A stretch of 64,000 nucleotides of DNA from Podarcis gaigeae (taxonomy: Eukaryota), in assembly GCA_964106915.2 (NCBI GenBank), contig OZ066916.1, one strand, 5' to 3'. A program made the translations under genes and the position numbers. Of the stretch, positions 1 through 64,000 are shown one piece after another. Positions within the stretch are counted from its first letter, which is position 1. Each line of letters starts with the position of its first letter. The notes under the pieces are model-generated. The model did not search any database. It worked only from the letters and a program-made list of their open reading frames with translations, and was not told the origin of the DNA.

Positions 1-60
1 AACCCCAATTAGATACTTTTGGAGGTCAAAACTGTAGCTGCGGAAACAGAAAAGACATAC

Positions 61-187
61 GTTGCATCCAGTTTCTGTGTGCAGTTAACCAAGGCTAATG
101 CACTGCTCAAATCCAACGGGTGAAGGAAAAGCAGGTCCTGGGAAGTTTTTGAACGAGACCAAGCAAGGCCTTTGCGATATGACAACC
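61..187 (-). CDS. MDN1: MDN1 exon 76
   Basis: 127 nt; LSYRKGLAWSRSKTSQDLLFLHPLDLSSALALVNCTQKLDAT; donor GTATGT. Confidence 0.9.
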
Positions 188-658
188 CTGGAAAGATATT
201 TAAAATACATCTAACTTCAATTTTTCTTTTTGAGACTTGAAATAAACAACATGGAAGTTCTTTTTAGTGAGTCCATTCAGTCATGCCTTTTCCTCTCCAA
301 CACCTAAGCGATGATGGCTGATATAGACGATTCTGAGAATTTAGCTTTAGTGGTTGAAAGGAGCAAAGAAAACAAGCGGCTATAACTAACCAGCAGGAAT
401 TGCTTTCAGAGCCAGTGTGGAGACCAGGATTCAGATCCCCACTGGGCCACAAAGCTCACCAGGGGACATTGGGCCAGGCACTGCCTCTCCGCCTAACCTA
501 CCCCACAGGGTTCTTCTGAGTATTAAATGAAGAGGGTGGGGGACCATGTATGCCACCTTGAGCTCCTTGGATAGAAAGGTGGGATATGAATGCAATAAAT
601 AAATAATGAAAAGGTTCTGGACCCTATCCTTTCTGTGTGCATGGCTACAAAGCTGTGC

Positions 659-697
<39 letters not shown>

Positions 698-3600
698 TAG
701 AGCAATACAGTAAAAATTCATTCCACATTTCCAATTAGTATTCATCCTAACCCAATTGTACTACCTACCTCCCAGCTATTATCATTTGGTACACTATACC
801 TATGGAGGTAACTCACTCACATGGCATTTTGCTAGTTTGAGGGGTGGGAGTTGGGGTTACTACTGCTTATTTTTTGTTTGTTGTCTCCAAAGAGTAGTAG
901 TTCCAGCTCCTCTTACCTGTATTAGCCAGGTTTTTAAAGAGCTCTGTTAGGGCCCTCTGCTTCTGCACGAGTAAATGTTTGGCCTCGGACTTCTGCTTTT
1001 CCTTGTCTGCAGTTGGATTTACAGACATATGCTGCAGCTCATGGGAAGAGGAAATTACGTCACCTGTAAAAAGGAGGAGCGCAGCAGAAAGCAATCTGTC
1101 AATCTATTAATTTCAGCACGTCTACTCAAACCCACCAATTATTAGGAAAAACAAATTACCTTCCTGTTGAACGTTACACTGTAATAAAAGTTTTACCTGT
1201 GAAATTGTCAAGGCTCTCCACCAGATCCAAGAACGAGTTGTTCTTCACTAGAGATGTACAGATCTTCTCCATCCGCTTCGTAAGTTTGGGTAAGCGGCCC
1301 TGAAGGGACTCTGGGTGAAAAATGTCTCCCTGGATATCCTCTAAGTGAGCAGCCTGCGGGGGAAACGTTCACAACAGGCAAAAGTCCAGGTGAGTGAAAT
1401 CCTTGTGCTTCTGGTAAGACTTACGGGCCCTATCAGTACCAACTAGCCTAGAGAGTGAAGAATGGGACTTCAAACCTAACGGAGGGTAACCATTGGGCCC
1501 TTTGGTCAGCTTCCCAAGGAGTCTGGCTGGTCACTACTGAAGAAGGAAATGCTGGCTTACACGTACCTGTAGTCTTGTCTATAATAACAGCCATATTACT
1601 GAGTCACTGGGTACTTACTGTGAGATGACAGAAGTCAGCCACAGAGGGTTATGTCGCATCCTACTAGCCTAGACAGGAAAATTCTACTGCAAACTTTAAT
1701 GCAGCCACACACCCTTCCAAGAGCTTCTCCAGGTTTCATTTCACAGAGAAGCTTGAAAGGATGTCCCTGGAAGCCTTGGAGTCCTAACTGATTAAGTATA
1801 AAAAAAATTAAAAAATAGCAACCAGGACTTTTGTCACCTTTCCAGTTATGCAGATAACAGACAGACGAATAAGGCAGAGAGAGGCAATGCAGCCATCAGC
1901 AGCCTAAGAATGCATGCAGGGCGTGGTCCTCTCACTCATCAGAAAAAGAGCCTTCTCAGGAAGTACCCAATGACCAGAAAAGAAAGCAGTCTGCAGAACC
2001 CTCTGTAAGAAGGCTGCCTCTATTTTGTAATCTTGGGCTGCCCTGAAGAGGGGGAGAAAAAAAGAAGTGCAAGCTCGGAGGTAGGGGGAAAGTCAAAGCA
2101 CAGGATGGAGGAGAAAGGACTTCTGCTAGTCTCGGTAAGCAAAATAAACTTGAAAAAGTTAGGGGAGGATACAGCCTACCGATTTGCAAAAGAGTTTTCC
2201 TGCCTAGCCTAGTAGGGTGTGATGTAACCCCTCTGGGATTGGCTCCTGTGTCCATCAGGGAAAAACACACATTTGGTCACCTCTCAATGAAACACTAGGA
2301 CGGCACTGAGAACAAAGTTTACGTTCCTGTTTCGCTGTTATCATTTCAAACATTTTGTCATATCACGGTTACAACTAAGAGTGTTCAAATACGCAGCAAG
2401 GGAATCCAGCACTCAGGTTAAGAATGTCTACCACTCCATCTGAACTCAAATGAGAACTCCAGGTACCTGAGCAGAATGGGACCTAGCAGTCAGTTTTTTT
2501 CTTAATATGTTGTTCAGGCTCTGAATTTTAGTTTCTTGGTTGCCCAATGTCTCTGCTTCCTGCAAAGAAGCAAGTTGCTCTTCTTTTGCTGTTTCCACCA
2601 AGGCAGAACGGCAGGGTTCATTGAGAGCAGCTTCAAATTTCTTCATAAACTTGAAAAGTGTCCTAAAACCCAGGAAAAGACAGGGATGAAAACAAGGACC
2701 ATCAATGTGGGTGAGCGCTCAAGCTCCACGGCAACATGGTTAAAGGGGACTTAAAAAGTTAAAAATCCACTCTGAGTGTATGCATATTAAGGTATCCAAT
2801 GCAGTTATGGCAAAGCAGTATATCCTCAGTCACCACTATGCTATGGGAGTGTCAAAAGAAGAGGATCTGGATACCAATATTGCATATTAGACACATGCAG
2901 GCCAGTCAGACAGATACTTTAACCCAAGCAAAATTTAACTCTATATTGGTAGCTAAGATTCATACTGTCAATGACTGGCTCTGCAATCTCATAGTGAACA
3001 GAATCTTGGGACAATGACTCAGGTGTATAATTTCGTTCTCCCACTACTGACTTATTTGCATTTACCCTCCCCTTAACCATTCTCAGAGTGGGGTTTAAGG
3101 AAAAAAGTAAGAGGAGAGGAAAGAGGAGAGCAGTCCCAAGAGGACATGTTTCAAGCCCCCCGTCTCTGGGCCGATAACTGATATAATCCTCCTGATGCCC
3201 AAATGCCCAATATCTCATCAAAATTTCATACTTACCTATGTGTCTTCTCCACAGACTGTTTTATAGCCCAAAAGCTGACATCATTCCACTTAGAGATTAT
3301 TACAAATTCCTGAAAAATATTCAATTCAATAAACTATGATGTTTATTTTAAACAGAAAGAAGAATTGCTGAGAGGACATGTGCTTCTGGTTTGAAGAGAT
3401 GTACTTAAAAAGCAGGGTAGGACCTAGCTATTTATTTGAACTTCCAACAACCAGAGAATACTATTACACCAAGAAATCTTGTTCTCACCTTCAATTCTTT
3501 CTCTATCGGATGCCGAAGTTCAGTCAGCCTGGTTTGGACACATTCTGAAAACTGCTTATAATAATTGTAGAGATTCCATAATACACTGCACAGCATGTCT

Positions 3601-6600
3601 GAAAAAGAGAGAATGGGTTTCATACAAAAATGCATCTTCGTCCGCACCTGAGGATTTAGGGATCTTCAAGGACATAGTAGTTCTGACTGAAACAGCATCT
3701 CTCTTTTATTAAATCTGTAAAAGTTTCAAGAAGTTGTTTATTTTTTTAATTCTACTGTATTGCTGCCTTGTTGTTTGCTTCCCTAGGTTCCTTTAGGAGG
3801 AAGGTCAGGGTAAAAAATTAATAAATTAATAATGAAAATCTGTTTAACGCCCCATTCCAATCAAGAGATTCCTTCAGGCAATTTTGCAAGGGGAAGACAA
3901 GCAAAGAGGTGTGGAAAAAGTTTTAATCTTCCATTCAGTGCTTTGCATAGAATAGTCTACTTTGTCTTTTGGCAAGCTACAGGGGAGAACTGGGTTGAAT
4001 ACACCACACTGTAATTTTGCCAGTATCTTTCGGAGAAAACTTTCGATGTAAAATAATAATAACTGGAAAATTTAGCTGAGCTCTATTAAATGTTAGGAAT
4101 AATAATTCAACTGCGTGCAATAAAGAAAAGAAAGGTAGGCAGAAGGCAGATCTGGATCTGCTGGTAGATCTCCAGCTGATCCACAGTAGACTGGCTGGAG
4201 ACAGAAACCCTTGGCAAACTGTTTAACAACAGCAACAACAGCAAGCTCTCCTGCTACCAAAGCAGGCAGCTGAGATCAAGGAAAGCTGAGCACATGCTCA
4301 GAGCCACCCTGCTCTCTTTAATTCTTTGTGTGCATGCATTCACCACCCAGCGCTACCTGGTGGAGCTAAAGTTCACCCCACAAGTCTGGCGTCTGGCTTT
4401 GGCCCATTTCACCTACCATTTCCTTCCACCTGTGGCATCAGCAAGACGTGGCAGTGGAATTCCAGCAGCATCTGAAGTCGTGTGTCAAACTCCCCCAATG
4501 TTGACCCTTCTATGAAAGCCTGCAGTGTGCCGAGCAGTGCTTTTAAATTCACATCTATCCATTTCATGAAGTTGGGATTGTAGGGAAGAAAGGGGGGGGG
4601 GAGGACAAGATGGCATGTAAATTCATTTTTGACATTAAACAACATCCATTATGGCCCTTTCAGAAGGAACTAACTCTGACACAGACAGAGGGCAGGCTCT
4701 GCCTCCCTAGAAACAAGCCTTAGTGCACAATGCAGGCTGCCTTTTACCTACAGTTAAGGAACTGTAATCCAGATGCAGGAATAATTGCTCCCTCCTCCAA
4801 GCCCTCCTGTCTCTGGAGGAAACTTCCCTCTCCTGCCTTAGCAGTGGTTAAAGGGAACCAGTTCAATAAGAGGAGAAAAGACAACACCATAAACACATCA
4901 TATTATTCATCTAATGCAATAGTATCTTTACTAACAGTTCACTTCACATTAAAGGAAAAGGTTGTATAGAGTCCACCAGACAGACAATAAAGGCGTACGT
5001 CCTGCTCAGATGTGATCTTGCCTACTTCATAAAAGTTCTTTTTTTGGCACTGATAACAGGTGCTTGGTCTATACTGGGTTGTTTTCAGCTAGAGTTGCCC
5101 ACTTGGGACGTCAATCTGGTTTAAAACAAGCCAAGATTTGTGTGCCCTGTTTACAGAGCCATGGTTTCTGAAGTCAGCAGCGTTGTGGGCTAATGTGGCT
5201 TGTCACAGCTCTTGTGAACAGCAATACACAGTTGGACTGCTCAACATTTCAATAATATAGGCAGTTACAAGATTTGCCTGTTAAGTGGCTTGAGAATCAA
5301 GATGGAAGAATACTTGATTTCTCCAATATGCTACATATTGAAAGAAGCTTTAAACTTGGCTATTGGACATGTAATAGAGAATTGCGAATGCAGATATAGA
5401 TCATATACCATTTGTATTTTTATCAGTTTATAGAAATGTGTATCCTTGAGTGTTTGCATTCTATTAACAGCATGCATTTCTTTTACCACTCTTTTATCAA
5501 TAGTTACCTTCAGTATTCTTCTGTGTCTGTTCTTGCCTATATTTCTCAATCATCTGATAGATTGAAAACCAGTGTTTCATTGACTTTTCTGTGTGATGTT
5601 TCCTTGTGTTGTCCAGACTAACAGACCAACAGCTGTCGATGCAAGTGGGGGGGAAAAAGACCTATTAATGAACATTAAATCTTGGAGCCCTATCACCACC
5701 CACCCATGCTTGCTTTTAGATCAATGGGTACACGTTTCTTAGAAAGCAGCCCAATTTTTACGACAACTATTTTTACAGTACAGGTAAGGCTGTTATTTTT
5801 GCTCTGCACTAACATCAGTGCTGAAATATGAAAACCTAAAAACATCTGCATTAGTAAATAATCAGATTTTTAAAGAAGTGAATGTAGCATATTTATTTTG
5901 CATAAGCTGCTAGGTTATCTATATTTGAAAGAACAGGGATTCTTCTTTGGCTAAGGATTGAAGAAAAATACAAAAAAAACCAAACCCACAGGGATCTAGA
6001 AGGTAGGACATAGAAGACATGCTGGAACGTAGCAAGAAGCTGTGTAGACGAATGAAACTCCACATCTCTCCCTTCAATTTCTGAGCTTGCTCCAGATGCT
6101 GTGAGCAAACCCCTGATTTGGTTTGTCCCCACCCCCCACCCCCACCCCGGTCATTTACACTTGAAAATACTCAGCACAAAGGGAACTGACAGTACATACT
6201 TCAGTTCCAGTTTACGCCACTGGATGATCAGCTGAGTGACCAAATCCAGGTGTTTCCTAAGAGAGACAGCTCGACTAGCATTCTCCTCCCAATCCTAGAA
6301 AAGGAAAAGATGCCTTTCAGACAAAAACTGAAATTATACATTTCAATGTTGATAAAAAAGTTGATTTGCTTGCCCATTATCTACACCTTTAAATTTAAAA
6401 ATGCAATCACCTTCATTCAACAAATAAGTTTCCTTTATTAGTAAATTTGGTGTTTCCTATACTACTAAAAATCAGGTTATTACAGAAGTTTCTTAACTTC
6501 TTCTCACCTTTCTGGCTACACACAAACAACCACTTGCCCCCTGATTTCTTACCTGGGACTTGGCCAGCAGAATTTCCAAGCCATTCAGGAACTTCGAAAG

Positions 6601-9600
6601 GGGACTGGAGAGTGGAAAGCTACAGATTCTGTCCAGTACAACCAAAAGCTGCAAAATGAAAGACAATCAGTGCTTCTGGCAGTCGCTTTCTAAAGCTTAA
6701 AACTAATCAACAACACAAAGGAACAGAACTTTTAATTTCATATTGCATTGCAAGATCTCATCTCTTCTGCTAATAGCAGATATAACATTCATCTGTCACA
6801 TATAGCTGAACATACTAACAAATTTAGGGGACTAGCAGTATGCTTGTTTCTGTGGAAGGTGCTATCCATACAAAGCCTTAACATGTAAGGAATCCTAGGT
6901 CAAAGCAAATATAAATTGAACTCTGGTTATTTTAGCTACTGCTTCAGTTCCTGGAAGTCTAGACTCTTACCTGGACAAGCGCAGGGTGGTCCGGCCATTC
7001 TTGCAATAGTGCTTTCACCTCTTTTGTGAAGTTTTCAAGAACATGTTGACACTGTTGCACTTGCTGAATATTAGGATGGTGATAAAAGTCATACGGCCCT
7101 TCGTTTTGCAGGACTAGTTCTGAAGCCCCCTGTTCAAAAAGTGTATTGTGCAGTATCGTGCTAGCTAGAAGTTGGCTGCCATGGAGATTATCGTTCATTT
7201 CAGAACCTATGATTTGGCCGTCCAGGGGGCAAGAAGAGAAACAAAGTCATTAAGGCAATAAAGCTTTCCTTATCTTTTAAAACAGCACATTGATTAAGAC
7301 AGTAAAGGATAAGCTCAGAGACAAATGTGTTGTGTCTTAGAGCAACTGTTTTGCACAGCCCAACACTATATAAAGTGATAGCTCACTCCAAAAGCCTCCG
7401 TGAGTATCTACTTCTGAGGCACTTAATACCGGAATGTTTAATTCTAGGAAGAATAACCTAGAATGCCTTTCTACCAATACCCCCTGCACAGCAAATCAAC
7501 AAGATCACACAGAAAGTATCAATAAATGACCACCCACACCCTAGAGGCTGTCCAAGTTCAATTATACAAGGCTTTCTTTTGCTTTATTACTATGTTTTTA
7601 GTGTCATTTAGATTCTTGAATAAAGAGCAGAACCAAACACACTACTTTCCCTCAGTGGAAACGCATCATGCTATTTGAAAGTAGGAGATTCCATTTACCC
7701 ATCGCAATAAAATCTCACCTACCCTATAGCCTATAGCCTTCAGTAGTATTCTACACATACAACTAACCCTAACTGAATTATGCTCATTATTTAAGCAGGG
7801 AAATGAGAGACCACTCATTTAAGCTACGTTGGCCTTTTAAGGCTCAAGCTAAGTATATCAAACGTGAGTGGGAAAATGGGTTTCTGAATACAAACAACAA
7901 AGAAGTCATGAAGTGGTAGGTGCAACTGCAATGGGACTGTTTTAGAGAACATAGCTCCTCAGATGTAGCCAAAGCTAAACATTTCAGTTTATTCTGTCTA
8001 CTTATTTTTTAGAGATACAGTCGTACATCAGAAGTCAAATGTTTGACTTCCAAAACGTCTGAAAACCAGGGCACGGCTTCTTCCAATCGGAAGCCGCAGA
8101 AGCCCTGTCGGAAGTTCAGTTTCCGAAAGAATGTTCGAAAACCAGAACACTCACTTCTGGGTTTTGATCGTTCTGGAGCCAAAACATTTGAGAACTAGGC
8201 TTTTCGAAAACCAAGGTACAACTGTACATACTTCAACAACCATTAGCAGTAGACACACAGGATTTTTAAATCACAGCTGTGGTCTTTGAATGATGGTTCC
8301 ATGGAAGCTTACCTGGGGTTCCTTAACAAGAAGACAGCTTGCCCATTATTAATGGCCTCACCCTGCCGTGTTCAGATGGCAGGGCAGCGCTGGGTATGCT
8401 GCAGGGAGCACTTTAGCTTATGTAAGAGATAGGAAGGTGCCACACACACTTGTGCAACATATTGGAGGGGGGATTCTATGGCTCCCTCAAAAGGATGGGG
8501 CCACTGAAGCACAGCATACTTGAAAGCATAAACGAAAAATCCTTACCAATCAAAGGATAGAAGTGAGCTACCAGCAAAGCACCAGTCTGGTAACAGGAAA
8601 GAAATGTATTCAAATGATGCTTCGCCTGATGGGAGGACAGGCTTTGCTGATACCACAAAGACCGAGCGAAGTAAAGGCACAGCTGCTGATGAATCGTCAT
8701 GACTGTTTTCATTGAGTGATGAGAAAGAAGGGCTTTTTCACAAACTGCTTCCTTTTCTAAACCGTCATTCATTTCCATTTTCCCCTCAAGGCTTGCCTCT
8801 GCTGTAATATCTTCAAAATCCTGCAAATCGTATTGAAAGGTGTATTTGGTGACAACTTGCAGCACTGTATTTTAAGATCAGCAGCAAAACTCACCAATTT
8901 CAAAGGACACACTTGCATGGAACAAGGCAGGCTGGTAAGAACTGCTTAATATGCATGACTGCTTACTATGCAGCTTTTCTGAACATGGGGAACCAGTTGT
9001 ATGCACCCTCAGGTCGTCTAGCGAGCCAGGCTTTACTAAAGATCCTGTTTCATCTGAGACGTTGCAGGAACACAACTGGGCTCCCCACACACATCCAGGT
9101 AGGAAGCAAAAAAGAGGCCACCTCTCTGTGGCAACAGAGGAACTATACTGTACATTTTGCCATAGCACTACAGCTGTATTATCTGCTCTGTATTCTATTA
9201 GGAATCTTCTTTATGGTATTAGTAAAAAAAATGCTTGTATATTTTATAATTATTTGCAACATAATATATTTTATTCCTCTTTCCAAGCCTCTTTGTTCTA
9301 TTATCCTGACTCCTGACACTAATATTTTTACTGTTTTCAAAAAAAAGAAAACACAAGCAACAGCACTACAACCAAAAGCAAGCAGGACTCAATTTGGTAA
9401 CTGAAGGCTTATTTCCCTGGCTCTGTTTCATAACACAGTCCCCCCCCCCCCCAATTTACCATTCAAAGCTCTATAAACACTTTCCTCGCAAGTCTCTTAC
9501 GGATGTGCAGAGAGCTTTTTCAGTCTTTACACTGTGTATTCTCCCAACAAGAACAAATAACGTCACAATGGCTCATTGAACACAAAGCGGAAATGTGAAC

Positions 9601-12600
9601 TTAGGATTCTGGAAGTTAGGCTACTGGACATACTGACTTCCAGTGAAATTAAAAACATTTTCAGGTTCTGCCCCTATCCCATTTCATCCAGTTCCCAGCT
9701 GCCACACTATTGATACTTCAGTATTTCTTTCTGAATATGTAAACTCCTGCACAAACACAAACAGAATAAAGTTCCGTACGCAATTTAAAGCAGAAGTTGT
9801 TTACCTTCTCATGCAGAGGGAATTTCCTCCTGAACTCTCTCTCTTCCTCCTCCTCTTCACTGAGGCCACTCCCGTGGCTCTTGGTTCTGTATCTGTAAAG
9901 ACTGTTCTTCTGTTCCTCCTCTTCCTGGGCCTGGCGCTCTTGTTCATCCCATTCATTTATAATTACCTAAGAAATAGAATGCAAACAAACAAAAGCCCAC
10001 TCATCTTGAGAAACCCATAAGAGACTTGTGCATATAAAGCCCACATGTGTCACACAGTAAACATATGGTGGCGTGAGGCCACTTGTATGTTGAAGCCTAG
10101 TCAAACAGGCTTTGTTTTCTGCTCTGTTTTTGTGGCAAGAAAAAAAAGCCCAGAGTTGGAGCCTGTAGGCTTGCTTTTATACTGGTTGCTCTAAAGCTGT
10201 GACCCCTCTTTCCAGTGAGCATTAAGCCAGTCACCTTTCTCTCTCCCAAGGGTGTCAAGATTTATTTTTCACAGATAGTTTTTGGAAGATGTTTTTGCAG
10301 CCATTTAGTCTTATTGCCGGGTTTTCTTGATTGATTTATTTTTATCAGTTTTGAAACGCTTTGTGCAACCAGAAAAGCAGTCTATAAACAACTGAGATCC
10401 AACCTGCTGCATTTTATCAGAGATAAACAAAGGAAAAATCCACGCACACAATGGGGTTTTTTCTTGGCTCTTTCCCTCCCTGAGGCTCTCAGAATAGCTG
10501 CTTGTGAGGATCAAAGGACCTTCTGGAATGGCATTGTGAGGAACCAGGGCTGCAGCAGGACAGGGAAACCAGGAGAACTCTGGAGCTGCCTTGCACAAGT
10601 AGAAGCATATTTCTACTTGTGGGAGGTATTTCTCTATTAAAAAAATAGAGCAACAGTTCCTAGAGTGGCCTGCTTTCACTTGCCAAATGCGTCTACGTAA
10701 CATTTTAAGTTAAGTTTCCAAAGATGTCCCCTCCTGGCCAGAGCAATAAGGAGAGAATGAAGGTAGAGGCTCAAAAAATGTAGCTGCTTAAATAGCACCA
10801 CCATACCTGGCACAAATGCCTAAATAGCTGCAGAGATTTGTGGTCCAGTTCTCCCTTGGACAGCACGTGGCAATGGAGAAACAACAAAGCATTCACCAGC
10901 AGCTGCTCCTGGGTGAGGCATACCCTCTGCTCCCCATCAGCATCCTCAGAGGAGTATTTCAGAGACAGCCTCTTAAGGCCATGAAGGACGTCCAGAGCGT
11001 TCACAGAGCACAAGGCATCCGCGTGGGAAAGGTAACAGGGGAAAGTGGCGCTGACGGAAGGAAACGACAGCAGAGAGGCAACCAGAGTGCCAAGCTTGGC
11101 TGGGCAGACAAAACTGCTGAACATCGTCCTATGGACTTCAGAAGCCACAAGCCTTAGGCCATGCTGCATCTGCAAAATGGCAGCTTGCAGTGGGACGACT
11201 GCATCAGGGAAGGCGGCATAGTCCTCTGCCAACCGTTTCCTGAACTGATGGTGCGACTGCTGCCAGGCTGCCTCTTCACTGAGGACGTTTTGCACCATCT
11301 GGAGAGACTGAGACTTATCCAAATGGAGTAACTGCAGCAGGCGGGTCACGAGATCCTGGACTTTTGAAGTCTGGGCAATGCTGCTGACATACTGATGAAC
11401 TTCCTTGTACAATGACTCATACGAAGGAGCCTGTGGTCTATAGGCTTGCTTTTGGCTGAGGCTGGCAATCTGGTCCTTCAGCTTCTGGATTCTTTGGCAT
11501 AACATCCTGAGAGAGGATAAGTTGCAAAAGGTCAAAGGTCAGGGTCACCCAACGATTATTAGATGAAAGCCGCCTTCAAGAGCAGAACAAATTATTTTGC
11601 TGTCATGATGAAATCTAAGTGCCACCCTGACTATTTATATAGCTTCACTTTTCTTTGCCACAAGAAACTCAGGCAACTCTGTATAGGTCTAGGTACACTG
11701 GACGAAAGCAAGCTTTTCAAATTGTGTCCAGATGCATGGGGACCAAATGGTAAGAGCCACACACCTGTTCTTGCAATCCACCCACCCCTGCCTCAAATAA
11801 TTTATCACCCAAACGGCAAACTGAGAGTCAAGAAAACAAGAATCCTGTAGTTAAGTGCAACTACCCAAGGCTCTGTTACAAGCAGGGATTTGAACCCACA
11901 GCCCACTGGACTATTGTGACCATTTACAATTGCCCTTTCAAATTTGGGAACAGGAGGTAAACATTGCAACATTCCAAAGCCACAGGGAATCTTGAAGTTA
12001 CCTAATGTGAGGATGACTGTGATGGCTGATGGCTTCATCTTCCAGATCTTTCCCTGTGCGTAACTGAGTTGATAGATTGTGTGTCTTCCATTCACATTCT
12101 AGATGGTGCAGCTGAAGGCGTCAAAAAACAAAAAACCATGCATGTTTCATTCAAGATAAAACTCTGCCACCACTCCAATTGGGTGGAGGAGGAGCTATTC
12201 TTGTGTACTGAGAATTTACAGATCCTTCTGTATGTTGTAAGTCTACAGCAAGGCTGTTACGTCATGACAGGTAAATGGAACCTCAAAGTCTAGAAACAGT
12301 GGGCTGTCTCCAATGTTGTCATGTTTGGGCAAGGACTTATGCTTGCATAAATGAATTTGGCCCCCTCCCCACACACCCAAAACTGTTCTTGGCATTCCCA
12401 AAGCCCTCTGGAGCAGATTGGGAAGGGGTATAGGGAGAGGGAGGGGAAGTCCTTGCACAAATGGGATGATTTTGTTGGATACACCACCACTACCCCAGTT
12501 ACCTCTGAATACCCATGACTAGTGACCATCACTGTCTAGGGAGCTGATCTCCAGCAATACACAGACGGGCACAGATTCCTCACCTGTGCTCAATCTGCAT

Positions 12601-15600
12601 ATCTGTGTATATCTTTATTCATCTTGTAGGGTTTTACATGACTATGCAGAGACTCATTTTCTGTTTGGAAAAATAAATAAGATCTTGCACCTGCCCTAGT
12701 ACTTGTAGTTATGCACCATGTTATCTGAATATTGGGTTGTTTTGTCTCATATGACAGCAAATTTCCAATGCAATCTTACTACATTTGTTCATGTGGCCTG
12801 GTATAGTTTAGCAGTCGTCTGAAGATTTGAAATGTCAGTGTAGCCTAAAAATCCCATTAGCCACAAGGCAAGGGAACCCAAGCCCTCACCTCTTCCTCTG
12901 CGTACTTGAGCTTGTATTCCCTTTTCACCGCTGGATCATACTGGGTCTGTGGAAGCCACAGCTGGATCTGCAGGAGACCTAGGTTGACCCAGAGACTGCC
13001 TCGCCGAGCCGTTTCGGGCAAGTTCTGCAGTCCTCCTTCGTGCCCAAAGAACTGCTGCAAGCAAGTCAGCCAGATGCAGACGATCTGCTCAGGCAATATT
13101 TCCCGGGCAGCAGCATCCCTGAGCACTTTGCAAATGTACTGAAATGCCGCTGGGCTCTTGGAGGAAACCTTATTGCAGTTCCGGAGATATTCCTCCTGCT
13201 GTTCTGCCGGAACCAGGCCTTTAAGAACTACGAGTTGCCTATGCAACATGACACCTTGGAACCTGGAATCTGTAAACCTGAAAGAAGAGATGTTCCAAAT
13301 AAGGATGAAGAAGAGATCTGCAACTGGAAAGTCCCTAGAGCCTAATCAGGCTACTGGATAGGTATCCCCTAGGCCTCTGCTGCCAACATAGAGACAAGAG
13401 AACTATCTCTACAGTAGGGTGGGGAGTCCAGCCAACCATCCACCCCATCCTCAGGTGTGCTTCTCTTTTAAGACCAGCTGTTAACTAAGGGTACAAAGCA
13501 TCTATCTCTCCTGACCCCCCCCCCCTCCGGCTTTGTTTCTTAATACAGTACCTAAATTCAGCCATGGAAGAAAAGGGTAAGTTGGTCCACAGAACTGTGC
13601 TGACTTCCTGAAGCTGCTGTGCTCTCTCCAGCCGCTCTCCCAGTGTGACGTTGGAGGCGGACAGGACAGGGAGGCCGGTCACATCCCACTGGCTCCACTT
13701 GCTGCTGCTAGTTAGAATTTCAGAGAGGCACTTGGAGAAAACTGCTCGACTCAAAATACCCACACCCTAAATTAATAAAGATCAAAACATATGTTTATAG
13801 CATTGATAAAGGTTTCCACATTTTATTTTATTTTTAAAATGGGCAGGTCACAGGCTTGGAAATGTCAGAACATTTGGGGGAACATGTTACCAAAAAACAA
13901 CATCATCATCATTGAAACACTGGAACCCACTGAAAGTCACTGAAATTTAAGTAGTGCACCAGGTTAGGTAGATGCAAAACAGGATTTCCAAACCAACATC
14001 CCACCCGTATTTAAAATACCGTGCATAAGCACTAAACTAATCCCTACCTTCAGCAATAAGATAATCCCAAAATTTGTAATTTTGCTAAATATATTTCCTA
14101 ATTAAGTTTATTTAAAAGACACTTCCCCAACTTCTAATGCAGAGTTGTGCTATTTGTCTATCTGTCCTCTACAGTGGGAGAAAAACCTGTCACCCCACCC
14201 CCGGCATTCTGATAATCAAAATATTTGATAGGGAGGGGTGAATCTAGCCTCATCTCAACTGTGTTCCTTTATCTCCTGCACTGTCTCCAGTCAATGATTT
14301 TCATTGACCACTACAGAAAAATGCAAACAAAAGTGAACATACTGACAGGAACTTTGCTAATTTTGCACAAGTCGTTCAAATATGAAAAGTCCAGCTGGAT
14401 TTTTGGACAGGGCATAGAAAATGGGTTTAGTTTTTTGTTCAAGTTGTCAGGCTCCTTTTCAAGCTTTGTTTAAAAAGCAAATCCAAGTTCCCCTGAATTT
14501 AGCATCAGTTGTATGGAAGAATTATCCAGACTGCAGCTTGTCACAAACAACTGCTGCTTAACAGGCAGCTCAAAAGCACTTTAGGAGCATTAACGCTTTA
14601 TTTTATATTAATGCTGTATTTTAAACCTGCATAAGCTATAAATAGCAGAGCCTTCCTTGGGATCAGTTCTAGTAGCTAATTCACACTCCAAGCAATGGTA
14701 GGGAATACTTTCAATCCTCTGAATGAAATGAACCCATTGTCTATGTGACATCAAAATGGCACCATTCATTCACAAGAAGGAACTATTAGAAAGTTTGTAG
14801 GAAACTTGTTATCTGCAGAAGTACACTCCACCCCCCCCAAAAAAAAAGATCTCCAGAAAAAATTGTAACTGGGAAAACTGAGTGAAGACTGAGCATGCTC
14901 AGTGGACAGAGAGGACTCACAATTAGGAGAGGAAAAAATTGCCGTATTTTTTGCACCATAACACTCACTTTTTTCCTCCTAGAAAGTAAGGGGAAATGTC
15001 TGTGCGTGTTATGGAGGGAATGCCTATGGGTGGCGGGGGGGGGGGATCTGCTGCAGTCGTGAGCAGAGGATCCATGGTTCCCCTTCCTTCCCTCCTCCGT
15101 GCTTCGCTTTGAAACAGCAAACCAGGAGAAGAGCTGCTGAGTGGGGAGGAGAGAGGGACAGAGAACCTGCTTCTTTAAAGGAGCAAAGCGGGAGAGGAGA
15201 GGAGCCTTCTCCCCTTATACCCCTCTTCTTCATTATTAGCAGCATCCTTCTCCACCCACCCCACGCATGCTTCTTCTCCCCTTAAACCCCTCTTCTGCAT
15301 TATTAGCAGCATCCTTCTCCACACACCCCACACGTGCTCCTTGTCCCTTGAGTGCTTTTCCTTCCCTCCCCTCTTAAAACGTGGTTACAAAGAATGGATC
15401 CACATGGATCCTCAGGATTTTTGCACTGAGTCACCCCAAATTCACCATCAGATCACATAGCATGTCCATGGCTACATCTTGCACCAAAAAAATCACACAC
15501 CCACTGTTGCCCGGAGCCGCAGTGGTGCAAAAACGTGGTTACAAAGCATGGATCCACATGGATCCTCAGGATTTTTGCATTGGGCTACTCCAAACTCACT

Positions 15601-18600
15601 GTCAGATCACATGTCTGTGGCCACAGCATGAACCACAAAAATCATACATCCACTTTTTCGTTTAGAATATTTTTTCCCCTTGTTTTACTCCTCTAAAACT
15701 ACGTGCGTGTTATGGTCGGGTGCGTGTTATAGAGAGAAAAATACGGTAAATGAGGTGACGGAATGGAGTAACCTAAAAGAAAGCATGGCTTTGTGAACAG
15801 GAGCACTTGGCAGTGCATCGTTTTGTTGAAGGTCCTACACTATTCCGTAAAATAGTTTATCGTACAATAAGTTCCTGCCCTGACAGTAGAGTCTCACCCT
15901 AACCCTTTAAAAAAATGCAAGTTTCCTCACACAAACCTGAACAGAACAGTCCATGAGAGATTTTGGCATCTTCTTCTCTTCCACAGACAGCGGCTGCCAG
16001 GTCAACCAGCGCTCTGGATTTGTAGTAACGACACTGCTCCAAAACGCTACTAAAGCAGCATTCACCAGTTCTGACCACACGAGAGAAATTTCTTCTGCAG
16101 AGACCTAAAAGCGCAGGACAAAAATGCAGAAGACTTAAAAGAAGCTCTCAATGTTTGCCTCTGCTTTTTTAGTGTTCTAATGGAAGTGTGCACAAGTTTT
16201 ACTTTTCAGGGACCAACCACATCAGCTAGAATTTTCCTTAGCTTTCTTATTAAGGACAGGAAGCATTTCCTGCATCAGATATGAAAGTAAGGTTCTCCCT
16301 TGGTCCTAAGAGAGAACGTAAGACAGAAAACACCACCACCAACCACATTCAACTAGTTATAGGTAAGGACCTACTGCAGCATTCTCTGGACAAGCAATAA
16401 ATGGGAGGGAATAGAGGAAACTGAGCCAGATGCACTGGGAATAGTACACCAAAAGTGATGCAGCCTACATAGGAGCAAGCAAATAGCATGGGGGGAAGGG
16501 AGAAAGAGTGCCATAAGAACTTATAGCAGTACAAAGAGTTTAACAATGAATCAAGCAGAAGGAAAGAACTTTCCCACTCCTAAAACTTTGCAAGCAACCA
16601 CAAGATGCTAGCTGATTCCTGAAGATTGTTTCCAGGACATTGGACAACTGAAACCAGAGATGCTCACCAGGTAGCAAGGTTAAGGAGACAAAGTAAGGGG
16701 GGCAAGAGAGGAGAAATGTTGGCTCCTTAATCCACAGCGGATGCTTTTTAGAGCCATCTTACCTACTTTCAATTTTCCCGTTGTTTAGTTCTCGCTAAAC
16801 ACACAGTTTATCCAAAAATAAATATGGGAAGTCAATCAAGGACTTCTGTTTAAATGCCAGGAAGTTAGTCTGTCATCTCCTGCCCCCCCCCCATGTAGCT
16901 GCTCCTTTTATTAAGTAACAGTTAAATTTATGTCGATTTGATTTTTTAATTCTTTACATAAATTACTCAAAATATGAACGACAAAAAAGAAAATAATGAT
17001 GATAATAATAAAGTTAAAATGACCCCTGATCGTTAGGTCCAGTCATGGCTGACTCTGGGTTTGGCCGAGGGAGTTGGCGTACAGCTTCCGGGTCATGTGG
17101 CCAGCATGACTAAGCCGCTTCTGGCGAACCAGAGCAGCACACGGAAACGCCGTTTACCTTCCCGCTGGACCAGTACCTATTTATCTACTTGCACTTTGAC
17201 GTGCTTTCGAACTGCTAGGTTGGCAGGAGCAGGGACCGAGCAACGGGAGCTCACCCCGTTGCGGGGATTCGAACCGCCAACCTTCTGATCAGCAAGTCCT
17301 AGGCTCTGTGGTTTAACCCACAGCGCCACCCCCGTCCCTGATGATAATAATAATAGAGATAAAAAGTACCCAGGTGTTTGACACTGATAATGAGAATGTG
17401 CAGAGCACTATAATGCAGCCACTTTTGATATCATATTACATTTTCCCTTGTTTTGTATGTTGCGGGTCTCTGTCCTGGATTGGAGAATACAGTGCCATGT
17501 GAATAAAGAAAAGAAAAATGAAAAGGGAAGGGGAGTTTTCTGAACTTAAAATTTGTTCCTACCTTTTGAGAGTCTAACAAGTAATAAAGGCCTTGAAGCT
17601 GTTGTGAGGTAGATGGTGTAAACTTAAGGCAGAAAGCAATAAATTGCCTTATTTCTGAACATAGGCTTGATTGTTGACTGCTCCCATTCCTGAGAAAAGA
17701 AAAGGCATGGCTACTGATTGATAGTTTGTATACACACCAAGGTACAAAAATAATGAAAGGGGAAAGACGCGACACGTCAATTAGAAATTAAAGGAAAGTC
17801 CCACATTCAAAATCATCCTGGTCCTATCAGAAATGTTCAGAATGTCTCATAATCCTTTTGAGACATAAATTCTGAAATTCTCCCCAATTCAAAGTTACTT
17901 GCATTTCTGTCAGTAGACCTGAGGTTTAAAAACATCTTGAGACATTCTAGCTCAGAGTGCGTGTTCATGAATTTGCTACCTGACAGAGCCATGGCAAACC
18001 ACAAGATAAAAAGACTACAAAAGCTTAAGGAAGGCAAAGGCTGGAAAATCGACCTTACATGAATCCCAGTAACCTTTTGCTCCGTCACAGAAAACTTGTC
18101 CTCACCTTTGCAAGGAAGCCTCAGCTATACAATCAGTGGTTAGCTTGTACTGCCAAAGCACAGCTAGATACTCCATTGCAGGCCACAGTTGCACCTTATT
18201 GCAGAGCTGAGTTATCAAACTAGAATCCACCTGTTTGCCTTCAGCAGGCTTTTCTTTGAGAGGCTCAAGCAAGACACCTCCTTCCCTCAGCTTTGACTGC
18301 TGGAGATTCACCAGAGCCCATAACTCATCTGAAAGAAATAAAGAATAGAAATAGCCTGCAACTAAAATCTTGTACCAAATTAAGATTTAAGGCAAAAACA
18401 AACTCACTCATCAGCACAAATTATAACAGGGGGGGGGGATACAAACCTGGAAATATGAATTTTATCTGAATTTTTATGTTCGTTTGCAGGAAACACGGAA
18501 GTTTACTATATGAACATGAAAATATATATTTGAAGTAACCTGTAGTACAAACATTATGAGGTGTTCTTCGCTTCACCTGACCACAAATAAATCATTTACC

Positions 18601-21600
18601 TGAAATGACATCCTTCAAATTATTGGCTCTGAGAACTAGGCCTTGAGCCTGGAGCAATGCAGTCTTGATTTTCCACTCTGTGGCAGCCATTTTCAGAATA
18701 CAGACCTCCTTCTGCCATTCACCATTTCCAATAGCGGGTCTCAGCTCCTGGACATTAAGTGCTTTGGAAATTTTCCGCAACTGAACGGACGCATCCACTA
18801 CTCCTACATCCTGAATAAGTTGAATAAAAATAAAAATGGCAACTCCCAACTCAATAGATTGAACACTATTTTCTATTGTTTTACTAAAATGCATGATAAG
18901 ACCACTTATGCTGACCTCTTCTGTAAAGACTGAAGCGGTGCATATAATTTATATGCATGCAAGCAGCAGTCAACCCTTTAGGCAATTGCGCCAAAGTCCA
19001 AAGCATGAGAATGCCCCACACTAAGGGTGCACACTTTGGTATGTATGCAGTACTCTGTCTAAGAGAGTGGGTACTTTTGCCTCCGGTTAACAGAAGCAGT
19101 GCTGCAGGACAGGACACGCAGGATCAACGGTTTGCTTCGTTTCCTAAGCCAGGCCCCATTGGTCTCACAGCTTCTGCACAAGCATGCTACTAAAAATCTG
19201 CTGCCTGAGCATTTGTATAGCTGTGCAAGTATATTCAAAAGTGATATACTGTACTAGGAACTGCTATCTAGGAACACAGAAAACAAGTCAGCTGATTGGT
19301 CCATCTACCCAAGTACTGTGTGCACTGGATGGCAGTAAGCTCTCTGGGTTTTCAGGCAGGAATCTGAAGATTAATCTTGAGAATTTCTGTGCACAAGGCA
19401 TGCATTCTGGGGAAACCCAACCAGATGGGTGGGGTATAAATAATAAATGATGATGATGATGATGATGATACTTAACTATGGCTCTCGCTGTAGGGTGTTT
19501 AGTAAGTCTGCTCTAACTTTTATTGAAAGGAGAGTACCGGTATTTATATTTCTAAATCCATACACTCACTTGATCACCTTCTTAAATATCTATAAGCAGT
19601 TCTGTAACTCTGAGACACAAGATCCTTAAATAATTCTAGATGGGTAGGGTAGCAGTGTAATACAACAGTTTTTCTAAAACGTATTACCAAAGAGAAACCT
19701 CCATAGAAGTCAACGGTACTCAGTTACATATAAATACATTGCACCTTGAATGGAAGAGGTCTTCCCCAAAACTTCTGCAGCTTCTTTACACTAGCAGAAA
19801 CACCAGCAGGATTGGCTAGACAAGCCTGGATTTGTTGTGAGGCAGACTGAATATCCTTGGGCAGCCTTAAAATAAGAGAAGAAATAGTTGTTTATACAGA
19901 AAACTGAGAAAAGGTAAGACTGGTCATCAAACCATGCATGCAGCCTGGATATACAGCAACCTATGAAACCTCATTCTCCCAGTCCAAAGCTTCCCAAACA
20001 GTGTGTCACGACACATTAGTGTGTCAGCTGCAGTGTGTAGGTGTGTCACACAAACACTCCCCGCACTCCTCCTAGGGCTGGAAAGGGGTTAGTTTAACCT
20101 CAGGTTTGCTAATAAAACTGAATTATAGCTGGTACATAGCCATCTTGACATGATTACCTACAGGGAACACTAAGAATACCTCTGTGCAGGGACTTTATAC
20201 CTTCTAATCCCAGCCATTCCAACATATATAGGAAACATAATAAAACCTTAAACCTTAAAAAGCTTCCCTATAGAAGGCTGCCTTCATATTTAATGCATTG
20301 GTGTACAAGCTAAAGACAACATACTTCTGCTGCTCGTATGTGCTCAGCAACTTAGTTGTCCTGCTGATTAAATGTTTCACAACCCAGTGCCAGTGAAGAG
20401 ACAGGAGTGCCAAGCCAGAGGAATCCACAGCAACCATGTCCGATATCGTCCAAAACCTGTCACGCCACAATAAGCAGTGCAGTATCTAGAGACAAGCCAG
20501 AAAAAAATTGAGTCTTCCATTCCATGATGCACACGGTAATGCTTTTTCAGGTGGAGAACATTGTTCTTTAATCATTAGGAAATGACACATGTCTTAAATC
20601 CAAAAGGGCCTTGTTTGAGCAGAAAGACACCTTCATTCCTGAGAATGAACACAAGCTGCTAGGCAAAAATTGCACCTTCCAACCTTTGGTGTCTCAGGAG
20701 GGTAACCTCTTGCACTTCACCCACTGAGCTATGAGCCTGAAGTAGACTCCCTGTGGTCCTTGCTCAGAGAATCTCTTAAGGCAGCTTCCATGACCCATCC
20801 AGGCTGTGCTCTAGAAAACAGTATCTTTCTGGAAACAGATTTCTCTGATCTAACATCCTAAATTAGACCAGAAAAACAGAAAGCTGGAGCACTGCAGTTC
20901 TTGCAATTTAGCTTATCCTTTAGCATGAAGATGATCAGCTTCCCATTTCTGCAATCATTCATAGATCCTTGGCTTCGTTCTGGAATGTACGTATCTTTAC
21001 AGGGGCACACTATTTCCCTACAGTTCAAACTAGGCAAAACATTTATCTGTTTTAGATGAACTCTTATTCCTAAGTCAGAGGAATCTCTTGAATGTGACTA
21101 ACCACTTTGCCCGATCCTCCAAGCAACTGGAATAGACAGGTGGATTTCATGTCGTCTTCCCAGGTTTCCACTTTCAAACAAAATGGTATGACAAAAATAT
21201 CAGAGACCGTAACACAGGGAAAGCAAGTCGACAGCTCCTAAAGTCCAAGCAATGGGTGACCCCAGATGTTTGTATGGTCTACTTACTTCATACATTTTTT
21301 CATCAGACACAGATCCTTGAGTAGACTTCACCCAGTTCAGCACGAAGGCATCCCAAAGTTCAAAAAAGCCTGCGAGGTTCACCACAACAGCATGCGGCAG
21401 TGAGCTGTGGCTGCCGGGATCTTCATTTCAAGAATAAAATTTAACCAAAAGACAATGCAGAAAATTAAACCAAAAGAAAATGCAGAACTGTATCCAAGCA
21501 CCATGCTACAAAAACAACATCAGGGATTCGTTTAAGTAATTTTTAAATGGAAACACAATAGATACCTTTATGGAACTCCAGTGACATCCTCAAAGCACTA

Positions 21601-24600
21601 GTTCTTGGCTTTTTGGTATTAATCAGGCTCCTTTCAACGTAGCTCTTTTTCTCACGGTCCAGAAGCAGTATTGCCCTGTAATCACAACACAACAAACCCA
21701 CATGGATATCATTTAAGTTATGTCAATAGTATATCAAAATCCTGTTAAGAGGAAGCTAACAACCCACAAATTGAATAGAGAATTTATAATCTGCATCAGA
21801 CGAGCAAAACAGGAGGAAAGAATTCTGACTACAGCAGTGGGTAATGGCAGAAGATGCATGAATATTCTGAACGATTTATGTAAAAATGAGTTTCCTTGTG
21901 AAATAAAGGTTTTGATGTAACTGTACGCTTAGATTTTGGATTATCAGTGAGCATAAGGGTACCTGACTTTTTCTAGTTTGTACATTACACCAGCCTTCAT
22001 CAACCTGGTGCCCTTGAGTTGTTCTGGACTACAACTCCTATCAGCCCCAGCACAGCATAGCTGTGGCTGATGGGAACTGTAGTCCAAAACTTCTTAAGGG
22101 CACCAGGTTAGTGAAAGCTGCCTTACAACTTGCCTTCCAAAAGAAAACAGAGCCAGGGATTGCTTGGTTGTTGTTTTTAGCAGTTTAAGTGGGGGGGTGG
22201 GGGTGTCTGTGACAATTATAGACTATCAACCAACTTAAAAAGGGAAAGACATTATTATAGAATGTGGAAATGACAAACTAACTTTTCTAATCAAAATAAC
22301 AGAACGAAGGTGGATACCAATTGGGCCTCCACATGTTGCTGGAAATACGACACCCATCATGCCTGGCCATCGGCCATATGGGGAGAGTTGGGAGACCAAA
22401 AACATCTGAAGGGCCACAGGGTTTCCCCATCCCAGAAATAGCACATGTGTGACTGAACTCACCGATTTGAAAGTGATTTCAGCAGGATAAGCAGCTGATC
22501 CGAGTGTTCTTCTGCTTCAAAGTCCACTGAATTGCTAATGATATCCAAACACTGCATGTTCCATCTGGGATCCATAGGAATCACATGCTCATCTGTTTTG
22601 ATAGATGAACAACAAGGAAAACTCACGTTTGTTTTCATTATAAACATTTTCCAACTCCCTCAATCCAAGAAATATTGCATGAACAGGATAACACCTAACA
22701 CATGTTCACTGCGTGTGTATCTGAAGAAGTGTGCATGCACACGAAAGCTCATACCAAGAACTAACTTAGTTGGTCTTTAAGGTGCTACTGGAAGAAATTT
22801 TATTTGTTTTGACTATGGCAGACCAACACGGCTACCTATCTGTAACTGGAACTATGGAAGGCACCACATTGAGCCGCATGAAATGGAAGTCCATCAACCA
22901 GTGTATCTGAAGAAGTGTGCATGCACACGAAAGCTCATACCAAGAACTAACTTAGTTGGTCTTTAAGGTGCTACTGGAAGAAATTTTTTTTTGTTTTGAC
23001 ATGTTCACTGCGTAAACGAGAGATTTGTTTAAATGGGAACGAACGTGGGGCAGGTTCCAATATGCAATTTACTGCATCTTATTTTACGCAGAGTAGCATT
23101 TTCTAAGCCCAATGAAAGGTTTTTTTTAAAAAAAACAAAACAAAATACAGCCCACTCAGTTCTGTTGCAAGCTACGTTTCACTCCCCATAACCTCCTCAA
23201 TATTGCAAATCAATCTTCACTGTATCAAAAACACAGGAAGAGAAAACACACACGCAGCCAAGAGAGAAAGAAGACATCTTACCGGTCATATTTGGTTGCA
23301 GCAACTTTATTACATTACTGATCGCACCTGAGAGGGGACTGAAGTAAAAATTATTCAGAGATGCCGCACCGGCTTCCAGCTGAGTATACACTGAATCTGT
23401 AGAAAGAAGACGACCTGTGAATTCATGCCTTTCTAAGCTTATTATTTTTATTTATATGCTGGTAAGAATTCTTACTCTCCCTTCCTCGTCAGGGCAGGTT
23501 GCAGCAATAGCACAATGAAGAAAACAGATAGAGCAATTACAATTATAAAACGAGTGAAACAAAACAGAACAGTGTAATTTCAATTAAACGTGCTGGGTCC
23601 CACGAATCAAAACACCTGGACTGCCAAAGGATTCCGTTGCGATCCAATCCCAAAGCCCCTTCCACCCCATGCATAAGGACCAAGAACTCCTGTGCATATA
23701 TTGGGGGGGGGGCTACTTCCTATTAGCTGCAGCTCCTTACACATCAGGTGACGTGCTGAAAGTCCAGCAACCTGAATGAGTGGGGTATTCATGGGGCAGC
23801 TGTGAGAAGAAAGCCAACCCCTGCAGAGAATGCAGTCAATTAATCAAGATAAAGCTGAATTGGTATCAACATATGAAATCAGTTGTGAGCTAGGGAAACC
23901 CAGCCAGATGGGTATGGTTATTATTATCAGAGGCCAAGAAGAAGCTGCAGGCCACAGAGCCAAGAAATTCCAGTTTTGGGGTTGAGAGTCTAATCAATTA
24001 TTATTATTTTTGGCCATGAGACACTATTTCCTTTCACTCACTTATTGCACACACTATTCTGGTGACGCTGTGCTTTTGACTTCCTCCATCTCTCAAGCAT
24101 AGGATCGTGCTGCATGATTCTCTTCCACCACCACAAACATTCAGATTAGTCTTGCTTAAGCAGCAAGAGTCAACACTTACCAGGCACTTGTGGCAAATTC
24201 TTTTTTAACTGATTAAGCCACCCAACTCTCAACGTCCAGTCTTGATTCGTTGCTTTCTCTATGAATAACTTAACGGCTGCAGAAAGGACCTCCATGCCGT
24301 CTGCCCAAGAGGCACTAGCTTCCACTGCACCAAATTTGAGGCAGTCTGGATTAGGAGAGTGCAGGATTTTCTCAAAGTCATGTATAGTGAGAGGCAGCGT
24401 CCTGAAACGAGAGGTCATTGTAAGAAGATCATACCTATGCAAAGAACAAACCATCTATACAATTTCCAAAGGCCTAGAGGAGATTTAACCTCTAAACATG
24501 TTAGAAGTAACCATGGTGTGCTGCCTTAACTCTGAGTAAAATCCCAGCTGGACACTGAAACCATGCTTTCAAACTATTGCCACGTCCAGAATTGACGCTT

Positions 24601-27600
24601 TACAGTATTCCATTTTTCCAACATGAACTATTAAAAAATGTGGTAACACCCACATTTTATGTGATCTTTCACATGATGTAAGACATATCTGGAAATCTGT
24701 GGGACCTAATGGAAGTTCAATGCTCATTTCCATGTTAACTGCTTCCAGAAAAACAACAGCAACTGTGCACCACACCATTAACCTGGAATATCTCAATAGT
24801 TTTGAGCTGTAATTTCCCTGCCGTTTTCATGTGCTGAAATCTAGGAGAGTAGGTAGTCCATCATACAGTTCCCCTCCCCCCAACATTTTCATGGGTGAAC
24901 AATGGGGGAACTGAAGCATGTATGCATATAGAGGGGGGTGAAATGCCCAATGACACCCGTGACGTCCCGCCCACTGGTGAGAATGACTTTTAGCATGACA
25001 TGGTGGTATATCCATCAAAAAGCCACGGTTCCATAACGCAACAGGTAATGCAGTGTGAAAGGAATGTTAGAAACCAGTAGAGCAGGGCTAGCATTATAAC
25101 CAAAAGAGCAACACAATAAACCCCACATTTGAAAGCAGCTTAAGCTTCGCAGGTATAGGGAATGAGAGCTGCTTGCTACCTTGTAAGCAAGGAGAGTGGA
25201 GGCAGGAAAACGGCCTTAACTATGGTAGCCCAGTGCAGATGTAACTGCTAACGTTGCTCACTTGTTTACATAGAGGGGCAGGCAAAAGGCTGCTCACCAA
25301 TTAACCTGGAACAGTTCACTCTTATATTTCCAGAGGGATAGCAACACCTTGTGCTCACCTGCTGTTTCTCAGATTCAGCCTGTTCAGGCAGTAAGCCAGG
25401 ACCTGGCCATCGTGATGAACCATAGAAAGCAGAGAGTCTTCAGCTGCAAACAAAGCACTGGATGCAGAATCTGGCCACAATCCTAAGGCAAGGAGGGAAG
25501 CACCCCTCGTTTCCTCTGAATCCAAGACTGAAACATGCTTCATTATCAAGTCCAGCATATGCTAGTATATCAGGAGAGGCAAAAGGAGAAGATTAGGTTC
25601 TTCAACTGGGAAAAACAACAACAGTAGTCTTCTTTCTGTAACATTTTTCTCAGGCATGGAAAACAATTAAAATGTAGCAGTTGGTTTGAAAAGACAGATA
25701 TATACATGGTCTCTAATTCTTGATTGCTCAGACTTTGAACTGTCTCTCACTGATTTTGCAAAAGTTGACTCTCTAGCACAAACACTTGATGAGCACATTT
25801 CCAACGGAGGAAGACTTACCTTTTGATTGTCTCCTGACTGTTGTGAACTGACGTAGATGTCCCAACACGCTTTATAGAAGCTCTTTGCTAAACCGAATCC
25901 TCGGCGCAACTGCTGCACGATCAGCGTTGCAGCATTAATCAAAGCAGATAGAGTGTAAGAGGAACCTGAGAAGGAAAAATTAACATTACAACCCACCAAG
26001 CACCTTTGTAGAATGCCTAGGAATTTAACCATTTTTTTTGCTTTTCCCCTTTTTCAAACCACCTACCTGAGCTAACTTCCGTATTATAAATCTGAAATCA
26101 TAATCAAAATTTCCCAATTCATTCTCTCTCTCAGATGGTCTCTAACACAATCACTAAATGGAAGTTATTCTCTTTAGCGCTTGCCAAGTTTATTATGCAT
26201 GCTTATCTCACCTGCTATGCTTTCCTTAGCTTCTGTATGCAGAGCAACGAGCTCATCACATATGCTGCTTCCAAACAAGCCCATTCCATGAAGCAGCAGC
26301 TTCACATCGTGAAGATCCAATGAATCACTCTCTCCAGGAACGTAGATCTCAATTCCACGATTCCGCATGGCTCGGGATATTTCGCCGTGTGATGGATCCA
26401 TCGAAAGGAAAAGCCTTTTTAAAGTTTCAATACACATAAGAGAGTATGGTTATTTAAGTTACCCATCCAGTATGTAATCTTACACTGCTGCTCCTGGGGT
26501 GGAGCGAGCGAGGAAGAGGTCACACTACAGCCTTGCAATTAGGCACTTGCCTGCAATGTTTAGCGATCAAGGTTATCACCTTGGTAAGAGCAATACCAAC
26601 AGTACATTTCTAAGCTGAGTTTCTATTAGAGGGGTACTTGGTTTGTCTGGGTCTTCCCTATGCACAAAGTTTTTTTTAAAAAATGCTTATTGCACCCCTG
26701 AACTGCCTCCTCTCCACCACCAGGGAACTCTGCCTTGGGAGAAAAGGGAACTAACCACACTGTTCTACTGTCTTGGCTAGGTGAACACAGAGGCATGTTG
26801 TGGCTGCTACTTTCATGGCTCCCTCCTCTCCTTATCCTACTTAGAATCAAAGAATTGTAGAGTTGGAAGGGACCCTGAGGATCACTGATTCCAGCCCCCT
26901 GCAGTGAAGGAATATGCAACTGTCCCTATATACAGGGATCAAGCCTGCAACCTTGGCATTATCAACACCGCACTCTAACCAACCAACCTCCCCAACCTGC
27001 TTTATTAAACTTGCTGGACACCCAAATAGCAAATGCTCTCTAGGCTTTATACAGAAAAGGAGGAAATGATTTTTTAAAAAAACACAAGAATCCAGTAACA
27101 ATCTAAAGGCAATAATTAAGCAGAGAATGAAAACGTATGTGTGTCCGTGCGTGCCTGCAAATACACATGCAGTTCAGAGAAGGTGGAGAGACAAGCATTC
27201 GTGCATCACAATGCTTCGCTGCTCAGCAAAGGAAGACAAATGACCTTGTTGTAAAAAAAAAGGGGGGGTGCTGAGAGAAAACTATCAAGCAATATATCAC
27301 TTTGTTGACCCAGCTGAGCGATGATCAAACCTACACTTATTTTCAAGGCTGCAGTAGTGATACCTTAAAGAGACGGTGTTCCCACCCCAGTGCATACTGC
27401 AACTCTCAAAGCATAATCCAACAACACACTCCAATAAGCACAAAGAATGTCAGCGCACCTGAAATTTGGATGCGGTGTGATAGTGGGGGTTACACCATCG
27501 ATCACTCCTCTTTCACTCATGGTGAGGACTCCTCCAGGTTCAAGCAGAGCATTCAAGCGGTCCAGCACAGAAGGACTACACACAAGAAGTAAAGGAACAA

Positions 27601-30600
27601 TTAAGCACTAAAGGTGGCTCACTGATTTACTAACAACTGCAAGCATTGATTTGGCTTCATAATGGAAGGAGTATTCCTCCCTCCCCCCCCCCCGCCCTGC
27701 TCAATCTGATCAGTTTTATAGCATCAGATATACGGAAGTAATGCAGAAATGCCATGGGATGGTGTCCAGTTCTGTCCCCTCTGCTCAACAAAGACTCTTT
27801 GCCCCAGTGGATGCTTCTGTGACTAGAAGGGAGGGGAAAGCAATTTGTGCAATTTTTTGCAAACTTCCCCCTTTCTTCTGCATTGCCTCCTCCTTTTCCA
27901 AAGTGTTCCCTAACCCTCTGGATCAGGAATTCTTTTTTGTGTGTGGGGGGGGGGTGTCACAGCAGGCTACAGAGAAAAGGGAGAAATAAGCAAAAATTGT
28001 CTTATGACTTCCCCCTTCTGTTCACGGAAGTGTCTGCTGGAGCAAAGGACCTCCTTGAGTAAGATGGGAGAGAACTGTATAATCCAGTTTCCTTTGAAAC
28101 AGTAAATGATGCTCTACTCCTTGAATTTCTCTCTTTGATCTGGTACATGATTTGTAACAGAGATTCAATGACGTTTATCCAATGTGGTTTTCTATATTTA
28201 TGATAATTTCTTTCTAACAACACAGTTGCGCTTACCTGCAGAAGTTAACATTGTCCATCAAGAGCCATTCTCCGGACTGTAAAGCCTGAACCAACATCCC
28301 ATCAACCCATTCAAATGTGCCATGGTTGCTGCTGCTCATATACTGAATAACCTGCAGCTTGAAGTGCCGAAATTCTTCTACAAGTCTTGAAAACTCTAAA
28401 ATTGGGGGGGGGGGGGAGAGATACTTAGAATACGATTCAATGAACCAATAAGCCAGTACTCAAGATTCACACAGAGTGCTTTTCACAACTACATTTAGTC
28501 TAGTATCCTTCACCAACTTAGACAAACGGTCCCTCTTTCTTTGTTCAGTTGTGATCATAAGATCTTTGCATGAGCTTCGACAAGATGTGATGTCTAAACT
28601 AATGCATGTAGATCAACCAGGTTTTCATTAAAAAGGGAGAATGTCTTTAATATTCACAGAATGATAAACATAATAGACTATTGCTAACTGGTGTGGGGGA
28701 GCGGAGCAATCATAACTGTGATGGAGGCTGGAAAAATCTTTAAGGAAGCAAATAATTATGCTTTGTGCTTCCGCAGATTATGTAGCTTTAATAAATATGG
28801 ACCTGGGTGGCTTGCTCACAAGTGCTCTATGTGCATTCATCACTGTACATGTAAAGTTCCTGCACACTTCGGCTGAATGCCAGTGGGTGCAGGAGAATAG
28901 AGAGGTGGGTGCACACGTGTCTAGACCATGGTCACATTTGTACACATTTATCTCAGTTGACAACTGCTCCATAAAGACACACCATCTCTCGCCATGAAAA
29001 TGTCTTCCTTGTAACATCAGAGCAGTCTTTAAAATGCTTTGTGGTTTTTGCCTTCTCTGGTGGCATGCAGCAACTGGAATTTGCACATGCTTAGTTGATG
29101 ACATTTTAAAAGGGAAAAACGCTATCACTTCCTACTGCTTCTGTGCATACCTGGCTTTGAGTAGGAGCTGATCTTGTTGTTCAGCCGCTGGACCAGTGCA
29201 AGGACTCCCTCCAATTTGTTCACCAGTTCAATGGTTATGTTTTGATTCCCTTCCCCAAGGGACTTTGGCTTGAAATTTAGAACGAAACTGCTCCAGGCAC
29301 GCAGCACAATTTCAGCATCTTCTGGACAGATAGCAGTGAGGAGGAGGCTGTCCCTTAGAAGTGTGCTTACAACGTTCTCCACCTTCTCCAGCAAGCTCTT
29401 CCAAGGCCTAATGATGTCAACCTATAGGACATTTATTACATTGGTCACTGCTTGAAGCACCACTTCCCACTGGGTTCCTTCAGCACGGTTTTGGAAACCA
29501 CTTAGAGGTGTTTCTTTCTTGCTTTCAGTTAAGACATTTAAACTTTGCCCATTCATATACTCCTCAAATTTAAGTTAAGTGGTATCTTGTATGCACTTGA
29601 CTTGTCCTTATTCCCAAATTTAAAAAATGCACACTTACTTGCTCAAATCCACCTAACAGCTCGGTTGTATCCATAGAACTGTTCATCGCCATGATCTTCA
29701 ACTGATGACCTGTCAGATATGCTAGAAGCTGAATGAGGCTGGTCTTGCCAGCAGCCGCAGGGCCTACCAATATCACCATCCAACTCATATGCACACATTT
29801 CATGATGGACTCCAAGGGCTGGAGTGAATGGTGAAGCAGGGATAAGTTTCTGCCAGGAGGAGGAGCATAGTTTGCACGGGAGAGGATTGAGAAACCAACC
29901 TTCAGTAGAATTAAAAACAAAATAAGCAAGTGCATTAGTGTGCATGTATAGTGTGGAGCAGAAATTCAAGAAGATGCCCAAGTAGCAGCAACTTTTGTTC
30001 TCTCTCACCTGGACGTCATAGGGAGTGATGTGGAACTGTCTGGAACCCATATATGGTTCAGCATCCTGACCAAAAATGTCCCTGAATAGACACACTACCT
30101 AAAACAAACAAACAAACAAACAAAAAACAGATGAAAGATCACATTTATAACAAATGCTGAAATCCTTATATTCTAATTCTGCAGCAACTCTCAAATGAAC
30201 GATTTCAAAAGAAACCGGGGAAAGTCCAAATGGGTTGTTTGTTGAAGTCTGAAGTCACCTGCTTCAGGATACAGATCTGCCCAGCTTGTAATGCTCAGGT
30301 GCAACCTGAACTAAGCCTCAGCTTGAGAGAAGCTGGAATGCAAAACTAGACTGCCAATGAGTTTTCAATTGCCCCTCAAAACCACATTTATTTTTCACGC
30401 CATTTTTCTGAGCACTAATAATAAGCAAAACGAGAACAGCATTCTGCAAATCCACTAAAGGCTGATTGTGGTATCTGAGAGTTGCTGGCACAGGACACAG
30501 CAAGAAAGCTGTGGGATCATTTTGTCTGATCAAACTCCCTAATCACAATGAAATTACACTTAGGTAGGTTCCTTTTCCACACACTTGCTGTAAGCCCTCT

Positions 30601-32007
30601 TACCCAATGTACCAGGAGTTTAATCTATCTCTAACACATCCTTAGCACGTGAATGGTGATAAAACGACATGAGGTCCCTTCAAATCCTGCACCTGCTTAA
30701 CTGAAATGCTAATTCAAGGCCTTGGAGGAAAGTAGATAATCTTAAATAGAAGTCATTAAGTGTTTCAAATAATGTGGGAAAAGGTACCCAAAAAAATTCA
30801 GTAAAATTTGTGTTTAAGATCCAAGAATGGTCTAACATATCCATACTTGTAAAACAGAAAAGACTAATAGGATTAAGCACATTTTTCATGCTCCTTACCT
30901 TCTCCTTGTCTGTATTTGTTCTCATTCTTTCCCCGTATATCAAGAACATGTGTTGGCCTGGATCGTAACTGCCAGGTGACTGGTCAACAAGCATCAGCTG
31001 ACACCATCGGAAAAGGTCACGCAGATTAAACTCCCAAGGTCCACCTTTATGCCCCCACTTCTTCTCAATCATAACTTCTTGATCAACCTGAATAACGTAC
31101 CAGTTCAAAAGATTAAAAACTCAGACGTGTTTCAGCTCATGGTAGATTATTAAAACGCCATTGCACAAGAAAGCATTCATCGCGCCAAGCATTCAACTTA
31201 ATTTACTGCTCTTCTAAGCTACCACCACTCTTTACCGTCCATTCAAAATCTTTATGGAATGCTCTTGTTCCAGAATAACTGGGGAAACCTAAACACATAC
31301 AACATGCAGTTGTCTTACCTTGGAAACACATGTATGATTATATGCCTACTTGCTAGGGGGAAAGCCTCAAAGAAACTTTTATGTGAACTCAGACGTAGTA
31401 AGCCTCAGCCACACAAATGGAACATGCCATAGGAAGAAAAAAAGGGAAGTTCTGTCCGACATATTAGGCAACAAAAAATGAAATACAAACCCAGTCTGCA
31501 ATGGCTGTTATCTGTGGAGCCCAGCTAGTTTACATGCCACTGCAACTCCAGAGTTGAAAATGACTACAAATGAAGTTTGTCTCAATACATGTTCGGATGA
31601 AAACTGTGACCAGCTTTTCACATACCGTATTTTTCTCTCTATAACACGCAGATTTTTTCTCCTAAAAAGGAAGGGGAAATGTCTGTGTGTGTTATTGAGC
31701 GAATGTGGGGGGGGGGGGTGTCCCTGGAGCCGACTAGGGGAGCGCAGGAACAAAAATCAGCAAAAATCAAATCGCGCGTTGCATCGGAGAAGGGAAACCT
31801 GAAAAGAGGAAGTTGCTGCTTTCCTGCATTCTGCCTCAGGGTCTTACTGCCCACCCTCTTGTGTTTCATTGCTGTGTTTGCCCAAACGGAACAAAGAGCA
31901 GGCAAATCCCCTCCCCTCCAGGCAAGCAGAGGGGAAAGCAGAGCGTCCTTCTCTCTAATTCCTCTCCGTGCTCTGGCTGTGCTCGCAGGCAGCCAGAAAA
32001 CATGCAG

Positions 32008-32038
<31 letters not shown>

Positions 32039-35000
32039 AGGGAGGGAGGGAGGGCTGGCTTCGGTTTGGGGAAACTTTTGCCTTTCTTTCCTCCCTCCCG
32101 TTAAATCCCTCTCCTGCATTCTTAGCCATCTGCTTCTCTGCAAACCGCTCTCGTGCTCCTTGTCCCTTCTGTGTTTTTCCTTCCCTCCCCACTTAAAATG
32201 TAGTTACAAAGCATGGATCCACATGGATCCTCAGGATCTTTGGATTGGGCCACCCCAAATTCACCATCAGATCACATAGCAGCCTGCCCCCCCAAAATCA
32301 CACATCCCTGTTGCCTGGGGCTGCAATGGTGCAAAAATGTGGTTAAAAAGCATAGATCCACATGGATCCTCAGGATCTTTGCATTGGGTCACCCCAAATT
32401 CACCATCAGATCACACAGCATGTCCATGGCTACAGCCTGCCCCCCCAAAAACCACGCACCCACTGTTGCCTGGGGCTGCAATGGTACAAAAATGTGGTTA
32501 AAAAGCATGGATCCACATGGATGCTCAGGATCTTTGCATTGGGCTACCCCAAATTCACCATCAGATCACATGTCTGTGGCCACAGCATGAAGCACAAAAA
32601 TGATACATCTACTGTTTCATTCAGAATTGTTTTCCTTGTTTTCCTCCTCTAAAAACAATGTGCGTGTTATGGTCAGGTGCGTGTTATAGAGCGAAAAATA
32701 CGGTAGTTGCAGCAGTCATTGGCTTGGACTTGTGGGGACAGTCACCAGAACCCTGAAGTCCCTCTCCTTAAGAAGACCATTCACATCATCAAGAGGAGTT
32801 TCAGGAATTATACTTACCATGTTGTTAAATTCAACCATTTTTGCAATAATCTTTTTGTCAATAGCAGGAAACAGGGTATTTCCAATGTACTCCATGTCTG
32901 CGGATGAGAGAGGGTCCACGAAAACCTACATCATCAATATAATTAAATGGGGTGGGAGGTGAGACTCAAGTATTATTTTTATGTAGACACAGAAAAATGC
33001 ACAGTGCGCTTGCAAATGAAATAAAAATGATTCCATTTAGAAAGGAACTGCAAGGAGGACAAGAGAAATAGTTTTAAATGACATTATGGACTTGCCTGTG
33101 TGAATCTGTTCAGAAAAGATTTGGGCAACCCCTTTCTGCCACCTCCTTGCCTGTAGGGATTCTGGCATCCAAAGATCTTTGTTTTCTTGTGTTGCACATG
33201 GAAGCTCATTCCCAACTCAGGAATGTAAATCTCTGCCCGATGGTCAAAACAAGCATTCAGGCCTTCTAGTACCGACTGAGAAGCCAAGTTCAGCTATTTG
33301 AGAGAAACCAACAGGAAAATTTACACTGCCCCTCTTCTTCACAACACACACTTTTGCCCACAAAACACCTTTAAATCTATAGCAAATAAGCAAAAGTACT
33401 GTAGTTAGCTCAGGAAAAGTTAACTTCAGATTAACACAAATGCCCTGGTTATTTAGCTACTCTTTTGGCTTCAAGCTCCTTTTGCACAACTCAAAAGAGC
33501 AACAGCATAGCCCAGGGACGTCCAACTCCCAAAGACTGTGATCTACTCACACTATAAAAAAAACTGGCAATGATCTACCCATTGTTGTTGGATGGACCAA
33601 AGTTGTTGAGCTTTTTAGGAGGCCAAAGCTGTTGAGCTTCTTTGGGGGGGAGGGGGAGGAGGAGATCACTGAGGGGCCTGAGATCTACCAGGATCTACCA
33701 GTAGATCATGATCTACCTGTTGGACACGCCTGGCATAGCCTAAAGGTAAATACAACTGTGAAGTCAATGAGGCTGTCGGAATCCACCCAGATAAATGCCA
33801 TTGCTCAGGGGTAGAGTAGATGCCTTGTGTGCAAAAAAAGGTCCCAAGAATCAATGGCTAGCATCTTCAAGTGGCACTGTTTGAAACCCTGAGCTGGATG
33901 GACCAATATTATAAAGCCACTTCCTATGGATTCTATTAAGAAAGTGTTGATTTCAAGCTAATTCAGCCCTAAGACGGCACTTAAAAGGTAAGTAGTAGTT
34001 TTAATCTTCTGTAAACTGCAGCACATCCATGACACAGAACTCAAGCTGTTTGTCCACAAAATCGCCTTCTGTAACTGCCACCCCAGAAAAAGCAAGTGTG
34101 TGTTCTCCCACTGGAAAACTGAAGATAAAATCTGAGCAGCCTCTTAAATAAATGGGAGCAGCAGACTGTTCCAGGATACTTTCTCCACGTAAGGAGAATG
34201 CACTGTTAACTTTACCATGTTTGGATAAGATCCTTTTAAAGTCCCCAAACAGCAAACTGAGACAGCTAGAGACCTCATTTTCCAAAAAAGGAACGAAAAT
34301 CCTTTTTCTGTGCTACATTAAGCTGAACTCACCTCATCTAATACAATCCAGTGTCCAGCTTTCAATGCTGCAAGCAAAGGTCCATCACGCCAGGCAAATT
34401 CCCCTCCTTTGCCCCCTTCAACAGGTAAGTCTGTGCCAAACAAATCTGTGACGTCCTGATCAGAAGGAAGAAAAGTCAAGGTTTCCAAATGCATGTGAAA
34501 CAATTGCAATTTAGAAAACGCTCTCCTAGGCTTGCAGTAATAATCCAGTAGCATTTATACCAAGAGTTATAAATATTTTGTTCTATGCATCTGTTGCATC
34601 AGCCAGTAAGTGCATTCTATGAACAAAAATGAAACCCAAGAGTAATTTTAAAAATAAAGAAAAATAATTCTAAACCATTAAGATTTTAACCAATATTCAA
34701 GCAGCAAACTTTGATCAAGGTTCTTTGCATCTGTATTTTAGGCAGTTTGTTTTGATCATTCACACCAATAGATGGATCACAATTCTAGCAGAATGTGTCC
34801 CTTTACTAGACAGGAAAAGGAATATAATGCTTCCTCTTAGAATTAATCAACAATACACCCATTATTAAACATACCTATTTCTAAGCATCTTCCCCCTCCC
34901 CAATCAATTAGGAGTATTGTGAAAACTTAACACCTGTTAACTTGCAAGTATAGACTCTCACATTCACAAGTACAGGTATTTCAGTGGAGACCACAGTAAT

Positions 35001-38000
35001 CCCTACCTACCGTTTGTTCAGAAAGATTGATTCTAACAAGGCAATTTCCAGAAGCCTTTGCCAAGGCTGCTACTAGGCTGGTTTTCCCAACACCTGGAGA
35101 GCCTTCCAGGAGAATGGGCTTGTTAAGTTGCAAGGCCCTTAACAACCGCTGTGCATTCATTGCTGTAGTTCCTGCATTTAGAGCGTAGTCTGAGACATTG
35201 TTCTTCTGGTAAATAGGGCCTACAGCACAGAGAAAGCAAATAAAAAATTAATTAGATTACAGGGTAAGATGATCAATATTTTTGCTCCAGTGAAAGTACT
35301 AGCTCATCAGACAGAATAATGGTACCAGATCAACATTCATCTTGATGAGAAGGGAGTTTCCTCCAGTTTTGTTTTTTGTATTTTTGCAATCTCCCCAAAT
35401 CTCCCCTCTTTTTAATGGGTGGTGCAGGCTTAGCTATATTAAGCAACGGCACTCCTGTCTTAACATCTGAAATACACAGAATTATGATACTTAACAATTC
35501 TAACTACAGATTGTGGAGTAAAATATTTGAATGCTCCGCCATTAAAGCTCTTAAAAACTCCATGCATATGGAAAGCTAGCATGCCAGAGCGAAGTCTAAG
35601 CTAAGTGCCTTCATCTGAGAAAAGAGCATTCAAGCACTCAATTAGAAATGGAAGGGTCTTGGAAGGACTGTAACAAATAATTTTTTCTGCATGTTTGTCA
35701 TGTCTCACGCATTCTGCTCTTAAGTCATCGTAAGCGGCACATCACCATTCAAATTGTACAGCAGCAGCAACAGCAGCAGCAACACCACCAAAAGAGTTCC
35801 TTGCCTGTTGGTATGAAAAATGGGTGGATTCCTATGTGGTTCTCCATCCAAACCATTTCCCTTTCCCTCTTCAGGTCATATATTTTCAGCTCATTCTTCT
35901 GAACCTCAGTGAGTTGCACTACTTCGGAAATTTTCCCACACAAATATTCCAGGCATTTTTCACGAGCCAAAGCAGCTGAGCCAGCTGAACAGGACATGGT
36001 GCCTACATAGGGGGTAGAGGGAAGAAGAGATCATAGTTATATGTCAATGGTGGAAATGAACATATAGTTAACAGTAAGATATGGCCAAAATCTGTAGACA
36101 GGTTGTAATGCACACTCTGTAGCACAAACACTATACTTTGCTTGCATGCGTCTTGAGACTGTTTACTATTTTTGTTCCAAAATGACAAACTTGCTTTAAA
36201 CCATTGCGTAGTTCTCATCCAGGGGTTGAGGGACCCCCTCCCCAATAAACGATCTGAACTATTCAGAGATAAAGCAAAGAAACTGAAGACATACCTGAAC
36301 CTATTCCATCTATGTACACCAGACATGCAGCATGGACAAATGTTGTCACTGGACAGACGCTAAAAAGCTGGTGCTCCTCTGAAGAACTGGATAGTTTGTC
36401 TTGCGCCATAGCATTCATGAAGCTGACCCACGACAAAACATCCCGGATGCTGAGGATACAGTGGTGTCCAAATTCTTGATTGGTCAGCCACTCTATGAAA
36501 TCCATCATGAGCCCTGCAATATCTGTCCCTGGGAAAGGTGATTAGATGGAGAGAAGAGAAAAAATACATAAGACACAGACCTGAAACAGAATATGTTTTG
36601 CAGTAATTCACAATGACCCACAAGGGATGCAGAGGCCTCTGTACATAATTTTTGCAAGATAACTGAATAGAAGTGCTTAAATGTTTTTACATAAATATTT
36701 GCAAAAGTAGAAAGGGTTGAATGCTTTAAAAAAAACAAAACCATCCACAAGTAAATCAGCAGATGCAAAATTCAAAACATGCTTTGATCCTGCAACTTCA
36801 TTGGTCTCTTTGTCCACAGTGACTGAACTTTGGCCCAGACTATTACTTTAAGCCTAGAGGACAAACATTCATCTTAATGCAGAGAATATAGCCAAGGATA
36901 GAAAAAATAAGTGTATGTTTCATCAGCACTACTTATTTTTTCATCCTTCATTTAAAACCTTGGATAATAAAGAACCTAGGTCAGACCTGTATAACATGCA
37001 CATATATTTGGACTAGAACAATCCCTAGATGTTCAATTTGCAAGAGCTTTTTCCGACAGCAACTTACAGCTGTGTTCAAATGAGGTCTGTGGTGACAATA
37101 TGCATAGCAGCCTCTGCCTATACCACAGAATCTAGTCACTGAATTCCAAACTTTTTTTTATCCCTTTCAACGTACTAAGAGCTCGAACTGTTCTTCCTTA
37201 AATCACTGTCCAGGCAAAGATAAAATTTAAGCAAAAGGAAACTGATTTTGCACTTAAAATGACCCCAGTATTATGCAAATATATTTCAATTCCACAATCT
37301 AGGTTTATCAAGTATAGAATTTGGAACATACAGCATCTGAAACATACTCAAAGGTAAGCACTCCTATATTCAATTTGTCATACTGCCAGATAAACATGCA
37401 TTGGACTAAATCTCAAGTGAAAAATTGCAGTGTCGCAAGATCACACCTTTTTGCAATTTCTGTTATCTGCTAGTCGCGTCTGAACAACAGGTAAGTGGTA
37501 CCTTCAGTCTGTGCCATTTGTAGCAGGAGTCCCATGGGACTTCTCCACAGGAATATTATTCAGCTTAGAGAAAAACCTATGGGCAGCGTTTAAGAGAGTG
37601 AGACTATTTCAGAACCGCCTGAACTAACTTCTTAGCTTTTAGAATCTGAGAGAAGCTGACTTGCAAGAACAGAAGGTCTTTTAGAAGGAAACCCCACTGG
37701 GACACAGAAACGGAGGAGTGCAGGCTGGTTACTGGGGAGAAAGGTACTCAGAAGTGATTGCAGACATTTTTCAGCAACAAAACCACTTCACTGGTTTTGA
37801 AACTGCTTTAGCAGTTTCATAAAAGTCTCTTTTGACTGTTAACATCTTTTCTGTTCTTTCTTTTTTCTATTCTCTTCCTGGCCTACAAAGGATGGAAAAT
37901 CCTGCCTGAATGTGATTAAACCAGCAGAGCATGGCAGCCCTAAAACTCACTAGAGTAAGAAGAGAAAGCTTTAAGGAAGAGGGGAGAGGTGCTTCTTAAT

Positions 38001-41000
38001 CTGGCCAACACTGGCATGTGACCCTCGTGCTGAAAAGGTCTCCCATTACTGATATAAGCAGAGGGACACCCAGAGAGAATAAGTAGGTGATGGAGTTGGT
38101 GAACAAATATCTCTGATATTTACCTATGTCATTCTGTTTGGCAAAGCAGAGTCCTGGATGAAGATTATGGTTTACAATTTGCATTAAATCCATACGGTTG
38201 TTACTTTGCGGACACCATATTTCTGTAAATCTATTACGCAAGGCAGGCGACAGCTATGGGCAAGAAAATATTAAGTGCAGTTATTATGAAGGGAACTGCT
38301 CAGAGGAAAATTTAAGAATCCTCAAAGAGGGTTACTGGGATAAAAAGAGAAAACAGAAGAATTATAAAACGAGGGAAAACATATTGCTATAAATAATGTG
38401 TAAGAGAGTATCAAAAAGCACAATAGGTTAGAATAGTGTGTGTCAAAGAACAAAACTGCATAAAAATGAGTTTTACTTTTTTAAAATGAATGTTTTATTA
38501 GACCTAATTTATCCTTAGAAAAACGATTTACTCATACAAACATACTTGCAGCTTAATAGTCTTGATATTTTATGACATTCTCAGAGGAGAATGACATTAA
38601 TTCCTGCCCCTGAAATTCCTAATAGTCTTATAATATGATTTACTACAGGATCCCAAACCAACCCACACTTCTTTATGCTGCATTTTCTTCATCATCACTA
38701 ATTTTATTACCGTATTTTGCGCACGATTGGACGCACCGGACCATAGGACACACCTAGTTTTTTGGAGGGGAAATAAAGGGGGAAAAAATCCCTTTATTTC
38801 CCCCCCAAAAGCAGGTCAGGGAAACCGAACCAGGTCGAGGAACAGCGGGATAGTGGCGCTGCGCCTCCCTGCTGTCCCCCGAGCTTGTGGGGCTGGCTGA
38901 TGTCTGCCTGGCGTGCGGGGCGCTCTGCTTCAGCGGGCCCCACCTGCCAGGCAGCAGGCTGCTATCCGCAGCGTGGGGAGCCCTGCGGGGAACTCCTGCA
39001 GGGCTCCCCACGCTGCGGATGTGTTCCCGAAGTGCCGGGCGCTCTGCTTTCAGGGCGCCCGACACTCCGGGAAGCAGGCTGCTATCCGCAGCGTGGGGAG
39101 CCCTGCGGGGAACTCCTGCAGGGCTCCCCACGCTGCGGATGTTTGCCTGGCGCGAGGGGCGCTCTGCTTCAGGGCGCCCTACCCGGCAGGCAGCAGGCTG
39201 CTATCCGCAGCATGGGGAGCCCTGCGGGGAACTCCTGCAAGGCTCCCCACGCTGCGGATGTGTTCCCGAAGCGCCGGGTGCTCTGCTTTCAGGGCGCCCG
39301 ACACTCCGGGAAGCAGGCTGCTATCCGCAGCCTAGACACGGCTAGCGGAACGCTAATCCCGAAGCTTGGGGCGTGCGGAGCTCAGCGCGCCCCAAGCTTC
39401 TGGGTGCCGGCAAGGTCTAGACGGCTAGCGGAGACCTTGCCGGCACTCAGAAGCTTGGGGCACGCTGAGCTCCGCACACCCCAAGCTTCGGGATTAATGC
39501 AGCGCTCCGCTAGCCGTGGGAGAGCTGGGTCTCCCACGGCTAGCGGATAGCTTCCTGAAGCCTGGAGAGCGAGAGGGGTCGGTGCGCACCGACCCCTCTC
39601 ACTCTCCAGGCTTCAGCGAAAGCCTGCATTCGCTCCATAGGATGCACACACATTTTCCCTTGCTTTTTAGGAAGGAAAAATGCGTCCTATGGTGCGAAAA
39701 ATACGGTAATCTCAACCATTTCCACATTTTTCCGATTAATTCTATCTATCTAGGAAATAACACATTTACTCAGTTCCAACAATCAAACAATCAACAATCA
39801 AATTAGCTGTCAGAGCTCCATGTGGAGCTAGGTCGGGGCAGGGAATCTTTTTTCAGTCTGATGGCCACCTTCCCCTGCAAAGGATCACTATGTGGTGAAA
39901 CAAATGAGATATGAATTTATACTGAAACAGCTTTTCCTAACCGTATAATATTATTTTGGTACTCTTTACTCCTTGAAATGTAACCTACTTGACTTGAAAG
40001 GCCTGGTAGTAAGAGCTTTCCTGTCTCTTCCTCCCTGTAGTAATTAGGTCATAAATAAAATAACTGGGAGTGTGAATGTGTGTGGTCTTTCTTACAGGTA
40101 AGGGCATGGGGCTCCCAAGCAGCTGTAGCCTGCGAAGGACAGCCGTGTGATAAGGAAAATGTAACTATCAAAGAGCCTGGGGTCCGGGAAAGGTAGGGTG
40201 TGGGACTGGTTGCAATGCCTTACAAGCTTCTAGAAAAACCCTAAGACTAAGTCGGAATAGGCATTTTTTTCATTCCTAAAACCGCAGGTAATTGAAAGTG
40301 GCGGCCAGCACAGAACGGCATTTTCTTACATTACCTCTTTCTTCCCAAAGTCGCCGCCAGGATTCATTGTGGCTAAAATGCGAAACTTCTTTCCTGCAGT
40401 CAGCAGTTCTACTTCATTGTCCTCACTGGCTTTTTCAGCCAACACTAGCATCTTTTCAGTTTCAAGGACGCTGAAATAAAACCACGTTCTCAGTATTTGC
40501 TCTCGTTAAATTTCCAAATATCCATACCAAACACTAGAGACTTGCCTAATCGACAGAAGCTTTGCAACTCTTGTTGTTTAGAAGAGCAGCAAGAATCAGA
40601 AGAAGCCAGGGAAAAGTTAAGATTTGTCCAATTTGCATTTGTGAATGACACGCCAAGGCAACAGACTAAAAAATGTCCAGTTTTCAAGTGCATACCTATT
40701 TAGTCTTTCTAGAACAGAATCATCCGCCAATGAAATCTCATCCATGAGAAAAAAGCCATCCTCTCTCATTGCTAAGACAAGGGCTCCATCATGCCATTCA
40801 AACAGCCTAGAACCATCAAACTCCTGTTTGAAAGAAAAAGGGAAAGTCTGATCAAGTGTGTGTGTGTACATACATACATACATACATACATACATTTACA
40901 GACACGGACTTGGTGGATTTTTCAAGCTCTCAATTATATCAGGCACCATAATGCCAACTTACCTCATCCTTTGATCTCTGCCTGACGGGTCGCAGTCCAC

Positions 41001-44000
41001 CCAGGAAGTCAGAGGTCTCCATGTGCAAGTGACAGTTCACAGAATGTAATTTCCGACCAGCCAATGCTGCAAATATCTGACAAATAGTAGTTTTGCCACA
41101 CCTGCATAACAAAAAGTTTGCAGTCAATTAAACTCCAGTGACTTGTCTGTTGCTCTACGCAAAAAATAAACAAAACTAATAATGAATATATTGAAGACTG
41201 GTTTACCCTGTGTCTCCAACCAGAAGTATAGGTTCACCAAACTCTAATGCTCGGCCTGCCAAAACGGCAAGCCTTGTCATCCCTTGAGTCCACACAATGT
41301 GACTGAATTCATCGCCCATTATAGATGTCCACCTAGATGCTTTAGCTGGTTCAAAGTGGTAATGGGGTTGGGGAAGGAAACAAACAAAACAAACAAAAAC
41401 AAATTAATTAGCTTTAGCCAAACATTAAATCTTCTTTTATTATTGTTATCGTTTTTCAAATTTACCCATTTGCTTCTTTACGCTTTCTTCTGAGAAGAGG
41501 CGCTGAGGATGCAGCTTTCTCTTAAAGTGTTTTTCAATGACTGTTTGGATAACGTCAACTTCTTCTTGTTTCCTGACCCTTCCTGCCAGAAGCATAAATC
41601 CTAGTAACAGAAAGACAACAGTTTATCAAGATGTTCACCGCTTTTGAAAAATGGTTGAAATGTGGCTACTGAACTGGACACAATGGCTGTGTAAGTTGAA
41701 AAGAAACGAGTGGAGACTCACCGTCATTTGCTAAATGCTGAAGCCAGTCATACTCCTTCTCCATCTGCTCTGCTAATCGGTACCTTTCAGCCCAGCGAAA
41801 GAGATCCCGGAGGGTAATGAAACCATGCTTGCCTGCAAACACTGAGGAACCTCTGCGATAAGACTAGATTTAAAAGGACATAAAAGTAAGCATTCATGAT
41901 CCAACACAATTTTCTGTACCCACAACTGCATTTTCCACTACTCTTGCAATGCCTACCCTCCTTACCACCAAACCTCCTAGTTGTCTTCTTAGCATTTATT
42001 TGTCCAAATTTCACCAATATTTCAGTAATGACCATCAGTCCCCTGAGCCAAACAAATTCTGGTAGGTTGCTACGTAACTCAACAATAACCCCCCCCCCAA
42101 AAAAAAACCCCCAGAGCCAATAAATGTGTGCGCCTTGAGTATAAGACACCAAACTACAACTTGGGCTCAAGTGACTTCTCTATTCTTTTCTCATTAAGAG
42201 AAAAAAGATTACTGTCCATACCTGCAACTCCAGCATGACTTTGACAAGTTTACTGCAGTACGAAGGTGGAAGGTGGCATCTTTTGTGCAGGATGGTTTCT
42301 AGCTCTGTACTTGGTAGCTCATCAAAATGCAGCTCCACAAATCTGTTCCTGAAAGCTCTGGACAATACCTTAAGACACACACACACAAACCACCTGTCAA
42401 GAGTTAATCTACTGAGAAATTCACACACACTGAAAACTTAAAACGAGTTTCCCACCCTCAGTCAGCTAGTATTTCATGGCCACTGAACATGTTCATACTC
42501 AAAGGGTTTGCCCTCTTAATTCCCCCCCCCCCCCGAAGATTTCTGTGCACGTCTGCAAACGGTGGGGTTCTCCCAACTCTGTTGACACCTCTCGCTTGTG
42601 TTTGGATGGTACCATTTTGGATTGGCAACTTGTAGACTGATTTCACTATTGGTTCTGGATATGCTACAAAGACTAGAGCGTTTGACTAGGAGTGGCGAAG
42701 ACTCAGGTTCAACTCACCACTTAGTTATAAAGCTCACTTGGTGATCCTAGGCCAGTCTTTCACTCAAACTATTACTCAGCCTAACCTACTGCACAGGACT
42801 AAGGTGAAGGAGAGAAATCACATATGCCACCATAAGGTCCTTGAAGAAATAGTGGAGTGTACGTGTGAATAGCATATCAAAAGAAAGCCAGCTTCATCTG
42901 AGGAAACTATGTATGTACCTTCCTGCCTCCATAGAGCCCTGGAGGATTCTGTGTAGCAAAGAGCATGAATCTTGGGTGAGCTTTGACTGTTTCTTGGGTT
43001 TCTGTTATGAACAGCTCTCTGTTGTCATCCAATAATCTGTTCAGGGCCTCCAAAACATCAGTGGGTGCCAGGTTGAGTTCATCCAGGATTATCCAGTAGC
43101 CCTTTCGCATAGCATCAATGAGGACACCTATGTAGCATTTACAGAAAAAAAGAAATAAATGAGTTGCCCACTTGAGGCAAGCCAGGCAAGCATCTGTTTG
43201 AGCAAGTAGGAGAGCTGGCTGGCAAGGAAACACCGAGTGATTTGAGGTAATAATCAGAATCCTACCTTCCTTAAATATCAGCTTCCCAGATGGATCTGAA
43301 GTATAACAGCCAATGTATTCTTGAATGTCAGTATGTTCATGATTGTTAATCCTAACACAATGGTTCCCAGTTGCAGCAGCCACCCAGCGTATTAAACTGG
43401 TTTTACCAATGGATGTGTCTCCTTGAATCAACACTGGATAGGTTCTTAAAGAATTAGAAAACAGCCAAGTTATATGTTGTGTTCTATGGTGTTGAATTAT
43501 TATTATTACTACTACTTCTACTGTTGTTGTTGTTGTTGTTGTAAGAAGCTACAGTAGTACCTACGTTTAAGAACAACCCTGTTTACGAACTATTTGGTTT
43601 ACGAACTCTGCAAAACTGGAAGGCCTCATTAGGGAAAGCGCGCCTTGGTTTAAGAATGGTTTCGGTTTAAGAATGGACTTCCGGAACGGATTAAGTTCGT
43701 AAACTGAGGTACCACTGTACCTGATTGGCTTCAAGGTCTTTTTACAACATATATTGATTAAGAGCACTTCCAGAAATGAGACTTGGGCTTCCTGTTGTGT
43801 TGTAAGATAAAAAAAGAAAAGTTCGCTGAAGTTCAGAATAAACAAGTCAAAGCTAGGGAAAACCGACAACAGTATTTGTGCTTCTTAATTGTCGTGTTAT
43901 ACGCCTCCTCCAGCAAATGTCTGAAACTCAAACTACATGTTTATTGTAGTCGTTCGCGCCCATGGAGCAGAGACACTTTTGTGTATTGTGCATACTTGTT

Positions 44001-47000
44001 AAGAGTCTTAAACACTTCAAAATTCTGTTTTCTTAAAAACAAAACAAACAACTGCTTACATTCCTTACATTGCTAATATATACTTGGAAATGTAGGCTGT
44101 CATCTTGTTTGCTGCCTGTTAGCAAGAATGCAAAAACAAGGTGGAACGTAAGCAGCCCCAACTCAGTGAATTTCAAGTCATGATTTCTAGGCCCATATAC
44201 GTCAAAATTTGGCCACATAAACAATTCACATCATGGGATCTCCAAAAGCGGGATTCCATAATTTCAAAAAGACTGAAGAACACGTATGGCATAGTTTATT
44301 CCAGAGTCATAACAATGCTTCAGAAATTATTCCAATTACAAGCAATCAAGAACAGAAACAGTTTTAAGACACCCCCCCAATGTTATTACTGATGTAGAAA
44401 ATATTTTCGTGCTTTTCTACAACAGTTTGAGACATTTGTCAATTGCTTATATATTTGCAATACTGTTTTCAGTTAATATTTGGCTTTTTGCAGTACCTGT
44501 AAAATAAGAACATTACTAAATGAAAAAATGCACTGTAGCACAATTCAAGGAAGTATGCTCTCATGAACAAATAGCAAGTGATTATTTTATTCTCACCAAT
44601 CAAAATTAAACTATTTCCAAAGGAAAGAAAAAGGTACAGCTGAAGTCCAACATACCCAGCAGATACAACTCTGACGATGTCTCTGAGGTTAAGTTTAACT
44701 GAAGCTGTGAGCACATAAGTCTCATCCACAGTTGGTTCCATGTCACCAATCGAAATCCAGTATCCCTCTACCTTAATCATTCTCCCTCCTTTAGGCTCTG
44801 GTAACGACTAGAACGACATTACAGAAACAAAACCAGCTTGTTATGAACTGCTATCTCCGCATAATAATTCTGTTTTTTGTTTAGCTAAGCAACACATTCT
44901 TAGAACACCAGAATACATGTGGTATTTCCTTCATATGTGAGATACAGAAGATTATCATGCTCTGGTTATGGTATAATACACCAAGCAAGCACAGAGTCTA
45001 CACCTGGGAGGAGGAATATATTAAAACAATGCGTTAGACTCCCTCTGAGAACAGAAGGACTCCTTCCATTCATGGAAGGTTTCTGATCCAGCAGGCAGCA
45101 TCTCACTGGCAGAAGTGGATGAAAGGTTTTTTTATTATTATTTCCCCTCCATCTTGCACCCCCCCAAATCACCTGTCACACTATTATAGAAATGGCCCCA
45201 ACAAACTGAACAATATTTCCAAATGCAGAAGGAAGGGGAACTGGAAAAAGTCACCTTCTCACCTTTCCATCAGCAGAAATGAACTCTAGATCTAAGCCAA
45301 TGTATTTACATGGATTCAGCATTCCTGTACAGTAAGTGGAATTTCATTATAGGATGCTCCTATGGGGATTGGGTGGGGTGGGGTGGGGAGGGAGCATTTT
45401 GTCAATTTCCACTTTCTCCTGCAGACCCGTCGAGATGGTTCGGGGGCTTTCGAAAACAGTGTGAAAGGTACTGCTAGGGTGCGCGCAGATGAGATCAGTA
45501 ACAATTGTCTTTCACCTTCCTCCAAGTGGGAGGCTTTGATCGATGTCAGTCAGCAAACATTCCAGGTGAAAATGGGAAACCCTTGATTTAATCCAGGGTG
45601 GATAAAATTAAACTCAGAATTCAAATTGAGTTTTGTTCTGTTTTATGTATTTTATGTCATACCCCAAACAAATTCTGAGGAGGAGGGGAGAACTCAATCT
45701 GAGAACAATTCCATTCAGACACACACACACACACAAATAGTAAGAAATTACTTGCCTGCTTGAGGATGCTTTTCACGTTTCCAGACAGAATATGCTGACA
45801 TATTAGCCTTTGAACAACAGGGTAAGAACTTCTGTCAAGCTGGGTGAGAAAACCCAAGCAAAAGCCCTATTGAGAAGAAAACAGATTTGGGGTTTTTTAA
45901 AGTAGCTAGTTTCAAATAGATTTTAATTGCTAACGCCAGAGAATTTCTCTCTCTCTTTGTCTAAAGACAAAAGGGAAGAGAGAAGGAAGTTTGGAACAGA
46001 GAACAAAGATAGTCACCTCATAAAGAGAGCGCTGTATGCTGCAGCATGGGTTGGATGATGCAAATCTCAAAGCTCTGCAGAGAGTACGAAGGCTGTAATG
46101 AGGTCTGTGGCCTGTCCCATCTACCAGTTTTGTTTCACACTCCTTTCTCACAGACAAATAAAAGCTGCAGAAGCGAAGGGTTATATATATGAAGCATATT
46201 TTTCATGTATTACACTCATTTTTCTACCATATTAACAGGAGTTACGTAATTTATCTAGGGGCTTGATACCTCAATGTGCTGCGGAGTTCCTTTTCCTGAA
46301 TAAATATTGTCTCCTTCAGGATTGAATAAGGGTGCAAAAGAGATTTCACTCCATATTGTTGCTAACCAACCCAGGTAAGGCTCAGTCTATATATCACATA
46401 TCAGTCTTCCAGAACATCTGGTGAAAGACTACAACTCCCATGAATCCCAATCAGCTTGGCCAACAGATATGATGGGAGGTGCAGTGTAAAAACAACCTGG
46501 AATGCACTAGGTTAGAGGAAACTGCCATAAAAAATAAGCTCAATTCTAAATGTCTGTGCTAAGCCAAAATGCTCTCTTGCCTAGAAGTGGAGCACAGCTA
46601 CGAAAGAGCAAGGGACCATCTGTATGGGTGTAATGCTTGGATTCTCCTCCTTTAGGCTTCATGTTGTATATATGCGTAAATAAACCATATATCATAAAAA
46701 CACCACAGGCTCCACTGTGCCCCATTTTTCCAAAAGGAAACACAGATCCTGCATTTATCATGTATGGGACCCCTGGAATCTCACACCACTCAAAGAAATT
46801 GGACTCGTGTGTTGCAGTATATATAGAGTGAGGCCCTCTATGAGATAGTCCCTAAATATTCAGATGTATCTATTTAACAAAACTCATAAAGAAAACTGTA
46901 AGCATTTTATAAAATATAACATTAAAATTACTGATAATTTTATTTAGGTAGTTAAGATATCCAAAATATTGAAAACAGTGGTTAAAGATAAATGCTTTCC

Positions 47001-50000
47001 CCTTCATATTAATCTCACCCAAGCCATAGAAAAATAAAGTGGTGCAATACATTATCCAATAATAAATAGTTTTCAGAAAAAAATTAAAGTCTTCAAACAT
47101 GAAAATTCCTCAGAAATTTCAGGAGTTAAGAGTTACAATGAACTTTTGAACCACTGTCAGAGAGAAGAGGGCATCCATGTTACACTAATGTAGAATAAAA
47201 TTGAAATACTCAAGGCTTCTGATTAAAATTTATTCAAATATTGGGGCTTAGAAAAGCAGGGGAAAACTCATATATCTTGACTGACAGTGATATTGGCTAA
47301 GACAATGACACTGAGGGAGTGCAGCTCACACTCATTTAGTAAAAACATGGAAAGCAAGTGGGATGCACATCTGGAATCTGGTGCATAATTTAAATAAATT
47401 ATTTGACGTTCTGAATTGCAATGAGCTCAAAGAAATGGTAACTCATAGAGGAAGTTCAAAAGGCAGAAAAGCACAATCTCAACTCTTAATTCCCATCACC
47501 GTCAGCCTGTGTATCCAAAGGTCAGGGATGATAGGAGATGTAGTGCAGCAACTTCTGAGGACCACAGGTTAACTACCCCAGTTTCAGAAATACCACACTA
47601 CAAGTCAGTGCTTTTCCCTCCCTTATAAAATGTTTAGGAGTACTCTCATTTTCCTACTCATATTGAAATATTGCACCTTAATGAGGCCAAACCTAGATTC
47701 ACAAAATGTTTAGGGGTATGCGTACCCCTGCATCCCCCCCCCCCAGAAAAAAGCACTGCTACAAGTTAAATACAACAAAACTTTCCCAAAGACTCTCTTA
47801 TCAAATCTTACAATTTATACAGTACTTCCCGTTCATCAAAAACTTACTTTACGATTCCTTGCACTACGCTCTTGCTCACATTCAGCCCTTTGAGATAATC
47901 CATGATAAGAATCTGCAAGTCTCCTTCATTTTGTAACTCTTCTACATAAAGTTCAGTGAACCTACAAGACGACATTACATTGTAAAAAACCTGTCTGCTT
48001 ATAGATACCAAAGTCTGATATTTGATCACAGACCCTAGCCTGTCGACATCACAACCAATTACAAATGTACTGAATTAAAGACTAGTAATAGAGTACCAAT
48101 AGAGTACAACTGGACCTAATGGTCAGGGGTCCTTTTACATTTAATAGAGTACCATTCGGTGAAAGCTTGCAGATTACTTAGAAATCACATAATTCAGCAT
48201 GCAGAAAGTCCCAGGTTCAACCCCCAAGAGCTGTAATTAAAAAGGAGTCAGGTAGCAAGCCTAGGAAAACATCTGCCTTTGGTCTTGGAGCACTGCCCCT
48301 GCCATCCCCAAACCTTTCTAGAAGGTTGGGGAAACCCCAGAACAGATTAGGGGGCACACAGAGGAAGGGGGGGGGGAGATGTCCTGCCATGCAAGCAAAA
48401 GTCATTCTTCTCACACAAAGGACCACTTAGCGCCACACTGAATACAACCCCAAAAGTTAAAACATACCATTAAAAATAACATGCAAAAATGTTTAAATTG
48501 CACTTCTATTGGCTTATCTGAGCATTAGTTGTTTCTGGAAAAACATAGACCTTTTATCATAGGTAAATTTTGGAATCCTTTCATCTGCTATACACTCAAA
48601 CCTAGGATACTGGGTTTACTATGATATTGCTGCTGAATTATTTTGAGCTCTGCAGGGGCAGTGAAAACACCATACATTTGTCACTGATGTCACAATGTCC
48701 GTAAGTCAAAACCTGTTGAGCAATTCAGTGGGGAAATGAAAGTGCAATTGTGGAATTTAGTGCTTAATGAACACTTGACAAGCTACCATCAGCTCTTGCT
48801 TGCCTAGCTAATTTGGACTGCATGGGCTATGAAAGATCAAAGTGAGCATAAAATCCACTCATATACCCAACCAGCCTTTTATCCAGCTGTTTTTGTAGCT
48901 AACATGTAATGCTGACAATCAGAAGATGGCCAACAGAGCAATGTAGATCATTTTCCTTTTATCTTTCCCATGAGACCACTATATAATTCTAGTATCCAAC
49001 TCTGAACCTGATGACATAAAGGACACTTGAAGACAACTGCAACTCTCAAAGAGAGTGTGCAATGTCTATTATTCCTGAGATTGGCAGCAAAAGGTATTTT
49101 GCAACATAGCAGCTCACCCGCATGCTTCAGCTATAGCAGGGATGAGGATGGGGAGTTAAGAGTCTTAATACAAACTGGCTGGCCACAGGTCCCTCATATC
49201 CCTAAGCTATTGCATGCCAATCAGAGATGTATGCAACACAGACCAAAAGAAGTACAACATTCTAGGCTACTGCAAACACCTCAAGAGCTACAAGTTGTTC
49301 TCAGCTTTAAAATGGTTTTGTAAAAATGTACGTTCTGTATCTACCTGTTCCGTATTCCTGGAGGGAGGTTTCTTTTGCCAACATCAGTAGCTGGGTTCAT
49401 GCAGGCAAACAAACGAAAATTTGAATGACGTACCAGGGGCTCTACAAGGAAAAAAATGCACAACCAACAAATTACAGCGCTGTTTGGCCCCATAAAAACA
49501 AATGAAGCATACAAACAAGAAAGCATGAAACAGCCATTTGAGGAAAATTAAAAACAGAAGTTCAAGAAGCAAACAGACAAACTCATACACAGCCAATTGG
49601 TTGTCCTAGCTGGTGAAAACCTACTCTCAAACTTCAGAGAAAGCTATCCTTAAAAGCAAAGATGAAAACTGCATCTTCTATCTTAGCAAACAAAAGGGTC
49701 TTTTTTCATAGTCCTCTGGAACTTGCTGTTCTTCAAGCTAAGGGACAGCATGGACAAGGAATTGCAATTTTCTTCTTCAGGAGAAAACTCCCACATCTCT
49801 TAAGTTATCAGGAATCAAAAGAGTGAAAAGATAGTATTACAGTGGTACCTCGGGTTAAGTACTTAATTCGTTCCAGAGGTCTGTACTTAACCTGAAACTG
49901 TTCTTAACCTGAAGCACCACTTAAGCTAATGGGGCCTCCTGCCGCTGCCGTGCCACCGGATTACGATTTCTGTTCTCACCCTGAAGCAAAGTTCTTAACA

Positions 50001-53000
50001 TGAGGTACTATTTCTGGGTTAGTGGAGTCTGTAACCTGAAGCGTATGTAACCTGAAGCGTATGTAACCCGAGGTACCACTGTATTCAGATGTGAGTTTTT
50101 CAGCTATCAGTTTACAGGGCTTCCTAAAGTGGTCAACATTGACCCACGGGGTTTATGTGACTGTGCAGAGGGTGACATGGGTGTGAAAAAGTTTACAAGA
50201 TATAGTGCAGAGAAATTAATTAGGCTATATGAGAATCAGAAATAAAGGGCTTGGATATTTAGAGATCAGCATCTCCTTTATGAATAATATAATCTTTTTT
50301 TTTTTGCAATTCCTCGTAATGGTGATTATATTGTGGATTATATACTCAAATTTATTGAGTTTATTTCATTTACATTACTAATAATTTGCTTCTCGGTCTG
50401 TCACATCTTTATATGCTCATCTATGGGTCAATGAACTTAGATGACTTGAAACCATTAATTTCAAACTCTCATTTTAAAAAAAAAAGGAACTGAAAAAATA
50501 CACCACTGCAGAACAGGAAAACTTACTGCAACAAAAAACAAAAACAATACCTGTGTCTCCTCTATCCAGCAGTATCAGTGAACCAGATAATCCTTCAAGT
50601 AAACCACTCAGACACTCTAAAGTTTCTGCTGCTGCCAAATTGATCTCATCTAGTAGAATCCATTCTCCTTTTTTCACTGCTTGTGCCAAGGTGCCCTTAA
50701 AAAAAAGACAAAAAGACTCAAAATTACCATTTCATAGGCATCTGGTGCTGCCCTCTATTTGGATTATGTTTTGAAAACTGCATTTATAATTAGAGGAATT
50801 AGATAATTCCACAGTGGTATAAGCAGAATTCCATCTTTTACATTGTTTTTAAGCAAGTTGGTGGGGTGGTAACTCCTCATTTAATTAACTGTTTGCCCTA
50901 TAACAGTTAAATATCTGCAAACCCCTGTAAGGTGTTTCTAGTTGTACCTATTTTTTTTACCTGGCACCAAACCCTTTGCAGCATTAACTTTTTTCCTCAA
51001 TGGGGACTCATTCTTCCTGGCTTGCAGATGAAATCTATTTCACCTTCATTTTCAGCCAAGACTAAGGGGAGTAAAGGTGCTCATCACACAAGGACATTAA
51101 GTGAAACCTGGCTAGCCTGAAATCAAATGACCGCCTCCACATGCAAAAAAAGAAAGAAAAAGAAACTGTGTGTATGTATGATCCACATCACACATTTGAA
51201 TGCACACTGCTTCTTCCAAAAAATCCTGGGAACTGCAATTTACCCTCACAGATCTATAATTCCCAGCTCCTTTAACAAACTGCAGCTGGAACTTTATTTT
51301 AATAAAGTAACTTTAATATGTATCTTATGGACAAATATGCTCTTATGCACAAAAGGACTACCTCTACAAATGCAAAAACTAGCGCATTTTCTGTCATCTT
51401 CATCTGTTGTTTGGCATGATCTAAGCGGATACCAAGTTCTTCCCACTTTTCCTTCAATGGTGAGCCTAACCAAAAAAAAAAAAAAGGCAAGCTATAGTAA
51501 ACGTAGGATAAGATAAAAACATTCAAGTTCATGAAACCACGTAATAGAATTTGTCATAGTGCAAAACAACTCTGAATATAACATAAGCCGCTCTGAAGAG
51601 AATAGTCCAGTTATTCCAACAATCACCTTCAGACCAGTGATTTTATGCAATTTAAATCCTACTAGCAGAACAGGGACATTAAAATGAACGAACTGAATGA
51701 GTTGGAATTCATTGGACTGAGTAATGTTTGAGGTCAAGTAATGCTCCAGTCATTTGTAATGCATATGCAATCACCTCCTCTGTTTAAACAAAGGAATGCT
51801 TACAAATCTGTTATTTCTATTGAATAAAGGATTCAGCCTTAGAAGGCGTTACTTAAACTGTATCTCTTTCCACTTCAGAGCAGTATTTTGTTTTTATCTT
51901 TATTTATTTATTAAATTTCTGTACTGCCTGTCAACTGAGGACCACAGGATAGTTTACAATATGAAAACACAAAAATACAAAACATAGTAACAAACAAAAC
52001 AATAACCTTCCCCCCTTTCACCTTCCCCTTTAAAATGCAGTCAAGCTTATATTATTATTATTATTATTATTATTATTAGGCTGGGATAAAGTTTGTACAA
52101 CTTTAACAAGACCTTCACCTCTTCAGTCAAAGATGATGTGTGAGAATGTTAAATTCTTTCTGTCCTTTTATCTGACTGTTCATTAAATAGTTCAGGAAGG
52201 CTTAACTGTGACTCCCAAGCCTCCCACCCAAGTCACTGATCAGATCCATACCCACTAAGCTTCAGGAATGATATTGGATCATGTATCAGAAAATGCTATT
52301 TTCTACTGCAAAAAAATTGCTTTTTTCCCTCCACTGCTGATCTCTCCATATTTGAATTCTAGGGAAAAATCACACCTAGTACAGTGGTACCTCTGGTTAT
52401 GAACTTAATTTGTTCCAGAGATCCGTTCTTAACCTGAAACCGTTCTTAACCTGAGGTACCACTTTAGCTGATGGGGCTCCCGCCGCCACACGATTTCTGT
52501 TCTCATCCTGAGGTAAAGTTCTCAACCCGAGGTACTACTTGTGGGTTAGCGGAGTCTGTAACCTGAAGTGTTTGTAACCCGAGGTACACTGTATCTCCCT
52601 TGCCAAATGCACACTGAAGCACAGTCCACCCAACTTTAAGAATGCAAGTTCCGCTTAAATCTCTCGTTTTATTTATTTGATTTCTACCCTGCCCGTCCTC
52701 AAAGAGAAACCCATTTTAAGAACTTGGAAGTCTTACCATTTTCTTTAGCTTCCTTATTAATGGCAGATTTGTGTACATGCTGCATCAGCTTGAGAAGATC
52801 ATGCCAGCGTTTCTGTCTGTAACATGTCTGGATGTGCCCCAAGAAAGTCTGGTTTTGTTTCCTGGAAAACGTCTGTGCAAAAAGCTCCTCAAAAGACTCT
52901 CGCAAGGGCAACCAAATCAGTTTGTTATCCACCGGCTTATAGCTGTAAATTGGGCAAACAGTAATGTGTTAACTGAAAACTCCGGCAGCGACATGTGGCA

Positions 53001-56000
53001 AAATCAGGCTCAGTACGATCGGACAAGATGAAAATCAAACCAGCCTCAGCGGATCTGATAACAGATAAAAGGTGAATCTGGTGGCCCCTGCACACCATTA
53101 CTAAACAGATGACTTGAACATGTTGAAAATTAGAGACCGGCTGAAACATATAAGAGAACTTACCCTTTTTTTTCCAGGTACACAAAATGTCAAAAATTTC
53201 ATCCCACAGCTACATAGCACCGCTCATTCCAACATCTCTCCCTGCCCCAAGACTGAACATTCCCTTTTCCTTGTTCTACTTCCTTGTACTTGTCATTACC
53301 CCATCCATGGAATCCCACACCCCATTTCATGTTGCTCTATGTACTTTTCTTTTTGCCATATGGTTCTCTATTTTTGAATGCAGTAACTCTTATGAATGGG
53401 GTCCATGCACACTTCTACTAAATACAAGATCTGAAGTCATGAGTGAAAAAAATGATTTGTTGATGCAGTTGCCAACAGCAATTTGCAGAATTATTAGACA
53501 CTCACCCCCCTAGGAGATCTGCAGTATCACTCTGCTGATTCATGTTGATAACCCTCAAACGGTGCCCTTGAAGAAATAAAACACAGAAAAGACACTGAAG
53601 CACTTCTCAAACCTTTTCTAGAATCCTGGTCAAAGTCCCCACATTATACTACATTTTACCTGTAATGTGGGCCAGGTATTGAACAGTAGATGTTTTGCCT
53701 GTCCCTGTTTCACCCACCAACAACACAGGCTCTCCTTTGTCGACACACACAGCCAGCTGCTCAATTAATACGGATGATGGACGTGTGGGAGCAAAGGTCT
53801 GCTTTTTTCTGCCAATACATGAAAGGGTAAAATCTTCTGTTAGCAATACTCTAATGCTATGTGCTAAGCATCTCCAAGTGCATTTGATTCACTAATTCTA
53901 CAAATATAATCTCTCTCTATTACCAGGTTTCAAAAAAACACCTCAATGAGACATTAAAAATGCTGGCACGGAATTTTAAAGTTACAAGCACATTTAAAAA
54001 GTGCACTATTGTACATCAACTTGTAAGCCATCTGGTTGAAGGGTGGCTTAGTAATTTTAAAATATAAACAAACAAACAAACAAATCAATACCTTTGCACA
54101 AGAAGCGCATGAATTTGCTTCCGTAAGAGCTGGACTCTTCCCACAGAGACCTCTTGCTCCCTTATTGCAATTTCTGGTTTGTAAAGTTGACAGTAGTATT
54201 CAGTCTAGAGTAAATAAATAAAGAGCATACATACTGAACTCAGCTTACTAAAAAGAAACACATGATGTAGTCCTTTGCCATATGCAGTTGTGCAATACAG
54301 TGGTACCTCGGATTAAGTACTTAATTCGTTCCGGAGGTCTGTTCTTAACCTGAAACTGTTCTTATCCTGAAGCACCACTTTAGCTAATGGGGCCTCCTGC
54401 TGCTGCCACGCCGCCTGAGTACGATTTCTGTTCTCATCCTGAAACAAAGTTCTTAACCCGAGGTACTATTTCTGGGTTAGCGGAGTCTGTAACCTGAAGT
54501 GTATGTAACCTGAGGTACCACTGTACAACTGAAAGTTAAGACACAAGTCCAGTTTGCACATCACAGTAAGGCATAGTAAATAGTTTATTGTGAATGTGCC
54601 TTTCTGGGTTGTATGTCCCCCCCCCCCTCATGATAGCAGGGAGCAGACAGACCACTGTCCCTGCTTAGCATTATGTCCAAACCAGAGGCCATGATTTGCT
54701 TTGCTTCAAACCATGATCAGCAAATCAAGAACAACCTTAGCTACAGTAATTTGCCGGGAACAAAACAAACTATGGTCCTTCATTTGAATGTAACACTTGC
54801 TTCCTCCAAGTGTGAGTGGACAGGATTCAAATGACCAAGATCACCATGGTTACAGTGAACTATAAACTATGGTGATGTGAGAACAAGGCCTTTGGGCTGT
54901 ATTCAGTTGTTACATGAACAGAAGTCAGCTCATGCAACCAAACTTTCTCTTTCACTCCTCCTGCTGCTGCTGCTGCTCCCCCCTGCAGCCACTTTTCCCC
55001 TCCAAAGGGTTGGGTGCCTCCTAGTGAAGCCTATGGTTGCAGCAGGAGGGAAGCTGCTGCTTCAAATCAGGCAATGGAATCTTGCACCAGTGGCGATGTG
55101 CAGGTGCATGATCCCTACATCCAATTTCAGCCATGTTACACGTGGCTCTCTTCTTTCAGAAGAAAAACAAGAGTGGACATTATCCAGTTAGTTCATTTAA
55201 TTATTTCTTGGCAGTGAAGGAGACATGAAACTATTTTTTTCCTCCTTGACAAAAGGGGTATTTATTACACAATGCAGTATGTGTGCGAACTCTTCCTTAT
55301 GTCTACCTTATGCTTGGAAATGTTCAGTTGGCTTCCAATGATCTCTGCCATCTTCAGTCTACTTCCTTGCTTGGACAGCATAGCTGTGAAACAATCCAAC
55401 GCCTGTCAAAGTAGAGTGGCAGGAGGGAGAGACAGAGAGACAGACAGAGAGAGAGAATTCAAGCTAATTTAATATTTAATCAGAGGTTCTACTTTTCTTC
55501 CATACTTGAGTTCACTGTAGTCAAAATATACAACTGAGCTTCATGCAATGTATCGCTAGTATGTCTCCACGAGGAAAACAAGAGGACGAGCCAATTCAGA
55601 CATTTCAGCTCTCTTCATAATGGAATTCCTGGTGTAACACCTGTGGGACCTGGCATGTCCCCAACGACAGCTGCCTCTTCCTAGTGTGATTTATGCAACC
55701 ATTCCTGTGAATCCCCCATTGTGAAGCAGCAGGTCTAGTTAGATTGACCCTCAAGGAAAATTTCCAACACCAGAACCAGCCCCCTGTTCATATTCCAAAC
55801 CTGGTTTTCACATTTTAAGGAATAGGTCAACATCACTCTAAAAAACAAGGAACAGTTTGACACGTACCTCATGAAAAATATTCAGTGCAGTAGAGGAAGA
55901 AGAACTATCAAAGTTGTAAGCGATCCTGTTGCACCAATTCAGCAAGTCCCTAACACAAGAAAATAAGTGATGTGAAGCAGCTCAACAGTAGTCCTTCATT

Positions 56001-59000
56001 TAACTTTCCTCAGCTGCACACTGCTAAAAGCGCTAGTCTCGCTTCATTAATTGCATGGCATTTTTTTTTAAGCGCCAACTCACCACATTTTCATTCAATT
56101 AATGCCTTCTCACTTGGAATTTCAATTAAGAACAGAGCAAATGGCCTCCAACACACTAGAGAGCAGTAGTCCAAAGATAATTTGCCTCCCCCAAACTCAA
56201 ATATCCATCAGCTTAATTGCATATTAAAATACCTCAGAGATAACTCTCTGCCTTCTAAGCTCAGGCTTTTTTTGTTTTCGGTTAAGTGTGATGCGTCTTC
56301 CATTATGTTCTCATCGTCCGCGATATGGCTTTGCAATAGATGTTTATCACCAGTAAGCTCAACATAAATCTCTAACAAGCGATCAATTACGACAGTAAGT
56401 TTAGGATACCTCCTCTGAAGAATCTGAAAAACAAAATAACATTAGCTAAAGTAAATATTTTACAGTATTCCAAGGATTATATAACTCATTGAGTTTTGTC
56501 TAGACAGACAATGGTCTTAAAATCCAGAGATTTGATACATTTACAATCTGCACAATTGTCTGGACTGGTCCCATGGGGTAGTGCTGACCATCAAATTTTA
56601 CTTTGAAATTCTCTTAAAGGAAAATTTCTTTGCATGACAATTACACTGTAAAATACAGTAATGCTCTTAAATTATCTTAGGCTTTATTTGCTAGATAGAA
56701 ATGTCAGTCAGTAAGATGAACCCGGTGGACTGGGCAAATGACCCATCTAGTCCAGGTTTTTTGTTCTCACTGTGGCCAACAAGATGCATATGGGAAACCT
56801 GCAGGCTATACTACGCTGAGGAAATGGCAATAACAATTTAAGATGATTTCATATGAAGTTATAGCTGGACAGTTGGGTTAAGTCAATCCAGCAACGTCAA
56901 TCTGTTTCTCTTGCAGAAGCACAAAGCAGCAAGCATTCCGTTATGGAATGGATACAAACTTCTTTCACATCAAGGATTGTGTTTGGACATCATGCTAAAC
57001 TATGGTTTGGTGAGATGTAAATGAGACAAACTCCCTCCCAGTTTTTGGCTCGGACAACACAAGAAACTATGGTTAACCAAACACAGATGCTTCTAAACGT
57101 CTCCTCACAGCCATGTGGGGAAAAGGGAATGGACACAGTTTCAACCTCTTCTACAAAAATTAGGACTACTTTCACTTGTTTTTAAAATAAAACTCTTTGA
57201 CATCAGTTCACAAAGTAAGAGTTCTCTTTCTGATACCATTTACCTCTCTGAGTTCAACTTTAGGCATATTATTCAGCTTAATTTTTGTCCAGTATTTATC
57301 TAGAAGAGCAGCATGGCTGTTTTGCTGTTTGTACCAACCACCACCATAACTGAAGAGTCTAGATTAAAAATCAAAGAACAAGTTAATTGAAGCATTAGAA
57401 GTATTATAGTGCAGAACAGAGTAAGTTCAAGGGTTCTGTAAGGCTCCTTCACTGCAGATCTACAACCAGATAAGGGAGTCAAAGTCCCAATATCATCAAT
57501 ACAAGAAACATGAATTCACCATCTACAATTGTCCAATTGTCATTCTTCCACTTTACAGTCTTTAAATAATGAAATGCTAAGTAATTGCTTATAGGGCAGC
57601 TGTATCCCGCAGGCTAAGCAAAGCACTTCATACATATATAATGTCAATAAGCGTAAAGACAGGACAATATTATCTGCATATTACAGATTAAGGCCAAGTG
57701 ATGATGGCTTCCCTATGGCTGCTTGGTAATTCCTCTTATCAAGCTTAGTTTTCACTTATATTCCAGGGGAAAGAGTTGTATTATGTTTCAAAATAATCTC
57801 ACACTCCTAGCTATCATTTTCCAGGAGATAAGTTTCTATTTCTTAGTATGGAAAATTGCAAAAGAAATAGCAAAGGAGTGCCCACATACTTATAATTCAA
57901 AAATCATGTCACCTTTATATATGCACACAATTTAAAAACTGGATTCCCCCCCATTCCTATATTTATGACTATTGTCTAGTCACTGCCAAAAGGATTCATG
58001 TGCTAAGAGTTTTCCTTGTGTTAACAAAGCTACACAGTCTACCTTCTCGTTGCAAAAAGATGGAACCCAGGAGCTACTTTTATACAGTCACTTCGCCCAG
58101 GAATCAACAGTTCTCCGTTTTCCAGAAGAGGAATCAATACAGAAATCTAAGGAATAGAAAAAAACACCACAGAATACAATTTCAATGACCAGGATGTAGA
58201 GCACCACAAGAAGAATCCTACTCATAGAACAGGACTTTCTCACCTTAACTCATTGAAGCCTTCCCAAAATTGCTTTGGGGCAGGGCATACATAGAATGTG
58301 GTGCTATAGCAGTAGAAAAAAAATAAAAAATCTAAGGAAGCTTCATTGTAATGCCATGTTCTCATGCATGAGGCTATCTTGATGCCCCGCCTTATATCAA
58401 TGACAACAACCAAAAAGACTTAACAGCAGACAGTGCATGAAACAATGTGTTTTACCTCTACCAAATATGTTACAAGAAATGTTAGAAATCTCATTTCCAA
58501 TAAACAGCCTTTTACATATACATTCCAGTTCTAGATTGTGGGAGGTGAGTGTATAAGAGAACCAGTGAATAGCAGATACAGACAGGGTCCATTCAGTAGT
58601 TTGTAACAAGTGTCCCCAAAATCACTGCCCACGAAGAAGAAAATATACTGGGAATTGAGAACCATGATAACTTTTTGGGGAGAACTTTTGCTTTCTTTTA
58701 TCCAGTGCCCTTAAGTTTCCTTTGCTTTGGTTACAAAATACATGACTTCCAAAAAAGATACCTGTGCCTCACCCAAGGTATTTATGGACTACCTCTAGAA
58801 AGCACAGCTACATACCACATCCAGAGGAGCATAATCAATATCCTCCAAGAGTATCCAGTGCCCTTTGCTGACTGCTTGGGTCAGGGTCCCAGGTTGCCAC
58901 ACAAACTCCCCTGGTACATCTGTACAACGATACATGCCCAGTAAGGTCTACAAAGAAGAAAAAGCAAGCAAGATTTTAAAATAATGTCCATATAACTTTA

Positions 59001-62000
59001 CAAAGTGTCTTCAAATATTTACCGAACAATAAGGTTTCTGAGGTTTGTATCTATTTCTATTTGCTTTCTTCCATACTAGGTATGCTACCAAATATAAATA
59101 TTGCCAGATATAGCTTCAGCAGCTACGATAAGCTCAGTGGGAACAAGCACTGCCAAATCATTCTTGCTGTGCCCTCTCATAGTATGAGCAGGAGCAAAAA
59201 TCATGAGTTCGGATTACTGTGGTGTTCGAGCCACTGAGATATCCCTCACCAAACAACCCATGACCTAAAGCAAAGCCCCGATAGTGGCTTGCTTTAGGCA
59301 TCCCAGTAATCTATAGTCTTGCTCATGTTTTACTAGGGGAGGAATGCAGCAGGAGGGATTTCTGAAGTGTGCACACTGCTAATTCCATAGTAAGACATGG
59401 TTTTTGGCTTATCGTTACACCTGAACGCAGCCAGTTTCTGCAAGGCAATTAACTTTGTAATAACAACTGCAAGTGAAAACTAAAATGCATTTTCCATTAC
59501 CTTACTATCAGTCTGATCTCCTAGCTGGACTTTCAGAATGTGAGGTGGCTTTATCCTTCCCGTAACGGCTGCCAAGTATTCAACAAGATACGTTTTGCCA
59601 CAACCTACTGGTCCTTCAAGTAACACTGCATTTTGTGAAGCTACAGCCATAGCAAGATTTTGAAGATTTGTGCAGGAAGATTTCACCAACACAAATTGGT
59701 TCAGGATGGTCTCCTGCTGAGACAAGAGAAGACAATGCTTTCAACTGATAATACTGGGTGCAAGTATTATGGAGAAACAGGAAATACAAGTTACAAATTT
59801 GCTAAGCTACCATTTTTACGCATCCCAGAGCCACACATATCCATGTCCCCATTCCACACCCATTTTTTAAAGGGGGATTTGAACCCTTGCACTTTCTTCC
59901 TCCCACCAAACTCAAGTGTTCCACTTACCCTGCTCCAAGGTGCCATTTACTGAAATAGTACCTTCAGGAACAAATAGCAGCTTCAGGGGGATGAGATAAA
60001 TACGGACCAATGACCCCTCTGAAGCTGCTGTTTTAACCAGAAGAGGGACAATGACCATGTTTAATGACTAGTCAATTCTTTTTATTATTGTTATTTCAAA
60101 GATTCAGCTTACTTTAGCATATGCTCAAAATTCTGATTCATCTCAAATACATATATGTGTGGTGCAATTGCCTGGCCCAATCCAGGCAATTGCACCACAC
60201 ACACTAAGGAATCTTCAGTAAACAAGCTATTTTGTGAAACTCATAGTTGGTCATTTTTCCTATAGTATCATTAAGACTAATAGCGACGCTTTTTAATCTT
60301 TCTACTTTGTAGAGAACCAATCTTGTATGACTTTAGCTGTTCCTATTAAGTCTCTAGAGCATAATTTTATTCAACTTATGTTCAGAATTTCACTTATGTT
60401 TGAAGTTGTGTTCTTCATATGGTTCTATGTATGAAATTGCCCTATGTTAAATCATCAGAATACATGGAGTGCCAGCTGCATACCTGGAGTGACAGAAAGT
60501 AAGGTATTTTGCTCCAAGTATTAAACACTATTGTCAGATCACAGTGATATCTCTGCCTAAGGATCTAGCAGAGATTCTCACCGGTCAGAAAGGTACAAGG
60601 TGATTTTTACCAACACTCAGAATCCTTCTGAAGCAGACTGTTTGGTAACAAAGAGAGCCGCATAGAAAAAACTGTCTTATCCCCTTCCCCTGGCATACTT
60701 CATACAGATAAATAAGGCCATGATTTCTATGTTACTTAACATCCAAGCCTGTGGATATCAAAAAGGGAGAGAAAAAAACACACACAGTGGCATGGATCAG
60801 GAATGGGACTGGAGATTTCAAAGGCGCTTGCTCTTAAAGTGTATTCCATCTATAAAGGGAAGGATACTATTTTGCAGAAACTTTTACACAAAACATGTTT
60901 GTTTTTGCCTTAAAACCGAAGGACAGGATTTTAATCAATGCTTAAATGCATCAAAGTAGCACTATGAAGAAATTTTGAAGGAAACAAAGGCCCATGATTC
61001 CTCTCTTTTCAGAGGGAAATCTCCTAGAGCTGGGGTAGGCAAAAGGTAGATCAGGATCAGCGCCAAATAATTTAACTTACGTATCAGTCCTTTACTTACA
61101 TTTTCTCCTGGTCCAAACTGTTGTCTAGGGAGCAGAACACCACATACTGCTACAACCTTTGCAGAGAGGTCAGCAGAAACAAGTTCTCCCTGAGTGTACC
61201 GCAACTCCTCTTCTTTGTTCCAAAAGGTTGCGTCTGGATTGGCCAGGACAAGGGCACACTCAACATTCTGCATCCGTGATTCCTCCAGTAGCCTATCAGT
61301 CAAAAATGTGCATCTTTCAATGTTTTGAACAAATGGGAGACAAATCTACCATGTAAAATATTAACTGAAAACACACACACAAAGACATCTTGGGGGGAAA
61401 CTTACTTAAGTCTGAAATGTATTAACTCTTCTGGATTAAATATCTTCTTCAGGAAGGATAACCGATGCTCATCATTCATGCACGTAACCAGTGCGAGACA
61501 ACTGGCAGTATACCTAAGAAGCAAAGGTAGTTCAAGTACTGTTACATCTTAAGTCTATAGAACTAGGTTCCTTTCAGAGAAAAACAACAAAAGGCTATCC
61601 TGTCCCTTCAAATGGTCTCTGTTTGACCAATGGTCTTCAATAAATGATTTGGCCACTGATGCACAGGTCTATGTGCCAACTTAAAGTGGGCCACAGCAAT
61701 GGCACTACCACCATTTTCATTCTGCCTTATGGTTATTGCATTTGTAAGAGAAGAGTGATGGAACAGGACAAAGAACAAAGAACTTGGATGTAGGTCTCAC
61801 AATTTAGTGTGGGGTTAATGTCAGCCCCTGGGCCTGAAAATTAAGGAGGAGTAGTAGGTTCTAAGAAAATACACCCAATATGACCAAATCAATCTTTCTT
61901 CATATTTGACTCCGGCAATTTTAGCCTCAAACTCTTGCCAGAAACTGCTCTTCTTGTCAATAAGAGGTCTAATGTAGTCCAGTAACCATACTGTAGATTT

Positions 62001-63592
62001 CAAATCCAACTCAAATGTGGCCAAGTCATTCTCTGCCCTTATTGCTGTACCTTACTTTCCCCATGAGGTATTAGCAAGACAGAAATAAAATAGTCCCCAC
62101 TACACACTGAAAGTGACATATAAAATTAAACGAAAACTAAACTTACCATCGAACTAAAGTATCATGACTCCTCAGTAAAGGGACACACACACTCCAGTCC
62201 CATAACTCTCTGAATACAGCCTGCTCTTTTTGGAGGAATTTGTAGGCTGCCTCCATGAGATCCCTTAACTTCATTCGTCGTCGCCCATATCGAACCATAT
62301 TTGTATCTGAGCTCTCCAGAAACAGTCTTTGGAACACTGGTGAAGTATCCTTAAAGTATCTCAAAGCAAATCTACATGAAATGAAGATATTGAAAGCAAA
62401 TGTAAATGTAGCTAGAACAGCGAGGTTTCAGCTCATCTGATGAAGCAGATGCTTACCTATTAAAGTCCTGACACAAATAAGACTGCTATGCTTTTCTGAA
62501 CTTGGAAAGAAATTGCCCTCCCCTCCAAAAAAAAAAAAAGTCCTAATAAAAGTTATGGTCTTCTTTTCAGCAAATTGTGTTTTAATGAAAATAAAAATAA
62601 TGGGGAAATTGAAATTCATCACCACTTTTTTCACTTCCTTAGTTTATCAGAGATTAAGGTCAGCCTGCCAGCTCTGTGAGTGGTGGGGTAGGGACAGCTG
62701 GTTGGAAGTAGTATTCTGGACTTGACACTCAAACAATAGCCTGAAGACACTTGATGTAGACCCAGCTCTGATCTCACTAGTAGCAAGATAGGAACAGTAT
62801 GCATGTTACTCAAAACTCCTTGGATAAAAGTGTTACTTCTAATGTAATATGGGGATCTGTCAAGAGCAACTTTCACTTAAACCTCTCTCACTGAAGCAAA
62901 TAATGCACACACACACCCCTTTATGTTAAAGAAGATGCAGGCCTAAGTGCCATTCAATCTTTGTATTCCTCTAAACTGAAGCTTGGGTTACATCACCCTT
63001 ATTGTCCAATCCTATGCATTTTATTCAAAAGTATGGCTCGCTTCCAAGTAAATGTGCACCTAACAGCAGCTTTAGTTGCAATTCAGTAATTGCTGAATTG
63101 AGCATGTAATAGAATACAAGGCCTTGGTTTAAAACAATTAGCCAAGCAGATACCCTTGACATGTGATACAAAAGGTATGCACAATTGCAAATTCCTGCAG
63201 CACACCTCAAAAAGGGATATGGATCATGGAAACCGGGCTCACTACTCATGGCTGTATGAATGTAAATCCAACCTGAACTGGCTACCATGTGCACCAACCC
63301 TCAGCTTGTCCACCAAGCAATTCCCCATGAAAGCAAAACTTAATCCCAGACATCTACTGACTTACGGCATCACATCTGGATGATCACCAATAAGTTTGCT
63401 CATTGCCACACAGAGTCTCTCATGAAGATCATGGTTGATCTGGCCACTGGATTTAATTATTTCTGCATTTCTTTCCATCAAATCAAGCAAGATTGGACGA
63501 AACTGACGGCCAATGAGGAGCGTGCATTCTTTATCCAACAGTAACTGTGCTAAGGCACTGAGGATGCACTGACGGTCCTGCTGACTCCAGAT
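61..63592 (-). CDS. MDN1: Midasin (MDN1/Rea1) AAA+ ATPase, partial multi-exon gene (coding exons 2-76; gene extends past both window ends)
   Basis: 75 exons join into one frame with matching phases. Six Walker A motifs (GPVGCGKT, GETGTGKT, GDTSIGKT, GDTGCGKT, GSPGVGKT, GPAAAGKT) and Walker B motifs (ILLEDID, ILLDEIN, IILDELN, FLMDEIS, IVLDELN, LLMDNVN); peptides are recognisably vertebrate midasin. Exon numbering inferred from recalled vertebrate structure. Confidence 0.98.
405..608 (+). mobile_element. Degraded tRNA-derived SINE with L2-like/(TAAA)n tail
   Basis: B-box-like GGATTCAGATCCC, CCTAACCTAC core, ends AATAAATAAATAAT; homologous to 42670-42870; boundaries approximate. Confidence 0.55.
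661..695. repeat. (GA)n microsatellite
   Basis: About 17 GA units. Confidence 0.95.
917..1063 (-). CDS. MDN1: MDN1 exon 75
   Basis: 147 nt; DVISSSHELQ...KEKQKSEAKHLLVQKQRALTELFKNLANTG. Confidence 0.93.
1197..1353 (-). CDS. MDN1: MDN1 exon 74
   Basis: 157 nt; AAHLEDIQG...LQGRLPKLTKRMEKIC...LVESLDNFTG. Confidence 0.9.
2467..2662 (-). CDS. MDN1: MDN1 exon 73
   Basis: 196 nt; TLFKFMKKFEAALNEPCRSALV...KLTARSHSAQ. Confidence 0.9.
3236..3309 (-). CDS. MDN1: MDN1 exon 72
   Basis: 74 nt; EFVIISKWNDVSFWAIKQSVEKTHR. Confidence 0.93.
3489..3598 (-). CDS. MDN1: MDN1 exon 71
   Basis: 110 nt; DMLCSVLWNLYNYYKQFSECVQTRLTELRHPIEKELK. Confidence 0.93.
4417..4554 (-). CDS. MDN1: MDN1 exon 70
   Basis: 138 nt; DVNLKALLGTLQAFIEGSTLGEFDTRLQMLLEFHCHVLLMPQVEGN; acceptor position less certain. 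Confidence 0.85.
5508..5632 (-). CDS. MDN1: MDN1 exon 69
   Basis: 125 nt; CWSVSLDNTRKHHTEKSMKHWFSIYQMIEKYRQEQTQKNTE. Confidence 0.91.
6200..6294 (-). CDS. MDN1: MDN1 exon 68
   Basis: 95 nt; DWEENASRAVSLRKHLDLVTQLIIQWRKLELN. Confidence 0.93.
6553..6648 (-). CDS. MDN1: MDN1 exon 67
   Basis: 96 nt; LLVVLDRICSFPLSSPLSKFLNGLEILLAKSQ. Confidence 0.93.
6971..7206 (-). CDS. MDN1: MDN1 exon 66
   Basis: 236 nt; EMNDNLHGSQLLAST...GPYDFYHHPN...QEWPDHPALVQ. Confidence 0.93.
8018..8224. mobile_element. Tc1/mariner (Tigger-like) MITE
   Basis: TA|CAGTCGTAC ... GTACAACTG|TA. Confidence 0.75.
8547..8820 (-). CDS. MDN1: MDN1 exon 65
   Basis: 274 nt; DFEDITAEASLE...IHQQLCLYFARSLWY...HFYPLIG. Confidence 0.92.
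9805..9966 (-). CDS. MDN1: MDN1 exon 64
   Basis: 162 nt; VIINEWDEQERQAQEEEEQKNSLYRYR...EEEEEEREFRRKFPLHEK. Confidence 0.93.
10807..11506 (-). CDS. MDN1: MDN1 exon 63
   Basis: 700 nt; MLCQRIQKLKDQIASLSQKQAYRPQ...GELDHKSLQLFRHLCQ. Confidence 0.93.
12002..12111 (-). CDS. MDN1: MDN1 exon 62
   Basis: 110 nt; LHHLECEWKTHNLSTQLRTGKDLEDEAISHHSHPHIR. Confidence 0.92.
12890..13277 (-). CDS. MDN1: MDN1 exon 61
   Basis: 388 nt; FTDSRFQG...RRGSLWVNLGLLQIQLWLPQTQYDPAVKREYKLKYAEEE. Confidence 0.92.
13552..13766 (-). CDS. MDN1: MDN1 exon 60
   Basis: 215 nt; GVGILSRAVFSKCLSEILTSS...VTLGERLERAQQLQE...MAEFR. Confidence 0.92.
14942..15746. mobile_element. Non-autonomous Tc1/mariner-type element (CCGTA termini)
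   Basis: CCGTATTTTT ... AAAAATACGG|TA; left TSD appears mutated (TG); homologous to 31625-32703; internal tandem ATGGATCCACATGGATCCTCAGGA units. Confidence 0.85.
15937..16104 (-). CDS. MDN1: MDN1 exon 59
   Basis: 168 nt; VSAEEISLVWSELVNAALVAFWSSVVTTNPERWLTWQPL...TVLFR. Confidence 0.88.
17012..17338 (-). mobile_element. Sauria SINE (tRNA-derived)
   Basis: Minus strand starts GGGACGGGGGTGGCGCTGTGGGTTAAACC and has B-box GGTTCGAATCC; body matches recalled Sauria SINE; 15-bp TSD TGATGATAATAATAA (16997-17011 and 17339-17353). Confidence 0.9.
17563..17689 (-). CDS. MDN1: MDN1 exon 58
   Basis: 127 nt; NGSSQQSSLCSEIRQFIAFCLKFTPSTSQQLQGLYYLLDSQK. Confidence 0.9.
18106..18328 (-). CDS. MDN1: MDN1 exon 57
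   Basis: 223 nt; ELWALVNLQ...KVQLWPAMEYLAVLWQYKLTTD...SLQR. Confidence 0.91.
18600..18810 (-). CDS. MDN1: MDN1 exon 56
   Basis: 211 nt; DVGVVDASVQLRKISKALN...LLQAQGLVLRANNLKDVIS. Confidence 0.9.
19400..19470 (+). mobile_element. Short LINE (L2-like) 3' end with (GAT)n tail
   Basis: GGGGAAACCCAACCAGATGGGTGGGGTATAAATAATAAAT(GAT)n; second copy near 23890-23928. Confidence 0.5.
19745..19865 (-). CDS. MDN1: MDN1 exon 55
   Basis: 121 nt; LPKDIQSASQQIQACLANPAGVSASVKKLQKFWGRPLPFK. Confidence 0.91.
20325..20485 (-). CDS. MDN1: MDN1 exon 54
   Basis: 161 nt; ILHCLLWRDRFWTISDMVAVDSSGLALLSLHWHWVVKHL. Confidence 0.91.
21287..21420 (-). CDS. MDN1: MDN1 exon 53
   Basis: 134 nt; DPGSHSSLPHAVVVNLAGFFELWDAFVLNWV...DEKMYE. 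Confidence 0.9.
21566..21675 (-). CDS. MDN1: MDN1 exon 52
   Basis: 110 nt; AILLLDREKKSYVERSLINTKKPRTSALRMSLEFHK. Confidence 0.9.
21991..22120. mobile_element. Palindromic hAT-like MITE (GGACTACAACTCCC family)
   Basis: Fold-back CAGCCTTCATCAACCTGGTGCCC...GGGCACCAGGTTAGTGAAAGCTG; degenerate 8-bp TSD (CATTACAC/CCTTACAA). Confidence 0.7.
22463..22592 (-). CDS. MDN1: MDN1 exon 51
   Basis: 130 nt; DEHVIPMDPRWNMQCLDII...QLLILLKSLSNR. Confidence 0.91.
22717..22754 (+). ncRNA. Minimal type I hammerhead ribozyme motif, copy 1
   Basis: GUAU-CUGAAGA-A-[GUGUGC-AU-GCACAC]-GAAA-GC-UC^AUAC: conserved core, palindromic helix II, AGCU palindromic helix III, 4-bp helix I; predicted cut after 22750. Confidence 0.75.
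22903..22940 (+). ncRNA. Minimal type I hammerhead ribozyme motif, copy 2
   Basis: Identical to copy 1; predicted cut after 22936. Confidence 0.75.
23283..23396 (-). CDS. MDN1: MDN1 exon 50
   Basis: 114 nt; SVYTQLEAGAASLNNFYFSPLSGAISNVIKLLQPNMT. Confidence 0.91.
24181..24434 (-). CDS. MDN1: MDN1 exon 49
   Basis: 254 nt; PLTIHDFEKI...LFIEKATNQDWTLRVGWLNQLKKNLPQVP. Confidence 0.86.
25359..25561 (-). CDS. MDN1: MDN1 exon 48
   Basis: 203 nt; HMLDLIMKHVSVL...GLWPDSASSALF...YCLNRLNLRNSR. Confidence 0.88.
25820..25965 (-). CDS. MDN1: MDN1 exon 47
   Basis: 146 nt; SSYTLSALINAATLIVQQLRRG...SQQSGDNQK. Confidence 0.9.
26212..26414 (-). CDS. MDN1: MDN1 exon 46
   Basis: 203 nt; LFLSMDPSHGEISRAMRNRGIEIY...TEAKESIAG; weak AAAAAG acceptor. 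Confidence 0.88.
26846..26990 (-). mobile_element. Short tRNA-derived SINE with CR1-type 3' end
   Basis: Minus strand: tRNA-like TTGGTTAGAGTGCGGTG...GGCTTGATCCC head and CCCTTCCAACTCTACAATTCTTTGATTC tail; boundaries approximate. Confidence 0.6.
27459..27575 (-). CDS. MDN1: MDN1 exon 45
   Basis: 117 nt; PSVLDRLNALLEPGGVLTMSERGVIDGVTPTITPHPNFR. Confidence 0.93.
28236..28395 (-). CDS. MDN1: MDN1 exon 44 (AAA6 Walker B)
   Basis: 160 nt; FSRLVEEFRHF...GTFEWVDGMLVQALQSGEWLLMDNVNFC. Confidence 0.93.
29151..29421 (-). CDS. MDN1: MDN1 exon 43
   Basis: 271 nt; VDIIRPWKSLLEKVENVVSTLLRDSLL...NNKISSYSKP. Confidence 0.92.
29639..29899 (-). CDS. MDN1: MDN1 exon 42 (AAA6 Walker A)
   Basis: 261 nt; VGFSILSR...VILVGPAAAGKTSL...DTTELLGGFEQ. 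Confidence 0.92.
30009..30098 (-). CDS. MDN1: MDN1 exon 41
   Basis: 90 nt; VVCLFRDIFGQDAEPYMGSRQFHITPYDVQ. Confidence 0.92.
30899..31087 (-). CDS. MDN1: MDN1 exon 40
   Basis: 189 nt; VDQEVMIEKKWGHKGGPWEFNLRDLFRWC...ERMRTNTDKEK. Confidence 0.93.
31625..32703. mobile_element. Non-autonomous Tc1/mariner-type element (CCGTA termini)
   Basis: TA|CCGTATTTTTCTCTCTATAACACGCA ... TGCGTGTTATAGAGCGAAAAATACGG|TA (about 26-bp TIR); three internal 140-155-bp tandem units and a (GA)n(GGGA)n tract. Confidence 0.88.
32818..32925 (-). CDS. MDN1: MDN1 exon 39
   Basis: 108 nt; VFVDPLSSADMEYIGNTLFPAIDKKIIAKMVEFNNM. Confidence 0.93.
33096..33293 (-). CDS. MDN1: MDN1 exon 38 (GC donor)
   Basis: 198 nt; LNLASQSVLEGLNACFDHR...GRKGLPKSFLNRFTQ; donor CAG|GCAAGT. 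Confidence 0.9.
33513..33732. mobile_element. hAT-type MITE
   Basis: Perfect 8-bp TSD GCATAGCC (33505-33512 and 33733-33740); imperfect TIR CAGGGACGTCCAAC / GTTGGACACGCCTG; repeated subterminal GATCTAC. Confidence 0.85.
34333..34455 (-). CDS. MDN1: MDN1 exon 37
   Basis: 123 nt; DVTDLFGTDLPVEGGKGGEFAWRDGPLLAALKAGHWIVLDE. Confidence 0.93.
35011..35219 (-). CDS. MDN1: MDN1 exon 36 (AAA5 Walker A)
   Basis: 209 nt; DYALNAGTTAMNAQRLLRALQLNKPILLEGSPGVGKTSLV...RINLSEQT. Confidence 0.93.
35805..36002 (-). CDS. MDN1: MDN1 exon 35 (GC donor)
   Basis: 198 nt; TMSCSAGSAALAREKCLEYL...GIHPFFIPTG; donor CAG|GCAAGG. Confidence 0.85.
36295..36528 (-). CDS. MDN1: MDN1 exon 34
   Basis: 234 nt; TDIAGLMMDFIEWLTNQEFG...HAACLVYIDGIGSG. 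Confidence 0.92.
38124..38253 (-). CDS. MDN1: MDN1 exon 33
   Basis: 130 nt; LSPALRNRFTEIWCPQSNNRMDLMQIVNHNL. Confidence 0.93.
38710..39706. mobile_element. Non-autonomous Tc1/mariner-type DNA transposon (CCGTA termini) with GC-rich hairpin-array interior
   Basis: TA|CCGTATTTT ... AAAATACGG|TA termini; right end is the reverse complement of the left end of the 14942 and 31625 elements; no transposase ORF. Confidence 0.85.
40335..40470 (-). CDS. MDN1: MDN1 exon 32
   Basis: 136 nt; VLETEKMLVLAEK...KFRILATMNPGGDFGKKE. Confidence 0.93.
40696..40823 (-). CDS. MDN1: MDN1 exon 31 (AAA4 Walker B)
   Basis: 128 nt; EFDGSRLFEWHDGALVLAMREDGFFLMDEISLADDSVLERLN. Confidence 0.92.
40868..40894. repeat. (ACAT)n microsatellite
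   Basis: About 6 ACAT units after a (TG)n run. Confidence 0.9.
40963..41101 (-). CDS. MDN1: MDN1 exon 30
   Basis: 139 nt; CGKTTICQIFAALAGRKLHSVNCHLHMETSDFLGGLRPVR. Confidence 0.93.
41207..41345 (-). CDS. MDN1: MDN1 exon 29 (AAA4 Walker A, first half)
   Basis: 139 nt; EFSHIVWTQGMTRLAVLAGRALEFGEPILLVGDTG. Confidence 0.9.
41466..41600 (-). CDS. MDN1: MDN1 exon 28
   Basis: 135 nt; FMLLAGRVRKQEEVDVIQTVIEKHFKRKLHPQRLFSEE. Confidence 0.92.
41722..41863 (-). CDS. MDN1: MDN1 exon 27
   Basis: 142 nt; SYRRGSSVFAGKHGFITLRDLFRWAERY...WLQHLANDG. Confidence 0.93.
42222..42368 (-). CDS. MDN1: MDN1 exon 26
   Basis: 147 nt; VLSRAFRNRFVELHFDELP...KLVKVMLELQ. Confidence 0.93.
42670..42870 (+). mobile_element. 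Degraded tRNA-derived SINE, same family as 405-608
   Basis: GGTTCAACTC B-box, AAAGCTCAC..GGCCAGTC..CAGCCTAACCTAC..ATATGCCACC shared blocks; boundaries approximate. Confidence 0.5.
42919..43127 (-). CDS. MDN1: MDN1 exon 25 (AAA3 Walker B)
   Basis: 209 nt; VLIDAMRKGYWIILDELNLAPTDVLEALNRLLD...QNPPGLYGGRK. Confidence 0.93.
43266..43444 (-). CDS. MDN1: MDN1 exon 24 (AAA3 Walker A)
   Basis: 179 nt; TYPVLIQGDTSIGKTSLIRW...RINNHEHTDIQEYIG...LIFKEG. Confidence 0.93.
43552..43717. mobile_element. Tc1/mariner (Tigger-like) MITE
   Basis: TA|CAGTAGTACCT ... AGGTACCACTG|TA; internal GGTTTAAGAA/GTTTACGAAC repeats. Confidence 0.8.
44656..44807 (-). CDS. MDN1: MDN1 exon 23
   Basis: 152 nt; SLPEPKGGRMIKVEGYWISIGD...LRDIVRVVSAG. 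Confidence 0.93.
45756..45866 (-). CDS. MDN1: MDN1 exon 22 (GC donor)
   Basis: 111 nt; GFCLGFLTQLDRSSYPVVQRLICQHILSGNVKSILKQ; donor CAG|GCAAGT. Confidence 0.88.
46017..46164 (-). CDS. MDN1: MDN1 exon 21
   Basis: 148 nt; FYLSVRKECETKLVDGTGHRPHYSLRTLCRAL...QRSLYE. Confidence 0.93.
47606..47758. mobile_element. hAT-type MITE
   Basis: Perfect 8-bp TSD CTACAAGT (47598-47605 and 47759-47766); TIR CAGTGCTTTT / AAAAGCACTG. Confidence 0.88.
47848..47961 (-). CDS. MDN1: MDN1 exon 20
   Basis: 114 nt; FTELYVEELQNEGDLQILIMDYLKGLNVSKSVVQGIV. Confidence 0.93.
49345..49441 (-). CDS. MDN1: MDN1 exon 19
   Basis: 97 nt; PLVRHSNFRLFACMNPATDVGKRNLPPGIRNR. Confidence 0.93.
49840..50081. mobile_element. Tc1/mariner (Tigger-like) MITE
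   Basis: TA|CAGTGGTACCTCGGGTTA ... TAACCCGAGGTACCACTG|TA, perfect 18-bp TIR. Confidence 0.9.
50551..50695 (-). CDS. MDN1: MDN1 exon 18 (AAA2 Walker B)
   Basis: 145 nt; GTLAQAVKKGEWILLDEINLAAAETLECLSGLLEG...DRGDT. Confidence 0.93.
51362..51465 (-). CDS. MDN1: MDN1 exon 17
   Basis: 104 nt; SPLKEKWEELGIRLDHAKQQMKMTENALVFAFVE. Confidence 0.92.
52050..52078. repeat. (ATT)n microsatellite
   Basis: About 9 ATT units. Confidence 0.9.
52382..52591. mobile_element. Tc1/mariner (Tigger-like) MITE, same family as 49840
   Basis: TA|CAGTGGTACCTC ... GAGGTACACTG|TA; internal homology to the 49840 and 54298 copies. Confidence 0.88.
52737..52942 (-). CDS. MDN1: MDN1 exon 16
   Basis: 206 nt; YKPVDNKLIWLPLRESFEELFAQTFS...KEAKENG. 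Confidence 0.92.
53506..53566 (-). CDS. MDN1: MDN1 exon 15
   Basis: 61 nt; HRLRVINMNQQSDTADLLGG. Confidence 0.92.
53660..53808 (-). CDS. MDN1: MDN1 exon 14 (AAA2 Walker A)
   Basis: 149 nt; FAPTRPSSVLIEQLAVCVDKGEPVLLVGETGTGKTSTVQYLAHITG. Confidence 0.93.
54092..54204 (-). CDS. MDN1: MDN1 exon 13
   Basis: 113 nt; TEYYCQLYKPEIAIREQEVSVGRVQLLRKQ. Confidence 0.91.
54298..54523. mobile_element. Tc1/mariner (Tigger-like) MITE, same family as 49840
   Basis: TA|CAGTGGTACCTC ... GAGGTACCACTG|TA. Confidence 0.9.
55307..55402 (-). CDS. MDN1: MDN1 exon 12
   Basis: 96 nt; ALDCFTAMLSKQGSRLKMAEIIGSQLNISKHK. Confidence 0.92.
55868..55949 (-). CDS. MDN1: MDN1 exon 11
   Basis: 82 nt; DLLNWCNRIAYNFDSSSSSTALNIFHE. 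Confidence 0.92.
56233..56423 (-). CDS. MDN1: MDN1 exon 10
   Basis: 191 nt; ILQRRYPKLTVVIDRLLEIYVELTG...LEGRELSLR. Confidence 0.92.
57244..57358 (-). CDS. MDN1: MDN1 exon 9
   Basis: 115 nt; LFSYGGGWYKQQNSHAALLDKYWTKIKLNNMPKVELRE. Confidence 0.92.
58043..58146 (-). CDS. MDN1: MDN1 exon 8
   Basis: 104 nt; ISVLIPLLENGELLIPGRSDCIKVAPGFHLFATRR. Confidence 0.93.
58816..58947 (-). CDS. MDN1: MDN1 exon 7 (AAA1 Walker B)
   Basis: 132 nt; TLLGMYRCTDVPGEFVWQPGTLTQAVSKGHWILLEDIDYAPLDV. Confidence 0.93.
59501..59716 (-). CDS. MDN1: MDN1 exon 6 (AAA1 Walker A)
   Basis: 216 nt (213 if the second AG of the CAGCAG acceptor is used); LLEGPVGCGKT...QLGDQTDSK. Confidence 0.88.
60156..60201. repeat. Perfect inverted repeat (20-bp stem, 6-nt loop)
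   Basis: TGTGTGGTGCAATTGCCTGG-CCCAAT-CCAGGCAATTGCACCACACA. Confidence 0.9.
61100..61292 (-). CDS. MDN1: MDN1 exon 5
   Basis: 193 nt; LLEESRMQNVECALVLANPD...VVAVCGVLLPRQQFGPGEN. Confidence 0.92.
61406..61513 (-). CDS. MDN1: MDN1 exon 4
   Basis: 108 nt; YTASCLALVTCMNDEHRLSFLKKIFNPEELIHFRL. Confidence 0.92.
62147..62371 (-). CDS. MDN1: MDN1 exon 3
   Basis: 225 nt; FALRYFKDTSPVFQRLFLES...SHDTLVRW. Confidence 0.93.
63366..63592 (-). CDS. MDN1: MDN1 exon 2
   Basis: AG/GT bounded, 227 nt; IWSQQDRQCILSALAQLLLDK...LHERLCVAMSKLIGDHPDVMP. Confidence 0.93.
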
Positions 63593-63684
63593 CTGAAAAC
63601 AAAGAGATGCTCAGTAAAGAGTGATCTCCCCCCCCCCATACTACTGCAGTACAAGTCAAGTTGTGTATAGAAGAGACTTTAGAG

Positions 63685-63820
63685 CAACATTCTTCAAACT
63701 TGGATTCCCAGATATTGTTGGACTACAACTCCCACCATTCCTGATTATTGCCTAAGCTGGCTGTGGATGATGGGTGTTGAAGTCCAACAGTATCTGGGAA
63801 TCCAAGGTTGAAGAAAACTG
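63685..63820. mobile_element. Palindromic hAT-like MITE (GGACTACAACTCCC family)
   Basis: TTCTTCAAACTTGGATTCCCAGAT...ATCTGGGAATCCAAGGTTGAAGAA inverted arms; degraded relatives near 22310-22432, 46400-46525, 47490-47580. Confidence 0.7.
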
Positions 63821-64000
63821 CCTTAGAAGTACAACAAAAAGGGATGAAAAAGATTTTTCAAACCTCCATAGAAATAGGATAAAGCTAGGAGGAAGAGCTG
63901 AAGAAGAATGTGGAAAGCAAGAATGGGAGGGAAAGGTACTTTACACTTAGTGTAAAATAAACATTTCTCCTGTTCCCCCTTTATTCATTCTACTATGAGA

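What the first reader, a model, noticed from the sequence alone, without database searches (positions are those of the whole stretch)
22700..23013. Tandem hammerhead-ribozyme retroelement (retrozyme-like) in MDN1 intron 50, predicting a 186-nt self-excising and possibly circular RNA
Seen in sequence: a 284-bp non-coding insertion between perfect 15-bp TSDs (ACATGTTCACTGCGT), made of 1.5 copies of a 186-nt unit. Each copy begins GTAT-CTGAAGA-A-GTGTGCATGCACAC-GAAA-GCTC-ATAC. This gives the hammerhead core CUGANGA/GAAA/UH, a palindromic helix II, a 4-bp helix I (GUAU:AUAC) and only a palindromic AGCU as helix III. The two copies are identical except in a T-run, so the insertion is young. Established knowledge: minimal type I hammerheads with a palindromic helix III occur in Penelope-like element terminal repeats and in metazoan non-LTR retrozymes, and cleave efficiently as dimers formed by tandem copies. 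Inference: a + strand transcript would cut after 22750 and 22936 and release a 186-nt monomer that could circularise and be retrotransposed by a Penelope RT/GIY-YIG protein in trans. The more-than-unit-length insert fits reverse transcription of a circular or multimeric template. I cannot tell whether this lizard family is already catalogued.
Basis: partly seen in the sequence, partly recalled or inferred. Interest (0 to 1): 0.85.

Follow-up and report, generated by a model that had tools for sequence, protein, structure and literature searches.

The report
Penelope-type hammerhead mini-retroelement, recent insertion
A 284-bp piece of a very abundant lizard "jumping gene" family that carries two copies of a tiny self-cutting RNA motif landed recently in an intron of the MDN1 gene; it is a real but ordinary member of a known class, and the RNA data available give no sign of the proposed RNA circle.

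Summary
Perfect 15-bp target-site duplications (22700-22714 and 22999-23013) flank a 284-bp insert of 1.5 copies of a 186-nt unit. Each copy carries a complete minimal type I hammerhead: 2 hits in the window, 0 in 300 shuffles. Rfam finds nothing, even at E<=10.

Public reads place it in a very large repeat family, with thousands of distinct contigs in two related species. One relative has an empty site and another has the filled site, so the insertion is young. The architecture matches Penelope-like element (PLE) hammerheads. It also parallels the 5' module of the Anolis Poseidon element PAc. The 186-nt unit is a rare variant of its family: its last 53 nt are 40-400 times rarer than the rest, and in two contigs they run on into other sequence.

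MDN1 lies on the minus strand, so the hammerheads are antisense to the host gene. And raw RNA reads from a relative show no read ends at the predicted cut sites, no coverage of the unit junction and no strand bias, so nothing supports a 186-nt linear or circular RNA.

Verdict: a new member of a known kind, a non-autonomous PLE derivative ("non-LTR retrozyme"). The scan has already noted many minimal hammerheads elsewhere in this genome.

The parts
22700..22714 (.). Left target-site duplication, ACATGTTCACTGCGT
   Evidence: Perfect 15-nt direct repeat with 22999-23013. The contig of organism E carries the target once and lacks the insert.
22715..22900 (+). Full 186-nt unit: hammerhead, 97 nt of common family sequence, and a 53-nt rare segment
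   Evidence: Direct repeat with 186-nt spacing. BLAST of the unit against the window finds only itself and the partial copy. GC is 42% and all six frames contain stops.
22717..22754 (+). Minimal type I hammerhead 1. Predicted cut after C22750.
   Evidence: Helix I is GUAU:AUAC. The core is CUGAAGA with an unpaired A22728. Helix II is GUGUG/CACAC with a CAUG loop. GAAA follows, and AGCU stands in place of helix III. Descriptor hit with 0 hits in 300 shuffles. No family variant of 10% or more lies inside 22717-22749.
22819..22847 (+). AC-rich segment (…CAGACCAACACGGCTACC…) followed by the family's main 3' boundary at 22846-22848
   Evidence: In all four runs, loose ends lie behind 22846-22848 with diverse continuations. 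Depth collapses after about 22869. This parallels the internal RT start in an AC-rich stem-loop of Anolis PAc (PMC11167929).
22848..22900 (+). 53-nt segment that closes the 186-nt unit. It is rare in the family.
   Evidence: Summed contig depth in bin 22870-22897 is about 2,000 (X11) and 14,000 (X9), against 0.5-1.3 million for the rest of the element. Raw RNA reads give 0 there. Contigs X16 record 13 and X9 record 21 cover it and then run on into unlike sequence.
22901..22998 (+). Partial second copy (first 98 nt of the unit). It ends 35 nt short of the family's main 3' boundary.
   Evidence: 97-98% identical to 22715-22812, differing only in the T-run. Both copies share A at 22795/22981 where nearly all family copies read G.
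22903..22940 (+). Minimal type I hammerhead 2. Predicted cut after C22936.
   Evidence: Identical to hammerhead 1.
22999..23013 (.). Right target-site duplication
   Evidence: The right-hand alignment of the empty-site contig of organism E starts exactly at 22999.
22463..22592 (-). Context: an MDN1 exon on the minus strand. Its acceptor AG lies 107 nt from the insertion.
   Evidence: The exon is bounded by …caaaacag| and |gtgagt on the minus strand. An RNA contig of X16 covers 22462-22593 only, so it is spliced. Further upstream exons on the same strand match the midasin AAA6 end, AAA_lid_7 and AAA_5.

Best explanation
This is a recent insertion of a short non-coding derivative of a Penelope-like retroelement (PLE). 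The recent literature calls this class of element a non-LTR retrozyme.

The unit consists of the PLE-type minimal hammerhead followed by about 150 nt. In the one lizard PLE studied biochemically (Anolis Poseidon, PAc), the corresponding region holds the protein-binding region and the internal start sites for reverse transcription.

Inferred mechanism:
1. A PLE reverse transcriptase/GIY-YIG endonuclease supplied in trans made staggered cuts 15 bp apart.
2. It began cDNA synthesis at an internal site of the element RNA, equivalent to 22812. That is 35 nt before the family's usual end at 22847, which matches the 30-40-nt 'tail' spacing of PLEs.
3. It copied back to the 5' edge of the hammerhead.
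4. It then continued on a second unit. That unit was either the next one of a multimeric transcript or a second RNA reached by template jumping.
5. Synthesis stopped again at the hammerhead's 5' edge.

The result is a 1.5-copy partial tandem with two hammerheads, antisense in an MDN1 intron.

Shown: the anatomy, the TSD, the hammerhead motif, family abundance, the empty and filled sites, and the orientation. Inferred: the PLE enzyme, the internal initiation, and the template route. The hammerheads are best read as a conserved cis-module inherited from the PLE. Whether they cut in vivo is open.
For: Anatomy and TSD.

Hammerhead: it is complete and non-random. It matches each trait listed for metazoan PLE minimal hammerheads in PMC4209133: a long helix II with an unpaired 5' nucleotide, a 4-5-bp helix I, and no helix III or a 2-nt palindromic insert.

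Family:
- 6,239 contigs (X11) and 11,864 contigs (X9) of two related species lie on the element. Summed depth is 0.5-1.3 million against 12-13 on the flanks.
- A recurrent 3' boundary lies at 22846-48, with diverse flanks.
- A recurrent 5' or junction point lies at 22713-17, equivalent to 22899-22903.
- Many head-to-tail 'go-back' joints return to that point, with 1-16 extra letters between the joined parts.
- Head-to-head (opposite-strand) joints are also seen. Both composite forms are described for PLEs in PMC8557442.

Youth: a 1,773-nt single-copy contig of organism E maps 22454-22674 and 22999-23260, with 46 letters in place of 324. A contig of organism D runs 22450-22739 with 0 differences.

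Parallels with PAc:
- The hammerhead has the same build, with an ATG inside helix II.
- In PAc, RT starts internally in an AC-rich stem-loop 82-89 nt after the cut site. Here the family boundary lies 97 nt after the cut, just past an AC-rich stretch.
- In PAc, the two start sites are separated by a 30-40-nt tail. Here the spacing is 35 nt.
- The minimal RNA template in PAc reaches +172 from the ATG. Here the unit reaches +166 from the ATG in helix II.

The 2026 preprint 10.64898/2026.07.22.740005 reports such elements in 4 of 5 reptile genomes, with a mean consensus of 176 bp, and derives them from PLE terminal repeats.
Against: - No PLE ORF lies in the window, and no physical link between this unit and an RT/GIY-YIG ORF was shown.
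- A search of 1.84 billion proteins with the unit's 46-aa ORF found only spurious repetitive proteins.
- By eye, the unit shows no similarity to PAc outside the hammerhead core. It was not aligned, because the PAc sequence has no reference in the tools. The positional parallels are therefore analogies between different PLE lineages.
- Evidence for a recurrent 'tail-less' end at 22812 in other copies is weak. The one loose end at 22810 has a fairly uniform continuation.
- The target is not the AT-rich ATT site preferred by PAc.
- Copy-number figures come from summed contig depths, which the tool warns are not copy numbers. A 64-kb window holding a single locus suggests fewer or clustered copies.
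Confidence: 0.8

Rival explanations
1. One reading: an active retrozyme. A + strand transcript of the locus, or of a tandem master copy, self-cleaves through a dimeric hammerhead after C22750 and C22936. The 186-nt monomer is ligated into a circle, and the circle is the template that a PLE enzyme copies by rolling reverse transcription.
For: The two hammerheads are complete and 186 nt apart. AGCU allows the double-hammerhead helix III. The insert is seamless and longer than one unit. Metazoan retrozymes of 170-400 nt do give abundant circles in invertebrates and amphibians (PMC7229834). The hammerhead core shows no variant of 10% or more across thousands of family contigs, while the next 97 nt have nine such sites.
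Against: From raw RNA reads of organism E:
- No pile of read starts or ends lies at the cut sites.
- Depth is zero on 22870-22897.
- Only 3 of 1168 reads fit wholly inside the 1.5-copy reference.
- Both orientations are about equal.

Other points:
- The junction segment is rare, and in two contigs it runs on into other sequence.
- Tandem joints in relatives have many different periods and carry extra letters. That points to template jumps or adjacent insertions rather than one circular unit.
- The locus is antisense to its host gene and no promoter was shown.
- The T9 run inside each unit would stop RNA polymerase III (established knowledge).
- The minimum-energy fold traps the two helix II palindromes together, -70.3 against -54.5 kcal/mol.
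- PLE minimal hammerheads cut poorly in vitro (PMC4209133). In Anolis PAc they need the protein and are dispensable for insertion (PMC11167929).

Caveats: the RNA came from a species that lacks this locus, and standard libraries lose RNAs under 200 nt.
Confidence: 0.12
2. An ordinary SINE mobilised by a LINE (L1, CR1, L2 or Bov-B type) that happens to contain a hammerhead-like string.
For: The element is short, non-coding and highly repeated, with a 15-bp TSD as in L1-type target-primed insertion.
Against: - There is no poly(A), microsatellite or LINE-derived 3' tail. The 3' end on the hammerhead strand is T-rich, and on the other strand the A-rich run sits at the 5' end.
- No tRNA, 5S or 7SL head was found (Rfam).
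- Partial-tandem and head-to-head composites are PLE hallmarks.
- The complete hammerhead does not arise by chance.
Confidence: 0.04
3. A single-unit insertion that later became 1.5 copies by local duplication (slippage or unequal exchange).
For: The two copies are nearly identical and differ in a slippage-prone T-run.
Against: The TSD brackets the whole composite. A 98-nt repeat placed 186 nt away is not what a simple tandem duplication of an insert would give. The internal junction coincides with the family-wide junction point at the hammerhead's 5' edge, and similar head-to-tail joints occur at many other loci in relatives.
Confidence: 0.03

Closest known systems
Minimal hammerheads of Penelope-like element terminal repeats (Cervera & De la Pena 2014, PMC4209133; Lunse, Weinberg & Breaker 2017, cited in PMC6765202)
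   Same: Type I topology, the CUGANGA/GAAA/UH core, a long helix II with an unpaired nucleotide at its 5' side, a 4-bp helix I, helix III reduced to a 2-nt palindromic insert (AGCU) so that only a dimer can form it, massive copy number, and both tandem and inverted pairs.
   Different: The motif here sits in a 186-nt non-coding unit with no ORF within the insert. Linkage to an autonomous PLE was not shown.
Poseidon_Ac (PAc) of Anolis carolinensis (PMC11167929)
   Same: It is also a lizard element. The hammerhead has the same minimal build, with an ATG inside helix II. A recurrent insertion end lies 80-100 nt after the cut site, next to an AC-rich stretch. A second end lies 30-40 nt away (the 'tail'). 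The cis-module needed for insertion lies within about 170 nt after the hammerhead. No RNA-seq read ends fall at the cut site.
   Different: PAc is a 2.7-kb autonomous element. No sequence similarity outside the core was evident by eye, and it was not aligned by tool. PAc's helix II is longer (cut 29 nt from the A of the ATG, against 16 nt here). PAc targets AT-rich ATT sites.
Metazoan non-LTR retrozymes (Cervera & de la Pena 2020, PMC7229834; Li, Clavereau & Pollet 2026, bioRxiv 10.64898/2026.07.22.740005)
   Same: Non-coding 170-400-nt repeats, each with a type I hammerhead. GC is below 50%, TSDs are longer than 4 bp, and there is no LTR, PBS or PPT. They are reported in reptile genomes with a mean consensus of 176 bp and are proposed to be PLE derivatives.
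   Different: The classic examples form long arrays and give abundant circular RNA from canonical hammerheads with loop-loop contacts. Here there are only 1.5 units, the hammerhead is of the minimal PLE type, and no circle or monomer RNA was seen. TRF does not report a 1.5-copy repeat, so the TRF-first pipeline of the 2026 preprint would probably not pick up this locus.
Schistosoma Sm-alpha / Sj-alpha SINE-like elements with hammerheads
   Same: Short, very abundant non-autonomous retroposons that carry a type I hammerhead.
   Different: Those have a tRNA-like polymerase III promoter and a canonical, monomer-active hammerhead. Neither is present here.

Membership tests
Hammerhead ribozyme, minimal PLE type (min-HHR) | Conserved core CUGANGA … GAAA … UH, in type I order | tested here: met
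   CTGAAGA 22721-27, GAAA 22743-46, T22749-C22750. The same is found at +186.
Hammerhead ribozyme, minimal PLE type (min-HHR) | Long helix II with an unpaired nucleotide at its 5' side, and a short (4-5 bp) helix I | tested here: met
   A22728 is unpaired. GUGUG/CACAC gives 5 bp with a CAUG loop, and this hairpin forms in the monomer minimum-energy fold. GUAU:AUAC gives 4 bp.
Hammerhead ribozyme, minimal PLE type (min-HHR) | Helix III absent or reduced to a short palindromic insert, so that two copies are needed | tested here: met
   A15.1-GC-U16.1 reads AGCU, and two copies lie 186 nt apart.
Hammerhead ribozyme, minimal PLE type (min-HHR) | Self-cleavage at the predicted site | not testable with these tools
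   Only indirect evidence is available. Raw RNA reads of a relative show no read-end pile at 22750/51 or 22936/37. The predicted fold disfavours the active form by 16 kcal/mol.
Rfam Hammerhead families (RF00163, RF00008 and relatives) | Score at or above the family's gathering threshold | tested here: not met
   No match at gathering score, and none at E<=10 on 22600-23100. This is expected for hammerheads that lack helix III.
Penelope-like element derivative (non-autonomous) | Partial-tandem (more than unit length) insertion flanked by a TSD of variable length | tested here: met
   1.5 units between 15-bp TSDs.
Penelope-like element derivative (non-autonomous) | Family shows head-to-tail and head-to-head composites, 5' truncation, and a 30-40-nt optional 'tail' at the end | tested here: inconclusive
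   Head-to-tail and opposite-strand joints are present in relatives' contigs, and the main 3' end is at 22846-48. This copy ends 35 nt earlier. A recurrent second end at that place was not clearly shown.
Penelope-like element derivative (non-autonomous) | Sequence shared with the terminal repeat or 5' region of an autonomous RT/GIY-YIG element of the same genome | not testable with these tools
   The rest of the genome is not readable here. First-stage notes on other windows mention GIY-YIG ORFs ending in hammerheads, but these are unchecked. The protein search with the unit's ORF was uninformative.
Non-LTR retrozyme (sensu Cervera & de la Pena 2020) | Tandem non-coding repeats of about 170-400 nt, each with a type I hammerhead, and no LTR, PBS or PPT | tested here: met
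   The unit is 186 nt, with two hammerheads, stops in all frames and 42% GC. It is only 1.5 units long.
Non-LTR retrozyme (sensu Cervera & de la Pena 2020) | Expressed as monomeric linear and circular RNA | tested here: inconclusive
   No such RNA appears in one bulk RNA-seq run of a relative that lacks this locus. No RNA of the source species was available, and small RNAs are lost in such libraries.

The most novel reading that the evidence does not exclude
The 186-nt unit is a live amniote retrozyme. It would be a natural minimal Penelope template, made of the hammerhead plus the RT-binding and RT-initiation module. It would be transcribed from tandem masters, cut by a protein-assisted double hammerhead, circularised, and still inserting in this lizard lineage. 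That would make it a natural system for working out what the hammerhead does in Penelope retrotransposition.
Probability: 0.12. Interest if true: 0.6.

Novelty: new member of a known kind. Interest (0 to 1): 0.33.

Why it matters
The role of the hammerhead in Penelope-like elements is still unresolved. In vitro it is dispensable for insertion and depends on the element's protein. A young insertion that differs between closely related lizards shows the family was active recently. It consists of little more than the hammerhead plus the region which, in Anolis PAc, binds the protein and starts reverse transcription. It therefore offers a small natural substrate for testing that role.

As an annotation matter, it is one copy among thousands. 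It sits antisense in an intron 107 nt from an acceptor site, and nothing suggests an effect on MDN1.

Tried and rejected
- Rfam at gathering score and at E<=10 gave no hammerhead or other family. TRF found no array.
- A weak BLAST echo of the unit at 53320-53430 on the minus strand proved to be chance similarity when read. A third loose-pattern hit at 63898 is not a hammerhead.
- I tested whether 22848-22900 encodes the N-terminus of a PLE protein. phmmer of the 46-aa ORF (22770-22907) against 1.84 billion proteins returned three long repetitive proteins. Their matches are sums of weak repeats, and none has RT or GIY-YIG domains. The idea is neither supported nor excluded.
- The 186-nt length is a multiple of three, so I looked for a stop-free frame that would allow endless translation of a circle. 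Every frame has stops.
- A full-text search for an 18-nt string of the unit found no paper. A search for hammerheads in squamates found nothing beyond the PAc paper and the 2026 preprint. Lunse et al. 2017 is not held. The held supplement of the 2026 preprint is an oligo order form with no species list, so I could not tell whether this species or family is already catalogued.
- I did not align the unit with the Poseidon_Ac consensus, because that sequence has no reference in the tools. It was compared by eye only.
- The search of earlier findings by sequence was blank.
Full report
**1. What is in the sequence**

The repeat finder gives two direct-repeat families. One is a perfect 15-nt repeat, ACATGTTCACTGCGT, at 22700-22714 and 22999-23013. 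The other is a 96-nt repeat with 186-nt spacing, starting at 22715 and 22901.

The insert is therefore 22715-22998, 284 nt. It consists of one full 186-nt unit (22715-22900) and the first 98 nt of a second (22901-22998). The two copies differ only in the T-run, by A/T at 22802 and one extra T.

Each copy begins with GTAT-CTGAAGA-A-GTGTGCATGCACAC-GAAA-GCTC-ATAC. I scanned both strands of the window with a full structural descriptor. It requires a 4-bp helix I, CUGANGA, an optional bulge, a hairpin of at least 4 bp, GAAA, a 0/2/4-nt palindromic insert, UH, and the helix I partner. It hits exactly twice, at 22721-22750 and 22907-22936, and never in 300 dinucleotide-preserving shuffles.

Rfam finds nothing at gathering score on the whole window, and nothing at E<=10 on 22600-23100. 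Hammerheads without a helix III are outside those models. TRF reports nothing because 1.5 copies is too few. No other copy of the unit is in the window.

**2. Host gene and orientation**

The gene is on the minus strand.
- An ORF at 26177-26437 (-) matches the end of AAA6 of yeast midasin, residues 2257-2283 (E 2e-9).
- ORFs at 30683-31108 (-) and 42910-43434 (-) carry the Midasin AAA lid and AAA_5 domains.
- On the minus strand, 22592-22463 is an exon bounded by …caaaacag| and |gtgagt.
- An RNA contig of run X16 covers just 22462-22593.

The insertion is thus in an MDN1 intron, 107 nt upstream of an acceptor site. The hammerheads lie on the strand opposite to the gene, so the pre-mRNA cannot provide ribozyme-sense RNA. 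I did not test the intron number.

**3. Evidence from public reads**

The 751-nt region is held by genome-size runs of at least five coded organisms. I laid four runs on 22450-23260 at 90% likeness or better.
- X23: raw RNA-seq reads, organism E.
- X16: transcriptome-size contigs, organism E. The spliced exon contig shows that it is RNA.
- X11: genome contigs, organism E.
- X9: genome contigs, organism D.

(a) Abundance. 6,239 contigs (X11) and 11,864 contigs (X9) lie on the element. Summed depth is 0.5-1.3 million, against 12-13 on the single-copy flanks. The tool warns that this is not a copy number. Thousands of distinct contigs with different flanks still mean thousands of copies at least. 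The scan's first-stage notes list 23 hammerhead findings in other windows of this genome, which fits, though those notes are unchecked.

(b) Family shape.
- High depth covers 22702-22869 and 22898-23009.
- Bin 22870-22897 falls to about 2,000 (X11), 14,000 (X9), 106 (X16) and 0 (X23 raw RNA).
- In every run, loose ends lie behind 22846-22848 with diverse continuations. That is the family's main 3' boundary.
- Upstream of the hammerhead, most copies carry …GGATCTGGCAACTTCTGTTTCA instead of the window's …GTCCATCAACCA (agreement 0.91-0.94 in RNA reads). Other copies start at 22715-17 or 22903 with diverse flanks.
- Two contigs (X16 record 13, X9 record 21) cover the rare 22848-22899 segment and then continue into unlike sequence.

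The 186-nt unit is therefore a minor variant. Its last 53 nt probably belong to a longer parent.

(c) Composites. Contigs of organism D show many head-to-tail joints that return to 22713-17 or 22899-22903 from different upstream points: 22747, 22777, 22816, 22845-48, 22854, 22980 and others. They often carry 1-16 extra letters between the two parts. Opposite-strand joints occur near 22715-27.

(d) Age.
- A 1,773-nt single-copy contig of organism E aligns to 22454-22674 and to 22999-23260. It has 46 letters where the window has 324, so the insert is absent. The right-hand alignment begins exactly at the second TSD copy.
- The 25 nt left of the TSD are replaced by a longer unaligned stretch, so the empty site is not perfectly clean.
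- Organism D has a contig running 22450-22739 with no difference, so its site is filled.
- The flanks of organism E differ by about 3-4%.
- Both copies share A at 22795/22981 where nearly all family copies read G, so they came from one source.

(e) RNA.
- Of 1168 raw reads on the element, 1165 run on into other sequence.
- Both orientations are about equal.
- No place shows a pile of read starts or ends.
- The unit junction segment has zero depth.

This is the pattern of copies carried inside other transcripts. It gives no support for a 186-nt linear or circular RNA. It is not strong evidence against one either, because organism E lacks this locus and ordinary libraries lose RNAs under 200 nt.

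(f) Conservation. Across the family, no variant reaches 10% inside 22717-22749. C22750 is T in about 10% of copies, which still satisfies H. The next 97 nt have nine sites at 10% or more. This is suggestive of constraint but weak, because reads had to be at least 90% alike to be laid.

**4. Folding**

The monomer's fold is no more stable than shuffles (z = 0.48), though the helix II hairpin forms. In the 284-nt RNA, the minimum-energy fold (-70.3 kcal/mol) pairs the two 14-nt helix II palindromes with each other. Enforcing the two hairpins, the AGCU:AGCU helix III and one helix I gives -54.5 kcal/mol. The active double hammerhead would therefore need co-transcriptional folding or a helper.

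**5. Comparison with what is known**

Cervera & De la Pena 2014 describe the minimal hammerheads of metazoan Penelope-like elements. They list a long helix II, an unpaired base at its 5' side, a 4-5-bp helix I, no helix III or a 2-nt palindromic insert, action as dimers, low activity in vitro, massive genomic numbers, and both tandem and inverted pairs (review). Every structural trait is met here.

Craig et al. 2021 list the PLE insertion hallmarks: 5' truncation, partial tandems, adjacent inverted copies, and a 30-40-nt tail at one end.

The Anolis Poseidon element PAc is the closest studied system.
- Its hammerhead has the same minimal build (CUGAGGA, helix II containing the start ATG, GAAA-CG-UC).
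- Reverse transcription starts internally in an AC-rich stem-loop 111-118 nt into the ORF, which is 82-89 nt after the cut site.
- A second start site defines the tail.
- The RNA needed for insertion reaches to +172.
- Hammerhead mutants insert normally, and cleavage needs the protein.
- No RNA-seq reads end at the cut site.

The corresponding figures here are as follows.
- An ATG sits in helix II at 22735.
- The family boundary is at +112 to +114 from that ATG, which is 97 nt after the cut. It lies just past CAGACCAACACGGCTACC.
- This copy ends 35 nt earlier.
- The unit spans -20 to +166.

These are positional parallels between different lineages. By eye the sequences are unrelated outside the core, and I could not align them because the PAc sequence has no reference in the tools.

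Cervera & de la Pena 2020 define metazoan non-LTR retrozymes. Li, Clavereau & Pollet 2026 find them in 4 of 5 reptile genomes, with a mean consensus of 176 bp, and argue that they are non-autonomous PLE derivatives.

**6. Mechanism**

The best reading (0.8) is a non-autonomous PLE derivative inserted in trans by a PLE RT/GIY-YIG enzyme.
1. Staggered cuts 15 bp apart.
2. Internal start of cDNA synthesis at the site equivalent to 22812.
3. Copying back to the hammerhead's 5' edge.
4. Continuation on a second unit. That unit is either the next one of a multimeric transcript, which is the usual PLE model, or a second RNA reached by a template jump. The extra letters at similar joints in relatives fit a jump.

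A LINE-driven SINE (0.04) lacks any tail or polymerase III head. A later local duplication (0.03) does not fit the TSD or the family-wide junction point.

**7. Verdict**

The feature is real and correctly recognised as a Penelope/retrozyme-type hammerhead element. It is a new member of a known kind, in a genome where such elements are extremely common. The self-excising circular RNA remains a hypothesis.

The points of some interest are its youth (present or absent among close relatives) and its near-coincidence with the cis-module defined biochemically for a lizard PLE.

Noticed in passing
window 22799-22804 (minus strand): The copy-specific A at 22802 (nearly all family copies read T) creates AATAAA on the MDN1-sense strand, inside the intron about 210 nt upstream of the acceptor. 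Whether it is ever used as a poly(A) signal is unknown.
   Followed up: no
window 22675-22699: In the empty-site contig of organism E, the 25 nt just left of the target site are replaced by an unaligned stretch. Together with the insert, 46 letters stand in for 324. This small indel or divergent patch next to the insertion site was not resolved, because the letters were not shown.
   Followed up: partly
window 22810 (run X23): 94 RNA reads leave the element after 22810 into one fairly uniform sequence (agreement 0.74). This suggests a particular, well-expressed transcript in organism E in which a family copy is joined to other sequence at that point.
   Followed up: no
window 38885-39550 (+): Three overlapping ORFs of 140-221 aa with no Pfam match. 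They lie over the stretch that another first-stage note calls a hairpin-spacer array in a mariner-type MITE.
   Followed up: no
window 10774-11535 (-): A 254-aa ORF with only a sub-threshold She9/Mdm33 coiled-coil match (E 0.004). It could be a large MDN1 linker exon or a chance ORF.
   Followed up: no
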